64,000 bases of DNA. It comes from Candidatus Aenigmatarchaeota archaeon. Its GTDB lineage: Archaea > Aenigmatarchaeota > Aenigmatarchaeia > QMZS01. The position numbers and the translations under genes are program-made. Position 1 is the first letter of the stretch, and each line of letters opens with the position of its first letter. Under the pieces are notes generated by a model. The model made no database searches and had not been told where the DNA came from. It saw only the letters and a list, made by a program, of their open reading frames with translations. Below are positions 1-64,000 of the stretch, one piece after another. Location: the NCBI GenBank assembly GCA_016932615.1, contig JAFGCN010000009.1:146167-210166 (forward strand), read 5' to 3'.

Positions 1-3000
1 ATTATGCAGAGATAAATACGACAATACTCTACAAGGCGAACATAGATGCCTTAAAGTTCAACTGGAACGGGACAAACTATACGATTTATGATGAAGACCT
101 GATCTTGGGGCTTAACTTCAACAATGTTTCTGAAATTGGAGAGAATGACTCCTTAGCGGTGGATGTTTCTCACTACCGAAACGACGGCACGATTTACGGC
201 GCAAACTACACAGAAGGGAAGTACAATCTGGGATTGCAGTTTGACGGAACGGGTGACTATGTTGATTGCGGGAATGATTCGAGTCTTGGTCCTACAGGGA
301 ATCTAACCTTAATGTCGTGGTTATATCTTTCAAGTTTGCCTTCGGACTACAAAGGGATTATAGAGGGACAGCAGCCATATTATCGCTATTTATTGTACAT
401 CAGCGCATCGAACCGGCCAGAAATATTTGTCCAAACTGATGCAGGTGCCTATTACACTGATGAGGTGGGACATACAGAAACTCTGAATTTGGGTTGGAAT
501 CATATTGTTGGGGTCTACAATGGTACCGACTTAGCAGTATATCTGAATGGTGGGTTGTCCTATAATCGTTCTGCTTCAGGAAGCATACTGGCGGATGGTG
601 GGGGTCTAAGGATTGGGCGGTATGATGCTACAGGACATTTTTTCAACGGAACAATCGACGAAGTCCGCATATACAACCGCTCCCTCAACTCAAGCGAAAT
701 CTGGCTCCTCTACCAGTCCGAGCTTGCAAAGTACGAGCCCGACAAGTACAGGTTTTACGCAAACCTTACTGACCTTGTAAACGGGACTTACACATATTAC
801 GCCTGGGGAAACGACACTGCTGGAAACCAGGATTTCACTGATGGGGCGATGTACCGGACGCTTTATGTTGGCGCGGTTTCAAAATTTTCCGTTTACCTCA
901 ACGCCCCTGCAAACGACACGAACACCAGCAACAATATGCCGGACTTCAACTTCACAGTCAATGGGTCCAAACTGACCTATTCCTGTACTCTTTTCGTGAA
1001 CGAAAGCAGCTATGGAATGAATGCCTCAGTCCAGAACAACACCCCCACAATTATCACCGCAGATGACTTCCTTCCTGACGGGCTTCTTGAGTGGTATATC
1101 AACTGTACCTCTGCAGGTATTGTCAACCTTAGTGAAATAAGGCAAATCACCGTTGACAATACCACCCCGGTGACCACAGCGAGTGCAGTAAATAACGACT
1201 CAACACCTTACACTTTCAACACTTGGACAAGCTCGAACTACGTGAATGTTACGCTTAACTGCAATGACGGAAGCGGCTTTGGGTGTGACACGACGATGTT
1301 CTGCACTGATACGACGAATACCTGCACGCCTGTCTGGCTTTACGGTTCGTGGAGCTACCGGACGCCGATATCGATATCCAACACAGCGGAGAATCTGACG
1401 GATTATCAGGTCAGGATTGACCTGAACTCGTCGAATGTAGGTTTGGGGTTCAATTGGACGGAGGACATGAACGCGACAAGGTTCACTTATTATAATTCGA
1501 CATCCGGCACCGAAACCGAATGCTCCTACTGGATAGAATCCTGGAACGCAACAACCCAGAATGCAACTATCTGGGTCAAGGTGCCGTTCCTTGAGAAAGA
1601 CACGAGCACGACAGTATATATGTATTACAACAATAGCGGCGTGAGTACAACAAGCAGTGCGGATAGTACCTTCCTCCTGTTTGATGATTTTAACGACGCC
1701 AGTCTCGACACGGACAAGTGGCAGTCTTATTCTTGCGGTGCAGGTTCGGTATCTGAAACTGGAGGTTATCTGCGACTGGTCCAGGGAGGAAGCAATAGTG
1801 CCCGTCCATACCTGAGATCAAAGAATGAGATTTCTTATGATGACCTTATAATCGAGTATAAAGGTATGCTTGAGGATGGAGATGGATCCAATGCCGGCCA
1901 GGTGGGGTCTTTGTTGCATTGGGACGGGTTGGGGGGAGGAACGTATTGCGTTCCAAACAATGGCTTTAGAATTTATATGGATGAGGCAATAACCACGTTC
2001 CGAATGTCAAGAGATATCGGCGCATCTGAAACGGATCTGGACTATTATGGGTATTATGCGAATACCTCATGGCATGATTATTCGTTTTCCTACTTTGACG
2101 ATGATTTGGAGGGCAAAATTGATGGGTCGAGTTTGATAACTGCGTCAGACAGCACCTCTTTTAGCAACCGTTATGTCGGCTTTTTAGGTAGAGAGGCACA
2201 ATCAAGTTCAAGGATAGATGATGTCCGTGTCCGCAAATACGCCTCACCCGAACCATCATCCTCAGTCGGCTCGGAGGAGTCTCCGTCCAATATCCATATA
2301 AGTGACGAAGGCGTCTCATATATACGATTCCGCTCAAACGACACTTTGGGAAATGTCGAGTCGATAAAAAACGAAACCATAAGGATAGACACCATTGCGC
2401 CTGTCCTGAACTTCACTGACCCAACAGAGGACAACGCGACAATAATCAACCGAAACTGGACAGAGGCAAATATCTCAATCGAAGAGCCAAACCCCGACAA
2501 TTTCGTGTTTAACTGGAACGGCACCAACCACACGTTTGACGCCGATGCAGGAAATGGATCAATTACCTATTCCGGCGACAATGAAGACCTTGTCCTGGCA
2601 TTGAACTTCAACGAGGGCACAGGAAACACGACAGAGGACTTCTCAAATTACGGCAACAACGGGACTTTCAAGGGTACTGGAGAGCCTGCCTGGACGACGG
2701 ATGGGAGGTTCGGTTCGGCTTTGAAGTTTGATGGTGTGGATGATTATGTTGTCGTCGGTGAGGATAAACTCGATAATTCCTCTCAAGGGACTGCTGAAGC
2801 ATGGATTAAATTGGAGGGTTTGACTGCCGCAAGTTATAAAATTCTGGGTTACGGGGGGGACGCAGATAATTCGGGTGTTTTTGGTTTGGAGATAAGGAAT
2901 ACTGGCGGCAATTGTTATTTCGGTTTTGTCGATCGGGAGGGTCCGGCCACCGATTTGGATATAACTCGTGGCAGTACGGTTCTAACAACGGAGGTATGGT

Positions 3001-5327
3001 ATCATGTCGTTTGGTGGTCGAACGGAACTGTCTGGAGGTTATATGTGAACGGAAAAGAAGAGACGTTAACTGATATAAATGGCGATGGTAAGAATGACGG
3101 TGATTGGTTTGCCGACGTGAATACTGTCGGTTCGCCGTCTTATACCTCAATAGGTGCCGTATTTTGGGACAGGGCCTGGCTGGATTTTATTAACGGCACA
3201 ATCGACGACGTCAGAATCTACAATCGTTCCTTAACCGCAGAGGAAATAATGCTCCACTACGAATCCTCATTACAGAAATACTCTGACACTCAATGGCAGT
3301 TCTACTCAAACATAACAGGATTAACCGAGGGCACCTACACTTACTATGGCTGGGCGAATGACACTCTGGGAAGCGGAGCTTACACAATCAACTACACCGA
3401 GACAAGCCCAAGATACCTTTATGTTGATATGACTGCCCCAACTCTGCTCCTTCTAACCCTAAACGACACCTCACCCGTAGCAGCAGGAAACGTAACCTTC
3501 ACACTTGACTTCTCCGAAGCCATGAACGAGACTGTAAACCCGACAGTGAAGATAAAGAACTCAAGCGAATATACGATAACCGCCCTCGGCTGGTTTAACT
3601 CCACAAGATGGGTTGGCTGGTACAACTTCACTACAGGGACAGGTGACGGAAACTACACAATCAACGTCACCGCAGCAGAAGACCTGGCAGGAAACACGAT
3701 GGAGGAAGACACTAGCAACTCTTTCATTCTGGACACCACCGCCCCGACAGTCCAAATCGTTTCGCCAGAAAACACAACTTACGGAATAACTTCAGTCGAC
3801 CTCAACTACACGGCAACCGATTCCGGCTCTGGAATTTCCGCCTGCTGGTACTCGCTTGATGGAGAAGCCAACCAAACCTTAACCGACTGCGCAAACACAA
3901 CTCTTTCCGACCTCTCGGATGGCGAGCATAACCTAACCGTATGGGCAAACGACACTGCAGGAAACCTGGGCTTTGACACAGTATACTTCAATGTCTCTAC
4001 CCTGGACCTTTACCTTTCGAAGTCTTTTGTGCCCGACCTTCTGGTATCTTATGAAGTGGAAAACCTGAATGTCACAACTACCCTGAAAATCAACAAATCC
4101 TCAACTGAGGTAAGCTTCTTCAACTTCACCGATGAAGTGCCTTGGGACTTCTCGCTTGACCAGTCGTCAATACGCCTTGTCCTGAAAAAGTACAGCCCAT
4201 ACTCTGAAACTAACGTGACGGAAAACGTGACGATAGATATAATTGACCTGCCGGGCGAAAACAACACCCGGATTGAGATAAACTGCTCGAACACAAGCGC
4301 ATGTTTTGGCTCGTACCTCTCAGAAAACGACTCTCTTGTCCTGACTTACCTAATGAACTCCTCAGCGCTTGAGCCAGACTCCTCGCGCTCGACGATAACA
4401 ACTGGAAACATCAGCAGTCCGGACGGAAGCCACGCAAACAGGACGCTTAACACCACCATCACCTGTGCGGAAGTGGTTCTCAGGGGATATAAGGACCTCA
4501 CCGTAGACCTGGCAAACCCACAGAACATCTCTGCAAGAATTGTCGTGACTTCCATTGGCGGGACCGTAGGGAACATTCTGTTTTCGGATTACCTTCCAGA
4601 GGGCTCGACAATCTACGACCTGCAGGTTTACTGGTACAATGGCACTTACAATGCTCTCACTGAAAGCGACGACTACAATGTCACCGTTGATAGCGTGACT
4701 CTACCAGGCAATTACGATGGGGAGGTTTATATCTACAACTTCACGGTGGCAGGGGTTACCTGGCCGGGGCAGCTTGGAAACAACGAGTCAATAATTATCA
4801 ACTACTCGTTCTGGGTGCTTGGAGGCGGGCAGTGGGACCTTCCGACAATAATCTCCGCCTATGACCCCATCTACAACAGGACTGTCAAGACGGAAATGTA
4901 CGCAAACGCAAATGTGCCTTCATTTGACGTAATCCTGGAGATACTTACAAAGAAAGTCGAGCCGGGAGAGCTTGCAAAGGGGCTTCTTCGGATAATAAAT
5001 GTGGGCGGGCCAAGGGCCAAGGTAGATGTCTATTCGAATTACGCAATAAAGACCTTTGAGGGGAGGACAATAAACGAGAAAAGCGAGACTCTTGCCGTCG
5101 TGGAGCAGAAGGAAAAGCTCCTTGAGCTGGAAGTGCCGGAAAGCACGGAGTCAGGAAAGTATGTCTTCGAAAGCTACGTTTCCTATGTCGGAAGGGAGGC
5201 GCTATCAACTGAAACTTTTGAAGTCATAGGCGAGGAAAAGCCGGGATTCCTTAAGGAATATGGGCTTTACATCCTTATCGGGCTTCTGGTCGCCATAAAC
5301 CTTGTCGTGCTTATGAGGAAGAAATAA
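1..5327 (+). CDS. Giant N-glycosylated surface protein, 5'-partial. Two LamG/concanavalin-A-like jelly-roll modules, Big/PKD-like repeats, and a C-terminal TM anchor (LYILIGLLVAINLVVLMRKK).
   Basis: The reading frame is open from nt 3 to the window edge with no stop. The listed start at 105 is TTG. The upstream peptide FNWNGTNYTIYDEDLILGLNFN repeats the internal module FNWNGTNHTF...DEDLVLALNFNEGTGN, and the LamG-type motifs (G..FDGVDDYV ... DDVRIYNRSL) occur twice. N-x-S/T density is very high. Confidence 0.7.
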   Translation, partial: YAEINTTILYKANIDALKFNWNGTNYTIYDEDLILGLNFNNVSEIGENDSLAVDVSHYRNDGTIYGANYTEGKYNLGLQFDGTGDYVDCGNDSSLGPTGNLTLMSWLYLSSLPSDYKGIIEGQQPYYRYLLYISASNRPEIFVQTDAGAYYTDEVGHTETLNLGWNHIVGVYNGTDLAVYLNGGLSYNRSASGSILADGGGLRIGRYDATGHFFNGTIDEVRIYNRSLNSSEIWLLYQSELAKYEPDKYRFYANLTDLVNGTYTYYAWGNDTAGNQDFTDGAMYRTLYVGAVSKFSVYLNAPANDTNTSNNMPDFNFTVNGSKLTYSCTLFVNESSYGMNASVQNNTPTIITADDFLPDGLLEWYINCTSAGIVNLSEIRQITVDNTTPVTTASAVNNDSTPYTFNTWTSSNYVNVTLNCNDGSGFGCDTTMFCTDTTNTCTPVWLYGSWSYRTPISISNTAENLTDYQVRIDLNSSNVGLGFNWTEDMNATRFTYYNSTSGTETECSYWIESWNATTQNATIWVKVPFLEKDTSTTVYMYYNNSGVSTTSSADSTFLLFDDFNDASLDTDKWQSYSCGAGSVSETGGYLRLVQGGSNSARPYLRSKNEISYDDLIIEYKGMLEDGDGSNAGQVGSLLHWDGLGGGTYCVPNNGFRIYMDEAITTFRMSRDIGASETDLDYYGYYANTSWHDYSFSYFDDDLEGKIDGSSLITASDSTSFSNRYVGFLGREAQSSSRIDDVRVRKYASPEPSSSVGSEESPSNIHISDEGVSYIRFRSNDTLGNVESIKNETIRIDTIAPVLNFTDPTEDNATIINRNWTEANISIEEPNPDNFVFNWNGTNHTFDADAGNGSITYSGDNEDLVLALNFNEGTGNTTEDFSNYGNNGTFKGTGEPAWTTDGRFGSALKFDGVDDYVVVGEDKLDNSSQGTAEAWIKLEGLTAASYKILGYGGDADNSGVFGLEIRNTGGNCYFGFVDREGPATDLDITRGSTVLTTEVWYHVVWWSNGTVWRLYVNGKEETLTDINGDGKNDGDWFADVNTVGSPSYTSIGAVFWDRAWLDFINGTIDDVRIYNRSLTAEEIMLHYESSLQKYSDTQWQFYSNITGLTEGTYTYYGWANDTLGSGAYTINYTETSPRYLYVDMTAPTLLLLTLNDTSPVAAGNVTFTLDFSEAMNETVNPTVKIKNSSEYTITALGWFNSTRWVGWYNFTTGTGDGNYTINVTAAEDLAGNTMEEDTSNSFILDTTAPTVQIVSPENTTYGITSVDLNYTATDSGSGISACWYSLDGEANQTLTDCANTTLSDLSDGEHNLTVWANDTAGNLGFDTVYFNVSTLDLYLSKSFVPDLLVSYEVENLNVTTTLKINKSSTEVSFFNFTDEVPWDFSLDQSSIRLVLKKYSPYSETNVTENVTIDIIDLPGENNTRIEINCSNTSACFGSYLSENDSLVLTYLMNSSALEPDSSRSTITTGNISSPDGSHANRTLNTTITCAEVVLRGYKDLTVDLANPQNISARIVVTSIGGTVGNILFSDYLPEGSTIYDLQVYWYNGTYNALTESDDYNVTVDSVTLPGNYDGEVYIYNFTVAGVTWPGQLGNNESIIINYSFWVLGGGQWDLPTIISAYDPIYNRTVKTEMYANANVPSFDVILEILTKKVEPGELAKGLLRIINVGGPRAKVDVYSNYAIKTFEGRTINEKSETLAVVEQKEKLLELEVPESTESGKYVFESYVSYVGREALSTETFEVIGEEKPGFLKEYGLYILIGLLVAINLVVLMRKK

Positions 5328-5873
5328 ATGGGCGCGCACACTTTCCAGGGGGTTTTTGTAAGGGCGTTTTCGGCATTTTTGCTTTTTACAATTGTCTGCG
5401 CACAGGCCGCCTTCGCGGAAAGTATCTGCGCGCTAGAGCTTTCAAAGGAATCCTATCTTGAAGGAGACGACCTGGCCGCGATTCTCACCATAGACACGGA
5501 AAATGCAGAAAATGAATCCTCCTACTTTTTAAGCTACCGCATAGAGAAGGGGGGCGCAAAAAGCCCAATTTTCCAGAAAAGCCAGACTCTTTCAATCAAG
5601 GGCGAGCGGACGATTGTCATCGAGCAAAAGCTTGGCTTAGACTACCCGTCAGGGAAGTATTTCTTTATCGCTGACGTCAAGGGTCCGGACGGTGAAGCAA
5701 CCCTTGAAAAAAGCTTTTCTATTGGAAAAGAGGGAAACAGCACACCCCTGGTTGCCATAGCTTTAGCCCTTTTGGCAGTTCTCACCGTTATTGCCTATTT
5801 AAAATCCAGAAAACCACCCACATTATCACAAGAGGCGCAAGAGGGCTTGGCACAAGGGAATATATATAAGTAG
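5328..5873 (+). CDS. Small secreted or membrane-anchored protein with an N-terminal signal peptide and a C-terminal TM.
   Basis: The ATG overlaps the stop of the upstream giant gene (aaATGg). The N-terminal hydrophobic stretch ends in AQAAFA, and there is a C-terminal TM (LVAIALALLAVLTVIAYL). Confidence 0.5.
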   Translation: MGAHTFQGVFVRAFSAFLLFTIVCAQAAFAESICALELSKESYLEGDDLAAILTIDTENAENESSYFLSYRIEKGGAKSPIFQKSQTLSIKGERTIVIEQKLGLDYPSGKYFFIADVKGPDGEATLEKSFSIGKEGNSTPLVAIALALLAVLTVIAYLKSRKPPTLSQEAQEGLAQGNIYK

Positions 5874-5885
5874 AGTAGTTGTATT

Positions 5886-8800
5886 ATGGAGCAAAGACTC
5901 ATACTCTCTTTTGCCATTCTGTTGTCATTAGCTCTTATTCTGCCACCGGCACTTGCATTTGTTGGCCCCGTTTCTTACCTTACCGAGACGGTTTATGCAG
6001 ATTACTACGCGAATGGCACCGCTTCGTCTGACACATTTGCGCAGTGCAATGATAATGTAAACCCCTGTAAGTTCGGGTTTGTCGAAGTGGCGCTTCCTAA
6101 CGCTAATGACACGCTCCAGACCGTCAGGGTGACTCTTTCAGGCACGACAGGGACAAACCTTGCGCAGGCAAGAGGATATCAGGGAACCGTCACTTCATAT
6201 CCGACAATCTGGGGCAAGACCAAGATCTATGTAAATGATACCGTTTTCGGGGCAGACCAAAATTATTACAAGATTACTGACGGCGACCTTGCGCCTGCAA
6301 TAGTGCTGAATGTTACAAGCTACACGAATGACCGTGGCGGGTATGACTTTTATGATTATGACAATATCGGTCCCGGTGGGTCGAACAATACGATGAACTT
6401 CACGATTACTGCCTACAACCCTTCAACATCCACGGGGCTTGATGCAGTCACTATACTGATTCTGTTTGACACGGACACGAATGGCGGCGCTGATTCCCTG
6501 AACATTACCTCTGCCACGCCGGGAACTGTCCAGGATTCTGACAGCGACGGGTACAATGATCGCATAAACTGGACGGGCACAATTGCTGCATCAGGCACAC
6601 AGCAGTTTAATATCTCTGCAACGCTTATCGAAACAGTAAATATTGCAAATGGGGTCACAAACCTCACGCTTGACTACAACAACTCCCAAAAGGGGCTTAA
6701 GGCAATTTATAATAAGACTTCTGCCCTTACGGGCATAACAATAACCGCAGCTACTGCCCGGGGCTCCATCCGGCAGGGAATCGACATGGCCGAAAGAAGC
6801 GGCGGAGGCATATGGGATGCAAGGGGCTTTATCCACGTGCTGTCTTCGAACTCAAGCCAGGTGGGTGCAGGGACGATGCTCACATATAACATTTCCGATT
6901 GGCAGATTTACAATGTAAGTGTTACCACGGGTAACATGGACAATCTCCTCCAGAGCGGAACCTACACCCCTGCAAACTTTACTGCTAATTACGGGCGGCT
7001 TTATACCGATTCTGCTACGTTTTCCAGCAATAACTCTCGTGTCCAGATTGATGGAAATAAGCCGTACCTTGCCTCGTCATTTAACTGGAGTGTTTACTGG
7101 AATGATACTTACAAGTACTATGTTTCATACATAAACACGACTCTTGACCTTCCCACGCTTTACAAGGTCGACCAGATTCCTTCCCTTAGCTTGGGGGGAT
7201 ACCTGCTTGTGGGCTCTGCGACAACTGTCAATGTCACCTACATAAGCGAGTATCAGGGTGACATGGAAGCGACAATAAAGAACATGACTATCTTAAGCGT
7301 TGTGCCCAGGAACACGACACTGGGTGCGCAGAGAACCCCTCTTAACATCACGAACACCACAATTGTCGTTTCCTGGTGGAACACGACTTCCCTTGCCTGG
7401 GAAACAATAAAAACCGGAAATGGGACAAGCGACGGCGTTACCGTTACAATAACCCAGCCAAGCGGAGGGAGCAACGGTCTTGTCCAGGTCACTATTGCAA
7501 ACTTCAGCCAGACCAAGATTAACAAATACCTTGCCCAGGGAGAGAAAATACAGCTCTTCTATGGGGTTGACGATTCTACGGACCTTGAAACGGGAGACTC
7601 CTTCCAGTTTAGCGCAAACTCGACCATTACCTCCCTAAGCGGTACACCTGAGACAGAAGCGCCAAGCCCCCAGACTATAGCAAGCTCCGGCAGGCAACTT
7701 GTCGGTTACAAGGACTTGTTTGTCGCAAATCCTGCTACCCCGACCCTTGTTAACGGAACTTTGGTAGTTCAGGTTTTTGGAGGGGACATATCGAATATAA
7801 AGTTTATTGATTACGTCCCTAACGGAACAAACTTCAGCTGCTCTACAAATGCGATACTTTTCTACAATTCCACAGACGGAAGCACCTGGGCAACCTCTAC
7901 AGACATTTCCGTAAATGATACCGGCTACCTGACGCTTGCCGACGGCACGGTAGTCAGGTCCTGCGAGTACACAAGCGCAAATGGCCTTGGCTGGACCCTT
8001 GGAAGCAGCAAGGCGGTTAGGGTCATGTACCAGGTAAACATCACAAGCCCTGGGCTTTATGAGGTTCCAATGGGAATCGCTGGTTTCGACCCTGCCACAG
8101 GGCAAGGCATAAGCACTACCGTCTACGGTGTAGTGAGGATAAGCGTCCCTGAACCGGAAGTTCCGCCGATTATCACAGAGGGTGGCTTTTTGGTGGCCAA
8201 ATCAGTCCAGGTCGGAAACCCCGTTGTCTGGGTGAAGAGCTTTGAAGTGTTCAGTCCCAACTCCAAGTTTGTTGATGCTGAATTCTCAACTGAGGTCTTT
8301 GAGGACACCACTGCAGGTTATGTTTCCTATATTGACGAAATGGGTCAGGAAAAGAAAGAGGAGGTGGCTTTTGTCACAAAGGACGGAAAGCGCCAGATGG
8401 TCTGGTCAACAAAACTCTACCCTCAAGAGACAAGGAACTATGACCTGAGGATACTTACCCCTCCGGTTCTTGAAACTGACAGGGATATTGAGGTTCTTGG
8501 GGTTATTGAGGAGAAAATGGTTGAGCTAAGGATGTCTGTCTTCATGAGGAGCATGGCGCAGGAAGAGTACACCGATGTTCAGCTTAACCTGCCAATTTCC
8601 GCTTCAAGTGTCCTGAGCATAACTGATGGTGAAGGAAACCCTATTTCTTACACCGGTGACAGCACGATAAAGGCAATTATCCCTTCCTTTGGCCCTCAGG
8701 CCATAAAGGAATTGGTTATCCGTTACAAGCAGTCCTACCCAAAAATCATTGTAACTCCTAACCGGGACAGGTATGACCCCAACTCCATAGTCAGCCTAGA

Positions 8801-9194
8801 TATACTCGTCATTCATGGTGGCGAGGAAGTAAACTACCCTTACCTTGAAACAGAGGTTTACACTCCTGACCGGGATACAGTTTACGCAAACATACAGCAG
8901 CTTGACAAGCTTGAGCCGATAACAAAAACAAGCCTGTCCGAGAGTTTTACCGTGCCTTTAAACGCTCCTGCTGGAAGGTATATTGCAGAGAGCCGGCTTA
9001 GAAGCGACATGGCCACGCTTGCAACCGGCACAGGAAATTTTTATGTCGGGGGAGGCGGAAGCGCTGTGGGGAGCTGGATGGGTTACATTATGCTTCTTTT
9101 GGCGCTGGGCATACTCTACTTTGGCGTTAAGAGGATACGCAGCGAGACCCGCAGGGTCTCAGAGAGTAGCATTCCTGCGAGCCAGAATGCATAG
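5886..9194 (+). CDS. Large surface glycoprotein (paralog family A). Signal peptide, many N-x-S/T sequons, C-terminal TM anchor.
   Basis: Signal peptide MEQRLILSFAILLSLALILPPALA and C-terminal TM MGYIMLLLALGILYFGV. The N-terminal region is alignable with the 20493..23522(-) protein (VSYLTETV...FVEVALPNANDTLQTVRVTLSGTTGTNL...DSDSDGYNDRINW). Confidence 0.65.
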   Translation: MEQRLILSFAILLSLALILPPALAFVGPVSYLTETVYADYYANGTASSDTFAQCNDNVNPCKFGFVEVALPNANDTLQTVRVTLSGTTGTNLAQARGYQGTVTSYPTIWGKTKIYVNDTVFGADQNYYKITDGDLAPAIVLNVTSYTNDRGGYDFYDYDNIGPGGSNNTMNFTITAYNPSTSTGLDAVTILILFDTDTNGGADSLNITSATPGTVQDSDSDGYNDRINWTGTIAASGTQQFNISATLIETVNIANGVTNLTLDYNNSQKGLKAIYNKTSALTGITITAATARGSIRQGIDMAERSGGGIWDARGFIHVLSSNSSQVGAGTMLTYNISDWQIYNVSVTTGNMDNLLQSGTYTPANFTANYGRLYTDSATFSSNNSRVQIDGNKPYLASSFNWSVYWNDTYKYYVSYINTTLDLPTLYKVDQIPSLSLGGYLLVGSATTVNVTYISEYQGDMEATIKNMTILSVVPRNTTLGAQRTPLNITNTTIVVSWWNTTSLAWETIKTGNGTSDGVTVTITQPSGGSNGLVQVTIANFSQTKINKYLAQGEKIQLFYGVDDSTDLETGDSFQFSANSTITSLSGTPETEAPSPQTIASSGRQLVGYKDLFVANPATPTLVNGTLVVQVFGGDISNIKFIDYVPNGTNFSCSTNAILFYNSTDGSTWATSTDISVNDTGYLTLADGTVVRSCEYTSANGLGWTLGSSKAVRVMYQVNITSPGLYEVPMGIAGFDPATGQGISTTVYGVVRISVPEPEVPPIITEGGFLVAKSVQVGNPVVWVKSFEVFSPNSKFVDAEFSTEVFEDTTAGYVSYIDEMGQEKKEEVAFVTKDGKRQMVWSTKLYPQETRNYDLRILTPPVLETDRDIEVLGVIEEKMVELRMSVFMRSMAQEEYTDVQLNLPISASSVLSITDGEGNPISYTGDSTIKAIIPSFGPQAIKELVIRYKQSYPKIIVTPNRDRYDPNSIVSLDILVIHGGEEVNYPYLETEVYTPDRDTVYANIQQLDKLEPITKTSLSESFTVPLNAPAGRYIAESRLRSDMATLATGTGNFYVGGGGSAVGSWMGYIMLLLALGILYFGVKRIRSETRRVSESSIPASQNA

Positions 9195-9230
9195 AATAGT
9201 TTGGCCCAGGGAAAGTGAAATAGTGGTAAG

Positions 9231-9566
9231 ATGATAGATATAACGGGCTACGTGGCTCTTTTTGGGATAGACCTGTTCAATATTGCGCTGAGTAAGCTGG
9301 TCCTCATAATGTGCGTGATTGTCCTTCTGTTTCTTTTCGTCCTTGAAGCGGAATTCCGCCAGATAAGGAAACTTGCAAAAAAGATGGACGATGAGGAGCT
9401 GATACTTTCAAGGGACTTGAGGGAGCTTAGAGACTCGGTTAAGGAGCTTGGGTCATTTATGAGCGAGAACTACGGCATCGAAAAGCCGCTGGGAAATTCC
9501 TCAGAAAAGACAAAATCCGAAGAAGAGCAAAAGCCGCATGAGGATGCGCATAAAGAGGGGTCATGA
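9231..9566 (+). CDS. Small membrane protein with two N-terminal TM segments and a coiled-coil tail. First copy of a tandem paralog pair.
   Basis: Hydrophobic N-terminus, then EFRQIRKLAKKMDDEELILSRDLRELRDSVKEL. The ATGA overlap with the next gene suggests a co-translated pair. Confidence 0.45.
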   Translation: MIDITGYVALFGIDLFNIALSKLVLIMCVIVLLFLFVLEAEFRQIRKLAKKMDDEELILSRDLRELRDSVKELGSFMSENYGIEKPLGNSSEKTKSEEEQKPHEDAHKEGS

Positions 9567-9856
9567 TTATGGAAGACAACACCATAATGGTTTTTTTGGG
9601 GGTAATGTTCTGCACGCTGATATACGGCGCCTACAATGGGCTGGTTGTGCAGTATCCAAATGTTCTCCTCATACTCCTTGGGGCGGTCATAGTGTACCTT
9701 TTCCTCCTCGAAACAGAGCTAAAACAGCTTAAAAAAATCGCATTCAAGATGGATGATGAGGAATCGATGTTCACCAAGTCTGTGGGCGAGCTCAAGGCGG
9801 AAATAGAGTCCCTTAAAGAAACCGCGGTTTCCTCGAAAATGCATTCCAGGCGCTAA
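9563..9856 (+). CDS. Small membrane protein, paralog of 9231..9566.
   Basis: Same architecture and a shared motif (LKQLKKIAFKMDDEESMFTKSVGELKAEIESLKE, compared with RQIRKLAKKMDDEELILSRDLRELRDSVKEL). Confidence 0.45.
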   Translation: MIMEDNTIMVFLGVMFCTLIYGAYNGLVVQYPNVLLILLGAVIVYLFLLETELKQLKKIAFKMDDEESMFTKSVGELKAEIESLKETAVSSKMHSRR

Positions 9857-9872
9857 GAGCGGGGCTTTTGGC

Positions 9873-9898
9873 GATATAATTAAAAATGCATTTTTATT
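9873..9898 (+). promoter_or_regulatory. TATA-like A/T-rich box (gatataattaaaaatgcatttttatt) immediately upstream of the giant ATPase-fusion gene.
   Basis: The only A/T box in the short gap before the ATG at 9899. Confidence 0.3.
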
Positions 9899-12800
9899 AT
9901 GGCTAAAAGCACTACAAGTGTAATTGCTGTCTTTTTCATGTTCCTTTTGGCGGCAGTGCTCGAGGTTGGCCTCATATATTCCTTTGGGGGAGTGCAGCAA
10001 TCATTTACCCTGGACCTCAACACCTCTCTATTAAACTATTCTCTAAGCAGGTTCAGCGATGCCTCCACGACGCAGGAATTTGATTTCCAGAATGAGTCAG
10101 ATTACCATGCTTTCTATGTATCCCTTCCGAAAAATTCAACCGTGAGCGCATTTTCCCTGAACCTTACGGGGCTGATAACTACCGTTTACATAAGGGATGT
10201 GGTTTACCTTTCAGGCGTTGAAGTTGGGCATATGAGGGGGCTTTCAATCGGAAACGTCGTTGGTGGCTTGGAAAATGAGATTGTGTCCGGGCGGAGCACA
10301 GTGTCCCAAGCGCTTCCAAGCTTATTTGTAATCAACGGAAGCAGTGGGAGCAACATCTGGAATTACTCGCTTAGCCCTGTTTATGAGGTTGGCTCGACTG
10401 TTGTTGGAAATGTCACGGACAGTTCCGGAAACGAAGTAGTTTTTGGCTCTTCAAACAAGAAAGTGATGCTTTTGTCCTCTTCCGGCTCTCTTCTTTGGGA
10501 ATACGAGACGGGAAACGAAGTTTCCTCTGTTGCAATAGATTCACTTGGCTATTCCACAAACTACGTTGTTGCAGGCTCCAAGGACGAGAAGGTTTACGTC
10601 CTTAATTCCACAGGCGGGGTTTTGTGGAACTACTCGACAAATTCCTCCATTGCTTCAATCGCAGTAGGAGACCTTACCTCAGATGAGGGCAGGGAAATCG
10701 CAGTGGGCACAGGCACAAGAATAGTTATCCTTAACCGGACCGGGAGCAGGGTCTTTGAGTACAACTGGGCAAAAAGCATAAGCGCGCTTGCAGTCGGAAA
10801 TATCTCGGATGATGCTGGCGATGAGCTTGTGATTGGAGATATGGATTATCAGGTGGCGGCTTTTTCGGTAAGCGACTCAAACCTAACACTTCTCTGGAAT
10901 TATACTGCGGGGGCGCAGGTAAACAGCGTTTCGATTGGCGAAGCGGTAACCGACTTTTCCGGGAATGAAGTCGTTGCAGGAACCCATGAACCGAAGGTTT
11001 ATGCTTTCTCCAATAATGGGACAAAGATTTGGGAGTTTGTCACTCAGACTTTTGTTTTTACTGTTGCAATCGGAAACGTGACTGAAGATTCCGGAAACGA
11101 GGTTGGGGCTGGAGATGGCCACCTGTATATTTTCAACTTCGATTATTTCCCGACTAACCTGAAGCTTGATATCGGAAATGACTCTGTTGCGGACTGGAAC
11201 TCAAGCTATGTAAAACTCCGGTCTTCAGAGATTGCAAACGGCACCTCAGTAGTATCTGCAATAAACAGCTACCTTCAGAACAACTGCTCGCCCGATGCTT
11301 CCGGAAACTGCCTTGTCCCAATGGTTTTTCACTCGGACTTTAAGGGCAAGCTTAACCTGTCGGCTCTTAACGTGGTGTACTTCTACAATACCTCCTCTCT
11401 TTTTTCAAAGCCATTCGCAAATGTCTGGTCAAGGACCAGCGGAGTTTCTTCCGGAGAGCAGGTTGGAAACAGGACATACAACCTTTCATTTTCAGGAGTC
11501 CCTGCTGAAAATGTTTCCATAAGCTACCTGGCCGTTGACCCGAACGCGACAAGGTGCGATTTTAACAGAACGGCAAGGGCAGTTACAACCGTTTCTGGAA
11601 CTAAGGTGTGCGATATATCCTCGACGCCGCTTTTTTTCGCTGCAAACCAGTCGATAGACACTCCGGCAAGCACCTACTTTTTCTGGTATGAAGGTATGGG
11701 ATATGGAATCCCAATAGATATCCAAAACTCGACGGGATATTATTCTACCGGAGGGGCTCCCGAAAACTATAATTGGGCAGTCAACCTCAGCGTTAACGGG
11801 ACCAGCGAAGAATTTACAAACATTATACTCAACTGGACGGTAAACTATACGGGAATCAAGGGAGAAGAATTTCTGAAGGTAATGGACGCTTCCGCCTGCG
11901 ACCTGACACCAAACTTCACACAGGATGACTGCGACTCGGCAAGCCCGGCATACAACTTTACGAAAAACTGCACGAATTTCAACTACACTGTTTGCAAGAA
12001 GTACCTTGGCACGGCAATGTTTTTCAAGTGGGTACAGAGTGCGCTTCCCGCCTCCAGCCAGTCAATTTATGTTGCCGGCGGCTCGTATAACCTGAGGCCA
12101 AACCTGACCAATATGTCTGTTACCCCCAACTCAACCCTGTGGGGAGGAAACCTCACCTTCTCGGTTTATGTAAACGATACAGAGTCTGATTTTGTCAATG
12201 TAACTCTATGGGTAAAGAACCTGACCAACTGGTCAAGGGTCGCATCACTTATCACTACTGGCGGGCTTTTGGAATTCAATGTTTCCTCGAACAAGAGCTG
12301 GGTTGGAAATGCGGAATACCTGTTTGAGTACTACGACTATAATTCCACAGCCCCGGAGGGAATCCACTTTCCTGCAAACTCCACTTCAGGAAACCTTACT
12401 GTTGAAAGGCATCTTGCAGAGCTGGTCTATGATTCTTTTTCGCAGGGGAACGGCACGACTCTTTTTCGAAACAGCTCCACAGAGCTAGTATTGTTTGTAA
12501 ATGACACCAACCTTTCCGAAGGTGTGCCTTTCGCTTCCTGCGCACTCTGGGTGGGCGGGATGCTTTCAGGCACAAACCTTACAAACTCCAGCGGCTACTG
12601 CAGGATAGCTCTTCACCCCAATCAAAGCTTTAGCCCTGGACAGAAGAATTGGATAATGGGGATTTTAAGTGACCCTTCCTATGAGGATGCCAATTCGACA
12701 GGCCTTGACATTACGCTTCGTGGATGGATTCGGCCGAATGTAACAAACTCAGAAAACTTTTCCTATTATCGCGGGATTGCTTCGGTTTTCAGGGCCGAGT

Positions 12801-15800
12801 TGCTGGATGAGTTCGGCGGGATTGTTTCAACCGACCAGTACAGTTGTGCCTTTGACCTTAATGCTACAGGAATTGGGTCAAATAATACTCTGCTGGGAAA
12901 CTGCTCTGTTTACTATTCTGCGGGCTGCCTTGGAATAGATTCTGCAGTTGGCCAAAAACAACTTGGCGTGCAGATTGCCCGAACCGGGGGCGAGGATTAT
13001 TACAATATTTCTTCTGCAAGCGCAGGGCGAACGGTTATTCTCAGGGACCGCCTGAATCTCTCAATTGTCAGCCCAGAGGACCAGAATTATTATGTGGGGG
13101 AATTTGTTAACCTTACTGCTGTTGTGAATGACTCCTGTACAGTGCTTAGCGGGGTGTCGCTCAACTGGACGCTTGTGAGAAAGAGCGTTTTGAACGTAAC
13201 CTTCTCAGACCTTAGCGGGCAGGAACGGCAGAATTACACAGTGGTCCTTCCAGGGTCGCTTTTTTCTTCAGGGGGCTACAACCTCTCGGACTGGCGGGTA
13301 AACAATACGCATCTTTTGTTTGACGGAAGCGAAGTTCCGTTTTCCATTTACCAGTGGACAACTGCTTTCAAGACAACCGAGAACAAGAGCAAGATTTACA
13401 TGGATGATTACTCGGAGATTGTTTTTCGCGTGAACCTGTCTGCATGGCAGAGCAAGACTTATACTCTTAACCTGACCTGGCAGGAGCCGGTTCAGTATGG
13501 GAATCTAACTTACAATCTATTTAATGCAGATTTTGGCACAGGAAACTTTTCGGACTGGAGCCCTTCGATTTGCAACCGGATTGTTGGATGCAATGGAGAA
13601 GTTTCTTTTGACGGGAACGTAAGTTACGCGAATATTTCTGCAAATGACGGCTATACGGTGCTCAGCCAGAACCTGCCCGGATTCAACTTTTCTGAGCAGT
13701 TTTACATAAGGTACAAGGCCTGGGGGGACTTTAATTCCACGATGTACCCTGGGCAATTCTACATCCTTTTGGGGAACTATTCCTGCAACCTTACTTCGGA
13801 AATAAGGGCTCTGGCAGACGGGACTGGATATGTCTCCCTGCCTGAAAACTGGACGCTTTCCAACTGCACTGGTGCTTCAATTTCCTCTGCAAATAATGTT
13901 TCGATAGTGCTTCTCGACTTAGGCGACGGAGGTGGCGACCCGTCGAACGTCAATGCGCTTATCGACTATGTCTGCTTTGGAAACTCAAGCGGATCCTGCA
14001 TCGACTTTGATGAGGGGCAGTCACTTGCTCGGTCGCTTAACACAAAGAAGGAATTGGGCCTGGCAAGCAATTACACCTTTAGTGGAATGGATGAGGTCGG
14101 AAGGAGGAAGATTCTGGCGGAAGCGACTAGGGAATATTACTTGTCTGCAACATTAGGCACGCTTTTCAACCTCACGGGATTTTCAAAGCTCCAGGCCTTT
14201 AATGTAAGCTCGATTTATTGCACTTCAGATCCCCTCAATGGCTCAAGCTTTGTGTGCATGAGCAATGCCACTGTGGACCTTGTGGCGAAGGTTGGAAACA
14301 ATTTCACGGAAGAACCGATATACAACCACACAATTGTTTTTTCAAATAATTCCTCGTCCATTGGAAGCAACGCTTCCAATTTTGCCGGGCGGGCATACTT
14401 TGGCATGACACTTGGAAACGCGTCGAACTACACATTTTACGCAAACATTTCCTCACAGCCGGAAATTTTTTATAACTCAAGCAACTTGTCGGGCATGGAG
14501 ATATTCATACTTATCGACAGCGGGGTGACTACTGGAAACATTACGTTGAATTCAACAAGCGCAGTTGTCCAGAGTGTGGCACTCGACAGCAACTACACGC
14601 TCCCCCTTCTCTGGGAGCTCAACAATACAGGTCTCAGCGGCATGTATGACATTCGCGTAAGCACGAATAATATTTCCGGGATAGCTGTCTCCCCGGTAGT
14701 CTGCCTTCCACTGGCATCAGGGATGAACTGCACAAGGAACGTCAATGTAACCGTAACTTACCTGACGGCTCCGGGAAATTATACCTTGGTTTTCAATGCC
14801 AGCTGGCAGAATGGGGACGCAAGCAGGTCGAACACCACGAAAGGCCTTACGCTGGCTGTTGAAACTAGCAAGAAGGTCCGCTTTGAGGAAGAAAACGCGA
14901 CGCTTAACGTTCCAGTGACGACAACTGGCGCAATAAACCTTACTCTTTTGAACTATGGAAATATAAACCTCAGCAGCGTCTATTTCAACCTTTCCGGCAC
15001 GGATACAGAAGCAGTTATCAACTGGAGCAGCTTTTCAGCCAACTACACTAACCTGTCGCTTGGCGGCTCGTACAACCTGACTCTTCAGTTCCAGATTCCT
15101 GCAAATGCGACTACCCGGGAATACTGGCTTAATGTTACCGCCACGATACCGGGGTGCACAGGGAACTGCTCGGCGACTCTTCCTTTCATTTTGAACGTGA
15201 CGCCCCTTGACTGGAACATTGCGCCGGAAACAAACCTGTCAAAGGTAGTCGGGCTTAAGCAGGAGCTTAACAAATTTGGCGAGCTTGAGATTACAAATAC
15301 CCTTAACAGCACACTTGACTTCAACCTGACAATCACGCCAAATAACGGCACTTCTATAGAATTCCTGACGCTTAACAGAAGCATTTTCCAGACTACCTCT
15401 CAGGTAACCGTTGGGCCTGTTTCTTCCAGAGTAGTGGAAATTTTTTACAACACCAGCATTTCGCCAAACACTACCGGCACATACAACTACACGCTTCTTT
15501 TGGAGAGTAATGTGGCTAACATTACTCCTGCTTCAAGGTCGCTTGGGCTTTATTTTGAGGTCATAAACTTTACCGTAGACATTTACTCTCCGACAGAGTT
15601 AAGCCCCGCGGGCCAGCCAGACCCAGTCGAAGCAAATGAAACCCTGGTGATAGATGTCGAGGCAAAGCTGGGGGCGACTCCGCTTTCGAACAATATTTCC
15701 TGGAATGTTTCCGTGGGCGGGCAGGTGTGCCAGAACACGAGTGCCCCAGAGTACAATACTTCCACAAGCAGGTGGATTCTCCGCTGCGCTTACCCAGACA

Positions 15801-18800
15801 TCCCCCTAAATCCCATATACAATGACCTTGAGGTCACGGGAACTTATGAACTTCTTGGAGTTGACCTGTCGGACGTGGAGGAAAATGCCGTAATCTACAA
15901 GGATGTTCTTGAGCCATGGTTTTCGAATGTCAGCGCTTCTTTTGTCAATATGCTTTCTAACTTAAGCGAGGTTTCCTTTGAGGTGAACGTGACAGACAAC
16001 AAAAACATTTCCTCTGTCTGGGCGGTAGTCACCCGGCCGGATGGCGTGAATATCTCGCTTGGGGCAGGAAATTATTCTGCAACCCCAAGGTCATTTGGGG
16101 ATTTCGACAGCTACAAATATACATTTACAATGCACAACCCGAACCTGAACGGAGACTACGACATAACTGTCTATGCAATAGACACCGAAGCCCACCAGAA
16201 CAGCACAACCGGCTGGTTTGATGTATTTATCCCTGTGCAGGTCTGGGGAAACTTTACCAATTCGAAAGGAGAAGCCATAAGCGCGAACATGAGCTTTTAC
16301 AGGAGCGGATACAACCAGACACTGCCCTACCGAATGGAAAACAAAACCCTTGCAGGCGCTCCTTACAACTGGACGCTTCACAAGCGGCTTTATGACGTCA
16401 AGCTTAACATGTTTGGGCATGAGATGGTGGTGGCTGGCGCCGACTTCAACATAACGCAGAATGATACCCAAAATCCGTTTTTGTTCGACTATTTTGCAAA
16501 CAAGTCCTCGGAAGACATCTCGAATATCCTTCTGCCTGACACCGCAAACCGCCAGAGCATCCTTCTTGCCTTTGCACTTGAAAGTGACCTTAACCTTACG
16601 GGCGCAAACTTCTCGGTGCGCTACGGAGATGCCCTGAATGCAGGAAGCTTCTCGGAGGACCTTCTTGAGGTTTTCGTCTGCGAGGACTGGAATTACACTG
16701 CCAGGACGTGCAACTCCGGGGAATTCTCATATCTTGCCGGGACGTCTGCACTGTCTTCCTCGAACCCGGACATTTCCGCAAATGTGTTTAACTTCTCTTC
16801 AAGCCACCTTTCGGCATACGCAATCGCAGAAAGCTCATACCCATACAAGTGGGGAGTTGCTCCGGACTCGCCATCAACCCCTCCTGCGGCATCTGGTTCC
16901 AGTAGCAGCAGCGATTCCGGGGAGGATAGCGGCCCTGTAGTCGTGTGCGGAAACGGCGTCTGTGAGCTAGGGGAAAACTCCGACAACTGCCCAGAGGACT
17001 GCTCAAAGGATTTCCCTCTTGAGGTTGACACAAACCTTGGCGATGTCCGCCTTTTCCCGGGAGAAGGAAGGCAGTATTGGATATCACTGAAAAATAATTT
17101 CGGAAAAAACCTTTCAGTTTCTCTATCCTTAAGCGAAAACCTGCTGGAGTTTGTTTCGCTGGATGTGGATTCGCTTAACGTGACCGCTCACGAAAAGAAA
17201 ATACTTAACCTTTCGCTGAATGCCCCGCAAAACATAAGTGTTGGAACTTATGGAGGTTACGTAGTTCTCATGTCTGGAGAGTCGAAGCTAAGCCTTCCGG
17301 TCACCATAAGGATACTTGAGCTTCCGGCGGCTACTTTCACGGTGAACGTCAACATGAGGTCTGCCCAGATTGCTCCTGACGGAAAGCTAGAGTTCAATGT
17401 GCAGCTTACAAACCTTGGAGAGAAGGAGCTTTACCCAATAACGCTCACCTACTATGTAAAAGACCCGCAAAACAACGAAGTTTTCAGGTCCAACCGGACA
17501 AATATCACGCTTCAGACAACTGTCCTCGTGTCCGAAAGCTTTCCGATGAACCTGAGCGAAGAAGGAACTTACACGCTTGAGGTGTGGGCTAATTATTATG
17601 GAAAGAATATAGATATGGGTGTGGTGACTTTTGATGTCTTAAGGCCCCTTTTCCAGTCCCCTCTTACAGTGGGGCTTATTGTACTCGTTTTGGCGCTTAT
17701 CTGCCTTGTCCTTGGAACTTACCTGTACAGATACTACCGCATGTGGAGAAAGGAGAAGGAAAAGCAGCAGAGGTACCTTTACCCTCTTGACTATAATACT
17801 ATCCCAAAGGAGGGCTTCAACGTCGGAAAGTTTGCCGCAAGGGACAATGTGTTTTATTATGATCCTAGAGACCTTTCAACCCACCTGATAGCTGCAGGAG
17901 CAACGGGCTCGGGAAAGTCAGTTGCCGCTTCCCTTTTTGCCGAGGAAGCGCTTGACAAGAAGATTCCGGTAATCGTCTTTGACCCGACCAGCCAGTGGAC
18001 AGGGTTTGTAAAGCCGTGCAAGGACAATAACCTTCTCAGCAGGTACCCTCGATTTGGGATGACCGAGTTTGACATAAAGTCCTATCCGGGCCTTATCTAT
18101 GATGTCGAAACTCCGACTTTCAATCTGGATATAAAGAAGTTCATAAACCCGGGGGAGATTACCGTCTTCTGCCTGGGACGGCTTAAGCCTGGTGAATATG
18201 ATGTTGCCGTAAACAACATAATAGCCACTCTTTTCAAGGAGAGCTGGGAGGAGAGCACTGAGCTTAAGGTCATCCTTGTCTTTGATGAGGTGCACCGGCT
18301 TTTGGAAAAGTACGGCGGCTCTGGCGGCTACGTTGCTCTTGAAAAGGCTGCAAGGGAGTTCAGGAAGTGGGGAATCGGCGTAATCATGTGTTCCCAGGTC
18401 CTGGCAGATTTCAAGGAGGCAATAGCCGGTAACGTACTCACAGAAATTCAGCTTAACACCAAATCCCTTACAGATATCGACAAGGTTAAGACAAAGTACG
18501 GTGAGAAGTATGCTGAGAGGATTGCAAGAATGGGCGTCGGGGCCGGGCTTGTGCAGCACCCGAAGTACAATAACGGAAAGCCCTTCTTTATCGAGTTCAG
18601 GCCGACAAAGCATAACCCCCACAAGATTACCGATGAGGAGCTCGCATTATACAAGAATTACACGGAGCGGCTTGACAAGCTGTCAGCGAAGATAGAGGAG
18701 ATGAAGAAAAATGGAGTCTATACGGAGAACTATGAGATAGACTACAAGCTTGCCGTGGACAAGCTAAAAAGAGGAAACTTCAGGATGTCTGAAATATATA

Positions 18801-18835
18801 TTTCGTCCCTTGAAAGGGCCCTTGAAAAAGTATGA
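9899..18835 (+). CDS. Giant single-pass membrane protein. N-terminal signal anchor, ~2550-aa glycosylated ectodomain with beta-propeller-like repeats, TM helix, and a C-terminal cytoplasmic P-loop ATPase of the HerA/FtsK superfamily (DUF87-like).
   Basis: N-terminal anchor MAKSTTSVIAVFFMFLLAAVLEV. Repeated LWxY/VxxGSxD propeller-like units. TM LTVGLIVLVLALICLVLGTYLY followed by RYYRMWRKEKEKQQR (positive-inside). Walker A AAGATGSGKS (~nt 17895-17925) and Walker B ILVFDEVH (~nt 18270-18293), which are typical of HerA/DUF87/VirB4-type ATPases. Confidence 0.75.
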   Translation: MAKSTTSVIAVFFMFLLAAVLEVGLIYSFGGVQQSFTLDLNTSLLNYSLSRFSDASTTQEFDFQNESDYHAFYVSLPKNSTVSAFSLNLTGLITTVYIRDVVYLSGVEVGHMRGLSIGNVVGGLENEIVSGRSTVSQALPSLFVINGSSGSNIWNYSLSPVYEVGSTVVGNVTDSSGNEVVFGSSNKKVMLLSSSGSLLWEYETGNEVSSVAIDSLGYSTNYVVAGSKDEKVYVLNSTGGVLWNYSTNSSIASIAVGDLTSDEGREIAVGTGTRIVILNRTGSRVFEYNWAKSISALAVGNISDDAGDELVIGDMDYQVAAFSVSDSNLTLLWNYTAGAQVNSVSIGEAVTDFSGNEVVAGTHEPKVYAFSNNGTKIWEFVTQTFVFTVAIGNVTEDSGNEVGAGDGHLYIFNFDYFPTNLKLDIGNDSVADWNSSYVKLRSSEIANGTSVVSAINSYLQNNCSPDASGNCLVPMVFHSDFKGKLNLSALNVVYFYNTSSLFSKPFANVWSRTSGVSSGEQVGNRTYNLSFSGVPAENVSISYLAVDPNATRCDFNRTARAVTTVSGTKVCDISSTPLFFAANQSIDTPASTYFFWYEGMGYGIPIDIQNSTGYYSTGGAPENYNWAVNLSVNGTSEEFTNIILNWTVNYTGIKGEEFLKVMDASACDLTPNFTQDDCDSASPAYNFTKNCTNFNYTVCKKYLGTAMFFKWVQSALPASSQSIYVAGGSYNLRPNLTNMSVTPNSTLWGGNLTFSVYVNDTESDFVNVTLWVKNLTNWSRVASLITTGGLLEFNVSSNKSWVGNAEYLFEYYDYNSTAPEGIHFPANSTSGNLTVERHLAELVYDSFSQGNGTTLFRNSSTELVLFVNDTNLSEGVPFASCALWVGGMLSGTNLTNSSGYCRIALHPNQSFSPGQKNWIMGILSDPSYEDANSTGLDITLRGWIRPNVTNSENFSYYRGIASVFRAELLDEFGGIVSTDQYSCAFDLNATGIGSNNTLLGNCSVYYSAGCLGIDSAVGQKQLGVQIARTGGEDYYNISSASAGRTVILRDRLNLSIVSPEDQNYYVGEFVNLTAVVNDSCTVLSGVSLNWTLVRKSVLNVTFSDLSGQERQNYTVVLPGSLFSSGGYNLSDWRVNNTHLLFDGSEVPFSIYQWTTAFKTTENKSKIYMDDYSEIVFRVNLSAWQSKTYTLNLTWQEPVQYGNLTYNLFNADFGTGNFSDWSPSICNRIVGCNGEVSFDGNVSYANISANDGYTVLSQNLPGFNFSEQFYIRYKAWGDFNSTMYPGQFYILLGNYSCNLTSEIRALADGTGYVSLPENWTLSNCTGASISSANNVSIVLLDLGDGGGDPSNVNALIDYVCFGNSSGSCIDFDEGQSLARSLNTKKELGLASNYTFSGMDEVGRRKILAEATREYYLSATLGTLFNLTGFSKLQAFNVSSIYCTSDPLNGSSFVCMSNATVDLVAKVGNNFTEEPIYNHTIVFSNNSSSIGSNASNFAGRAYFGMTLGNASNYTFYANISSQPEIFYNSSNLSGMEIFILIDSGVTTGNITLNSTSAVVQSVALDSNYTLPLLWELNNTGLSGMYDIRVSTNNISGIAVSPVVCLPLASGMNCTRNVNVTVTYLTAPGNYTLVFNASWQNGDASRSNTTKGLTLAVETSKKVRFEEENATLNVPVTTTGAINLTLLNYGNINLSSVYFNLSGTDTEAVINWSSFSANYTNLSLGGSYNLTLQFQIPANATTREYWLNVTATIPGCTGNCSATLPFILNVTPLDWNIAPETNLSKVVGLKQELNKFGELEITNTLNSTLDFNLTITPNNGTSIEFLTLNRSIFQTTSQVTVGPVSSRVVEIFYNTSISPNTTGTYNYTLLLESNVANITPASRSLGLYFEVINFTVDIYSPTELSPAGQPDPVEANETLVIDVEAKLGATPLSNNISWNVSVGGQVCQNTSAPEYNTSTSRWILRCAYPDIPLNPIYNDLEVTGTYELLGVDLSDVEENAVIYKDVLEPWFSNVSASFVNMLSNLSEVSFEVNVTDNKNISSVWAVVTRPDGVNISLGAGNYSATPRSFGDFDSYKYTFTMHNPNLNGDYDITVYAIDTEAHQNSTTGWFDVFIPVQVWGNFTNSKGEAISANMSFYRSGYNQTLPYRMENKTLAGAPYNWTLHKRLYDVKLNMFGHEMVVAGADFNITQNDTQNPFLFDYFANKSSEDISNILLPDTANRQSILLAFALESDLNLTGANFSVRYGDALNAGSFSEDLLEVFVCEDWNYTARTCNSGEFSYLAGTSALSSSNPDISANVFNFSSSHLSAYAIAESSYPYKWGVAPDSPSTPPAASGSSSSSDSGEDSGPVVVCGNGVCELGENSDNCPEDCSKDFPLEVDTNLGDVRLFPGEGRQYWISLKNNFGKNLSVSLSLSENLLEFVSLDVDSLNVTAHEKKILNLSLNAPQNISVGTYGGYVVLMSGESKLSLPVTIRILELPAATFTVNVNMRSAQIAPDGKLEFNVQLTNLGEKELYPITLTYYVKDPQNNEVFRSNRTNITLQTTVLVSESFPMNLSEEGTYTLEVWANYYGKNIDMGVVTFDVLRPLFQSPLTVGLIVLVLALICLVLGTYLYRYYRMWRKEKEKQQRYLYPLDYNTIPKEGFNVGKFAARDNVFYYDPRDLSTHLIAAGATGSGKSVAASLFAEEALDKKIPVIVFDPTSQWTGFVKPCKDNNLLSRYPRFGMTEFDIKSYPGLIYDVETPTFNLDIKKFINPGEITVFCLGRLKPGEYDVAVNNIIATLFKESWEESTELKVILVFDEVHRLLEKYGGSGGYVALEKAAREFRKWGIGVIMCSQVLADFKEAIAGNVLTEIQLNTKSLTDIDKVKTKYGEKYAERIARMGVGAGLVQHPKYNNGKPFFIEFRPTKHNPHKITDEELALYKNYTERLDKLSAKIEEMKKNGVYTENYEIDYKLAVDKLKRGNFRMSEIYISSLERALEKV

Positions 18836-18875
18836 TGCCGAAATGCCGAAATAACCGCGACAACTCCTATCTTGA

Positions 18876-20441
18876 GTGGGTTGTTGGCGGATTTTGATTA
18901 TGTCTGGAGAAGAATCTTCCGGGGGAAGCGGCGGAGACGATAACGTTATCTCCGCAGAAGAGTTCAGGGACCTTGAGTCTGATGAAAAGAAAAGCGAAAG
19001 CCAAAAGGGAGGGCTCTTTGGCATGTTTAAAAAGACCCCCCCGCCTTCAGCTTCCGTGCCTCACGTCGGAGGCGGAGATTCGGAAAAAGACCCTTTGGTT
19101 GAAGTGAGCATGAAAGTCGAGCGCCTCTCAAGTCGGTTTGAGATGCTTGAGGAGGCAAGAAAGCATACTGACGAGCGCCTGTTTGAAATGGCTGAGAAGA
19201 TTGGCGAGCTTCGCTCAACAGTTGTCGAGCGAGACAGGGCGTTCAATGATATCGCCTCCAAGTTCGAAAGGATTTCTGACATTACCGAGGGCCTTGAGCC
19301 GGACAAAATCAGAAAGGACCTTGCAAAAAAAGACCAGCAGATTGAGCAGGTCAAAGCCCAGGTCGAGTCGGACTCGGAGAAAATTGCTGTTTCTCTCAAG
19401 AAAATCAAGGACATGAATGACATAATTGACCAGATAAAGGGCTTTAAGGACCTGGTGTCTGTTGCCGACGAGCTTGGAAAGAAGATAAAAATCGTGGAAG
19501 GCCTCAAGGCGGAAACCGAAAAGACCGCAGGGAAGTTTGAGAGCCGGCTTTACCAGTTTAATGAGTCCCTCAGCCGCTTACAGGGAAGCATCACTAAGGT
19601 TGAGGCAAACGACGAAACCTTGAAGGAGCTTTTGAGAACTGTCGATGCCCTTTCGCTTCGCGTCGAAAAGGCGCTTAGCAAAACAGACTTTGATTCAAGC
19701 GAGAAAGCGCTTGACAGCAAGTTTTCTGAGCTAAGGTTTGACACTGAGTCTAAGCTCCAGAAGGTCCTGGATGCTTTTAAGAAGGTGGATGAAGTGACGG
19801 GCGAAGCCGCTTACAAGGCGCTTAACAAAAAAATCGATGACTTTCAGAGGGATTACTCCCAGTACAAAAAAGACCTCGAGGCGCGGCTTTTGAAAATGCC
19901 TGCTTCCTCAAAATCCTCTGCCCAGATTGCTGCTTCCCCGGATGGCGGTTATGAAGAGGACATTCCTGACAAGAAGCTGGGCGAGGGTGGGGTTTTTGGA
20001 GACACTGAATTAATGCTTGTCGAGAAAATGAAGAAGATGATAGAGGATAACAACGAAAAACACAGCCAGCACATGGCGGACCTTGAGCTGAGGATTCTGG
20101 AGCTTTCGAAAAGCGTTTACCATAGGATAGAAAGGCGCGTGGTTAAGGAATCTAAGACTACGAGAGATGCAGTCAGAAACCTGGTAGCTTCCGGGTCTGA
20201 AGAATCTGGATTTTTTTCAAAGCGCGCTTCTATCCCGGTTCAGGCCCGCCCGGATGAGCCGATCCTGGATATGTCCTCCCTGGTAAAGGATATTTATTTC
20301 TACCTTGACTCAGGCAACTATTCCGAAGCCAAGGCAGGGTTCATAAAACTGCTCTCGATCTACGAGCGCCAAGAGTCCAGCAACCCATTTATCCTTGCAA
20401 AAATAACCGACCTTCACAAAAGGATAAAGCAGATTAGCTAA
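18876..20441 (+). CDS. Acidic coiled-coil protein directly downstream of the giant ATPase gene, possibly in the same operon.
   Basis: E/K-rich heptad-like sequence throughout. The listed start at 18876 is GTG; an ATG at 18900 (MSGEESSGG) is an alternative start. Confidence 0.55.
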   Translation: MGCWRILIMSGEESSGGSGGDDNVISAEEFRDLESDEKKSESQKGGLFGMFKKTPPPSASVPHVGGGDSEKDPLVEVSMKVERLSSRFEMLEEARKHTDERLFEMAEKIGELRSTVVERDRAFNDIASKFERISDITEGLEPDKIRKDLAKKDQQIEQVKAQVESDSEKIAVSLKKIKDMNDIIDQIKGFKDLVSVADELGKKIKIVEGLKAETEKTAGKFESRLYQFNESLSRLQGSITKVEANDETLKELLRTVDALSLRVEKALSKTDFDSSEKALDSKFSELRFDTESKLQKVLDAFKKVDEVTGEAAYKALNKKIDDFQRDYSQYKKDLEARLLKMPASSKSSAQIAASPDGGYEEDIPDKKLGEGGVFGDTELMLVEKMKKMIEDNNEKHSQHMADLELRILELSKSVYHRIERRVVKESKTTRDAVRNLVASGSEESGFFSKRASIPVQARPDEPILDMSSLVKDIYFYLDSGNYSEAKAGFIKLLSIYERQESSNPFILAKITDLHKRIKQIS

Positions 20442-20492
20442 ACCCGGGGGGTTTCCCTGCTTTTCTTACCCTTTTTAAACAATTCCATATCG

Positions 20493-23400
20493 CTATTTCC
20501 GGGATATCTTTTTTATCTCTTCATCCAGCGTTTTTCTGCGGTAAATTTTTTTGCAGGCGATTACAAGAGCGATGACAAGCAGCATCAGGAAAATTAACCA
20601 GGGCAACTCCATATTTTCCGAGCAGTTTATTTCGATTTTTTCCTCTGAGGCAAGTATTGTCTTAAAGCCGGACCTGTAGAATGCGTAAAGAGTGTAGTTT
20701 CCGGTTTCACACTTGAAGAGAGGTATCTTAAGCTCTGTTCGGGTTGGAATATTTTCAAGAGCCATAATATCTGCGTAGATGAGCCCTTTTGACTCGCCCG
20801 GGCCAACTAATTCAATCTCAAGGTAGCCGTGCGTATCCTGCGGGACAACTATCATGTTTCCGGAAATATCTTCCCTGCATTGGTAGCTTTTCCGGTCAAG
20901 ATTGATTATTATCTTTGGAGGCCTTTCCCAGGTGGTGAGGTTTACGGTTACGTTCTCGCCTGCTTTGATGAGTGGTATCTGGACGGTTATCTCCCCGTTT
21001 CTGAAGGTATAGTTATAGTTACAAGCTATCACATCATCGGCATAGCTGATAAAGGTCACATTTTCGTAATCAAGCTTTGCAAAGTTTTCGAGCGTGATAA
21101 GTGTGTTGAACTTTATGCTTCCGTTTGTTATGCTTATCATCTCTGAGTCTCTTTTCACTTCGAGCACCGGGGCAGTTACTGCCTCCACGAAGTAGGTCTG
21201 CGTTTCGTTTTTTCCAATTTCGACAAGGAAGTCTATGCGCCCTTTTTCGTAGAGGTGGGCGATTTCATGAGTGCTCTGGCCTTCCGAGAGCTTTATGTGA
21301 GAGCTAAGTATTTCCGGAAGCACTTTTGTGGAGTATCCCTGCTTTACGCTTCTCTCGTTTGGGTTTTTGACTTCAATTGACTTGAGCCACTTTACCGGAA
21401 CCCCCACCTGGACTCCAAACTTCTCCCAGGAACTTTCCTTTACTATCAGGTTTTTAAGTGTCCAGTGCTCGCGGCGCACGGTTGTTTGGACGTCTTCAAA
21501 GAAATAGCTGTCTTCGTAATAGTTGTAGCCATATGCCCGGGTTATGAGCGTGCTGGTTCCAAGAGGAAGTTCAGCAAAGTAGGTTATTGTGACCTTGTCG
21601 TCATGCTGCAGCGTGAATGTTTCTGTCGGAGGGGAAACAATTTCCGCAATGTACTCCCTGTAGCTTTGGTTTTCAATTCTTTTTATCCCTCCCTCACGTA
21701 GGCTTGCGTTCAGAAGGTAAAATATGTTGTTTCTTTCAAGGACAATCTTTATTTTTCTCGTGTCCAGCTCGGAATTTTCCGGGGAGTAAATGAAAAAGAC
21801 CGGGCTTCTTAGGCCTTTGCTTCCGGTGTCAACTACTTTGTACGTTACATTGTTGAAAAGAAGAGATTCAGTGATGAACAAGTCCTGGGCGTCGAGCCGC
21901 ATTATCTCTAGAATGGGTTTTAAGGGCATACCTGTCCCACCGCCTCCGCCTCCTGAAGAGGGCGGCTTTCCTGTACCGGGTACAAGGATTTCCCTAAGGA
22001 GTGTCTTTTTGACGGGAGTTCCGCTGAGCGTTTTTGCTGTGGCTTCTTCCGTGAAGAAGTATGTGGCTGTAGACTCCTGATTTCCTTTTGCAAGCGTATA
22101 CTGCAAATAGACTACTGAGTTAAGGTCCAGGGATAGGTTTTTGACAGTTATTTCGTAATTCCCGGAGTTGATGTTGACGCTTGAGATGTTTAGTTCTGTT
22201 ATGTTTGAGCCATCCCGTTTGAATGCAGCAAGGTCTGACAAATCCCACTCGCTGCTATAGGTCGTGTTGAAAATGGCTTCCCCGAGCTTTAGGTTTGCGT
22301 GTCCAATGTGCCGTATTTCGTCAGTTACACCCAACAAAACGCCGTCATCATTGTTCTGAATGAGGTTAATTCTTTTGTCGATAGCTATGTCCATCTGGTA
22401 GAGTGTTGGCATAGCCATGGCCTCTTCCACAATCCCCCGGTAAATCGAGCTGCCCCACATAACTTTCCAGTCAAAGAAGGCGGAGTAGTATATGTTTTTG
22501 CTTATGGACTCGTCGAATGCTCCTCCCGAAGGAACATCAGTGTAGTATTCGCTTGTGTACGCCGTGTCGCCAGGGACAAGGTTAGTGCTTGTCGCGCCTT
22601 CTGCTGCTGGGGTGTCCGAGCCGATCTCATAAAGGGACCAGCCGTCAACAATGTAGACTGTTCCGTATGCGATGTTTTTCATAAACCCCCTGACCGTCCA
22701 GTTCATTTTTGGCGTTATCTGCACGCCCTGCCTTATGTTTGCCCGGGAGTACCTGTTTGAAATGGTCGTTCCGCTAAAGGTCGTTCCCTGGGTATAATTT
22801 GTGCTGGTCTGGCTGGAGTCGGTATCCACGCTTAGAAGGTCTGCCTCGTAGTTATGCCCCCCGCTTATGTTTGCCACTATCGTGATGTTTGCGGACCGGT
22901 GCAGGTTTCCAAGCCACGCAGCTTTATCGTTGTAGCCGTCAAGGTCGCTGTCGGATATCTGCACGGCCCCGTTCGTGGCATTGGCTTCAAAAATGTGCAT
23001 GGAGTCCGCCTGAAAATAGGTGTTTCTTCTGGCCTGAAAGGTCAGGGACACGTCGTTCATCGGGTCAGTTGCGTTCAGCATTATGAAGAAGGTAACTGTG
23101 TTCTCTCCGGGGCCAAGGTCACTTCCCCCAAGGAAGTTAGAAATGTTCATTTGCAGGGAGATGTTTTTGCTTGAGTTGAACCAGTAGCTTGTCGTGGCGT
23201 TGCTTGCATTAGTGAATACATAAAGTTTCGTCCGGTCACCCGCTAGGGGAGAAGCTGCAACGGCTGCAAAAGAAGTAGTGTTCTGAAGATTTGTGCCGTT
23301 TGTCGAAGAAAGCGTTATGACAATGTTCTGCAGGACATCCCGGTTGTTTGCAAGCTCGACTTCAACACTTCCGATATTACTTTCCGAAATGGTTGTTCCG

Positions 23401-23522
23401 TCATAATTCACGCTTTTTGCCACTTTTTCTATCAAGTATGAGGTGGGGTTTGCGTAAACAGTGTTAAGGGCAAGCAGCCCGACAATAAGGATAAAAACGG
23501 CTCTTAAAGCGCCATTTGCCAT
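20493..23522 (-). CDS. Large surface glycoprotein (paralog family A, inverted copy). Signal peptide, Gly run, C-terminal TM.
   Basis: Signal MANGALRAVFILIVGLLALNTVYA and C-terminal TM LPWLIFLMLLVIALVIA. The N-terminus parallels the 5886..9194 protein (TSYLIEKV...SVEVELANNRDVLQNIVITLSSTNGTNL...DSDLDGYNDKAAW). Confidence 0.65.
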   Translation of the reverse strand: MANGALRAVFILIVGLLALNTVYANPTSYLIEKVAKSVNYDGTTISESNIGSVEVELANNRDVLQNIVITLSSTNGTNLQNTTSFAAVAASPLAGDRTKLYVFTNASNATTSYWFNSSKNISLQMNISNFLGGSDLGPGENTVTFFIMLNATDPMNDVSLTFQARRNTYFQADSMHIFEANATNGAVQISDSDLDGYNDKAAWLGNLHRSANITIVANISGGHNYEADLLSVDTDSSQTSTNYTQGTTFSGTTISNRYSRANIRQGVQITPKMNWTVRGFMKNIAYGTVYIVDGWSLYEIGSDTPAAEGATSTNLVPGDTAYTSEYYTDVPSGGAFDESISKNIYYSAFFDWKVMWGSSIYRGIVEEAMAMPTLYQMDIAIDKRINLIQNNDDGVLLGVTDEIRHIGHANLKLGEAIFNTTYSSEWDLSDLAAFKRDGSNITELNISSVNINSGNYEITVKNLSLDLNSVVYLQYTLAKGNQESTATYFFTEEATAKTLSGTPVKKTLLREILVPGTGKPPSSGGGGGGTGMPLKPILEIMRLDAQDLFITESLLFNNVTYKVVDTGSKGLRSPVFFIYSPENSELDTRKIKIVLERNNIFYLLNASLREGGIKRIENQSYREYIAEIVSPPTETFTLQHDDKVTITYFAELPLGTSTLITRAYGYNYYEDSYFFEDVQTTVRREHWTLKNLIVKESSWEKFGVQVGVPVKWLKSIEVKNPNERSVKQGYSTKVLPEILSSHIKLSEGQSTHEIAHLYEKGRIDFLVEIGKNETQTYFVEAVTAPVLEVKRDSEMISITNGSIKFNTLITLENFAKLDYENVTFISYADDVIACNYNYTFRNGEITVQIPLIKAGENVTVNLTTWERPPKIIINLDRKSYQCREDISGNMIVVPQDTHGYLEIELVGPGESKGLIYADIMALENIPTRTELKIPLFKCETGNYTLYAFYRSGFKTILASEEKIEINCSENMELPWLIFLMLLVIALVIACKKIYRRKTLDEEIKKISRK

Positions 23523-23579
23523 AATACATTTAAGTTTTTGATTAATCTATATCCGCGCATATATGCTCTCTAAGCGGTT

Positions 23580-24677
23580 ATGTACTTTGTAAGGTTATTT
23601 ATGGGCTCTATGAAGGGCGGCATGCTTGAATGGGTGATTGGCCCTCCTCTTCTGGTGTTTATAGGCATATTTATCCTCTCGATGATAGGCGCGGCGTATG
23701 TACGCACTCTGGCGGCGGGACCTCCAATAGAAGTACAGACTTATGCAGAGTACAGGTGGATGAATATTTTACCCTCTTCTGCCCTTTCCGTGCTTACCGC
23801 TAATGAGTATTCCCAGGAGGCGCTTGAGGCGCTTGCTCTTTGCAAGGAGGTAACCACGCCGCTGATACTTCCCAGAGCGCGATTTATCGAATATTTTTCG
23901 GGAAATGATGAAATAAACGCCGCTTCTTTGGGGGCGCTGGACAGGCAGCTTCAGGTTTTGGAGAGCTCTTATAACCGCGGCTCTGAGGTTAAGCGGGAAT
24001 TCAAAATGATAAAGGATTCTCAGGGGCTTGTTTTGGTTTATGGCCTTGACCGGATGCTTTCTGACGCTGAATCGGGATATGGGTCGCTTGTGACAGTTTA
24101 TCCGGAGGACTACCCCTACAAGTGCTCTCAGATGGGCCTTCCGGTTTTCTCGAACGAGGAGGAAAACGCAAGGGTTTCCGTGGTTGTCTGCTGCCTGGAT
24201 ATAAGGGGCTGCTCAGATTATTTTGCAACTCCCGGAAGGGACGAGTGCAGCCCAAAAGACCCCTGCGGCGTTGGCCCCTGCAGAATCATCCAGCCGGTTG
24301 GAGAGGAGAGAGCGTGCGTCTTCAATGCCCCGCCCAAGGTGACCTTTGCCATGCGGATTTTGGGAGATACCGCATGGAGGGAAGGGGAGAAATTTTCGCT
24401 TGAGTTTGCAAAAGGCACGGAGAAAACAGTTGAGTTTCAGGCAACAGCGCTTGAAGACTCATCCGTGAAATTTATCACTCTTGATTATGGGGATAGTGTT
24501 CCGGAATCCAGGACAGGAAACACTCCTCCGGCTGCAGGAACTCCCATAAGCCCGGAAACTTATAGCTTTTCGCACACCTACCAGAACCCCGGCACTTACA
24601 CGGCAAAACTCAGGATTGAGGATGACGGCGGGAATGTAGTGGTTCGCGATATGGAGCTTGAGATTGATTCAATATGA
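23580..24677 (+). CDS. Membrane-anchored protein with a C-terminal PKD-like domain. The N-terminus resembles an archaeal class III (prepilin-like) signal peptide.
   Basis: MKGG followed by the hydrophobic helix LLVFIGIFILSMIGAAYV. C-terminal PKD signature YSFSHTYQNPGTYTAKLRIEDDGGN. Confidence 0.5.
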   Translation: MYFVRLFMGSMKGGMLEWVIGPPLLVFIGIFILSMIGAAYVRTLAAGPPIEVQTYAEYRWMNILPSSALSVLTANEYSQEALEALALCKEVTTPLILPRARFIEYFSGNDEINAASLGALDRQLQVLESSYNRGSEVKREFKMIKDSQGLVLVYGLDRMLSDAESGYGSLVTVYPEDYPYKCSQMGLPVFSNEEENARVSVVVCCLDIRGCSDYFATPGRDECSPKDPCGVGPCRIIQPVGEERACVFNAPPKVTFAMRILGDTAWREGEKFSLEFAKGTEKTVEFQATALEDSSVKFITLDYGDSVPESRTGNTPPAAGTPISPETYSFSHTYQNPGTYTAKLRIEDDGGNVVVRDMELEIDSI

Positions 24678-24760
24678 GGGAGAGTGCTGTTTTTGGAAAA
24701 TCTGGGGCCAGTTGGGCGGACAGAACCGGGAGTGGGTGGTTTTCTGGAAAGGGATGCCGC

Positions 24761-26416
24761 ATGAAAGGGGTTGCGGTTTCAGCCCAGCTTATGCTTATCC
24801 TGACGCTGGTCTTCCTGGGAACCATGATTCTTCTTGGAACCAGCACCAGCTCTACTCCAGTTTACTACAAAAATCTTGCAGAGAGCAAGTTTGCTGACCT
24901 TCTCATGAAGTATGAGCTCATAAAATCAAACATCAGGGATTCCCTTGAGGGAGAGTCGAGCCGGATGTTTTCTGCAATGGGCGATTATCCAATAGAGTGG
25001 TCCACAGTTGAAAGCGCTGCGCCTAGTGATGACGAGTGGTCCATCCTCTATAAGGAGAAGCTTTCAAGTGCCGCTCAGGGCTACCTTAACTCAGCGTCAA
25101 ACTCGGACTTCGAGTGGATAGAAATTTCGGAGAAGGAAAGCACAGTTACCTATGACTCTTCTGGCCCCAAGGTCGAATGGCACTATAAGTACAACATTAA
25201 TATTCAGAACGTGATTCCGGATGAGGATATAGCCAACAAGATAAACTCCGAGGAGGAGGTTTCAATAACCTATGATGATTTTCTGAATCTTGATGGCGCG
25301 TGGCACTGCGCAAAGGATTACTTTGCCAAATCTGCCTCCAGCGAAGGGGCTTTTTACTTTACTGAAATGTCCGACTACTTTTTAAACCAGGGCCTCGGGC
25401 AAAAGCTTAACCAGATAAAGCCGGATTCCTGCAGCGGCTTTAAGACCACCATGTCTGTTTTTAATGGAATTTCCTGCCCCGGTGGAACCTGCAGGCAGAG
25501 CCAAATGAAGCCCGTAGGGATAATCCTTCTAATAGAGCCATCCGGAAGCGGCAGGGGCGCTGTTTCGTTTATTCACAGGTATTCCAATTTCGCGGCGGGA
25601 AGCCCAAGCGCTTCCGGCGCTACAGGGCAGCCGTGCTCTCTTGGCTCCGAGTGCGGTACCCTGGACTGCGTGGGAGAGGTTTGCGGCAAGTGTCTGGAGG
25701 CATTTGAAAATTCGCTTTGCTCTCCTTCGGGCACTGGCCACCCCCCGGCAACTCACCGTTGCTACCGTGTTCTTTCCGGCTCGGGCAGCTATGAATACCG
25801 CTGCCTTCAGAACAAAGCATCCATTGGGCTTACGGACGGAACAAGGTGGTTTTTGAGCGGGCAGTCAATAAAGGTGAACTGCGCCCTGGAGGACGGGAGG
25901 TTTGAGGTCGGCGTCAGCGGCGCAACGTCAGACACAATTTCCGTTTCAAAAGTTTTGTTCAATGGAGTTGAGGTTAGCAGCGGAACGCAGAAAATAGAGC
26001 TTTGCGACACGGACGAAGTGCCTCCCGTGAACGGCCGGATTGAGGTTTACCTGGAGGAGGGAGGAGATGCCTACCGCGCTTTTGAGACGGGCGTGAGGTT
26101 TGCATTAAGTGAATGCGAAGATGAGGTTTCAAGCAAGCTTGGGGAGTATGTGTACAGCTTTGGCGAATCGGACTATGAAGAACTTCGCCGTGGAATAGAA
26201 ACGGCGGTGCGGGATGTTGCAAGGGGGGCTTCCTGCGAGGGATACAGGGTTTATGTGTCTGAAGTTATGTTTTCCTGCGGCTCTGATATAAGCGCCTGCT
26301 CCGGGACCACCACCTGGGACAGGGAGAAATATTCTCCTGTTACTGTGGAGTTTGAGGATGAAAGCACAGGCAATGTGGCGTTTCGGTCAACTTATATTAT
26401 CTCATATTCACCTTAG
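24761..26416 (+). CDS. Pilin-like or secreted Cys-rich protein. The ORF is open from 24674, but 24761 is the more plausible start.
   Basis: MKG followed by a hydrophobic helix (VAVSAQLMLILTLVFLGTMILLG) matches the archaeal class III signal pattern [K/R]G-hydrophobic. Many cysteines in the mature part. Convergent with the secretion ATPase gene. Confidence 0.5.
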   Translation: MKGVAVSAQLMLILTLVFLGTMILLGTSTSSTPVYYKNLAESKFADLLMKYELIKSNIRDSLEGESSRMFSAMGDYPIEWSTVESAAPSDDEWSILYKEKLSSAAQGYLNSASNSDFEWIEISEKESTVTYDSSGPKVEWHYKYNINIQNVIPDEDIANKINSEEEVSITYDDFLNLDGAWHCAKDYFAKSASSEGAFYFTEMSDYFLNQGLGQKLNQIKPDSCSGFKTTMSVFNGISCPGGTCRQSQMKPVGIILLIEPSGSGRGAVSFIHRYSNFAAGSPSASGATGQPCSLGSECGTLDCVGEVCGKCLEAFENSLCSPSGTGHPPATHRCYRVLSGSGSYEYRCLQNKASIGLTDGTRWFLSGQSIKVNCALEDGRFEVGVSGATSDTISVSKVLFNGVEVSSGTQKIELCDTDEVPPVNGRIEVYLEEGGDAYRAFETGVRFALSECEDEVSSKLGEYVYSFGESDYEELRRGIETAVRDVARGASCEGYRVYVSEVMFSCGSDISACSGTTTWDREKYSPVTVEFEDESTGNVAFRSTYIISYSP

Positions 26417-26419
26417 ATT

Positions 26420-26575
26420 ATGGAAATGTCTGCAAAGCTTGTGGTCGAAATCGTGCTTTTCCTGATTGTGATTTCAGTAGTCCTGTATGTTTTCATAGAT
26501 AAGATGATTCTTGGGGGCACGAACTCCATATTCGGCATTGGCGCGGACTGGCTCAAAAAGGTTTTTAACGTTTAG
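26420..26575 (+). CDS. Possible small single-TM protein (51 aa), not in the ORF track.
   Basis: The ATG at 26420 opens a frame MEMSAKLVVEIVLFLIVISVVLYVFIDKMILGG... that runs to a TAG. It lies immediately downstream of the pilin-like gene. Support is weak. Confidence 0.2.
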   Translation: MEMSAKLVVEIVLFLIVISVVLYVFIDKMILGGTNSIFGIGADWLKKVFNV

Positions 26576-26638
26576 CTTGCTTAGTGAAATTTATAAGAAG
26601 GGCTGTTGGATGTTGGCTGCAGGTGCCTCTACAAGCAA

Positions 26639-28921
26639 CTATTCAAAGGGGTTTTCAGTAAGGGGATTTACGCCATGCCCTTCAGTTTTTATATACTCCT
26701 TGAACCAGGCAAGCCACCTTTGGTAAATCTCCTTTGTGTCAAGCGTTCCGGTCTCTTTCTTTACATTCTCGCTCATGATGTGAAACATGTTGTTGGAGAG
26801 CACTACCGTGTTTGCCTCCATAAGCTCCGGGTTGTTTGTCTGGATTGCCATATCGGCAACGGTTTTCATCACGTTTGCCCTCAAGGTAATGTTTCCCCAG
26901 ACAGAATCCCACTCGTTTCTCCACTCCTTTACGTTTCGGGCGATTGAGTTTATAAGCTCGCTTTCGCCTGCAAGAAGGGTCGGCGTCGGCTCAAGCTCGT
27001 CGGTCTTTGCATTGTACTCCATCAGGTTTATGAACCCTTTTTCCTTTGCGGGGTCGGACTGCCAGTGCTTTCGGACCTCGGTTATCTCGACAGTCCTCCT
27101 GAATGACCTCATCCCGTCAGCGGATTTCAGCGAGTTGTTGATTACCACCAGGTCAGTTGCCTTAAATGAAGTGGGCGGGACTTTTAGGTCGTTAACGACC
27201 CTGTCGAAGAGCCCGAATGCGCTGTCGCCGTGGATGGTTCCTGCAACGACGTTAGCCATAGCGCCGATACGCATTGCCTCGTAAAGGGCCAGGGCCTCCT
27301 TGCTTCTTACCTCACCGATAATAAGGCAGGAGTCTCCAAGACGAAGCGATACTCGAAGGGCTTCTTCTGCAGGGAGCTCTGTTTCAACCATAGTAATTAC
27401 TGACCTTGATTTGAGCCGGGTGACATTGTAGCCAAGCTCCCTGAATTTGGTGAGGGGAAGCTCAAGCGTGTCCTCGACAGAGATTATCCTTTTGTTTTTC
27501 ATTATCTGCGTGATGATAGCCGCCAAAAGAGAGGTTTTTCCGGCGCTTCTGGTTCCACCAACAAGTAGAGTCCTTCCGCCGTCGACAATAAACCATAATA
27601 GGCCTGCGGCAAGGGGAGTCATCATCTTCTGCGTAAGGAAAAGCGGCATTGTCCAGGGCCTTTCACGGTGCCGCCTTAGCGCAAAGCCAAGGCCCCCCGG
27701 GGATAGCGACTGCATTATCGCGCAAATCCTTGCCCGGCCGCCGGGGATGGAAAGCTCAGTGTCGAGAACAGGGTTTGCCTCATCAAGCGGCCGGCCGGAG
27801 GAAAGGCGAAGGCGGGTGGCGAGAAGCTCTGCGTCTTCGGGAGTGAGAACGATGTTTGTCCTGCATTCGCCGAACTTTCCGTGCAGAAGGTAGATTGGAG
27901 AAGTGCCTGGCGGGGCGTTTACGTAAACATCCTGCACGTTGTCGTCAGAAAGTATAAGCTCCAGTATCCCGATTCCTGCAGTGTACCTGACAAGAACCCT
28001 TGCAATAATCTTGAGGCGGTCATCTTCCAAAGTCATGTTGTCCTGTGACGCGATTTCCCTGAGCATGTCAAGCCCGATGTTGTAGAAGCTTTGCCTTACC
28101 TCTTCGGAAGCAAGCTCTTCACGCTCCATTGGGCGGTGGTTTGCCATGTACCTCCTTGCCTTGTCGAGAAGATTGTATTCGTCCTCCTCAAGCCGGAATT
28201 CTATTGGCACGAGCTGGTAAAGGCACCTCACTTCCCGGGGTATTCTATATATCTCGACTTTTGCGTCAGTTACCTTGTAGCTGTCAATAAGCTCCGACTG
28301 GTCGGGAGGCGTTGCCATGTATTTCGTGTAGGTGAACCTCGGCCTTACTGAAGGTATGAATAGCTGCCGGTAGATAGTCCTCTCGCCTACCTTGTAGCCA
28401 GGAAGAAGGTCCTGGGCTTTTCTTATGAGCTTTGTCTCCTCGAGGAGGTCTCTTAGAGGAATGAGCGCATTATTAAGGTAGTGGGCATAGCAATCTTTGC
28501 ATATTCCTTTTGTCCTTTCAGAGAGGACTTTCAGATGGCGTATTTTTCGTATTAGCTTTACATAAGCGCCTACCGGGTCGGACTTCAGCTTTATCAGCAC
28601 GAGGTTTCGGAGAAAATCCAGCCGCTCGGAAACGCACCTGTCGCACTTGGTTGTCACAAGGTTTCCATAAGAAGTAGTCTTGAGGTCGCGGGTCGACCTT
28701 TCGATTGCCCTTGCGATTTCGACAAGCATCTGGGTCTGCTCAAAGTCGTACTCGTATTCCCTGTCCTTTACAAGTATGATTGCATTTGCATCCTTTACTG
28801 CCATTAGGTGGTTTATTACGGCGGACATGCATTGGGGGAAGTCCTCTATGGAAGAGCTGTAGATGCACTTCATGCAGTCGATTTTAAGAATATTGTTTTT
28901 GAAAGTGTACTCGCAGGGCAT
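26639..28921 (-). CDS. Secretion/pilus assembly ATPase of the GspE/VirB11/FlaI family, with an N-terminal Cys-rich (zinc-ribbon-like) extension.
   Basis: Walker A GGTRSAGKTS and the conserved core of type II/IV secretion NTPases. The N-terminus contains a CxxC...CxxC arrangement (MPCEYTF..CMKC...CDRC). Confidence 0.75.
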   Translation of the reverse strand: MPCEYTFKNNILKIDCMKCIYSSSIEDFPQCMSAVINHLMAVKDANAIILVKDREYEYDFEQTQMLVEIARAIERSTRDLKTTSYGNLVTTKCDRCVSERLDFLRNLVLIKLKSDPVGAYVKLIRKIRHLKVLSERTKGICKDCYAHYLNNALIPLRDLLEETKLIRKAQDLLPGYKVGERTIYRQLFIPSVRPRFTYTKYMATPPDQSELIDSYKVTDAKVEIYRIPREVRCLYQLVPIEFRLEEDEYNLLDKARRYMANHRPMEREELASEEVRQSFYNIGLDMLREIASQDNMTLEDDRLKIIARVLVRYTAGIGILELILSDDNVQDVYVNAPPGTSPIYLLHGKFGECRTNIVLTPEDAELLATRLRLSSGRPLDEANPVLDTELSIPGGRARICAIMQSLSPGGLGFALRRHRERPWTMPLFLTQKMMTPLAAGLLWFIVDGGRTLLVGGTRSAGKTSLLAAIITQIMKNKRIISVEDTLELPLTKFRELGYNVTRLKSRSVITMVETELPAEEALRVSLRLGDSCLIIGEVRSKEALALYEAMRIGAMANVVAGTIHGDSAFGLFDRVVNDLKVPPTSFKATDLVVINNSLKSADGMRSFRRTVEITEVRKHWQSDPAKEKGFINLMEYNAKTDELEPTPTLLAGESELINSIARNVKEWRNEWDSVWGNITLRANVMKTVADMAIQTNNPELMEANTVVLSNNMFHIMSENVKKETGTLDTKEIYQRWLAWFKEYIKTEGHGVNPLTENPFE

Positions 28922-29020
28922 AACTAGATAGATATAATTTATGATTTAGTGAACTTTATGCCTCTGCCCCACTTCAGGGGTTTTCCCGAAGGGCACACTT
29001 GTTTTGCATCTGGATAATGG

Positions 29021-29032
29021 ATAATATATAAA
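29021..29032 (+). promoter_or_regulatory. TATA-like box (ataaTATATAAA) upstream of the 29048 coiled-coil gene, in a divergent intergenic region shared with the secretion ATPase gene.
   Basis: An A/T box ~20-25 nt upstream of the ATG, consistent with archaeal leaderless transcripts. Confidence 0.3.
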
Positions 29033-29047
29033 TGGCTAAAACATATT

Positions 29048-29452
29048 ATGGGTGATAATGCTCAGGATGCTTTAGTTCTTCAAGAGCTTGTCCGGCGGGC
29101 CAACAGCCACACTCAGCGGCTCAGGACTCTTGACGAGCAATTCAGGACATTCAACACGAAATTCGAGACAATCGACCAGCAAAAGCTAAAGACAGAGTCT
29201 CTTGTTTCGGAGAGGTTTTCAAAGGTGGAAAAGCAACTTTCAGAAATCGAGCAAACGCTTGCCGAGTTAAAAAATGACCTCCTTAAAGTCCACGAAAAGG
29301 AAAAGCTGTTCGCAAAGAAAACTGAAGTAGAGGAGCTTTCTGAGCTGATAAATCTTTTGTCCCCGATTAAGCACGAGTTCGTGACATGGAATGAATTCAA
29401 TCGGGAGATGAAAAAACTTAAAGCTGACGATGCACTTACCGTTCGGTCATAA
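29048..29452 (+). CDS. Small coiled-coil protein.
   Basis: Heptad-rich E/K/L sequence. Divergent from the ATPase gene, with a TATA-like box upstream. Confidence 0.45.
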   Translation: MGDNAQDALVLQELVRRANSHTQRLRTLDEQFRTFNTKFETIDQQKLKTESLVSERFSKVEKQLSEIEQTLAELKNDLLKVHEKEKLFAKKTEVEELSELINLLSPIKHEFVTWNEFNREMKKLKADDALTVRS

Positions 29453-30299
29453 GGGTGAAGAAACCGGGACTATCCCGATAGAGGATGTAAAGCGTCTCAA
29501 GTCCCAGGGAAAGGCAGACAGAGAGATAATAGTAGAGTTGAAAAAGCAGGGCCACTCTTTCGAGTCGATAGAAAAGGCGATGCTTCAGGTTTTAAGAAAC
29601 AGCCCCGGCCAGCAGCCGCTTCAGGGCGGCATGAACCCCGGGATGAACCCGGGAATGGCTCCCCGGCCAGGAATGGGCCCTGGAGGTCCGCCTCAGCAGA
29701 GGGGGCCAATGGGGCCTCCAATGGGCGGCCAGCAGGGATTCCAGGGAGGGGGCGGACCCGGAATGGCTGGCGCAAGGCTGCCTTACCCTCAGCAGGGTAT
29801 GCAGGGGGGACCGCCTCAGGGAATGGTGCAGCGTCCAATGGGCATGGCTCCCCAGCAGATGCCGCCCCAGGCGCCAAACCTTGCGACAAGGGAAACGCTG
29901 ATGCCTCAGCCGAATATGAATATCCAGGTTGGTGGCGGCGTTGTCCCTTTGGAGGCAGAGGCAGGGAACCCGACAGACATAATAGAGGAGGTTGTCGAAG
30001 GAGTCGTCGAGGAAAAGTTCGAGAAGGCCGACCAGAAGTTTGAGTTTTTGAATAAGGAGCTTGGCAAGATTCGCGAGGAAAACGAGTCCCTGAAAAACCT
30101 GATGCTTTCTTCCCTTCAGAAGAGGGACAAGAATCTGGACGAGCTTAAGCAGAGCTTATCCGCAACCAAGGAGGAGCTTGAAGATATGGTCATAAAATGC
30201 AACGCGCTTGAAAAGGCATTCAAGCAGTTCCTGCCGGAGCTTGCGGAAAAGGTGCGAACGCAAAATACTGAGAAGAAGGTTGAAACGACTCCGCAATAG
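29430..30299 (+). CDS. Protein with a low-complexity G/P/Q/M-rich (prion-like) segment and a C-terminal coiled coil.
   Basis: GMNPGMNPGMAPRPGMGPGGPPQQRGPMGPPMGGQQGFQGGGGPGMAG... followed by EKFEKADQKFEFLNKELGKIREENESLKN. The start overlaps the upstream gene by 23 nt. Confidence 0.45.
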   Translation: MHLPFGHKGEETGTIPIEDVKRLKSQGKADREIIVELKKQGHSFESIEKAMLQVLRNSPGQQPLQGGMNPGMNPGMAPRPGMGPGGPPQQRGPMGPPMGGQQGFQGGGGPGMAGARLPYPQQGMQGGPPQGMVQRPMGMAPQQMPPQAPNLATRETLMPQPNMNIQVGGGVVPLEAEAGNPTDIIEEVVEGVVEEKFEKADQKFEFLNKELGKIREENESLKNLMLSSLQKRDKNLDELKQSLSATKEELEDMVIKCNALEKAFKQFLPELAEKVRTQNTEKKVETTPQ

Positions 30300-30345
30300 T
30301 TATCCCTATAGAAAGAATCAAATACAATACTTTTGAGGATATATT

Positions 30346-31929
30346 ATGGTTGATTTTGGACGTCCTGAACTTGGCTTTAGGTTTCACCATGCTGTGGAAA
30401 TACTAAATGACGCAATCAGAAACGAGCCCGCCCTTAGGAAATTCAGGGAAAAGAATTTTATCGTGAAAGACGAAACTATCCTGAATCATGACCATCAACT
30501 AAATGAGATGTGCAAGGTCTTGGGTTATTCTTATCTGCCCCATAATGCTAATAAGGTAGTTTCTGAGATATGGAATATTTACGGTGCCGTATTTGAGTTT
30601 GTAGATCACTTCGAGCGGGATGGCTACTCCAAGGCAGGGGGACCTTCAGACGTTTTATGGAAAACCGACTCGGTTAATGTACTTTCCGAACTGCGCCAGC
30701 GCCTTGCTGGAGAGGGAATTACAGAGCAGCACCTCACTGCCGCCCTTTCCGGTTTTGGGGGGCATGGCGGCGGAGGTGGAGGGGGCGCCGCTCCGGCTGG
30801 CTCGAACCCGGCAGAAGGCGCGGCGCATGAAGCAAAAAACGCAGCGGAAAAAGCTGAGGAAGCTGCGGAAAAGGTAGAGGAAGAAGAAAAGAAGCTCGAG
30901 CTTGATGAGAAGAAAATTAAGGAAGAGGAAGAAGAGCTTAAGAAAACATTTGACAGCATAGAAAAGCACAAGCTGCACAACCTCGAGCAAAAGGAGATAA
31001 AGGAAATCGAATCGGGGGGCAAGAGGTCCTTTAGGAGGTTTTCTCTAGGTACTGTCCGTTTGATGAGCAAGATTCACTTCGACGCGTTTTTGACTCTTGG
31101 AGGAATGCTTTTTGGAGGATACCTGACTGTCGGGGGCTACTTTGTGATGGGTCTTCCCGTCTTTATTGCCTCTGCGCTTATCGGGTGGAGGAACGGATAC
31201 TTCCGCAACATTGTAAACTCATTTTTGAGGCCTGCAGGGGACTTTGCGATGAGCAGCATTCCGCTTTCGATACTTGTGTTTATTGCTGGCTGGTACTTCG
31301 TGAGGTTTTTCACAATGGCGGCAAATATCGAGATGTTTGACACCTTCCAGTTTTCCCTCATTGCTTTTGCTAATACCTTATTTTTGATTTACCTTTGGGT
31401 TGGAGCGACTCCCAAGGACACATTGCCAGTAATGTTGCCAAGAAAAGAGCCAGCGCCGTCGGGTTCCGGTGGAGGAACTCCTGCTTCGGCAAGCCCGGCA
31501 GATAAGAGGGGCGCCGAAGAGAAGACTGAGGATGGAGTGAATGGGGGTTCTGAAGGAGGGTCTAAGGAGGGTGGACCTCCAGTGGTCAGGAGACTTGGTG
31601 GAACCTCCAAGAGTGTGGGTTCAGATGCTTATTTGGACCAGCAGGACATATCCCCCGAAGAAAGGGCGCTTAGGGAACAGGAAATAGAGAACAAAATGCA
31701 GAGGGAGATGCGTGATTTCAATAATGAGCAGGAGAAGCGTACAGAGCAGAAAATGGAGTCTGCCTTTGCGGGTCTTGAAATGATGGAAAAACAGGCAGAG
31801 GAAGAGAAAAAGCTTGAGGAAGAGCGGCTCAAGAAGGAGCGAGAGGCATTTAGGGAAGAAAAGGAAATGGTAGACAAAACAGTTTCGGAGGCAAGGAGAG
31901 CGCAAAGGTCTCCTAACTCCGGGTGGTGA
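30346..31929 (+). CDS. Membrane protein with about four central TM helices, flanked by a Gly run and K/E-rich coiled-coil tails.
   Basis: GGHGGGGGGGAAP, EEEKKLELDEKKIKEEEEELKK, and the TM cluster FLTLGGMLFGGYLTVGGYFVMGLPVFIASALIGW...LSILVFIAGWYFV. Confidence 0.45.
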   Translation: MVDFGRPELGFRFHHAVEILNDAIRNEPALRKFREKNFIVKDETILNHDHQLNEMCKVLGYSYLPHNANKVVSEIWNIYGAVFEFVDHFERDGYSKAGGPSDVLWKTDSVNVLSELRQRLAGEGITEQHLTAALSGFGGHGGGGGGGAAPAGSNPAEGAAHEAKNAAEKAEEAAEKVEEEEKKLELDEKKIKEEEEELKKTFDSIEKHKLHNLEQKEIKEIESGGKRSFRRFSLGTVRLMSKIHFDAFLTLGGMLFGGYLTVGGYFVMGLPVFIASALIGWRNGYFRNIVNSFLRPAGDFAMSSIPLSILVFIAGWYFVRFFTMAANIEMFDTFQFSLIAFANTLFLIYLWVGATPKDTLPVMLPRKEPAPSGSGGGTPASASPADKRGAEEKTEDGVNGGSEGGSKEGGPPVVRRLGGTSKSVGSDAYLDQQDISPEERALREQEIENKMQREMRDFNNEQEKRTEQKMESAFAGLEMMEKQAEEEKKLEEERLKKEREAFREEKEMVDKTVSEARRAQRSPNSGW

Positions 31930-31931
31930 CT

Positions 31932-33728
31932 ATGGTAGACCAAACCGTTTTCATTGTGGGGGGCGTAGTTTTTGTCGTAATCTTAGTTTACCTTATTTCC
32001 ATACGGGACCGGCTATATTTCAAAAAGACCGATGCTGATTCCTACTGGAGAGGCGCGGGAAGAGAGCCATATAACCGGTCGCTTCCGAACGCAACAATCT
32101 GCGGCATTATAATTTCGCTTTGCACGATGCTTTTTTTGAACTACTTCCATGACTGGAACGGGCTTGGGGGGATGGTTGTAATTGACGCAGTCCTTGTTTT
32201 GCTTGTCGCTTACCCCGCGAGAAATCCCCTTCTTGCTGTTGGCGTCTTGGCTGCTTTTGTCCTTCCTGTCGGCTACTTTGGCTACGGTACTTATGCTGAA
32301 TATATAATCACGCCCCTGACAGAAGCGACGGGAGTCGAAAATTTCGATGAGCTGAAAACAATGACCTCGCACACGCTTCACTGCACACTTCTCATAATGA
32401 CCGACCAGCAGGCATACGATGAGGAGTGCGTGATGAATGACCAGCAAAAGGAGGTCGAGCAGCAGCCCGAAGACCTGGGGCTTGAAGTTACCGGCAAAAG
32501 AATCTTCCCTGAAAAGGAAATCGCTGCCGGCGACCCGATTGAGATTTCCCTTGAGTTTGAAAACCAGGGCGGCTATGAGGCAAAAAACGTGGAGATTTCG
32601 GTAGACACGACTGAAGACGTGAAATTCAGGGTCTGCGAGGAAGAGGTATTCAAGGAAGTCCTAAGTAAGCCGAGCCAGAAACACGAGCTTGTAAGGCCGA
32701 CCGAGAACGGCCAATACCGGCTTATTGGCAAGGTTTCTGACCCCTGGATGATTGACAACTGCACATACGCAAAAAACAAGCCGTTTATAACCGCGAAAAT
32801 GAGGACCCTTTTCTCGTATGACTATGAGACTGAGGCAAAGCTGCCTCTTGAGATAATAAAGAGTTTGAATGAAACCCACCAGTATAATGTTGTTACTGCA
32901 AAGGAAGCGGCAGCTCCGATGGCAATTCTCATGCACACTACAACTCCTCTTTCCGCGGAAGACACCGACTACAATTACCGTATAATACAGGTGCGGCTCC
33001 AGAAGGACTATGACGGCGGAACGATAACTTTCAGGGGCAAGTATGACACTATGGACAGCATCTACCGGGTTGGCGATGGGGCTTTGGATACACTTTACAA
33101 AGCATATGAGGATTACCCCGAAAACCCCATTTCATCTGAGTGGAAATGGATTAAGGGTTCTGAGTATTATGACTTCTGCGTTGACAAGGCAGACCCCACA
33201 AAGAGGATTTCCGCAAAAGACGCGCTTGACTGCGCAAGTGAGCATTATCAGTCATGTCAGGATGGTGAAGACCCTGCAAAAACAATTGCCGCAACCGATG
33301 CAGAGGACTGCCACAATAAGCGGGGAACGCCGGTGATAATTACCGGAGAGCCGATTTACAAGGCAAGGGCGCAAATGGAAAGGTCCGGGACGGTTATGGA
33401 TGAAGTGACAATTACTTGCGCGGGCGGCGACAACTGCCAATACCTTGCGCTAAGCTGCAATGGCCAGGCAAGCGAAGAAGAAGGAACCGGCGGCTGCATC
33501 TGCCAGGACGGGGTATGCACGATCAAGTATGTTGGCGGCAAAGGAGACCTCAGGCTGGAAAAGAAGGGCGACCCGGAAATATTATACGGGCGGCTGAAGG
33601 TTGAGGTCACTGGGTTCCCTGACGATGGCCTGTCCAATACAATCACAGTAGATCTCCGGGCAAAGGCGACGTATAATGTGCTTTACGATGACGCAACCAC
33701 TATGACTATTATAAGCCCCCACCAGTAA
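31932..33728 (+). CDS. Membrane protein with about four N-terminal TM helices and a large Cys-rich extracytoplasmic domain.
   Basis: The ORF-track start at 31923 is GTG. The ATG at 31932 sits 2 nt after the upstream stop. Cys-rich C-terminus (CAGGDNCQYLALSCNGQASEEEGTGGCICQDGVC). Confidence 0.5.
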   Translation: MVDQTVFIVGGVVFVVILVYLISIRDRLYFKKTDADSYWRGAGREPYNRSLPNATICGIIISLCTMLFLNYFHDWNGLGGMVVIDAVLVLLVAYPARNPLLAVGVLAAFVLPVGYFGYGTYAEYIITPLTEATGVENFDELKTMTSHTLHCTLLIMTDQQAYDEECVMNDQQKEVEQQPEDLGLEVTGKRIFPEKEIAAGDPIEISLEFENQGGYEAKNVEISVDTTEDVKFRVCEEEVFKEVLSKPSQKHELVRPTENGQYRLIGKVSDPWMIDNCTYAKNKPFITAKMRTLFSYDYETEAKLPLEIIKSLNETHQYNVVTAKEAAAPMAILMHTTTPLSAEDTDYNYRIIQVRLQKDYDGGTITFRGKYDTMDSIYRVGDGALDTLYKAYEDYPENPISSEWKWIKGSEYYDFCVDKADPTKRISAKDALDCASEHYQSCQDGEDPAKTIAATDAEDCHNKRGTPVIITGEPIYKARAQMERSGTVMDEVTITCAGGDNCQYLALSCNGQASEEEGTGGCICQDGVCTIKYVGGKGDLRLEKKGDPEILYGRLKVEVTGFPDDGLSNTITVDLRAKATYNVLYDDATTMTIISPHQ

Positions 33729-33735
33729 GTATAAT

Positions 33736-34098
33736 ATGGCTGAAGATTCCGTCGAGGGCTACAAGCAGGCAATACTTGTGAGGACTGACCTGAAGATGGG
33801 AAAGGGAAAGATTGCCGCCCAGGCGTCGCACGCAAGTCTGGCTGCCTATGAAAAGGTGGATTCCAGAATAAAGCGCAAATGGAAGGCGCAGGGCTGCAAG
33901 AAGATTGTTCTTAAGGTGAATGGCGAAAAAGAGCTTTTGGCTTTTCGGCGCATGGCGGGAGAGAGGGGCCTGCCAAATGAGCTGATAATGGACGCGGGCC
34001 TGACTCAGATACCTTCTTCAACAATAACCTGCCTTGGGATAGGGCCTGCCGAGGAGGAAAGAGTTGATAAACTGGTCGGCAATTTGAAGCTATTGTAG
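33736..34098 (+). CDS. pth2: Peptidyl-tRNA hydrolase, archaeal/eukaryotic type (Pth2).
   Basis: LVRTDLKMGKGKIAAQASHASLAAY...KIVLKV...GLTQIP..TITCLGIGP is the Pth2 family signature, and the ~120-aa size fits. Confidence 0.8.
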   Translation: MAEDSVEGYKQAILVRTDLKMGKGKIAAQASHASLAAYEKVDSRIKRKWKAQGCKKIVLKVNGEKELLAFRRMAGERGLPNELIMDAGLTQIPSSTITCLGIGPAEEERVDKLVGNLKLL

Positions 34099-34107
34099 GA
34101 TAATTTT

Positions 34108-34824
34108 ATGCTATACCTGATTGGAGCGGGGCTGTGGGATGAGGGAGACATAGCCCTCAAAGGTCTTGAAGCTGCCCGGAAGTGCAGCAGGGTTTATTTT
34201 GAGAGGTACACAAGCTTGTGGAAGGGAGACCTTGAAAAGATTGGGCTGAAGGCAGAGGATTTTGCCAGGCCTGACATGGAGGATAATATGTCAAAACTCA
34301 TTGGCGAGGCAAAGGAAAAAGATGTATGTGTTCTCGTGCCGGGTGACCCCCTGATTGCCACGACGCACTCGTCAATCATTACTGAAGCCAGAAAGGAGGG
34401 CGTTAAGGTGGAAGTAATCCACTCAAGCTCCATATTTTCAGCCCTTGGCGAGACGGGCCTGCAGGTCTACAAGTTTGGCAGGACTGCCACGATTCCCCAC
34501 TACGAGACCGATGCGCCATATAAGATTTTGGAGCAGAACCTGTGGATAGGGGCGCACTCTCTCTTTTTGCTGGATATTCAGGGCCAGGAGCTTATGAAGT
34601 GCTCGGAAGGGCTAAAGAAGCTTCTTGAGATGGAGGGGCGGGGCAAAAAGGGCATAATCTCCGAGGACACGGAAGTGCTTGTCTTTTGCAGGGCAGGAAG
34701 CCCCGAAAAAGCGCTGAAGTGGGGCAAAGTCCGGGATTTTCTTGATTTTGACTGCACATTATGCGTGATTATTGTCCCGGGGCCGCTTCATTTTGCTGAG
34801 AGGGAGTACTTAGAGCAGCTTTAA
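34108..34824 (+). CDS. dph5: Diphthine synthase, the EF-2 diphthamide biosynthesis methyltransferase (tetrapyrrole-methylase fold).
   Basis: MLYLIGAGLWDEGDIALKGLEAARKCSRVYFERYTS is the characteristic N-terminus of diphthine synthases. Confidence 0.8.
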   Translation: MLYLIGAGLWDEGDIALKGLEAARKCSRVYFERYTSLWKGDLEKIGLKAEDFARPDMEDNMSKLIGEAKEKDVCVLVPGDPLIATTHSSIITEARKEGVKVEVIHSSSIFSALGETGLQVYKFGRTATIPHYETDAPYKILEQNLWIGAHSLFLLDIQGQELMKCSEGLKKLLEMEGRGKKGIISEDTEVLVFCRAGSPEKALKWGKVRDFLDFDCTLCVIIVPGPLHFAEREYLEQL

Positions 34825-34861
34825 AGATGGGGTTTTAAGTTTATTTCCTAACCTACTTTAT

Positions 34862-35126
34862 GCCCCTGTAGTCTAGCTCGGTCCAGGATATCGCCCTTTC
34901 GAGCAGGCCCTTCTTTGAAAAGGAGGCCTGGCGCACCCAAGAAAACATATTTCAAGGGATGGGAAAGGTTTGAGGCCGAACAGGCCGATGACAAGGAGAC
35001 AGGCGGAGACCCGGGGTCATTCCTTCTTTTAGAAAAAGAAGGTCTGACAACTCCAAGAAAAGGAGGTTACCGCTTCGCGAAATTCAGACGTGAAGTGGGT
35101 AGGGAATTCAAATCCCGGCAGGGGCA
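34862..35126 (+). tRNA. tRNA-Glu(UUC) with two long introns: ~99 nt after position 37 of the anticodon loop (34902..35000), and ~91 nt in the T-arm between the T-stem and T-loop (35016..35106).
   Basis: Acceptor GCCCCTG (34862-34868) pairs with CAGGGGC (35119-35125). Anticodon stem TCGCC/GGCGG with loop CTTTCG|..|A. T-stem CCGGG (35011-15) pairs with CCCGG (35114-18), with the canonical T-loop TTCAAAT. Discriminator A. The pairings were found by eye only. Confidence 0.6.
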
Positions 35127-35167
35127 AATTTCAAATTCAGTCTTTTAAACTAAATAGTGATTTATAG

Positions 35168-35359
35168 ATGGAAGGAACAGTAAAATTCTTCAATGTAATG
35201 AAGAACTTTGGGTTCATAAGCGGTGAAGACGGAAAGGACTACTTTGTTCACTCAAGCGCGTTGAAAGAAGGCACTATGCTTGGCGAGGGAGACAAGGTTT
35301 CTTTTGAGCCGGTACGAGGCGACAAAGGAATGAAGGCAGAAAAAGTTCAGAAATTATAG
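35168..35359 (+). CDS. csp: Cold-shock domain protein (CspA family).
   Basis: GTVKFFNVMKNFGFISGEDGKDYFVHSSAL...EGDKVSFEPVRGDKGMKA aligns with the CspA RNP1/RNP2 motifs (KGFGFI, VFVHF). Confidence 0.75.
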   Translation: MEGTVKFFNVMKNFGFISGEDGKDYFVHSSALKEGTMLGEGDKVSFEPVRGDKGMKAEKVQKL

Positions 35360-35570
35360 TTCTAGTGCGGAAATATAGTTTTGAGACAAATGAGTTTAGT
35401 TTTGGTTTTTGCAGGTTTTTTGAAGTATTGGGTTTTGGCTCGTCCCTGAAGGACGGGGTTTTGTCAGCCCGTGGGCAAATGGTTGCCTGTCCAGTTTGCA
35501 TTATCTGCCTTGAATTTTCGACAAAAAACGACATAATGCGCGTTTAAATACCCTCGGGCACGGTCTGATT

Positions 35571-36065
35571 ATGGAAGAAAAAACTTCTGGAGGGGATTTT
35601 CCGGTTCCGGCAGCTGAAAGGCCAGAGAGCCCGAAGTACGCCTCCCAGAGTTCGGATGCTGAAGAACTTATGAAACAGATTATCGCTCTGAAGAATGAAA
35701 TGGTTGACTACTGGGCTGACCGGAGGGGGGACGCTTCGGACGTAATCGGGAAGTTTTTTGGTGAAAGAGAGTACGGGTATGTTTTTACGGACAGAAGGGG
35801 ATCACCTTTGGGCTATTACACCATAAAGGTCGATTCAACAGGCAGGATCGTGGGCTACCGGGACGGGATTTCCGAAAATTCGGTCATGGTAGTTGAGGTT
35901 CCTTACGACCTTACGCGGGATATTGTCGAGGACATTTATGAGGATTCCAGATTCCCGAGGGATTGGATTTCGGCGACGATGAAGAAGGCTCCAAAGGTCG
36001 TTTCGGGGCTCAGGAAGGGCAAGGTAAAGGTTCGATCCGCTTCCCACTACAAGGGCAGAATCTAG
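35571..36065 (+). CDS. Hypothetical protein.
   Basis: ORF with plausible coding composition and no recognisable motif. Confidence 0.4.
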   Translation: MEEKTSGGDFPVPAAERPESPKYASQSSDAEELMKQIIALKNEMVDYWADRRGDASDVIGKFFGEREYGYVFTDRRGSPLGYYTIKVDSTGRIVGYRDGISENSVMVVEVPYDLTRDIVEDIYEDSRFPRDWISATMKKAPKVVSGLRKGKVKVRSASHYKGRI

Positions 36066-36104
36066 GTTGGGGGTCTGGTTTGTTAAATAGCAGCGAGTAT
36101 TATT

Positions 36105-36788
36105 ATGGCTAGGAGAATTCCGGCAATTTCTGCTAAAACGGCATTTCCTGCAATACTTGCCCTTGTTTTTATCCTGGCGGCATCCTTTTGCATCCAGATG
36201 TACAACGAAAATGCGCCTTTTCCAGGCATTTCGAAAACCCCTTCGGGCACAGATGACCTGAAAAATGGCCTTGGCAATGGAGAAACTTCTTCCAGCGGCC
36301 AGAATTCTGGAGAATCGGGTGAAGAAGGCGATGAAGATGATGAAGAGGAAGAAGAAGGAGATGATAGTAGAGGCACTGGGGGAGCTCCCGGCGGAGGCGG
36401 AGGAGCTTCGGGTGATGGCGGCGGAGGTGGCGGCGCACCTTCAGCAATAATAAACTTTACTAATATCGAAGACCCGGACCCGAAAATCAGGGTAATTTCC
36501 TCCTACAAGTGCGGCTCTGACATATGTTTTCAGGTAAAGGCCGCAGACGACAACCTTGTGGATATTTCCATGTCGGGGCTTGAAACCTATATAAACAGCG
36601 AACCGGTGTCCCCTATCGACTGGGAGGGTGGTGTAAGCGGCTCTTCGTGCATTTCAACGGAATTTCTTGAGCCGGGGCAGAGCTGTTTTGGCAAGATACT
36701 TTCCGCAGAGTGCCTTTCAACGGACATCTTCAGGGTTATTATTCCACTGGGCTTCGAGGCCTGGTCATATATATCCGAATGCGGCTGA
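36105..36788 (+). CDS. Secreted or membrane-anchored protein with acidic and Gly-rich low-complexity regions.
   Basis: N-terminal TM/signal, then GEEGDEDDEEEEEGDD and GGGGGASGDGGGGGGAP, then a C-terminal Cys-containing domain. Confidence 0.4.
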   Translation: MARRIPAISAKTAFPAILALVFILAASFCIQMYNENAPFPGISKTPSGTDDLKNGLGNGETSSSGQNSGESGEEGDEDDEEEEEGDDSRGTGGAPGGGGGASGDGGGGGGAPSAIINFTNIEDPDPKIRVISSYKCGSDICFQVKAADDNLVDISMSGLETYINSEPVSPIDWEGGVSGSSCISTEFLEPGQSCFGKILSAECLSTDIFRVIIPLGFEAWSYISECG

Positions 36789-36833
36789 TTTTGCCCAAAA
36801 AACTAGAATTAAGAACTTTTCAATTTAAGTTAT

Positions 36834-37108
36834 GCCGAGGTGGCGGAGCGGTTAACGCGCCTGGCTTGAGTGAAGCTTTTCTTTCCAAAGAAAAGCCCCA
36901 TGCGCAAAAGAAAGGATTATTCGAAAAAGCCCCGGGCTTTTTCATAAATCCGGCGCACTTAAAGCCTAGGAAACCAGGTTCCCACAAGGAGCGCAGGTAA
37001 AGACTTTCTTTTAGAAAAAGAAAGTCCTTAACGTCAAAGAAAACCAAATTCGCATATCACCGCGAAGTTGGCTGATTGGCGGTCTGCAATCGAATCCTGC
37101 CCTCGGCG
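36834..37108 (+). tRNA. tRNA-Ser(UGA)-like type II tRNA with two long introns: ~102 nt at the anticodon-loop 37/38 site (36871..36972) and ~91 nt in the T-arm/T-loop (36999..37089).
   Basis: Acceptor GCCGAGG (36834-40) pairs with CCTCGGC (37101-07). D-arm GCG/AGCGGTTAA/CGC. Anticodon stem CCTGG (36860-64) pairs with CCAGG (36974-78), with loop CTTGAG|..|A. Variable arm TTCCCACAAGGAGC. T-stem GCAGG (36993-97) pairs with CCTGC (37096-37100), with the T-loop T|..|TCGAAT. Discriminator G. Confidence 0.55.
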
Positions 37109-37128
37109 ATTATATTTCTCTCTAAATT

Positions 37129-37698
37129 ATGGACGACACAGAAAGAGCCATTGGCGTGCTAAAGCTGGGGGGAGTTATCGCTTACCCAACGGACACAGTC
37201 TACGGCCTTGGTGCAAACATCTTTGATGAGAATGCCATCAGGCGCGTTTTTGAAGTTAAAAGAAGGCCGCTTGGTAAGCCCATTTCGGTCATGGTTTCAG
37301 GCATTGAGATGCTTGAGCGGGTCGCTTACCTGTCGCCTGAAAACCGCAGTATTGCCAAAGAGCTTCTTCCGGGGCCGGTAACACTCATACTTCCTGCGAC
37401 AGAATTTGTCTCGACCCTTCTGACGGGCGGCACGGGGACAATCGGGGTGCGCTGGATTGAAAGCGATACAGTAAACAAAATTATCCTTGGCGCGGGCTTT
37501 CCGATAACAGCAACTTCGGCAAACTTGGCTGGAGGGTCGGACGCAAAGACGCCTGAAGAGCTGGCCGTGGAGCCGGATTTTGTTTTAACCGGAAACTGCG
37601 GGCTTGGGCAGCCCTCGACAGTGGTTGACCTGGTCGGAAAAAGAATCCTGAGGGAAGGCGCAGGGCTTGAAAAGGTAAAGCAGGCCTTAGAAGAATAG
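37129..37698 (+). CDS. tsaC: L-threonylcarbamoyladenylate synthase (YrdC/Sua5 domain, t6A biosynthesis).
   Basis: LKLGGVIAYPTDTVYGLGANIFDENAIRRVFEVKRRPLGKPISVMV is the YrdC signature. Confidence 0.75.
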   Translation: MDDTERAIGVLKLGGVIAYPTDTVYGLGANIFDENAIRRVFEVKRRPLGKPISVMVSGIEMLERVAYLSPENRSIAKELLPGPVTLILPATEFVSTLLTGGTGTIGVRWIESDTVNKIILGAGFPITATSANLAGGSDAKTPEELAVEPDFVLTGNCGLGQPSTVVDLVGKRILREGAGLEKVKQALEE

Positions 37699-37728
37699 AA
37701 GGTCTATTTTTAAATTGCAGATTAACTT

Positions 37729-38382
37729 ATGGCGAAAAGGCGCGTTCATGCAAAGGCAGAAACAGGTACTTTGAAAGAGCAGGAGGAAAAGCCAAAAAAA
37801 CCAAACAACCTGAAAATTGCCTTGTTGGGCCTGCTTGTGTTTATAATTATTTTTGGAGCATTTTTTATGGCAGGAAAAACCGCGCCTGGAAACGAAAATG
37901 CAGCCAAAAGAGTGCTTCTTGAGACTAATATGGGAAACATCACGATAGAGCTTTATTCCAATATGCCGATAACTGCCGGAAACTTCGAGAACCTTGTCAA
38001 AAATGGCACTTATGATGGGACAGTATTTCACAGGGTCATAGCCGACTTTATGATTCAGGGCGGCGACCCTACAGGAACCGGCTACGGCGACCCGAAGATT
38101 CCAAAAATCCAGGATGAGTTCGTGAACGGAAGCACAAATGTCAGGGGAACCATTTCAATGGCAAACACAGGCCAGCCGAATTCCGGCTCAAGCCAGTTTT
38201 TCATAAACCTTGTTGACAATACCTTTCTAGACTGGGACAAGCCCCCTGCATCGAGCAGGCACCCGGTTTTCGGAAAAGTCGTCGAGGGTATGGACGTCGT
38301 GGACAAAATTGGAAAAGTCCAGACCGGTCCTGGCGACAGGCCGGCAAATGAAGTCAAAATCATCCGCGCTACCGTAATTTAG
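37729..38382 (+). CDS. ppiB: Cyclophilin-type peptidyl-prolyl cis-trans isomerase with an N-terminal membrane anchor.
   Basis: HRVIADFMIQGGDPTGTGYGD...ISMANTGQPNSGSSQFFINL...HPVFGKVVEGMDVVDKI are the cyclophilin core motifs. N-terminal TM LKIALLGLLVFIIIFGAFFMA. Confidence 0.8.
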   Translation: MAKRRVHAKAETGTLKEQEEKPKKPNNLKIALLGLLVFIIIFGAFFMAGKTAPGNENAAKRVLLETNMGNITIELYSNMPITAGNFENLVKNGTYDGTVFHRVIADFMIQGGDPTGTGYGDPKIPKIQDEFVNGSTNVRGTISMANTGQPNSGSSQFFINLVDNTFLDWDKPPASSRHPVFGKVVEGMDVVDKIGKVQTGPGDRPANEVKIIRATVI

Positions 38383-38503
38383 CTTATTTTGGGCTTAAAC
38401 GACCTCAATTGGAAAGGATGAGTGCTGGGTCTGCCAAAACTGCGCCCAATTGTAAGGGAGAAGCTAAAGGAGATAAATTTGAAGATTTAACAGGTCTGCC
38501 AGT

Positions 38504-39214
38504 TTAGCGAAGTACTGCTCTTAGTGGCTCTCTGTGGGAATATGTTTGGTCAAGGAGAGCTATGCCACCATTAAATTTGGAAGCTGTTTCTGGAGCGTAA
38601 ATGAATGACAGTTCCTCCCCGTAAGGCCCCGGCTTTTTAACCACCTGTTCTGATAGATCTGCCAATGTACCGAAGAGGCATAAGGTCTGCAAGGCAGTTT
38701 TTCCTTTTGAATGACCGCATCTTTTTGAACTTTCTTCAGGCCTGCTTAAGGCCACCTGGTCTTTTGAGAAGTTGGAATACCCCCTACCCCCAAAACTATG
38801 CAGCATATCTAATGGAGGGGCGTATTCCTCGCTACTATTCAAGGCACCCACCAGATAGGTATTTGTACCCTTTGCAAGGAGTATGCCTTCAAGGCCAGGA
38901 TAGTCTTTGTTTCTTAGGGCATCAATGCTAGGTTTCACTAGGTCCAAAACCTGTTTTTTTAGCATATCTGTGCTTCCTTCTAGCAATTCCAATACGGGCT
39001 TTCCCTCAAAGGCACTAAGGTTAACGAGTTCTCTGGGAGTAAGAAATGCTTCACAACCATAATCTTCCCAAGTAAAGGTATCGGTCAGATGTCCTCCTCC
39101 CCACTCCAGTTGTGGCTTGGAAGAATCTTTGCAAGAGAACATGCGCTCGTAAGATTCCGTCTTGGGGAAGGCGATACCAACAAACTCGTACTGAACACCC
39201 TTTGATTTCATCAT
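38504..39214 (-). CDS. Hypothetical protein.
   Basis: Long ORF with an ATG start and no recognised motif. Confidence 0.4.
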   Translation of the reverse strand: MMKSKGVQYEFVGIAFPKTESYERMFSCKDSSKPQLEWGGGHLTDTFTWEDYGCEAFLTPRELVNLSAFEGKPVLELLEGSTDMLKKQVLDLVKPSIDALRNKDYPGLEGILLAKGTNTYLVGALNSSEEYAPPLDMLHSFGGRGYSNFSKDQVALSRPEESSKRCGHSKGKTALQTLCLFGTLADLSEQVVKKPGPYGEELSFIYAPETASKFNGGIALLDQTYSHREPLRAVLR

Positions 39215-39347
39215 AACTTAATCCTGAATGCAGGTATAAATGGTGTCTTGGATTTGTGTTTCTGGCGTAACTTTTTTGTATTTGACTTATCGTGTCGCGG
39301 GATTGGAAGGCGAACCTGTTAAATTTGAATATTCTGACTAATGTTAT

Positions 39348-39446
39348 GCCCTAGTAGCTCAGCTGGTTGAAGCTTGCCTTCAGGCTTCCGGCAAAGAGCG
39401 CGGGTTTCGTAAACCCGAGGTCGGGGGTTCGATCCCCCCCTAGGGC
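39348..39446 (+). tRNA. tRNA-Thr(CGU)-like gene, 99 nt. The canonical cloverleaf is interrupted by a ~25-nt insertion (non-canonical intron) inside the D-loop.
   Basis: Acceptor GCCCTAG/CTAGGGC. D-stem GCTC...GAGC separated by 35 nt instead of ~10. Anticodon arm CGGGT-TTCGTAA-ACCCG (U33, anticodon CGT, A37). Variable loop AGGTC. T-arm GGGGG-TTCGATC-CCCCC. A Leu(CAG) type-II fold was considered and is less consistent. Confidence 0.55.
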
Positions 39447-39556
39447 TATAATGTTTATCATGAGGACATTTCACCCGTAATGCTCCCGTTATGCAATCAT
39501 CTTCGAAAGTCCGAAATGATATATAACGTTTGAGGCAGTTATGATTATAGGATAAA

Positions 39557-42500
39557 ATGTCCAAAATATTTTTCGATGGGGGCAGTATTTCAAAAATTTT
39601 CCTTGCCTTCCTATTTGCGTTTTCACTTAATATTGCCTCGGTATCTGCGGCTTCTATATCAGGCCAATTTGAAGTGTCTGACACTATTACAAACCTAGGC
39701 ACTGTGGACTCAAGCAGGATTTCAAATATAATTTTGGACCGGGGGAGCGATGTGGTCTGGAGGGTATACCCTACGGGATACTGGAACTTGGGAGAATATC
39801 ACTTCTATGCAAAACTGGACAAGGTTTCAGGTAAGATTTACCTCCTTGCAAATTCTTCAAGCGAAGGCTCAGCCCTGGGTGTCATGATGCCTTCCATAAA
39901 TCTGCAGGATCGTTTTGGCCTTAGCCAGACCCCAGACTACACGCATTTTTGCGCTCAATATGATTCCACAAAGACTCTTTCTTATGATGTGCTTGCTCAG
40001 ACGGTTACAAGCCTAGCCTCCAGTGGTGCAATAGGGTCCGGAGCAACTCTATCAAAGGCACCGGTTTACAAAAGCAACTTCACGGACGGAGTTTATGTGC
40101 TCGGGTACTACATTTCTGCTTCTGAATTCGATGCTACCTCAAACAGCTTCCACAACTGGCCTTGGGGCACTGGAAGTGACGCATGCAAGTACTCAATTCT
40201 CTTTCCGATATGCGAATATAGCGAGGGTTCTGTAAGTGTGACCTTCAATATCGATAGCAGCCCAAGAAACTACCTGGTGTATGGTAGCCTATACAATGAC
40301 AACAATGAGAATACTTATTACCGGTATAATGGCGTCACATGGTTGCAGCGAAGCTACTGGGGACTGACCAATCAGGTAAGGTATGGCTCTTCTTCGGGCT
40401 ATCCCCAGCAAATAGAATTGTATGCAAGCAAGACCTGGTCAACAGTACACCCTTCAACTTGGATAGTGCTCGATACTGATTCAGTCAGTGTAACTGGAAC
40501 TCTGGCTGGGCAGGGCCCAACCAGTGTCAATGAAGCTGAAGCCCCAGACGTGCTTTACAAATTTAGCGTCACGAAAGCACCTCTTGATTGGCTTGAGGGC
40601 TCGGTGAGGAGAACAATAATAATAAACAACAGCGAGAGTTCCGAGGATCTTGCAAATTATCCTGTGTTGCTGCAGGTTCCTTATGATTTTTTCATGAGGC
40701 AGGATTATGGCGACCTTAGGTTTACTGACCTTGGCGAAAGCCCGTTAAATTACTGGATAGAGTCTTACAACGTAAGCTCTGCCGTTGTGTGGGTAAAGAT
40801 TCCATCAATTCCTGCTGGTGGAGAGACATCCATTTATATGTATTATGGTAACTCGACTCTCACGAACATTGGCAATGGCAACTTGGTTTTCCCTTTCTTT
40901 GAGGATTTCAATGACGGAAGTCTGGATCCATACTGGACCAAAGTCAATTCAGAGGCCAATATTTTTGAGAATAATGGGTATCTGGAGACTCCGGAATGCG
41001 GGGTTCCGGGAGAGGCAGACTGCAAATATGGATATGCTTTTGTTTACATGAACGCCGCTTCCAATGGAATCAGTATTAATCAGCCATTCAGGATAAAGCT
41101 GAAGACCTGGAACAAGGAGGACAGCGCTGGCGGTGAAGGGGCAGGAACTTTCATGTTCCGGGAAGTGCCTTACGTTGGAATTAACCCTAATGCAGTCTAT
41201 TTTTTGCATGGTGACCGGAATAATTATCCGGGGTTCTATGAAGGCCATGATGGGCCACTGAGTTTTGGAATTTACTCGCCGATGCAGGATAGGTGGATTT
41301 CTGAAGAATTCCTATATGACGGGAGTGGAATGGGTCTTTGGTTTGACGGGACAAAAAGAAGCACCACTGCATGGGCTTCTGCTGAGGGGTACGTTTCTCT
41401 TGGAAATTCAATAGGCAGCGATTCCTATTCGACAGACAACAATAAATGGGACGACCTATTCATGATGCAGGTGGCATCAAAAGAGCCAGTCGTGAAGCTT
41501 GGAGATATTGAAACTGGCGATGGAACAGAGGAACCCATTCAGAACATAATTTCCGCAAATATTTTGCTTTTTGATGAGGAATATAACCCACTATATTCCA
41601 GTATTGGTCAAGAAGAATCCACCGCATATTTGACTTTGAAAAAACCGCATTACTTAGATATCTTAGTCAATGGTACCGTTTCTACAGATTCGCAGATTAG
41701 TGTAGAACTTTATCAGGGGAGCACGCTTAAATTTTCGGAAGACTTGGACACAATAATACAGCAGGAGGGTTCATATGCCTATATAAAATCGGGTGAGATT
41801 TTCTCTGTTCCGGAAAGCGCAGGCATTGGCTCTGGATATAAATTAGTGGTTAAGCTGGGAGATTATGTATTGAATCAGGAGGTTTATCTTACTCCTTTTG
41901 AGGCTGTGCCGATTGATGTTTTTGGCCAGGAATATCCTGTGGCTGGAGAGGTCAGGTATTATGATATAAAGCCCTATGAGTTGAGCCATAACGGGAATGA
42001 AGTGGTGATTGCCTACCCGATTTTTGAGCAGCAATATTTCGAAAGCCTTAGTGATGAAGGATTTGGTGTTTCCGACCCGGAAAGAGTTAAAGCCTTGGTG
42101 CAAAAGCTGTCCGTGCTTGAGTTAGTGGGTTTGACGGAAGTTGCGGCAAAATATCCAAATGCCCGGTTTGTGGTTTTTAACGGGTTGAAAGGAGATGCTG
42201 AAGTAATCTCTCAGGTAGAAGGAAACATAAAGTCCGCAAGAGCATCAAACAAAAAGCCGCTCATAGTTGGTGCGATACCCCATGCAACCCAAACCTACAG
42301 CAATATAGTCACTACTAAGGCATACCGATCTTCATATATGAGTTATGCTTTGGCTTCTTCCATTAATGTTCTCAGAACCTGGGGAGGCGAAGACAGAGAA
42401 ACTTTTGTTTCAAGGCATTATCGGGGTGAAGAATACTTCCTTGCTTTAAATTCGACTGGAAAGTATTCAAAAGAAAGCTTTGGTGACCGGACCGAATCTC

Positions 42501-45500
42501 AGCCGGCGATGCTTGTGGCAATAGACGAAAATCCACTGCTTCAGGTGTCTCCTGCGATTGGCAATGACGCTAGAGATGAGGCTGGAAAGGATAATTATGA
42601 CTATTACCGAATTGGGACCTTAATTCCTCTAGGACATACCTATTACTTAGGTCTTGAAGCAGGAAAGTTCCCCCTTGCAGAGTTTAGCCTGAATCCTTCG
42701 ATGGCAGGATTAAAGTTTGGAAGAACCATTTTTAACTTCGGTCTTGAATTTGGAATAAATGCCGAGAGGACAGAAGACCGTGGGAAGATTTATGCCTATT
42801 TGGATATTGGTGCCATAATTACGGGTTTCCATGAAGAGTGGGACCTTTGGAAGGGAGCTATTAATGTGAATACGATTGACCAGGATGTCCAGCAGGGGGT
42901 TGACGATATTTGCGATATAGATACAGTTGTTCTTGGAAAAGTTGGAGATATTGAAATTGAAAATACCAACCTTAGAGGCATAATGACTTCTTTCAAGGAC
43001 ATTGTACTCTTCCTGTTTGTCCCAGAACCTGTGATTGCCAGGAATGAATTCCTGAGGTATGGATTTGAGCCTAGCAGTGTTCATACCTTGCTGGCAGATA
43101 CAACAAAGACGATGGCAACGCATAATCAGCCTGTTTCAGACACGGTTGTCTATGAGGCAGACAATTATCCTTCCAAGATGAGCCTGAATAATGCTGCAAT
43201 GAATCTTGCTGCCTTTGTCATAGACCTTGTGGAGTTTGGTGAGGGTGTGCTTCCGGTTGAGATTGAGCCAAGCCTCGAGGGTAAGATGCATATGGAGAAC
43301 TATCTCGGGTCTTCAGATAGCATCAATTCAATAATAGTTTCTGAAGACGTTGCTCTCACCTTGAGAGGTCTTGCCGTAGATGTTATTGAAGATCCTTGGG
43401 CAGATGTTCCTAGTGACATTAAAGATGTCGCTGGATACCTTAAAGATGAAACTTTTAAGTCCGTTGATGTCTTTGAGGAGATAACTCTTTCCGGATACGA
43501 GTATATCTCGGTAAGTATGGAGTATTTGGAATATAGCAGGTATGAAGATTTCGCAAGTGGGTTAGTGGAAGAATACCTCTACTATGAGTCCCTTGAGATG
43601 GAGTATATGGAGGTCTGGACCTCAAAAGTCAAGGTCAAGACAGGAACCATAGATTACGAGAAAATCAAGAAATACCTGAAATGGGTTAAGATTATTGCTG
43701 CAGGACTCGATGCATGGCTTCAGTACGAAGAGGCACAGAAGGTTGCAGGGTTCAATTCCAACCAGCTTTACTATATGGGTGACCCATACCTTACCGGTTA
43801 TGATGACCCGGTTTACAGCTTTTCGGTGGACGCTTTGCCTGAGCAGGTGCAAATACACATAAGGTCTGAGCCAAGGTTGATGGAGGTTATGGACACAAGT
43901 ATGATTTATCCAAGCGTGACCGAACTCGAGATACCAGATATGACTGCAAAAGTGCTGGTAGAAGATTATACTCCCTACACAGGAGCCCCTCAGACGCCAA
44001 GTTTCATAATCTCAATATTTCACCCCAGAAATCAGGAGATCTACAATATTTCCTATGGGCTCTTAAGTCCCCAGAATTTTGAAAATGTAGACCTTGCAAT
44101 GGGGGCTCTGGTTGTCGGTGAGGAGAGCCTTCCGGGCTTGATACCAGAATATGAATACTATCCGAAAGAAAGCCTGGTTTCCAGCACGGAAGATGTTGCA
44201 AATTATGCCCATACTGTGATCATGCTGTTCCCAACTAAGTATTACTCAGACAAGCACTTGGACTACTACAAGGATGTCTGGCTTAACTTCAGTGTTATGA
44301 CTCGTTCTACAGAGCTAAATACTGAGCTTCAAGTGTATCCAAATGTAGTGGTCACAGAAAGAGGTTCTGAGACTAAGGTTACTCTGCGTCTAGTCAATGA
44401 TATACTTTCCGGTGAAAATACCGCAGTAAATGTTACCTTTAGGGTGCCCGAAGGGATACTGCTTGGGGGAGGCGACCTAGAGAATGTGGTGCTTGGCAAT
44501 ACCCCCTCTGATTACAGCAGGGACTTTTTGTATGAAGTAAGCATTCCCGCAAGCACGGAGCTAGGGGCGTATTATATAAATATGAACCTTTCTGGATATG
44601 AAGGTTCGGAAAGGATTTACAGGGACTATGCGCTTCCAGTTATTGTTACTCGCAGGGACTTGGTGGACAATAATCTGCTTGAGTGGACAGTTCCTCCCAG
44701 GATGCAGATGGGAGTCGAGAATAAAGTTTCAGTGAAGGTAAGAAACGACGGAGAAATTAAAAATGTAGCCCTTCCAGTGAGACTTTTTCTAAACGATGAG
44801 CTAATTGATACACAAACAATAGGCATTATTGGTCCTGGCGAAGTTGTTGAACTGAACTTTACCGTTGTTCCTGAGCTAACTGGTCTAAGCAACCTTACCA
44901 TTGCAGTGGTTTCAGCGCCCAACGAGTTTGAGCTTGAAAACAACATTAAGTCGGCATTGGTTGAAGTGTCTGAGGATATATGCCCTCCAATGATAACTCT
45001 CGCCACACCTTCAGATGGAGCCGTTTACTTCCTCAACCAGCAGGTCCTTGCCGATTACGAATGCACCGACGCTCTCAGCGGAGTCACCTCATGCACGGGA
45101 GCGGTTGAACTCGGAAGCCTAATTGACACTGCAAGCCTTGGCATTAAGTCCTTTACGGTTGCTTCAGCAGATAATGCGGGTAACACTGCAGAAAAAACTG
45201 TCTCCTACAGCGTCCAGTATTCTTACAGCGGAATCCTCAGGCCAATTGACCCCGATGGCACAAGTGTCTTCAAGCTCGGAAGCACGGTTCCGGTAAAGTT
45301 TAAGCTAACTGACGCTAGTGGGAACTTTGTTAAGACTGCGGTTGCAAAAATTTACCTGTCTAAAATAAGCAATGGCGTTATGGGAACAGAGGTTGATGCT
45401 GTGTCTACAAGCCAGGCTTCGACGGGAAACCTGTTTAGGTATGATGAAACTGCTAACCAATACGTGTTTAATCTTGCTACAAAATCTATGACGGTTGGAA

Positions 45501-45565
45501 CCTGGAAGATAAGAATTTTGCTGGATGATGGCACTTCCCGGTATGTAACCCTGGGCCTCAGGTAA
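39557..45565 (+). CDS. Giant secreted surface protein (2002 aa) with a signal peptide. It shares a jelly-roll-type module with the first giant protein and has Big-like domains near the C-terminus. No C-terminal TM.
   Basis: Signal MSKIF...LAFLFAFSLNIASVSA. The module IYMYYGNSTLTN...FPFFEDFNDGSLDPYW parallels VYMYYNNSGVST...FLLFDDFNDASLDTDKW in the 1..5327 protein. Confidence 0.7.
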   Translation: MSKIFFDGGSISKIFLAFLFAFSLNIASVSAASISGQFEVSDTITNLGTVDSSRISNIILDRGSDVVWRVYPTGYWNLGEYHFYAKLDKVSGKIYLLANSSSEGSALGVMMPSINLQDRFGLSQTPDYTHFCAQYDSTKTLSYDVLAQTVTSLASSGAIGSGATLSKAPVYKSNFTDGVYVLGYYISASEFDATSNSFHNWPWGTGSDACKYSILFPICEYSEGSVSVTFNIDSSPRNYLVYGSLYNDNNENTYYRYNGVTWLQRSYWGLTNQVRYGSSSGYPQQIELYASKTWSTVHPSTWIVLDTDSVSVTGTLAGQGPTSVNEAEAPDVLYKFSVTKAPLDWLEGSVRRTIIINNSESSEDLANYPVLLQVPYDFFMRQDYGDLRFTDLGESPLNYWIESYNVSSAVVWVKIPSIPAGGETSIYMYYGNSTLTNIGNGNLVFPFFEDFNDGSLDPYWTKVNSEANIFENNGYLETPECGVPGEADCKYGYAFVYMNAASNGISINQPFRIKLKTWNKEDSAGGEGAGTFMFREVPYVGINPNAVYFLHGDRNNYPGFYEGHDGPLSFGIYSPMQDRWISEEFLYDGSGMGLWFDGTKRSTTAWASAEGYVSLGNSIGSDSYSTDNNKWDDLFMMQVASKEPVVKLGDIETGDGTEEPIQNIISANILLFDEEYNPLYSSIGQEESTAYLTLKKPHYLDILVNGTVSTDSQISVELYQGSTLKFSEDLDTIIQQEGSYAYIKSGEIFSVPESAGIGSGYKLVVKLGDYVLNQEVYLTPFEAVPIDVFGQEYPVAGEVRYYDIKPYELSHNGNEVVIAYPIFEQQYFESLSDEGFGVSDPERVKALVQKLSVLELVGLTEVAAKYPNARFVVFNGLKGDAEVISQVEGNIKSARASNKKPLIVGAIPHATQTYSNIVTTKAYRSSYMSYALASSINVLRTWGGEDRETFVSRHYRGEEYFLALNSTGKYSKESFGDRTESQPAMLVAIDENPLLQVSPAIGNDARDEAGKDNYDYYRIGTLIPLGHTYYLGLEAGKFPLAEFSLNPSMAGLKFGRTIFNFGLEFGINAERTEDRGKIYAYLDIGAIITGFHEEWDLWKGAINVNTIDQDVQQGVDDICDIDTVVLGKVGDIEIENTNLRGIMTSFKDIVLFLFVPEPVIARNEFLRYGFEPSSVHTLLADTTKTMATHNQPVSDTVVYEADNYPSKMSLNNAAMNLAAFVIDLVEFGEGVLPVEIEPSLEGKMHMENYLGSSDSINSIIVSEDVALTLRGLAVDVIEDPWADVPSDIKDVAGYLKDETFKSVDVFEEITLSGYEYISVSMEYLEYSRYEDFASGLVEEYLYYESLEMEYMEVWTSKVKVKTGTIDYEKIKKYLKWVKIIAAGLDAWLQYEEAQKVAGFNSNQLYYMGDPYLTGYDDPVYSFSVDALPEQVQIHIRSEPRLMEVMDTSMIYPSVTELEIPDMTAKVLVEDYTPYTGAPQTPSFIISIFHPRNQEIYNISYGLLSPQNFENVDLAMGALVVGEESLPGLIPEYEYYPKESLVSSTEDVANYAHTVIMLFPTKYYSDKHLDYYKDVWLNFSVMTRSTELNTELQVYPNVVVTERGSETKVTLRLVNDILSGENTAVNVTFRVPEGILLGGGDLENVVLGNTPSDYSRDFLYEVSIPASTELGAYYINMNLSGYEGSERIYRDYALPVIVTRRDLVDNNLLEWTVPPRMQMGVENKVSVKVRNDGEIKNVALPVRLFLNDELIDTQTIGIIGPGEVVELNFTVVPELTGLSNLTIAVVSAPNEFELENNIKSALVEVSEDICPPMITLATPSDGAVYFLNQQVLADYECTDALSGVTSCTGAVELGSLIDTASLGIKSFTVASADNAGNTAEKTVSYSVQYSYSGILRPIDPDGTSVFKLGSTVPVKFKLTDASGNFVKTAVAKIYLSKISNGVMGTEVDAVSTSQASTGNLFRYDETANQYVFNLATKSMTVGTWKIRILLDDGTSRYVTLGLR

Positions 45566-45600
45566 GCATTGCGTTTTGAGTTTGTTTGGGACCATGCAGT
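45566..45600 (+). terminator. Oligo-T tract (gcgttttgagtttgtttggg) after the 2002-aa gene, a possible archaeal intrinsic terminator.
   Basis: A T-run immediately after the stop, followed by a convergent gene downstream. Confidence 0.25.
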
Positions 45601-45651
45601 ATGTTTGATGAACCTGAAATGTCTCTCCGGGTTTTCTTTTGGGCAATATCC

Positions 45652-46305
45652 CTATTGCTTGAGCTCTGCCCGCCTCTGATTTTTTCTTGCAGGAAGAAAG
45701 CGCCTGAAAAAATTACGGATGTAACCGATTATAATTACCAGCGCAAGTATTCCCCAGAGGTTTGAAAGCAAAATTTCAGAAATTGCTGACAGTGCTTCGG
45801 TCTTTGGCACTGCGTTTATGACTTCGACAACTTTTGCAAATATCCAGGCGACAATTATCGTGCTTATCCCTGCCGCAATAGGTGACACCATCCACCAGCT
45901 TTTTTCATACCTTCTTGAAAGGTAATCCGTGTAGCCAAAAAACAGGGAAAATGCGAAAAACCAGTTTAAGTTTGCAGCCAGAAAGTCAGCCATTGACATC
46001 ACAAAGCTGCTCTGGAGGAGCGTGTTCATTATCCGCATGATAAATATCCCGAATGCCAGGAGGACTATCCCGATTATGCTTGCAAGAAACGGCCCGATTA
46101 TGCTGAGATCTCCAAACCAGTAGCACGTACCGGAAATCCCGCAATTTCTGATCCGTTTCTTTGCTCTCGCGCCGATGTCTTCGGCCTCTTCGCCAAGTTC
46201 CTTTGCCCGCCTTTCCATGACATTGCCAAACTCATCGCCCCATTCGTTCCATTCCCTTTCGGTTTTGCCAAAAACTTTTTTCGGCCGGGGAGATTTATTT
46301 TCCAT
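45652..46305 (-). CDS. Integral membrane protein, hypothetical.
   Basis: Several hydrophobic helices after a charged N-terminus. Confidence 0.4.
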   Translation of the reverse strand: MENKSPRPKKVFGKTEREWNEWGDEFGNVMERRAKELGEEAEDIGARAKKRIRNCGISGTCYWFGDLSIIGPFLASIIGIVLLAFGIFIMRIMNTLLQSSFVMSMADFLAANLNWFFAFSLFFGYTDYLSRRYEKSWWMVSPIAAGISTIIVAWIFAKVVEVINAVPKTEALSAISEILLSNLWGILALVIIIGYIRNFFRRFLPARKNQRRAELKQ

Positions 46306-46327
46306 CGTCCTATAATAGTATATATAC

Positions 46328-47137
46328 TTATCTAGAGAATACCCTCCTGAGAAGGATTATGGCCAGAAATATGGAGAGGTTAACGAGGACAATGGTTCCG
46401 GATACCGCAAAGTCAAAGTAGTATGCGGCCACAAGCCCCAAAACAACGGAAAGCACGGCGATTGCAGCAGATGAGATGAGGGTATTTCTGAAGCTGAGCT
46501 TTAGCTGCAGTGCAGAGGTGGCGGGCATAATTATCAGGGCTGAAGCGAGAAGAAGTCCAACAACCCTCATTGAGCTTACGACGGTTACTGCGGTAAGAGC
46601 GATAAGGGCAGTGTTCAGGGCATCAACTTTCACGCCAGAGGTTCTTGCCGAATCTTCGTCAAAAGTAAGGTAGACAAGCTCGCGGTAGAAAAGCGCGATA
46701 ACTCCGATTACGCAGGCGGAAAGAAACACTGAGAGCAGGACCTCCTCGCTTCTTATAGACAGGATGCTTCCGAAAAGGTAGCTTAGAATGTCCACGTTGA
46801 ACCCGCCTGCAATGCTTGCAATGAATACGCCTATTCCAAGGCCCGCATGGCTTACCATGCCTATTGCAGCGTCCCCGTACAGCCGGGCTTTTTCCCTAAG
46901 CTTCAGGATTCCAAGTGAACCGATTACCCCGAAAATCAGGGCACCAAAAAAAGGCATTATGTTGAAAAGAAGCCCGGTTGCAATGCCTCCAAATGATATG
47001 TGAGCAATCCCGTCACCCATAAGGGCGTACCTCCTGAGGACCAGGAAAACGCCAAGAAGAGAGCAGGCAATGGCGATAACTATCCCGGTTAAAAATGCCT
47101 TTTGCATAAACCCATATCCGATAATTTCGAAAACCAT
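46328..47137 (-). CDS. znuB: Zinc/manganese ABC transporter permease (ZnuB/TroCD family).
   Basis: Polytopic membrane protein typical of ABC-3 permeases. The ORF-track start at 47158 is TTG, and the ATG (MVFEIIGYG) at 47137 is more likely. Forms an operon with znuC and znuA. Confidence 0.7.
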   Translation of the reverse strand: MVFEIIGYGFMQKAFLTGIVIAIACSLLGVFLVLRRYALMGDGIAHISFGGIATGLLFNIMPFFGALIFGVIGSLGILKLREKARLYGDAAIGMVSHAGLGIGVFIASIAGGFNVDILSYLFGSILSIRSEEVLLSVFLSACVIGVIALFYRELVYLTFDEDSARTSGVKVDALNTALIALTAVTVVSSMRVVGLLLASALIIMPATSALQLKLSFRNTLISSAAIAVLSVVLGLVAAYYFDFAVSGTIVLVNLSIFLAIILLRRVFSR

Positions 47138-47139
47138 AT

Positions 47140-47889
47140 TCAGCCCCTGTGAAGGCAAAGCATATGCTCGCCTTCCGAAAGCTTGTGCCCGTGCTTTTTG
47201 TCATAGACGCAGAAGTCCTTGTGGCTTCCGTAGAACTCGAGCGTCTGGTTCAAGCTTGCAACCTTTGTGACGTGGCGTGTGATTCTTCCAATGTCATGCG
47301 ATACCAGGACGATTGTTATGCCCTTGGAATTAAGTTTTCCCAAAAGCCGGTAGAAGTTTTCCTGCGACTTTATGTCAACGCCGGTCGTCGGCTCGTCGAG
47401 AAAAAGTATTTCCGGCTTCGAAACAATGGCCCTTGCGATGAACACCCTCTGCTGCTGCCCTCCTGAAAGCTCCCCTATTCTTCTTTTCGAGTAGCCGTCC
47501 ATGTCGACGGTTTTAAGCGCAGCCATCAGCGTCTCTTTTTCCTGTTTGCCAAGAACCTTTGGAAAGCGCATTTTTGACAGGAGCCCCATGGCGGCAACTT
47601 CTATTACGGTTGCGGGAAAGTTAGGGTCTATGCTCGTCGCTTTCTGCGGGACGTACCCGATTTTGCTCCATCCGGAGAAGTTTGAGATGCTATCGCCAAA
47701 GAGCTTTATTGAGCCCTTTTGGAGCTTGTAGAGCCCGAGCATTAGCTTCAGGAGGGTTGTTTTTCCGGAGCCGTTCGGGCCGATAAGCCCCACAAAATCG
47801 CCCTTGTAAATCTCCAGGGAAATGTCTGACAAGACTTTAAGTTTTCCAAATTTAAAATCCACCCCCTTCACCTCAACTAATGGCCCCAT
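47140..47889 (-). CDS. znuC: Zinc/manganese ABC transporter ATP-binding protein.
   Basis: Walker A GPNGSGKTTLLK, signature LSGGQQQRV, Walker B ILFLDEPT. Confidence 0.75.
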   Translation of the reverse strand: MGPLVEVKGVDFKFGKLKVLSDISLEIYKGDFVGLIGPNGSGKTTLLKLMLGLYKLQKGSIKLFGDSISNFSGWSKIGYVPQKATSIDPNFPATVIEVAAMGLLSKMRFPKVLGKQEKETLMAALKTVDMDGYSKRRIGELSGGQQQRVFIARAIVSKPEILFLDEPTTGVDIKSQENFYRLLGKLNSKGITIVLVSHDIGRITRHVTKVASLNQTLEFYGSHKDFCVYDKKHGHKLSEGEHMLCLHRG

Positions 47890-47895
47890 ATTGAT

Positions 47896-48876
47896 TTAGC
47901 TGCACTCAAGAGCAATCCTTAGCGACTCAAGGTTTTTTTCCATAATTGATAGGAAGGTTTCTCCATTAGCCAGCTCTTCCTTGCTGATGGTCTGGCCAGG
48001 GCTTAGCACAAGGGTACTTGCGCCCATTTCCTTTGCAAGAGTCTCCGACAGCCGTGGGTCGGTGTTCTTCTCGAAAAGGACATATTCAAGCCCATTTTCC
48101 TCTGCAAGCTTTGCAATTTCCTCGATTCTTTTGGGGCTTGGCTCACTGTCCGGAGATATGCCGTAAACAGAAAATATGGTGAAGTTATACCGTTTTGCAA
48201 GGTAGGAGTATGCGTTATGCCCCCCGGTTATGATTGCCTTTTTCCGGCAGTTCCCTAGCGTAGCGGAATAATTCTGGTCAAGTGAGAGCAGCTTTTTCTT
48301 GTACTCTGCGGCATTTTCAAGGTAATATTTTGACCTTTCCGGGTTTTTTTCTGACAACTTGGCGGCTATCTCATCCACAATCCGGGCGTCGTTTTCAAAG
48401 TCCAGCCATATGTGGGGATCATACTCTCCGTGCTCGTGGTCGCTGTGTTTTTCTCCCCCCTCTTCCACGGAAGGCTCTTCTTCATGCCCGCTGGCTTCTT
48501 CAGAGGATATCAGGACTGAAACTTTGCTTGCCTCTATGGCAGTCAGGTTTGGGTTTTCAAGGCCTCCAAGAATATCTTCTGCCCAGGGTTCCATGCCAGG
48601 CCCAATGTAGATAAACAGGTCCGAATTTTCTATTTTTGCAATGTCTCCCGGGCGGGGGTCGAAGTGGTGCACGTCGGTTCCAGGAGGAAGTATAAGAGTC
48701 ACCTCCAGGTCTTTCCCGCCAACCACTTTTGCAAACTCGTACAGGGGAAAAATGGTGGAGCTTGCCCTGATTTTTCCGCTTTCTTCTCCAGCGGTTTGGT
48801 AAACGCACCCCGAAAGCAGAATGGTAGCCAGCAATACTGCCAGTATATTCAGCTTTCCAAGGCGATTCATAAACAT
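47896..48876 (-). CDS. znuA: Periplasmic-type metal-binding protein of a Zn/Mn ABC transporter (ZnuA/TroA family) with a His/Glu-rich loop.
   Basis: Lipoprotein-like N-terminus (LLSGCVY). His-rich insertion SGHEEEPSVEEGGEKHSDHEHGEYDPH, which is typical of ZnuA. Cluster A-1 fold motifs. Confidence 0.7.
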   Translation of the reverse strand: MFMNRLGKLNILAVLLATILLSGCVYQTAGEESGKIRASSTIFPLYEFAKVVGGKDLEVTLILPPGTDVHHFDPRPGDIAKIENSDLFIYIGPGMEPWAEDILGGLENPNLTAIEASKVSVLISSEEASGHEEEPSVEEGGEKHSDHEHGEYDPHIWLDFENDARIVDEIAAKLSEKNPERSKYYLENAAEYKKKLLSLDQNYSATLGNCRKKAIITGGHNAYSYLAKRYNFTIFSVYGISPDSEPSPKRIEEIAKLAEENGLEYVLFEKNTDPRLSETLAKEMGASTLVLSPGQTISKEELANGETFLSIMEKNLESLRIALECS

Positions 48877-48918
48877 CCTTCAAAATAAGATATTAGTGAT
48901 TATCGGGCGAATATTTAC

Positions 48919-49644
48919 ATGCGTAAGCCCCTTTTGCTTGCCTTTTTGCTTATTGCTGCGGCTTTTCCGGCAATGGCGGAGGACTACTATGCGGACGTCC
49001 AGATTAAGGTCTGGCATGCTGGAGAGGTCGAAATATCGGGCACGACAAACCATCCGACCCTTGCTCCCGGAGTTTACCAGAACTTCACAAGCAAGTCCGG
49101 CAGCATGTGGGTTTTGAACATAACCCTCCCGGAGACTTTTTCCGAGTATGTTTATGATGTTGAGCTTCCGCAAAAATCTCAGGTAAATTACCTGTCGGTA
49201 CCCAAAAATATCCGGATGGAGACGCGTGACGGTGCGCTTCATCTTATCGGCTCGGGCATGGACCAGAAGTTTTTCGTGGTTGTGCAGTACAGCTATGATG
49301 GCACCCCTCCACCCCAACCTCCAAGCCCAGTAGTGCCTCTGGCTATTTTTGCGCTTGTAATTGCGGGAATCGTGGTGCACTACAGGTTCAAGATAAAGAA
49401 AATAAAATTGGTGCCTCCGAAAATCAGGAAGGGCTATAACCCTCTCGCGCTTACTGAGCGGCAAAAGGAAATTCTTGACTTTATCGAAAAGGCAGGAAAC
49501 GCCACGACACAGGCAAAGCTTCAGGCGGGGACAAATATTCCCAAGGCATCGCTTTCCCGAAATATAGATGCGCTCGTAAAGAAGGGAATTCTGAAGCGGG
49601 AACGGAAGGGGATGACAATGGTTGTTTATTTTAGTGAGGAATAA
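48919..49644 (+). CDS. Membrane-anchored transcription regulator: N-terminal signal plus extracytoplasmic domain, one TM, and a C-terminal MarR/TrmB-like winged helix.
   Basis: Signal MRKPLLLAFLLIAAAFPAMA. TM LAIFALVIAGIVVHYRF. C-terminal LTERQKEILDFIEKAGNATTQAKLQAGTNIPKASLSRNIDALVKKGILKRERKG. Divergent from znuA. Confidence 0.5.
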   Translation: MRKPLLLAFLLIAAAFPAMAEDYYADVQIKVWHAGEVEISGTTNHPTLAPGVYQNFTSKSGSMWVLNITLPETFSEYVYDVELPQKSQVNYLSVPKNIRMETRDGALHLIGSGMDQKFFVVVQYSYDGTPPPQPPSPVVPLAIFALVIAGIVVHYRFKIKKIKLVPPKIRKGYNPLALTERQKEILDFIEKAGNATTQAKLQAGTNIPKASLSRNIDALVKKGILKRERKGMTMVVYFSEE

Positions 49645-49818
49645 GCATTAACCTTTTCCGGCATATTTCGCACTATTCCGCATTTTTTCAGGGAACTTAT
49701 ATGGGCTGTTCCGCCGAAGTGGGCTTATGCCTGCCGCCCGATGCCGGAAGCGAAAAGAAATGGGCCATAGCAAATAGCGCATATCAGGCAAGTGGGCGGA
49801 AAGGCATGTAAGAAAAAT

Positions 49819-50415
49819 ATGAAAGGAATAAGTATGTTGGGCGCAGTAGCCCTGTTGGTGGTAGGTTCAGTGCTGGTAATGGGCGTGTCGATGGCTGACG
49901 GAACTGAAAACTCTGTCGGAAACACCTGGAGAGCAGAGGCAGTGCAGGCAGTAGAAGACAATAACTTTGACGCCTGGAAAGCCGCTATGCTTGGCGGCCT
50001 GACTGTTGAGAGATTCAACGGTATTGTGCAGAGGTTCCAGGGTAGGTCTGAGATGAAGGCACAGATGCAGGAAAGGGAAACCGCTGTTCGTGAAGCCCTT
50101 GAGCAAGAAGACTACGAGGCCTGGAAGGCGGCAGTTGATTCCTTTGGAAAAGGAAGAAACGTCTCTGAAATGGTGTCCGAGGAAGAGTTTGCAACAATAG
50201 TCGAGATATACAAGGCAAGGGAAGCGGGAGACTACACGACTGCAAGAACCCTCATGGAGGAAAGCGGCCTTGGCCTGCTCCCCGGAATCGGCTCTGTTAT
50301 GGGCATGAGCAGAGAGATGGGAGCTAAGGGCCAGGGAATCGGAATGGGCGGCAAGGGCGAGCGCGAAATGAAGCGAGACCGTGACTGCACTGGCCTTGGA
50401 AGGGACTTTGAGTAA
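49819..50415 (+). CDS. Secreted or membrane-anchored protein, hypothetical.
   Basis: MKGISMLGAVALLVVGSVLVMGVSMA signal. The ORF-track start at 49792 is GTG, and the ATG at 49819 is preferred. Confidence 0.4.
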   Translation: MKGISMLGAVALLVVGSVLVMGVSMADGTENSVGNTWRAEAVQAVEDNNFDAWKAAMLGGLTVERFNGIVQRFQGRSEMKAQMQERETAVREALEQEDYEAWKAAVDSFGKGRNVSEMVSEEEFATIVEIYKAREAGDYTTARTLMEESGLGLLPGIGSVMGMSREMGAKGQGIGMGGKGEREMKRDRDCTGLGRDFE

Positions 50416-50514
50416 GAAGCAGCTTTTCTCTAGACCGAAGCGATTTTGTTTTCTTTTTTGTTTTTATTGCAGACCTTATCTGGAGCTGATTTGTATATTT
50501 GCAATAATTAGAGG

Positions 50515-51342
50515 TTAACTAGTTATTACTTTGAGAGCCCATTTCGCTAATGCAAATAGAATCAATAAAACTGTGAGAATCGCGGTGATTGTTATGGCAA
50601 TAAGATACACGATGGGTGTTGCGAAGGGATTATTTCCTAATTGTATTCCCCAAAAATTATTCGCAAAGTAATTGACGTATCTGCACAAGTGAGGGGATTG
50701 TGCTGATACAATTAGACCTAGAGAAGCAAAGAAGATTATTGCAGAAATAAAAGCAGAAAGAAACAATAGGATGAATGTGTGCTTGGTGATAATTTCTTCC
50801 AGGCTGCAATTATAGCGAAGATAGAGGATGATACATGCAAGGATAAGGCCCATTATGAAGGTTGGTATGGAATAAAAGATGGACAGTACCACCAATTGTG
50901 GGAAATCTAACTCAAAAAATACCTTTTTGCACATAGGCGAAACGAAGTGAGATGCATTTTGGGGGTTAATTAAATCCTCATAGATATCTGAGGCGTAAGG
51001 GGTATTTAAATGATAAATTGCAGTAAAACTTTCTGGGGTTTCATTGAAGCTACATTGAGAATAGGTTTTGTTATGTCCAAGGTACACTAAACTGAAGCAC
51101 TCATAGCCATCATACTGGGTGAAGTAGATATAACCTGAACCAATACAGGTTAGGGAAAGTATGATGAATAGGTACGCAATTATACGTTCCCCGGATATGT
51201 TTGACCAGTGATTATTGGCAGAATTTTTATCTGAGGCCCTCTTGTGGCTTACCGTAAGTTCATCAGAAATACCGGTCAGAGATAAATTCAGACGATTTGG
51301 CGAGGGCTTTTTTATTCCAACATGTTTAGTTTCCTTAACCAT
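50515..51342 (-). CDS. Integral membrane protein, hypothetical.
   Basis: Multiple hydrophobic helices and an aromatic-rich sequence. Confidence 0.4.
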   Translation of the reverse strand: MVKETKHVGIKKPSPNRLNLSLTGISDELTVSHKRASDKNSANNHWSNISGERIIAYLFIILSLTCIGSGYIYFTQYDGYECFSLVYLGHNKTYSQCSFNETPESFTAIYHLNTPYASDIYEDLINPQNASHFVSPMCKKVFFELDFPQLVVLSIFYSIPTFIMGLILACIILYLRYNCSLEEIITKHTFILLFLSAFISAIIFFASLGLIVSAQSPHLCRYVNYFANNFWGIQLGNNPFATPIVYLIAITITAILTVLLILFALAKWALKVITS

Positions 51343-51468
51343 AATTAACTTCTGCTATGAGATATACTTTCCAAAATCTGTAGGGCTCTAGGGATACAGG
51401 AAAATCGTTTCTGTAGTGTAAACTGCCCAAAATACCCGTTCCACCTTGTTCCGCCTAACCTATTTATA

Positions 51469-52242
51469 TTGTTCCGGCCCATTTTTGGAATGGAAAAGAC
51501 GGAAAAAGGGACGAGAAAATGCTTCTCCGGCGACAAAATCATTTCGCTTAAGAATGTCTGGAAGGTTTATAAGATGGGTGAAGTCCTCGTGCCTGCATTA
51601 AAGGACGTTACCGTGGATATACATGAAGGCGACTTTGTCGCAATAGTCGGCGCTTCTGGTTCCGGGAAATCGACTATGATGAATATGGTCGGCTGCCTTG
51701 ACACGCCAACAAAGGGGGAAGTTTATTTAAAGTCAAAGAACATAAGCAAGATGCCTGAGTCTGAGCTTGCCTCGCTTCGGGGACGGGCAATTGGGTTTAT
51801 ATTTCAGCAATATAACTTAATGCCCCACATGACCGCTTACGAAAATGTAATTCTCCCACTTGAGTTTCACGGTTATGATGATGAAACTGCCCACAAAAGG
51901 GTTGTTGGGGTCTTGAACCTGGTCGGGCTTGCAGGCAAGATGTATAATCGCCCTTCGCAGATGTCGGGCGGAGAGCAGCAGAGAGTGTCGATTGCTCGCT
52001 GCCTTGTAACAGACCCTGATATAATACTTGCAGATGAGCCGACAGGAGCTCTTGACAGTGTGAGGGGAAAAGAAGTCCTTACCCTTTTGCAGAAGCTTTG
52101 GAAAGAAAAAGGAAAGACGGTTATTATGGTTACGCATGACTTGAATCTTGCGCGCATGGCTTGTTCGGTTATAGAGCTGAAAGACGGTGAGATAGTTTCG
52201 TCAGGGCCGCTCAAGGAGGCCTTGCGGAGGACTGCAGCATGA
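51469..52242 (+). CDS. ABC transporter ATP-binding protein of the MacB/LolD type.
   Basis: Walker A GASGSGKSTMMN, signature MSGGEQQRVSIAR, Walker B ILADEPTGALD. The true start may lie slightly downstream (ATG at 51490). Confidence 0.75.
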   Translation: MFRPIFGMEKTEKGTRKCFSGDKIISLKNVWKVYKMGEVLVPALKDVTVDIHEGDFVAIVGASGSGKSTMMNMVGCLDTPTKGEVYLKSKNISKMPESELASLRGRAIGFIFQQYNLMPHMTAYENVILPLEFHGYDDETAHKRVVGVLNLVGLAGKMYNRPSQMSGGEQQRVSIARCLVTDPDIILADEPTGALDSVRGKEVLTLLQKLWKEKGKTVIMVTHDLNLARMACSVIELKDGEIVSSGPLKEALRRTAA

Positions 52243-53669
52243 AAACTCATCCTATTTTGTTTGGCTTAATAATTGTCTTTTTGCAGTTTTGCGCGGTTTT
52301 TGCAGCCCCGACTTCGGGGGCAAGCATTGTAGATTATAATGAGAGAAGCATAATTTCAGTTAGTCTAGTCAACCAGGACCCGGACCCTGCAATATCGGGA
52401 GACATAATTGAAGTGCGTATAGGCATTGAAAATAAGGGCGGGGAAGCAGTAAATGACCTTATGGTGGAGGTAGTTCCAACTTATCCGTTTGAGCTTGTTT
52501 CAGGCGAAACCGGCCTGCTGAACGCAGGGACGATCAATGGCTACCAGCAGAATTCCGAGATGAAAATTCTCAAATACCGCCTGAGGGTTAACCGGGAGGC
52601 ATCAGCCGGCTCTTATGAGCTTAAAGTAAGGTTCTATGAAGAGGGCTCTGGGCAAGTTTCGGAAAGGACCTTTTCGATTGACATTCAGAGCAGAGAAAGC
52701 GCAGAAGTAATCTATATAGATAAGACCGTCCTTATCCCGGGAAAGATGAGCACCATGACGTTTACGATAAACAATGTGGGGAGTTCGCCGCTTCGCGACC
52801 TGAACTTCAAGTGGTCGAACCCTGATAAAATAATACTTCCTGTTGGAAGCGATAATGCAAAGTATGTCCGGTACATTGATGTAGGCGAAAGCGCAGAGCT
52901 TGAGTATCAGGTCATAGCCGACACGAATGCAGATGTCGGGCTTTACGAGCTTGACTTGTGCCTTTCATATACCGACCCGCTCACAGGCAGTGAAAAGACC
53001 ATCTCGACACTTGCGGGAGTGTATGTTGGTGGGGAAACCGATTTTGATGTGGCTTTTTCTGAAAGCTCAAGCGGAACAACTTCATTTAGTATTGCAAACA
53101 TAGGAAATAATCCTGCATATTCGGTTTCTGTCATAGTCCCAAGCCAAAGGTCCTGGAGTGTTCAGGGCCCAAACTCGGTAATAATAGGAAACCTCAACAA
53201 GGGGGATTATACCGTTGCAAGCTTTACGCTCCAGCAGAGCGGCTCAACAATGCAGATGCCTAATGGAACAAGGGGGGTTGGAATGGCGAACGCAACGACT
53301 GACGGAATCGCTGCACAGGATAGGGACCGCAACATGACGGCTTTCCAGAACCGGACAATGCAGGCACAGTCCAGCACGATTCTCCTTCAGGTTGCCTACA
53401 CAGATACTCTGGGAGAGAGGAGGATTCTTGACAAAGAGGTCCAGATGGCTTCACAAAGTAGCGGCAACACGACCTTTGCAATGGCCCGCACAGCAGGCAG
53501 GAATGGCACATACCCACAATCGCAAGGGGGTCTTGGAAACTATGTCTGGCTGATATCTGGCTTTATCGTTCTGGCAGGGGGCTTTTTTCTTTACAGGAGG
53601 CACAAGAAGAAAAAACAGGCGTCCATTGAGTTTAAGGAGGGTAATTTTCTTTCCAAAAAGAAGAAATAG
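52239..53669 (+). CDS. Surface protein with a signal peptide and a C-terminal TM/basic anchor. It is the middle gene of the ABC triad.
   Basis: Signal MKTHPILFGLIIVFLQFCAVFA. C-terminal YVWLISGFIVLAGGFFLYRRHKKKKQ. Start overlaps the upstream stop by ATGA. Confidence 0.5.
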   Translation: MKTHPILFGLIIVFLQFCAVFAAPTSGASIVDYNERSIISVSLVNQDPDPAISGDIIEVRIGIENKGGEAVNDLMVEVVPTYPFELVSGETGLLNAGTINGYQQNSEMKILKYRLRVNREASAGSYELKVRFYEEGSGQVSERTFSIDIQSRESAEVIYIDKTVLIPGKMSTMTFTINNVGSSPLRDLNFKWSNPDKIILPVGSDNAKYVRYIDVGESAELEYQVIADTNADVGLYELDLCLSYTDPLTGSEKTISTLAGVYVGGETDFDVAFSESSSGTTSFSIANIGNNPAYSVSVIVPSQRSWSVQGPNSVIIGNLNKGDYTVASFTLQQSGSTMQMPNGTRGVGMANATTDGIAAQDRDRNMTAFQNRTMQAQSSTILLQVAYTDTLGERRILDKEVQMASQSSGNTTFAMARTAGRNGTYPQSQGGLGNYVWLISGFIVLAGGFFLYRRHKKKKQASIEFKEGNFLSKKKK

Positions 53670-53684
53670 CCCTTTCAAAATAAG

Positions 53685-54932
53685 ATGAAATTCAGGAAGT
53701 GTTTCAAGCACGCTTTTAATATGGTAGTGCACAGCAAGCTTAGAAGCTGGCTAACCATAATAGGAATTGTAATTGGCGTTGGGTCTGTTGTCGCGATTCT
53801 TGCATTAAGCGAAGGAATGCAGGAGTCGATGAATGACCGGCTCGGGGCGCTTGGAGGCGACATACTTACGCTTTCTGCCGGCTACTCGAGAGGAAGCAGC
53901 ATGATGGGCGGCAGGGAAGGGCCTGATGGCAGCTTTGGCGGAAGCGGAGGCGCAACGGCAACTGACGATGAGCCGGTAATCGACCGCTCGGACGTTCAGG
54001 CGCTTAAGTCAATACCGGACATCGCAATAATCAGCCCAACTATCAGGGGAAATGTCAAGGTATCCTATTTAGGAAAATCCGGGTCTGTTTCCCTTACGGG
54101 CGTTGACCAGGCAGTCTGGTCGAAGATAACCACCGCTGAGATAAGGGATGGCAGAATGCTTGACTCGGCAGACCAAAACGTCATCGTAATCGGCTCCCGG
54201 CTTGCGGACTCTTACTTCAGCCAGCCGCTTGGGATAAGCAAGTCCATAACTATCGAGGGAAGCTCTTTTAGGATTGTCGGGATTCTTGATGACGAGAGTA
54301 ACAGCATCTATATGCCAATGCAGATGGCATACCAGGTTCTTGAGGACAAGGATTACGGAGTTTACGATTCGGTTACTATTAAGATAAAGGACGAGGAAAC
54401 CTTGAACGAAACAATGGAGAAAATCACCAGCAAGCTTATGCTGGTCCGGCATGTTAATGAACGGACCAAGGACTTCACGCTTTCTTCAAGCAAGCAGATG
54501 CAGGCAACTCGCGCTGAGATGATGAGTTCCATGACAATTTTCCTGACAGCCATTGCGGCAGTTTCACTGATTGTCGGCGCGGTAGGGATAGCAAATACGA
54601 TGTTTACCTCAGTTCTCGAAAAGACAAAGGAGATTGGGATAATGAAGGCCATAGGGGCAAGAAACTCGGACATAATGATGATTTTCGTGCTGGACTCTGC
54701 AATTATCGGCTTTGTCGGCGGGGCGCTTGGCCTGCTTCTTGGAATGGCGGCTTCGATGGCCTTTCCGACACTGATGGGCGAGACAATGATGTTTCGCTCA
54801 GGCGGCGTGGTTTCCATGAGGATAATTATTCTTGCCTTGGGGGTTTCTGTTCTTATTGGTGTTTTGTCAGGGCTTATTCCAGCTTACCAGGCGTCCAAAT
54901 TAAAGCCGGTGGATGCACTGAGGTATGAGTAG
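53685..54932 (+). CDS. ABC transporter permease of the FtsX/MacB family.
   Basis: N-terminal TM, a large periplasmic domain, and a C-terminal FtsX-like four-helix bundle with the conserved GIANTM..EKTKEIGIMKAIGA motif. Confidence 0.7.
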   Translation: MKFRKCFKHAFNMVVHSKLRSWLTIIGIVIGVGSVVAILALSEGMQESMNDRLGALGGDILTLSAGYSRGSSMMGGREGPDGSFGGSGGATATDDEPVIDRSDVQALKSIPDIAIISPTIRGNVKVSYLGKSGSVSLTGVDQAVWSKITTAEIRDGRMLDSADQNVIVIGSRLADSYFSQPLGISKSITIEGSSFRIVGILDDESNSIYMPMQMAYQVLEDKDYGVYDSVTIKIKDEETLNETMEKITSKLMLVRHVNERTKDFTLSSSKQMQATRAEMMSSMTIFLTAIAAVSLIVGAVGIANTMFTSVLEKTKEIGIMKAIGARNSDIMMIFVLDSAIIGFVGGALGLLLGMAASMAFPTLMGETMMFRSGGVVSMRIIILALGVSVLIGVLSGLIPAYQASKLKPVDALRYE

Positions 54933-55080
54933 CAGGGCAGGAAAATTTTTGGGCTGTTTTTCCGAATTGTTCCGGACCTTTCCGTGATATTTCAAAGAAC
55001 CTATATATGCCGTTCCAGACAAGTAATTTTGTGCCTGGGTCCAAGAAAGATTTTTTGGGCAAAGGCGCAGGAAAAGAAAA

Positions 55081-56280
55081 ATGATGCGAAGTGATAGTAT
55101 GGGTACAGTGCTGTTGCTGCTGACGGGCTTATGCCTTATGCAGCTTGCAATAGCAGACGAAACACTAAACCAGACGTTGGAAAACGAAACAGATGCCAAC
55201 CTCACTAATGAGGCCGGCAACGAAACAAACGAGACCGTTGACAACACGACGGTCATCACGAACGAGACTAATGAAACCAACGAGACCGCAGGCGAGTTGA
55301 CGAACGAGACAAATGAAAATTCAGGCGACCTCACAAATGAAACCGAAAACCAGACCGGCGAAATGACAGACCTGAACCAGACAGATCAAAACGATACTGC
55401 TTCTAACTTGACCGAAGCTGACATTAATGAGGCAAAGTCAATATCCTGCCCATATGGTGCGGAGGTAAGGTTCCTTGAGCTTGAAAAAAGAATTGAAAGA
55501 AACCTTCTTGTCGGCTCTGTAGTAGTAGCGGCGATAACTGAAAATGACCCCGATGCGGACGTAAGCGAACTGGTTGCAATCCTGGGCGAGATGGAAGACC
55601 TTCTTGAGGTTGTAAGAAATACCGACCGCGATGGAAACAAGCTGGAGCTTGCAAAGACCTTTGTCGACCTGAAAAAGGATGCCATAATTCTTACTATGGA
55701 GTTCAGGAAGCTTGCGCATGAGTTTATGACTCCGAAAAACCGGGAGCGCGTGATGGTTCAGGCAAGAATCGCAAATGCCACGAACTTCACTGAGATTGAC
55801 CAGCGGCTTAACCAGGCAAGGAAAAACTTTAATGCACACAAGACCGAAGAATTCCTTGGAGTGATGAATTCGAAAGACCAGGAGTTAATAAAGAGAATAA
55901 GAGAGGGATCAGTGAATATGTCCGAGATAAGAAACCAGATTATGGAGCGCTTCCAAAACCTTACCAGTGAGGAGCAGCAGGGCTTTGTTGGCAGGGCAAG
56001 GGAGATGTCTATAAAAAACAATATCGCAAAGAAGAACCTTGCTCTTGAGATGAAGCAGGACCGCCTTGAGCAACGGCTTGAGAGGACAGAGCAGTTGCAG
56101 GAGCGGGTTCGCGAAAAGATGCGGGAGTTTAATGCAACAGGCGTTAACCACACGGCACTGATGGAGCAGCTTCAGGAAAGGGTCAGGCAGAGTGACAACC
56201 TTGGGCATGGCATGGGAAAGCAGCAGCAAGTGATGGGCGAGATGGGCGATATGCGCGGAAACGGGGTACCTGGAAGATGA
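55081..56280 (+). CDS. Secreted protein with an N-E-T sequon tandem repeat region followed by a long coiled-coil region.
   Basis: Signal peptide, NETNETNETAGELTNETNENSGDLTNETENQTGEMTDLNQTDQNDT, then the coiled-coil segment. Confidence 0.45.
   Translation: MMRSDSMGTVLLLLTGLCLMQLAIADETLNQTLENETDANLTNEAGNETNETVDNTTVITNETNETNETAGELTNETNENSGDLTNETENQTGEMTDLNQTDQNDTASNLTEADINEAKSISCPYGAEVRFLELEKRIERNLLVGSVVVAAITENDPDADVSELVAILGEMEDLLEVVRNTDRDGNKLELAKTFVDLKKDAIILTMEFRKLAHEFMTPKNRERVMVQARIANATNFTEIDQRLNQARKNFNAHKTEEFLGVMNSKDQELIKRIREGSVNMSEIRNQIMERFQNLTSEEQQGFVGRAREMSIKNNIAKKNLALEMKQDRLEQRLERTEQLQERVREKMREFNATGVNHTALMEQLQERVRQSDNLGHGMGKQQQVMGEMGDMRGNGVPGR
55236..55370 (+). repeat. Imperfect tandem codon repeat (AAC/AAT-GAG/GAA-ACN) that encodes the N-E-T sequon repeats.
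   Basis: The run acgaacgagactaatgaaaccaacgagaccgcaggcgagttgacgaacgagacaaatgaaaat... is visible directly in the sequence. Confidence 0.4.
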
Positions 56281-56507
56281 AAACAAAGCTTTTTTTGGCC
56301 CTGTTTTTGCTGGTTGCTACTGTTGCCTTTTCCGGCTGCATAGGAAGCGACACGCAGGACAATTCTGAGGTTCCTATGGAGAACAACTCCCAGCAGGTAA
56401 CTATCCAGGAAGAGCCGGCCGTAGAGCAGAATGCCGAGGTCATAGAGCAGGTGGATGCAGAATTGATGGATGACATCGATGACGTGGAAATCGGCGAAAT
56501 GGTTTAG
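56277..56507 (+). CDS. Small acidic secreted or lipoprotein-like protein.
   Basis: Signal with a lipobox-like FSGC. Acidic C-terminus (DDIDDVEIGEMV). Start overlaps the upstream stop. Confidence 0.35.
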   Translation: MKTKLFLALFLLVATVAFSGCIGSDTQDNSEVPMENNSQQVTIQEEPAVEQNAEVIEQVDAELMDDIDDVEIGEMV

Positions 56508-56514
56508 TTTCGTT

Positions 56515-57108
56515 TTAATTTAATTTCAATTTTGTTATTTTTTCTTTTGCCAGCTTTAGCTTTCCGAATTTTTTTTCGATAAAGCCCTTTAGGTCTTCAA
56601 CCCGGGAACTGGTGATTACCTCGATGCACAGGAGAGGGTTTTTGGGGTTTGGGTCAAACGTTTCTTTTTGGTTTACTGACTCAACAGTCCTCAGGAATAT
56701 CTCTGAAGCATTCATGGTCTTGAGGAGCTTTTTGGTCGTGTTTATGACGAATTCAATGTCGTAAGGTGGAATCAATCTCAGGTCAAGGTAATTCCCTTTC
56801 AGTTTTCCTGAGGTTATGCTCTTCAGGAATGCGTGCTCGGTTTCGACGGTTATGTCGACTTTCACGTCTTTTGAGCCGGCATATTTCTGCAGGAGATCAC
56901 TTGCGTCCTTTGAGGAGTATTTTTCGTCAATTGAGCCGGTGATTAGCACTCCGGGGGTTTTTAAGGTTTTTCCAAACCGTGTAAGTTCGCTGAAGTACCC
57001 GAAGCGGCAGTTTTTGAATTCCTTCGGCTTTGGGGAAAATGCCTTCTTTATCTCTTCGGGCTTTTTGTCCGGAAACCAGGCAAGCCCCCTGATAAGCTGC
57101 TGAACCAT
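56515..57108 (-). CDS. Hypothetical cytoplasmic protein.
   Basis: 197-aa ORF with an ATG start. No motif could be assigned with confidence. Confidence 0.4.
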   Translation of the reverse strand: MVQQLIRGLAWFPDKKPEEIKKAFSPKPKEFKNCRFGYFSELTRFGKTLKTPGVLITGSIDEKYSSKDASDLLQKYAGSKDVKVDITVETEHAFLKSITSGKLKGNYLDLRLIPPYDIEFVINTTKKLLKTMNASEIFLRTVESVNQKETFDPNPKNPLLCIEVITSSRVEDLKGFIEKKFGKLKLAKEKITKLKLN

Positions 57109-57140
57109 AATAAACCCCCTCCATATATATAGCGTTTGGC

Positions 57141-57407
57141 TTGTTTTGGGTATTATCTAATATATCTCACTATATTATGCCTTTGGACTGTAAGGACGGC
57201 TATGTTGGCATAGCAAAGGTAATTGGCGCAGTAGTGGTTTGCATGGTTATTTTGACCCTGCTTTTCGCTTCTGAAAACCTTGTCGTCGTCGAGAGAATCA
57301 GCGGCTACCTGGTGGTTCTTGGCATAGTTCTGGGTGTTTTCCAGTACTTTGCCCAGAAAGAAGCTTCAGAAAAGCCACAATTGCCGGGAGTTAAGAAAAG
57401 AAGATAA
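57141..57407 (+). CDS. Small membrane protein.
   Basis: Two hydrophobic helices in an 88-aa ORF. Confidence 0.3.
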   Translation: MFWVLSNISHYIMPLDCKDGYVGIAKVIGAVVVCMVILTLLFASENLVVVERISGYLVVLGIVLGVFQYFAQKEASEKPQLPGVKKRR

Positions 57408-57457
57408 TTTTTGCTTTTTTCGTATTTTGGCTTTTTGCTGTAGGTGTGGCGGGTTTC

Positions 57458-57964
57458 TTAAGCGGTGGCTTTTTGGGTGGCAAGTGAATGGAAGTAGTGG
57501 TTTGCCCTTTCAAGGTATTCCAGGACGGGGCACTTGGAGCCGTTTTTGGAGGCGTAATCTGCCGCCAGGTAAGAAGCGCCGGCGTCAACTGCAAGGTCCT
57601 GGGCAGTGTTTGAGGTAAGGCCTGTTTCTGCCACGCTCAGAATCCCGCCTGAGGCAAGGTAGTGCTCGAGGATTTCCCAGCCGATTCCAAGCGCCAGGAC
57701 CCCCGCCGCCACTTCCGCCTTGCTTACGGGAACTTCAAGGTTTTCGGCGGCCTTTACTCCAGTGTAGCCGAGGGCAGCGGCTGTTGTTCCGTGCATAAGC
57801 ACATCGTAATGTGGAACTTCCTGAAAGTATCCGCCAAGCCCGTCCAGCTCGAAAAGCCCCAGGTAGTTTGCAAGCACTGCTGCAGCCCCAAGGCCCAGAA
57901 CATATTTGTCGCTAAGCGTCTTTTCTGCCGCCCCCCTTATCTTTTGCCAGTCCATATTCAGCAC
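57458..57964 (-). CDS. Hypothetical protein.
   Basis: 168-aa ORF with Ala/Gly-rich amphipathic segments. Confidence 0.35.
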   Translation of the reverse strand: MLNMDWQKIRGAAEKTLSDKYVLGLGAAAVLANYLGLFELDGLGGYFQEVPHYDVLMHGTTAAALGYTGVKAAENLEVPVSKAEVAAGVLALGIGWEILEHYLASGGILSVAETGLTSNTAQDLAVDAGASYLAADYASKNGSKCPVLEYLERANHYFHSLATQKATA

Positions 57965-58054
57965 TACTAGTTAGTTAAATATGTTTTTATGTCCGATTTT
58001 AAACAAAATTTGGCTTACCTTACGGGTTCTTAACTGCTTCCATCAGTTTCATTT

Positions 58055-58360
58055 ATGAGACGAGCGGTTTTCGCCATTGTTTCAAAAATTCCGCCCGGAA
58101 AAGTCGCCACCTACGGCCAGATTGCAGACGCTCTTGGGACAAGTCCAAGAGCAGTTGGCCGAATTTTGAACAGTAATGAAAAGCTGGTCGAGATTCCCTG
58201 CCACAGGGTCGTGATGTCTGATGGGCGAATCGGCGGGTACAAGTGTGGAGTCGAGAGGAAGATTGAATTGCTTGAAAGTGAGGGCGTTGAGGTCAAAAAC
58301 GGGAGGGTGGATTTGGAGCGGTTTTTGCTGGCGCTGGAAGTAAACCCGAAATACGACTAG
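58055..58360 (+). CDS. MGMT-family protein consisting only of the methylguanine-DNA-methyltransferase C-terminal (DNA-binding/active-site) domain.
   Basis: ATYGQIADALG..PRAVGRIL..N...IPCHRVV contains the PCHR active-site motif. Only 101 aa, so the N-terminal domain of full-length Ogt is absent. Confidence 0.6.
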   Translation: MRRAVFAIVSKIPPGKVATYGQIADALGTSPRAVGRILNSNEKLVEIPCHRVVMSDGRIGGYKCGVERKIELLESEGVEVKNGRVDLERFLLALEVNPKYD

Positions 58361-58362
58361 GA

Positions 58363-58914
58363 TTAAAGATTCCAATATAATGCTCTTTCTTCAGTGGTTC
58401 TATCTCCCGGAAGCTTGGCCTGCACCGAAAGAGGTGGCTCTATGCAGTGAGCAGGATCGGCGCGGGCTGTCATTCTTAAAAGTTCAGTTAGGCCTTCAGA
58501 ACTTAATGTTCCGCGGCTTATAGTTCTTTTTCCATCCTCGATGGTCTCGATTGTCACGGGACCCGAATAACTCTTGAAGAGATTTTTGAAATTTCTGGAG
58601 TCACCCTTTTCGATTATTTGAGACCTACTCTCAAATTTTGCAATGGCTGAATCTGGACCTGAAAGACCTACACAAGAGATACCTCCATCTCCATCATAAA
58701 GTGCTTCAGTTTCCCGGATTATTACTCTAGGTCCTCCACCATAAACGCCTGAAGGCAATTCAATTCCAAGCGTATGTTCTTGTTTTTTTGTATCAAAGCT
58801 TGTTTCGACAGTTAGTCCATTATTTCTTGCATAATGGATAAGCTCTTCAGCACCCTCAAAATACTCTTTTTGGCTGTCTGGGACTTTTATTCCTTCTGGT
58901 AATCCTGCTAACAT
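58363..58914 (-). CDS. Hypothetical protein.
   Basis: 183-aa ORF, convergent with the MGMT-like gene. Confidence 0.35.
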   Translation of the reverse strand: MLAGLPEGIKVPDSQKEYFEGAEELIHYARNNGLTVETSFDTKKQEHTLGIELPSGVYGGGPRVIIRETEALYDGDGGISCVGLSGPDSAIAKFESRSQIIEKGDSRNFKNLFKSYSGPVTIETIEDGKRTISRGTLSSEGLTELLRMTARADPAHCIEPPLSVQAKLPGDRTTEERALYWNL

Positions 58915-58981
58915 AGTTACTATAATATAATAATTACTATAACTTTAAATACTTATTGAAGATATTGAACTTAGCTTACTT

Positions 58982-60085
58982 TCACCGTTCCCTCTCCCCC
59001 GCAATAAACTCCTCTACTCTGTCTCTCGCCTCTGAATCCGAATACTGCTCAATTGGGTGCTTCATGGTGTAAGAGGAGATTGACTTTAATGGCCCTGCAA
59101 TTTTCCGGTCAAGCCCCAGCTTGCAGCACCTAATCGCATCAATTGCAACTCCTGCGCTGTTTGGCGAGTCCTCGACTGCGAGCCGTAGCTCCACTGTTGT
59201 CGGGACATCTCCGAATTTTCTTCCCTCCATCCGGAGGTAGCAGATTTTCTCGTCTTTCTGGAAAGGCACATAATCTGACGGCCCGATGTGGATGTTTCCT
59301 TCAGGCATTGGAGTTGGAAGCTGGGACTGCACTGCTTCAGTCTTGCTCACCTTCTTACTTACAAGCCGAGCTCTTTCAAGCATGTTCAAAAAGTCAGTAT
59401 TCCCCCCAAAGTTTAATTGGTAAGTCCGGTCTAATTTTACGCCCCGGTCAGCCCAGAGCTTTGCGAGAACCCGGTGGGTAATGGTTGCTCCAACTTGCGC
59501 CTTTATGTCGTCCCCCACACAAGGTATTTTTTTCTCCTCAAACCTTTTCGCCCAAATTGGGTTTGAGGCGATAAAGACCGGCATGCAGTTAACAAAGCCG
59601 ATTCCCGCTTCAAGAGCGCAATTGGCGTAAAACTCAACGGCTTTTTGAGAGCCGACTGGAAGGTAATTTACAAGAATCTCAGCGCCCGAATCCTGAAGGG
59701 CTTTTACTACATTACAGGGCTCGGCGTCCGCCACACGGAATGCCTCGTCTTCAGGGTAGTTCATCATGTGCGGGGCAACCCCATCCAAAACAGGCCCCAT
59801 TCTGACAGGCACCTTCAGATTGGGCACATTTTTGCAAAATGTCTTGGTGTTGTTTGGCTTTGAAAAAATCGCTTCAGACAAGTCAAGCCCAACTTTTCTT
59901 TTGTCAATGTCAAAAGCTGCAACTGGCCTGACATCAGAAATTCTGTAGCCGCCAAGAACATTATGCATTAGCCCCGGCACAAGCTCGGAGTTCGAGTCGA
60001 CATTTTTGTAGTAGTAGAGCCCCTGTATTAAGCTCGAGCAGCAGTTCCCGATTCCGGAAATAGCGATTTTGATTTCCTTGCCCAT
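58982..60085 (-). CDS. ino1: Myo-inositol-1-phosphate synthase (Ino1 family).
   Basis: IKIAISGIGNCCSSLIQG...VPGLMH...VAAFDID..KVGLDLSEAIF...LPVGS...VFIASNPIWAKRF...GDDIKAQVGATITHRVLAKL...GPSDYV matches the Ino1 core essentially throughout. Confidence 0.75.
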   Translation of the reverse strand: MGKEIKIAISGIGNCCSSLIQGLYYYKNVDSNSELVPGLMHNVLGGYRISDVRPVAAFDIDKRKVGLDLSEAIFSKPNNTKTFCKNVPNLKVPVRMGPVLDGVAPHMMNYPEDEAFRVADAEPCNVVKALQDSGAEILVNYLPVGSQKAVEFYANCALEAGIGFVNCMPVFIASNPIWAKRFEEKKIPCVGDDIKAQVGATITHRVLAKLWADRGVKLDRTYQLNFGGNTDFLNMLERARLVSKKVSKTEAVQSQLPTPMPEGNIHIGPSDYVPFQKDEKICYLRMEGRKFGDVPTTVELRLAVEDSPNSAGVAIDAIRCCKLGLDRKIAGPLKSISSYTMKHPIEQYSDSEARDRVEEFIAGERER

Positions 60086-60169
60086 ATAATAACTAGCGGA
60101 AGTATTTATATATTTTACCAGCGTAAAACTTTATCCCGGTAAGCCAATATATTCTGCGCCCTACTAATT

Positions 60170-60478
60170 ATGGAAAAGCCCCTTAAGCGCCTGGCAGACC
60201 TTAACACAAAAGACTGCCTGTGGATTTACCTCCTGAGGATCCTGAAGGACGGCCCACGCCACGGCTACATATTAAGGGAAGAGGTAAACAAGCGCTTTGG
60301 CTTTATGCCGGGCACAGTCACTTCCTACAGGGTTCTGTATTCCCTGAAAGCTGATGGCTTTGTCCAGAAAAAGCCGGACGGGAGAAAAGAGATATACACT
60401 ATCACTCCAAAAGGTCTTGAAATCCTTAAAAAAGCGGTCAACTTTTACGAAAACCTCGGAAAGCTCCTGAAGAGCTAA
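60170..60478 (+). CDS. PadR-family transcriptional regulator.
   Basis: CLWIYLLRILKDGPRHGYILREEVNKRFGFMPGTVTSYRVLYSLKADGFVQKK is a PadR wHTH. Confidence 0.7.
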   Translation: MEKPLKRLADLNTKDCLWIYLLRILKDGPRHGYILREEVNKRFGFMPGTVTSYRVLYSLKADGFVQKKPDGRKEIYTITPKGLEILKKAVNFYENLGKLLKS

Positions 60479-60519
60479 CCCCCAAATTCGGAATATATAT
60501 CAAAAATCAAGCTTAGTGT

Positions 60520-61152
60520 ATGGAGGATAAGTTCTACAAGCTGCCCGTTCTTCATTACGAGTATGGTGCCCTTGAGCCGCACATTTCAAAAGACCAGCTA
60601 AAGCTTCACCACACAAAGCACCACCAGGCGTACGTCGATAACGCCAATGCGATTTTGAGGAAGATTGATTTGGCAAGGTCAGAAGACCAAAAGCTCGATA
60701 TGAAGCATGTTTGCCGGGACTTGTCGTTCAATGTCGGGGGGCACATCCTGCACAAGCTTTTCTGGGATAACCTTGCCCCGCCAAATCACCGGGCCGAAAA
60801 TCCGGTCGGGCTTATCAAGACCCTGATTGACCTTGAGTTTGGGGGTCTTGAGAGGTTCAGGAAGGAGTTTACCCAGGCAGCGCTTTCAGTGGAAGGTTCC
60901 GGCTGGGCGGTTCTCGCTTATTGCAGGGCTACAAAAAGGCCTGTGATACTCCAGGCCGAAAAGCACAACGTAAACCTTATTGCGGGCTTTCCCATTTTGT
61001 TGGTGCTCGATGTCTGGGAGCACGCGTACTACCTGGATTATGAAAATGAGAGGGGCAAGTATGTGGAGTCTTTTTGGAACCTGGTCAACTGGGATGAGGT
61101 CGCAAAACGGCTTGACGTGGTTTTGGAGGGCCAAAATGCGTGGCAGAATTAG
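60520..61152 (+). CDS. sod: Fe/Mn superoxide dismutase.
   Basis: LKLHHTKHHQAYVDNANA ... DVWEHAYYLDYENERGKYVESFWNLVNWDEV are the canonical Fe/Mn-SOD motifs and metal ligands. Confidence 0.85.
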   Translation: MEDKFYKLPVLHYEYGALEPHISKDQLKLHHTKHHQAYVDNANAILRKIDLARSEDQKLDMKHVCRDLSFNVGGHILHKLFWDNLAPPNHRAENPVGLIKTLIDLEFGGLERFRKEFTQAALSVEGSGWAVLAYCRATKRPVILQAEKHNVNLIAGFPILLVLDVWEHAYYLDYENERGKYVESFWNLVNWDEVAKRLDVVLEGQNAWQN

Positions 61153-61242
61153 GTTTTTGATTCTTGTTTTATCCCTCGTAATCGCCGCTCTGATTTCATG
61201 ATGCCTAAAGGGGCGGTCGGGAGAAATTACTGGCAGAATGAT

Positions 61243-62019
61243 TTAGTTTTTGAGTCCCAGATGCTCTGATATCCTATTGGGGAATTCACTAAAATATATC
61301 TTTTCGAGGCATATTTTTGCCTTATTGGGAATTACCTGTTGAGTATTTGCCACCAAGGTTCCTCTATAGATTCTCTTGGTGTCCTGTTCAACCAAATGCG
61401 GTATCCCCAAGCCCAAACTAATCTCGTAAAGTTTGGCTGCGGGAGCATATTTTCCCTCTGTGAGAATCTCTCTACCAAGTACTAATTTTTGGGTTTTCTG
61501 GTCTATGGAAAAATCGGTCCAATGGGCATGGTATCGCCTATGAGTGCTTGTTAAGCACCCGTCTGGATTTGCCTCAACATAGCCCAATTCAACTCCCCAA
61601 GGGATTCGGACCTTGGGCTGGGAGGATTTCTTCCTAAAAGGCAATCTTGATTCTGAGTTTCTGTCTAAGTAGACGTCGATACCATCAGGTTTGCTTAAAA
61701 GAACGCCCATACTGATGCTTTTGCCTTCTTTCATTGCAGCTTCAACTGCAGAAAATTCTTTATATGACCCAGAATCTGGTGTCAGCATTAACCCTCCAAT
61801 AGTTTCCATATCGGGCATTATAAGATATTCTGGTATAACTTCTCCAATTGTGCCCTCTAGCCAAATGCCTCTGCCTTCCTCAAAAGAGTGAGTTATCTTT
61901 CTTCCCTTAGGCGAATAGTCACTAGGGCATTTAGACTTCAGCGGGCTACTTTGGCTAAATACTTGGGCAGAATTTCCCTTCCCAAGATCTAACTCCACCA
62001 GTTCAAAGTCAGGTTCCAT
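61243..62019 (-). CDS. Hypothetical protein.
   Basis: 258-aa ORF with no motif recognised. Confidence 0.35.
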   Translation of the reverse strand: MEPDFELVELDLGKGNSAQVFSQSSPLKSKCPSDYSPKGRKITHSFEEGRGIWLEGTIGEVIPEYLIMPDMETIGGLMLTPDSGSYKEFSAVEAAMKEGKSISMGVLLSKPDGIDVYLDRNSESRLPFRKKSSQPKVRIPWGVELGYVEANPDGCLTSTHRRYHAHWTDFSIDQKTQKLVLGREILTEGKYAPAAKLYEISLGLGIPHLVEQDTKRIYRGTLVANTQQVIPNKAKICLEKIYFSEFPNRISEHLGLKN

Positions 62020-62086
62020 ATTTTACCTCATAGATATACGATATAGGTATTTAAATAAATACTACTTCTAGGTTGTCTCACTATTT

Positions 62087-62308
62087 TTAGGATATCACCT
62101 GAATTACCTTCTCCCTCCCCTTCTCCCCCCGAACAATCTCTATCCTGCTTTTACGAACCCCAAAGTGCTTTGCCAAAATTTCAATTACTGCCTTGTTTGC
62201 CTTCCCGTCAATGGCTTTTGCCCGGGTTCTTACCTTCAAAAAACCTACCTCTTCAAGAACTTCATCATTTGAGCTGTTTGGGACTACGCGGATAGTGATG
62301 CGCTTCAT
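62087..62308 (-). CDS. DUF167/YggU-family small protein.
   Basis: ITIRVVPNSSNDEV...LKVRTRAKAIDGKANKAVIEILAKHFGV...IEIVRGEKGREKVIQV matches the UPF0235 pattern. Confidence 0.6.
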   Translation of the reverse strand: MKRITIRVVPNSSNDEVLEEVGFLKVRTRAKAIDGKANKAVIEILAKHFGVRKSRIEIVRGEKGREKVIQVIS

Positions 62309-62365
62309 AAATAGTGCCTAGATTATACGGCTATTAGATTTACGTAAATCAAAAAATCTGTTAAA

Positions 62366-62653
62366 CTATTCAGGCCTCTGCTCTATTTTCGCGTTGACGC
62401 CCCTGAAAATGTTTCTGATAAGCACGATGTCCTCTATTCCCTCTACAGCCGAGTATGGAATCACTACGCCCTTCTTTTCGCCTCCAAGAATCTCTGAAAG
62501 GAAGGTTCCCCTCAAAGCTTCGACAATTATTGAGGTCACCCTGAATTTTCCCAGTTCGACCCGGAAATCCTTTACTTTGCCGCAATATTTTCCGTCAGTG
62601 GTGAAAACATCTTTTCCTACTACTTCAGAGAAAGATTTTACATTAACTGCCAT
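62366..62653 (-). CDS. PRC-barrel domain protein.
   Basis: SEVVGKDVFTTDGKYCGKVKDFRVELGKFRVTSIIV is typical of small archaeal PRC-barrel proteins. Confidence 0.55.
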   Translation of the reverse strand: MAVNVKSFSEVVGKDVFTTDGKYCGKVKDFRVELGKFRVTSIIVEALRGTFLSEILGGEKKGVVIPYSAVEGIEDIVLIRNIFRGVNAKIEQRPE

Positions 62654-62786
62654 ATATTACTAACACAGTATTTATATATTTGGTCCCTGTAACCGGAAAA
62701 CACTACGCAATGGCTTAAAATCAGGTTTTAGGCAGTTTTAGCCCTATTCCTGCAAGGAAACTAAATCTAGTTTTAAGAGGGAAATT

Positions 62787-63398
62787 ATGTGTGCGGATGA
62801 TGGGCTTGGGATTATAAGGGCTTCTAGAAAATCGGGGACGGAAAGATTCACTTTTAAAGGCCAGGAACTTGGGTTTGGGTTGCTTGAGTTTTGGCAGTGG
62901 AACTCTTCAGACCTGGTGAGCAATGCGCTGAGGGGTCAGATTGCAGAGTTTATAGTTGCAAGCGCCCTGGGCGTGTCCGGAGGAGTAAGGGGTATTTGGG
63001 ACTCTTATGACCTTGATTTTGGCCCCCTGAAGATAGAGGTAAAGTCTGCCGCATATATTCAGTCCTGGAGCCAGAAAAGGCATTCAGATATAAGGTTTGT
63101 AATAAGCCCTACTAAGGCATGGTCTGCTGAAACAAACGAGTCCGAAAAAGACTCGAGACGGCAGGCGGACTTATACATTTTTTGCCTGTTAAAGCATAAG
63201 GACAAGGAAACAATAGACCCTCTGAACCTGGACCAGTGGGATTTTTATATAGTGCCTACAAAAGCGCTAAACAGATGTTTTCCTCTTCAAAAGAGCATCT
63301 CCCTGCAGTCGCTTCTGAAGTGCAAACCCATTAAGTCCGGCTTTTCGGGCCTGAGAAATGCTGTTGAGGATTTTTCCAAAGCAAGTGGCCTAGCATGA
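62787..63398 (+). CDS. Hypothetical protein with a PD-(D/E)xK nuclease-like motif arrangement.
   Basis: Putative D...(D/E)xK core: YDLDF ... LKIEVKSAAY, with downstream conserved acidic and hydrophobic positions. No partner methyltransferase is nearby. Confidence 0.4.
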   Translation: MCADDGLGIIRASRKSGTERFTFKGQELGFGLLEFWQWNSSDLVSNALRGQIAEFIVASALGVSGGVRGIWDSYDLDFGPLKIEVKSAAYIQSWSQKRHSDIRFVISPTKAWSAETNESEKDSRRQADLYIFCLLKHKDKETIDPLNLDQWDFYIVPTKALNRCFPLQKSISLQSLLKCKPIKSGFSGLRNAVEDFSKASGLA

Positions 63399-63469
63399 AG
63401 CAAAAGCCAGGCAATCCGCATCTAATTGCCGCTTAAGCGCAGGTTTGCTTTTAAGCCCCTCTGGCCTGC

Positions 63470-63479
63470 CATTTAAATT
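63470..63479 (+). promoter_or_regulatory. TATA-like box (catTTAAATTc) upstream of the aEF-2 gene.
   Basis: Lies ~25 nt upstream of ATG 63500. Confidence 0.3.
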
Positions 63480-63499
63480 CTTTTTCTCGAAAAAGACTT

Positions 63500-64000
63500 A
63501 TGACACTGGACGAGGATGTTGTGAAGCTGATGAGGCATCAGGACCATATTCGAAATATCGGCATTATTGCCCATATTGACCATGGAAAAACCACCACTAC
63601 AGACAACCTTCTTGCGGGAGCCGGGATGATCAGCGAGGAATTGGCGGGGAAGCAGGTTTTCATGGACTTTGACAAGCAGGAGCAGGAGAGGGGAATCACT
63701 ATTTTTGCAGCTAACGCTTCCATGATTCACACCTTCAATAATGAGCAATATCTTGTCAACCTTATAGACACCCCCGGCCATGTTGACTTTGGGGCAGACG
63801 TAACAAGGGCAATGAGGGCGGTCGACGGGGCGGTTGTTGTCGTTTGCGCAGTTGAGGGGCCAATGCCCCAAACCGAGACCGTTCTCCGGCAGGCGCTTCG
63901 GGAAAGAGTAAGGCCCACACTTTTTATAAACAAGACCGATCGGCTCATACGGGAGCTTAAGCTAGGCCCTGAGGAAATGATGAAGCGGCTCCAAAGCCAC
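63500..64000 (+). CDS. fusA: Translation elongation factor 2 (aEF-2), N-terminal GTPase domain, 3'-truncated at the window edge.
   Basis: [52 protein letters not shown]...[66 protein letters not shown] carries the G1-G4 motifs of aEF-2. The frame is open to nt 64000. A TATA-like TTTAAATT sits ~25 nt upstream. Confidence 0.85.

Follow-up and report, generated by a model that had tools for sequence, protein, structure and literature searches.

In archaeal pre-tRNAs, the cut sites for intron removal lie in 3-nt bulges flanking a 4-bp helix, and cleavage takes place after the second base of the bulge (PMC4090602). Genes with multiple introns, introns in the T-loop and relaxed forms of this BHB motif are established in archaea, including DPANN lineages (PMC4090602, PMC5829648). 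In Pyrobaculum islandicum, for example, the tRNA-Pro(UGG) gene contains introns at positions 25/26, 37/38 and 56/57 (PMC4090602). More generally, in the account given in PMC4090602, which cites Sugahara 2007/2008 and Fujishima 2010, the Crenarchaeota have multiple introns, with 53/54, 56/57 and 59/60 listed as sites in the T region, and families of similar introns across many tRNA genes. Disrupted tRNA genes together with broad-specificity endonucleases are also established for some DPANN lineages (PMC3239211, PMC5829648). Relaxed BHB substrates are cut only by such broad-specificity enzymes, which are known in DPANN archaea and include the ARMAN-2 epsilon2 enzyme and the L3-loop alpha4 enzymes (PMC5829648, PMC3239211). 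Two further cases are the tRNA-Glu(UUC) gene of M. kandleri, which has a D-loop intron as well as a canonical one (PMC3239211, PMC5829648), and the long tRNA-Trp intron of the Euryarchaeota, in which a box C/D guide RNA is nested (PMC4090602). Furthermore, Kaneta et al. have argued that the incomplete tRNA sets of DPANN genomes point to undetected disrupted genes (PMC5829648).

In this paper, we have analysed a 64-kb stretch of DNA (the window) from a Candidatus Aenigmarchaeota archaeon, a DPANN organism with ~48% G+C. With high confidence, the segment 36834-37108 of this window is a tRNA-Ser(UGA) gene, the precursor of which contains two protein-spliced archaeal introns. Multi-intron archaeal tRNA genes are already known as a kind, and this gene belongs there. 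It shares with those of the Crenarchaeota/Thermoproteales the combination of a canonical intron at 37/38 and a non-canonical T-region intron in one gene, a (relaxed) BHB motif at every junction, and the fact of being missed by standard finders. It differs from them in its DPANN host, in the insertion at 54/55 and in the size of its introns, which are ~100 nt each, compared with reported medians of 12-25 nt and a range of 11-129 nt (PMC4090602). With the disrupted tRNA genes of DPANN archaea and Methanopyrus it shares non-canonical and multiple introns and relaxed BHB motifs; Aenigmarchaeota were absent from the genomes analysed in those studies (PMC3239211, PMC5829648). Unusual length, the 37/38 site and internal conserved structure are also found in the tRNA-Trp intron of the Euryarchaeota (PMC4090602). 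In contrast to that intron, however, neither intron of the window gene contains a C box (RUGAUGA), intron 2 alone has a lone CUGA, and no Rfam C/D family matches the region, so that a box C/D RNA-bearing intron was rejected. What is unusual here is the presence of two ~100 nt introns in one gene, their modular conserved architecture and the fact that the tRNA genes of the lineage appear to be saturated with introns. We found no description of such introns in Aenigmarchaeota in the literature, the coverage of which was incomplete, and this is weak evidence of novelty.

Exons, identity and orthologues of the predicted gene

The predicted gene occupies 275 nt of the plus strand (36834-37108) and would yield a mature tRNA of 82 nt. 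Exon 1 (36834-36870, 37 nt), with the sequence GCCGAGG-TG-GCG-GAGCGGTTAA-CGC-G-CCTGG-CTTGAG, comprises the 5' strand of the acceptor stem, the D arm, the 5' strand of the anticodon stem and loop positions 32-37, and holds the anticodon UGA (TGA, 36867-36869). Exon 2 (36973-36998, 26 nt; A-CCAGG-TTCCCACAAGGAGC-GCAGG-T) supplies A38, the 3' strand of the anticodon stem, a 14-nt variable arm, the 5' strand of the T stem and T54. Exon 3 (37090-37108, 19 nt; TCGAAT-CCTGC-CCTCGGC-G) supplies positions 55-60 of the T-loop, the 3' strands of the T and acceptor stems and the discriminator G73 at 37108; CCA is not encoded. In the joined exons, the four stems are fully complementary, with 7 bp in the acceptor stem, 3 bp in the D stem and 5 bp each in the anticodon and T stems. 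The anticodon loop reads CUUGAGA and the T-loop TTCGAAT, and the 14-nt variable region contains a 3-bp stem; G18G19 and U33 are present as well. The predicted junctions are GGCTTGAG/ACCAGG between exons 1 and 2 and GCAGGT/TCGAAT between exons 2 and 3, or, over longer stretches, CCTGGCTTGAG/ACCAGGTTCCC and GCGCAGGT/TCGAATCCTGCC, the stroke marking the point of joining. Serine identity is marked by a long variable arm, the anticodon UGA and the discriminator G73. All three are seen in the joined exons (the 14-nt variable region, TGA at 36867-36869 and G at 37108), and ARAGORN reads the 82-nt sequence as a type-II tRNA-Ser(tga). The original prediction, made from the letters of the window, had described these same exon and intron elements, the complementarity of the four stems, the restored T-loop TTCGAAT and the variable arm with its 3-bp stem, and we find each of them in place; its assignment to tRNA-Ser(UGA) has gained the support of ARAGORN, homology and covariation.

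Directly upstream, the A/T-rich region 36806-36833, read from the sequence, carries GAATTAAGAA at -28 to -19 and TTAT immediately before +1, and is possibly an archaeal TATA-like promoter; the orthologues described below likewise show A/T-rich boxes and (T)TTAT before G1. A diphthine synthase gene, the product of which is 100% identical to a protein of a Candidatus Aenigmarchaeota archaeon, is located 2 kb upstream of the tRNA-Ser gene. The ORF 36105-36788 (plus strand), likewise upstream of the tRNA-Ser gene, contains a long acidic, glycine-rich low-complexity stretch. A gene of the Sua5/YrdC type (threonylcarbamoyl-adenylate synthase family, involved in tRNA modification) starts 20 nt after the tRNA-Ser 3' end (37109-37131), and the two might be co-transcribed; in L002, the tRNA-Ser gene is not adjacent to sua5. 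Further downstream, the ORF 39557-45565 (plus strand) encodes 2002 aa with DUF2341 and CARDB domains, probably a surface protein.

In its unspliced form, the gene at 36834-37108 was missed by both ARAGORN and Rfam RF00005, in the raw window (at the gathering score and at E <= 10) as well as in a 351-nt region (E <= 10), as expected for general tRNA models faced with two long introns. From the raw window, both programs report only a tRNA-Thr near 39.4 kb. The window holds two tRNA genes besides tRNA-Ser. One, tRNA-Glu(UUC) (34862-35126, plus strand), has two long introns of the same family, at 34902-35000 (99 nt, 37/38) and 35016-35106 (91 nt, 53/54), and its joined 75 nt are recognised by ARAGORN as tRNA-Glu(ttc); at its T-loop junction, three of the four pairs of the central helix are formed. 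The other, tRNA-Thr(CGU) (39348-39447, plus strand; Rfam 58 bits), has a 29-nt insert in the D-loop, and ARAGORN places it at 39376-39447 instead, as a misfolded structure whose acceptor stem is mismatched. Hence the window has no uninterrupted tRNA gene among its three. Since one of the three is detected by ARAGORN and Rfam, and that one is misfolded by ARAGORN, the tRNA sets of such DPANN genomes will look incomplete, which distorts inferences on completeness and codon usage. The window thus provides a case of the hidden disrupted genes predicted by Kaneta et al. (PMC5829648).

As a model with two free introns carries a risk of over-fitting, independent support was sought from a pattern scan, homology and covariation. 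The exon 3 pattern TCRAATCCTGCCCTCGGCG (with R allowed at position 3) was scanned over one genome per prokaryotic species and matched 91 stretches, ~70 of which are 3' ends of archaeal tRNA-Ser genes, mostly from DPANN and Thermoplasmatota; 42 of these ~70 genes are uninterrupted and 82-87 nt long. The joined exons are identical at 67/82 positions to an uninterrupted tRNA-Ser(UGA) of the Undinarchaeota. This and the other uninterrupted UGA isoacceptors share the anticodon loop CTTGAGA with the joined exons, and the identity of the loop supports the junction between G37 and A38. Furthermore, an alignment of 16 tRNA-Ser sequences (3 spliced in silico and 13 naturally uninterrupted) pairs in 98.4% of the cells of the cloverleaf, compared with 85.5% in shuffles and 34-45% when the partners are slid; none of 500 shuffles was as good as the real alignment, and the D, anticodon and variable stems show compensatory changes. 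The fit of 36834-37108 to a tRNA-Ser is far more than chance.

Orthologues were found in four related genomes, in line with the comparison to relatives that the original prediction had proposed and alongside the matching archaeal tRNA-Ser 3' ends. They are L002 (found by synteny with diphthine synthase; the same sequence occurs in L003, L004 and L091), L090 and L084 (both found by genome scan) and L114 (found by metagenome scan). The mature sequences of these four are identical to that of the window at 75-80 of 82 positions (91-98%), and their differences include a change from C-G to G-U at pair 27:43. The first 18 nt of exon 1 are identical in L002, L090 and L084, and L114 differs at position 16 only. 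The introns are far more variable: where both genomes hold a long copy the identity is 64-77%, and the lengths range from 37 to 106 nt at 37/38 and from 0 to 149 nt in the T-loop. L002, L090 and L084 carry a T-loop intron at 53/54 or 54/55 and, unlike the window gene, have the D-loop interrupted by a third intron. L114, on the other hand, carries the 37/38 intron only; its exon 2 is identical to that of the window and runs straight into the T-loop, so that its T arm GCGCAGGTTCGAGTCCTGCC is contiguous. This natural intron-less allele confirms the exon 2/exon 3 junction.

Predicted splice junctions and competing readings

We have tested the introns against the BHB rule, whereby the exon bases 5 to 2 nt upstream of the 5' cut pair with the intron bases 6 to 3 nt upstream of the 3' exon. 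Intron 1 (36871-36972, 102 nt), at the canonical position 37/38, obeys this rule, matches the intron-family profile and is orthologous to the 37/38 intron of L090, to which it is identical at 75/97 positions. In its central helix, C32 U33 U34 G35 (36865-36868) face UAGG (36967-36970), giving two Watson-Crick and two G-U pairs (CUUG/UAGG); the bulges are 36869-36871 (AG/U) and 36971-36973 (AA/A), the outer helix of 6 bp continues into the anticodon stem, and the inner helix has 1 bp. Intron 2 (36999-37089, 91 nt) interrupts the T-loop at 54/55. Here the T-stem bases 49-52 (GCAG, 36993-36996) form four Watson-Crick pairs with CUGC (37084-37087), a helix that is also present in the unconstrained MFE structure of the precursor; the bulges are 36997-36999 (GU/A) and 37088-37090 (AA/U), the outer helix has 0 bp, and the inner helix has 1 bp followed by the family hairpin. 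No other registers than these agree with the archaeal BHB rule: the helix is broken when the junction of intron 1 is moved by one base to either side (hand check), and for intron 2 the sequence leaves a single placement. When each gene was scanned exhaustively for BHB motifs, many chance motifs appeared in the A/U-rich repeats, so that the scan is informative only with the tRNA constraint. Hence the junctions 36870/36973 and 36998/37090 of the original prediction show the required register and 4-bp helix, in relaxed motifs, and its placement of the introns in the anticodon loop and T-loop is borne out and refined to 37/38 and 54/55.

Both motifs fall short of the strict hBHBh' form, in which the flanking helices are >=2 bp. 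Although the bulge register fits in both introns, the 5' sites are placed where several helices join, the central helix there meeting hairpins of the intron itself, and some of the bulge bases are paired in the MFE structure; the 5' cut site of intron 2 is at a three-way junction and not in a simple bulge. A fold constrained to the cloverleaf and both BHB motifs lies 12.7 kcal/mol above the computed MFE, in which the 5' strand of the anticodon stem is paired with an intron mimic, GCCUAGG. Since both introns have relaxed BHB motifs, a broad-specificity EndA is required (PMC5829648); a tblastn search with an M. jannaschii EndA sequence as the query found no EndA gene in the window or in any of the loci. 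Lacking an outer helix and having its 5' cut at a three-way junction, the T-loop intron makes high demands on the enzyme, and could help to define the specificity of DPANN splicing endonucleases.

Comparison of the five genes (that of the window and the four orthologues) supports the same registers. They contain 12 junctions, of which 11 form all four pairs of the central helix and one forms three, and by chance four pairs are expected at ~2% of random junctions. The partner in the intron 1 helix varies (UAGG, CAGG, CAAG, AAAG), with pairing kept in 4/5 genes. The T-loop registers are one base apart, at 54/55 in the window and L084 and at 53/54 in L002 and L090. In L084, the T-loop intron is a minimal element of 33 nt, consisting of a hairpin that directly closes the BHB motif and an exon-complementary tail.

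From these features we infer the following pathway of maturation. Transcription would give a precursor of ~275 nt with both introns, in which the anticodon-loop bases 32-35 would pair with the four bases of intron 1 just upstream of its last two, which would bring both cut sites into 3-nt bulges adjoining the anticodon stem. In the same precursor, the T-stem strand GCAG would pair with CUGC of intron 2 instead of its mature partner, and this would create the same geometry of helix and bulges. The tRNA splicing endonuclease (EndA) would then cut after the second base of each bulge, and a ligase, presumably of the RtcB type, would join the three exons. Ligation would allow the T arm and the anticodon loop to form, and the addition of CCA would probably come last.

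Three other explanations of the locus have been weighed. The locus might be a dead tRNA-Ser gene, broken by two inserted repeat elements and left unspliced, with its function supplied from elsewhere in the genome. That the inserts belong to a repeat family which is apparently spreading, that the BHB motifs are relaxed and that the BHB conformer is not the MFE structure would fit such a history. However, across five diverged genomes the exons remain 91-98% identical and fully paired, whereas the inserts change in sequence, length and number, and the tail of every insert remains complementary to the exon of its own host in the register needed for splicing. Moreover, interruptions are found in each of the three tRNA genes of the window and in all host genes seen in the relatives, and these genes cannot all be dead; we therefore regard the loss of function as highly unlikely, and a live, spliced gene as the preferred reading.

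A different objection concerns the register of the T-loop intron, which could be excised with the T stem serving as the outer helix. The introns of L002 and L090 can indeed form a textbook BHB motif of this kind (outer helix 5 bp, central 4 bp, inner 3 bp), with UGAA pairing with UUCA and a resulting T-loop UGAAGAU. In the window, however, only two of the four pairs of the equivalent helix are formed, and in L084 three of the four (hand check). The product would also lack the universal U55-C56, whereas TTCRAAT is kept in all the orthologues and is contiguous with the T stem in L114. This register, which fails in the window and would destroy U55-C56, was rejected as extremely improbable, and excision at 54/55 is retained. 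Finally, the gap might encode another structured RNA, such as the SRP RNA that the original prediction had raised, or a small protein, the tRNA-like pieces being coincidental. The region does fold well (z = -5.0), and the non-coding gap at 36789-37128 is, as originally described, overlapped by two ORFs, 36710-37000 on the plus strand and 36820-37047 on the minus strand, of 96 and 75 codons, respectively. Yet these ORFs run across the tRNA exons, and large indels in the intron stretches of the orthologues preclude their conservation. Rfam scans of the whole window (E <= 10) and of 36780-37130 alone gave only noise in the region (E >= 2, all far below the gathering scores). SRP RNA was absent from the matches at E <= 10, so that this suggestion found no support and was rejected. 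Against the overwhelming evidence for a tRNA from ARAGORN, homology and covariation, the chance that the gap encodes something else is close to negligible.

The intron family and its distribution

The two introns of the tRNA-Ser gene are similar to one another and to the pair found in the tRNA-Glu gene nearby, with which they share a common layout. An element starts with 1-4 nt, followed by a hairpin of 13-16 bp whose 5' strand consists of pyrimidines alone and whose 3' strand consists of purines alone; then come a purine motif, CAAAGAAA or CCAAGAAA, and a variable 3' part, often with a hairpin whose loop is AUAUCAC; the end consists of 4 nt complementary to the host exon and a further 2 nt. 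In intron 1, the family hairpin is at 36875-36896 (GCUUUUCUUU / AAAGAAAAGC; seen in the MFE fold, the family profile and the hairpin survey) and the purine-rich motif, identified from intron alignments, at 36905-36913 (CAAAAGAAA). In intron 2, the family hairpin at 37000-37028 (GACUUUCUUUU-AGA-AAAAGAAAGUC plus flanking pairs; MFE fold and hairpin survey) contains an exact 17-mer, TTCTTTTAGAAAAAGAA (at 37006), that recurs in the tRNA-Glu intron at 35024. It is followed by the purine-rich motif at 37035-37042 (CAAAGAAA, from the same alignments) and by a second hairpin in the MFE fold at 37049-37066 (UUCGC / GCGAA, with the loop AUAUCACC). The loop AUAUCAC(C), at 37054-37061 in the window, recurs on differing stems in introns of L005, L090, L101, L105 and L106.

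Within the 64-kb window, a profile of the 5' module finds no more than the introns of tRNA-Glu and tRNA-Ser, four in all, and it has no match in ~700 kb of other archaeal loci, close relatives excepted. When metagenome contigs were scanned with a 22-nt motif, 16 loci were found, all of them inside tRNA genes. After in-silico splicing, ARAGORN recognised the hosts as Arg(TCT), Ala(GGC), Ala(CGC), Val(CAC), Lys(CTT), Ser(TGA), Ser(GGA), Ser(GCT) and Glu; a tRNA-Trp(CCA) host was assigned by eye alone, and its hand-spliced version has no clean ARAGORN isotype. Among the related metagenome contigs, the family thus occurs in at least nine tRNA types besides tRNA-Ser(UGA), with insertions in the D-loop and at 37/38, 53/54, 54/55 and 59/60. 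The tails follow their hosts: CGCA faces UGCG or UGUG in Ser and Arg, CGUG faces CACG or CAUG in Ala, and UUCA faces UGAA at 59/60. This covariation of the intron tails with the host exons strongly supports, on comparative grounds, BHB splicing for the family as a whole. As to the hairpin, no structure was obtained with RNAalifold from 13 intron 5' modules aligned by MAFFT, since the alignment does not keep the hairpins in register. Pairing was assessed instead by folding each sequence and counting pairs, and in 34 distinct copies the family hairpin is always paired, with exchanges from C-G to U-A at several positions.

These observations lead to a tentative proposal, to which we give slightly less than an even chance. 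Both introns may be copies of an undescribed family of long (~33-150 nt) modular introns that spread into most tRNA genes of a single Aenigmatarchaeota lineage, inserting at no fewer than five positions, and in which the hairpin, the CAAAGAAA motif and the AUAUCAC loop would be selected for the spread of the element or for a function of the excised RNA and not for splicing. On this view, splicing would not need the conserved modules, as short derivatives keep only the hairpin and the exon-complementary tail. A search of viral contigs for two intron motifs gave no match.

Two copies have an unusual arrangement. At 1640-1755 of L109, the 5' module is present twice in the T-loop intron of a Trp-like host, the two copies facing opposite ways, and at 5170-5320 of L090 (reverse strand), the tRNA-Ser T-loop intron has a 45-nt insert nested inside the family hairpin. 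The inverted copy and the nested insert hint at insertion at the DNA level. Similar introns at differing positions and in different tRNA genes of one lineage, the mark of the transposed families of the Thermoproteales, are found here too, and the distribution of the family suggests an intron spread like that described for that group. Compared with the transposition families of Fujishima et al. 2010, as they are summarised in PMC4090602, the present family is in another phylum, is much longer and is modular, its particular features being the pyrimidine/purine hairpin, the CAAAGAAA motif, the AUAUCAC loop, one inverted copy and one nested insertion. The lineage would represent a second, independent case of tRNA-intron proliferation, and the presence or absence of introns among close relatives, together with the nested and inverted copies, offers material on how BHB introns move.

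Introns of other kinds were met in the same survey. Another group of Aenigmatarchaeota (L077, L030, L080, L061, L098, L011, L058, L037 and L057) has a different 37/38 intron of ~100 nt in tRNA-Ser(UGA), with box C/D-like motifs in the order ATGATGA ... TGGCTTGACTCTGA ... GGCGG ... ATGAGGAG, and additional introns occur in several of these genes, in the variable arm or close to the acceptor/D region. In the window itself, a weak match to a box C/D sRNA (Rfam sR3, 19.9 bits, E = 0.85), with ATGATGA and CTGA boxes, is located at 25268-25311 on the plus strand. In addition, the tRNA-Ser genes of L076 and L042 (both from the uncultured archaeon SRP216583_co2_141) and of L075 (Brockarchaeota) have the same 3' end and short, unrelated introns in the T region, that of L076 being 19 nt long (GCAGGT-AAGCTGAAAGCGCTCTGCA-TTCAAAT).
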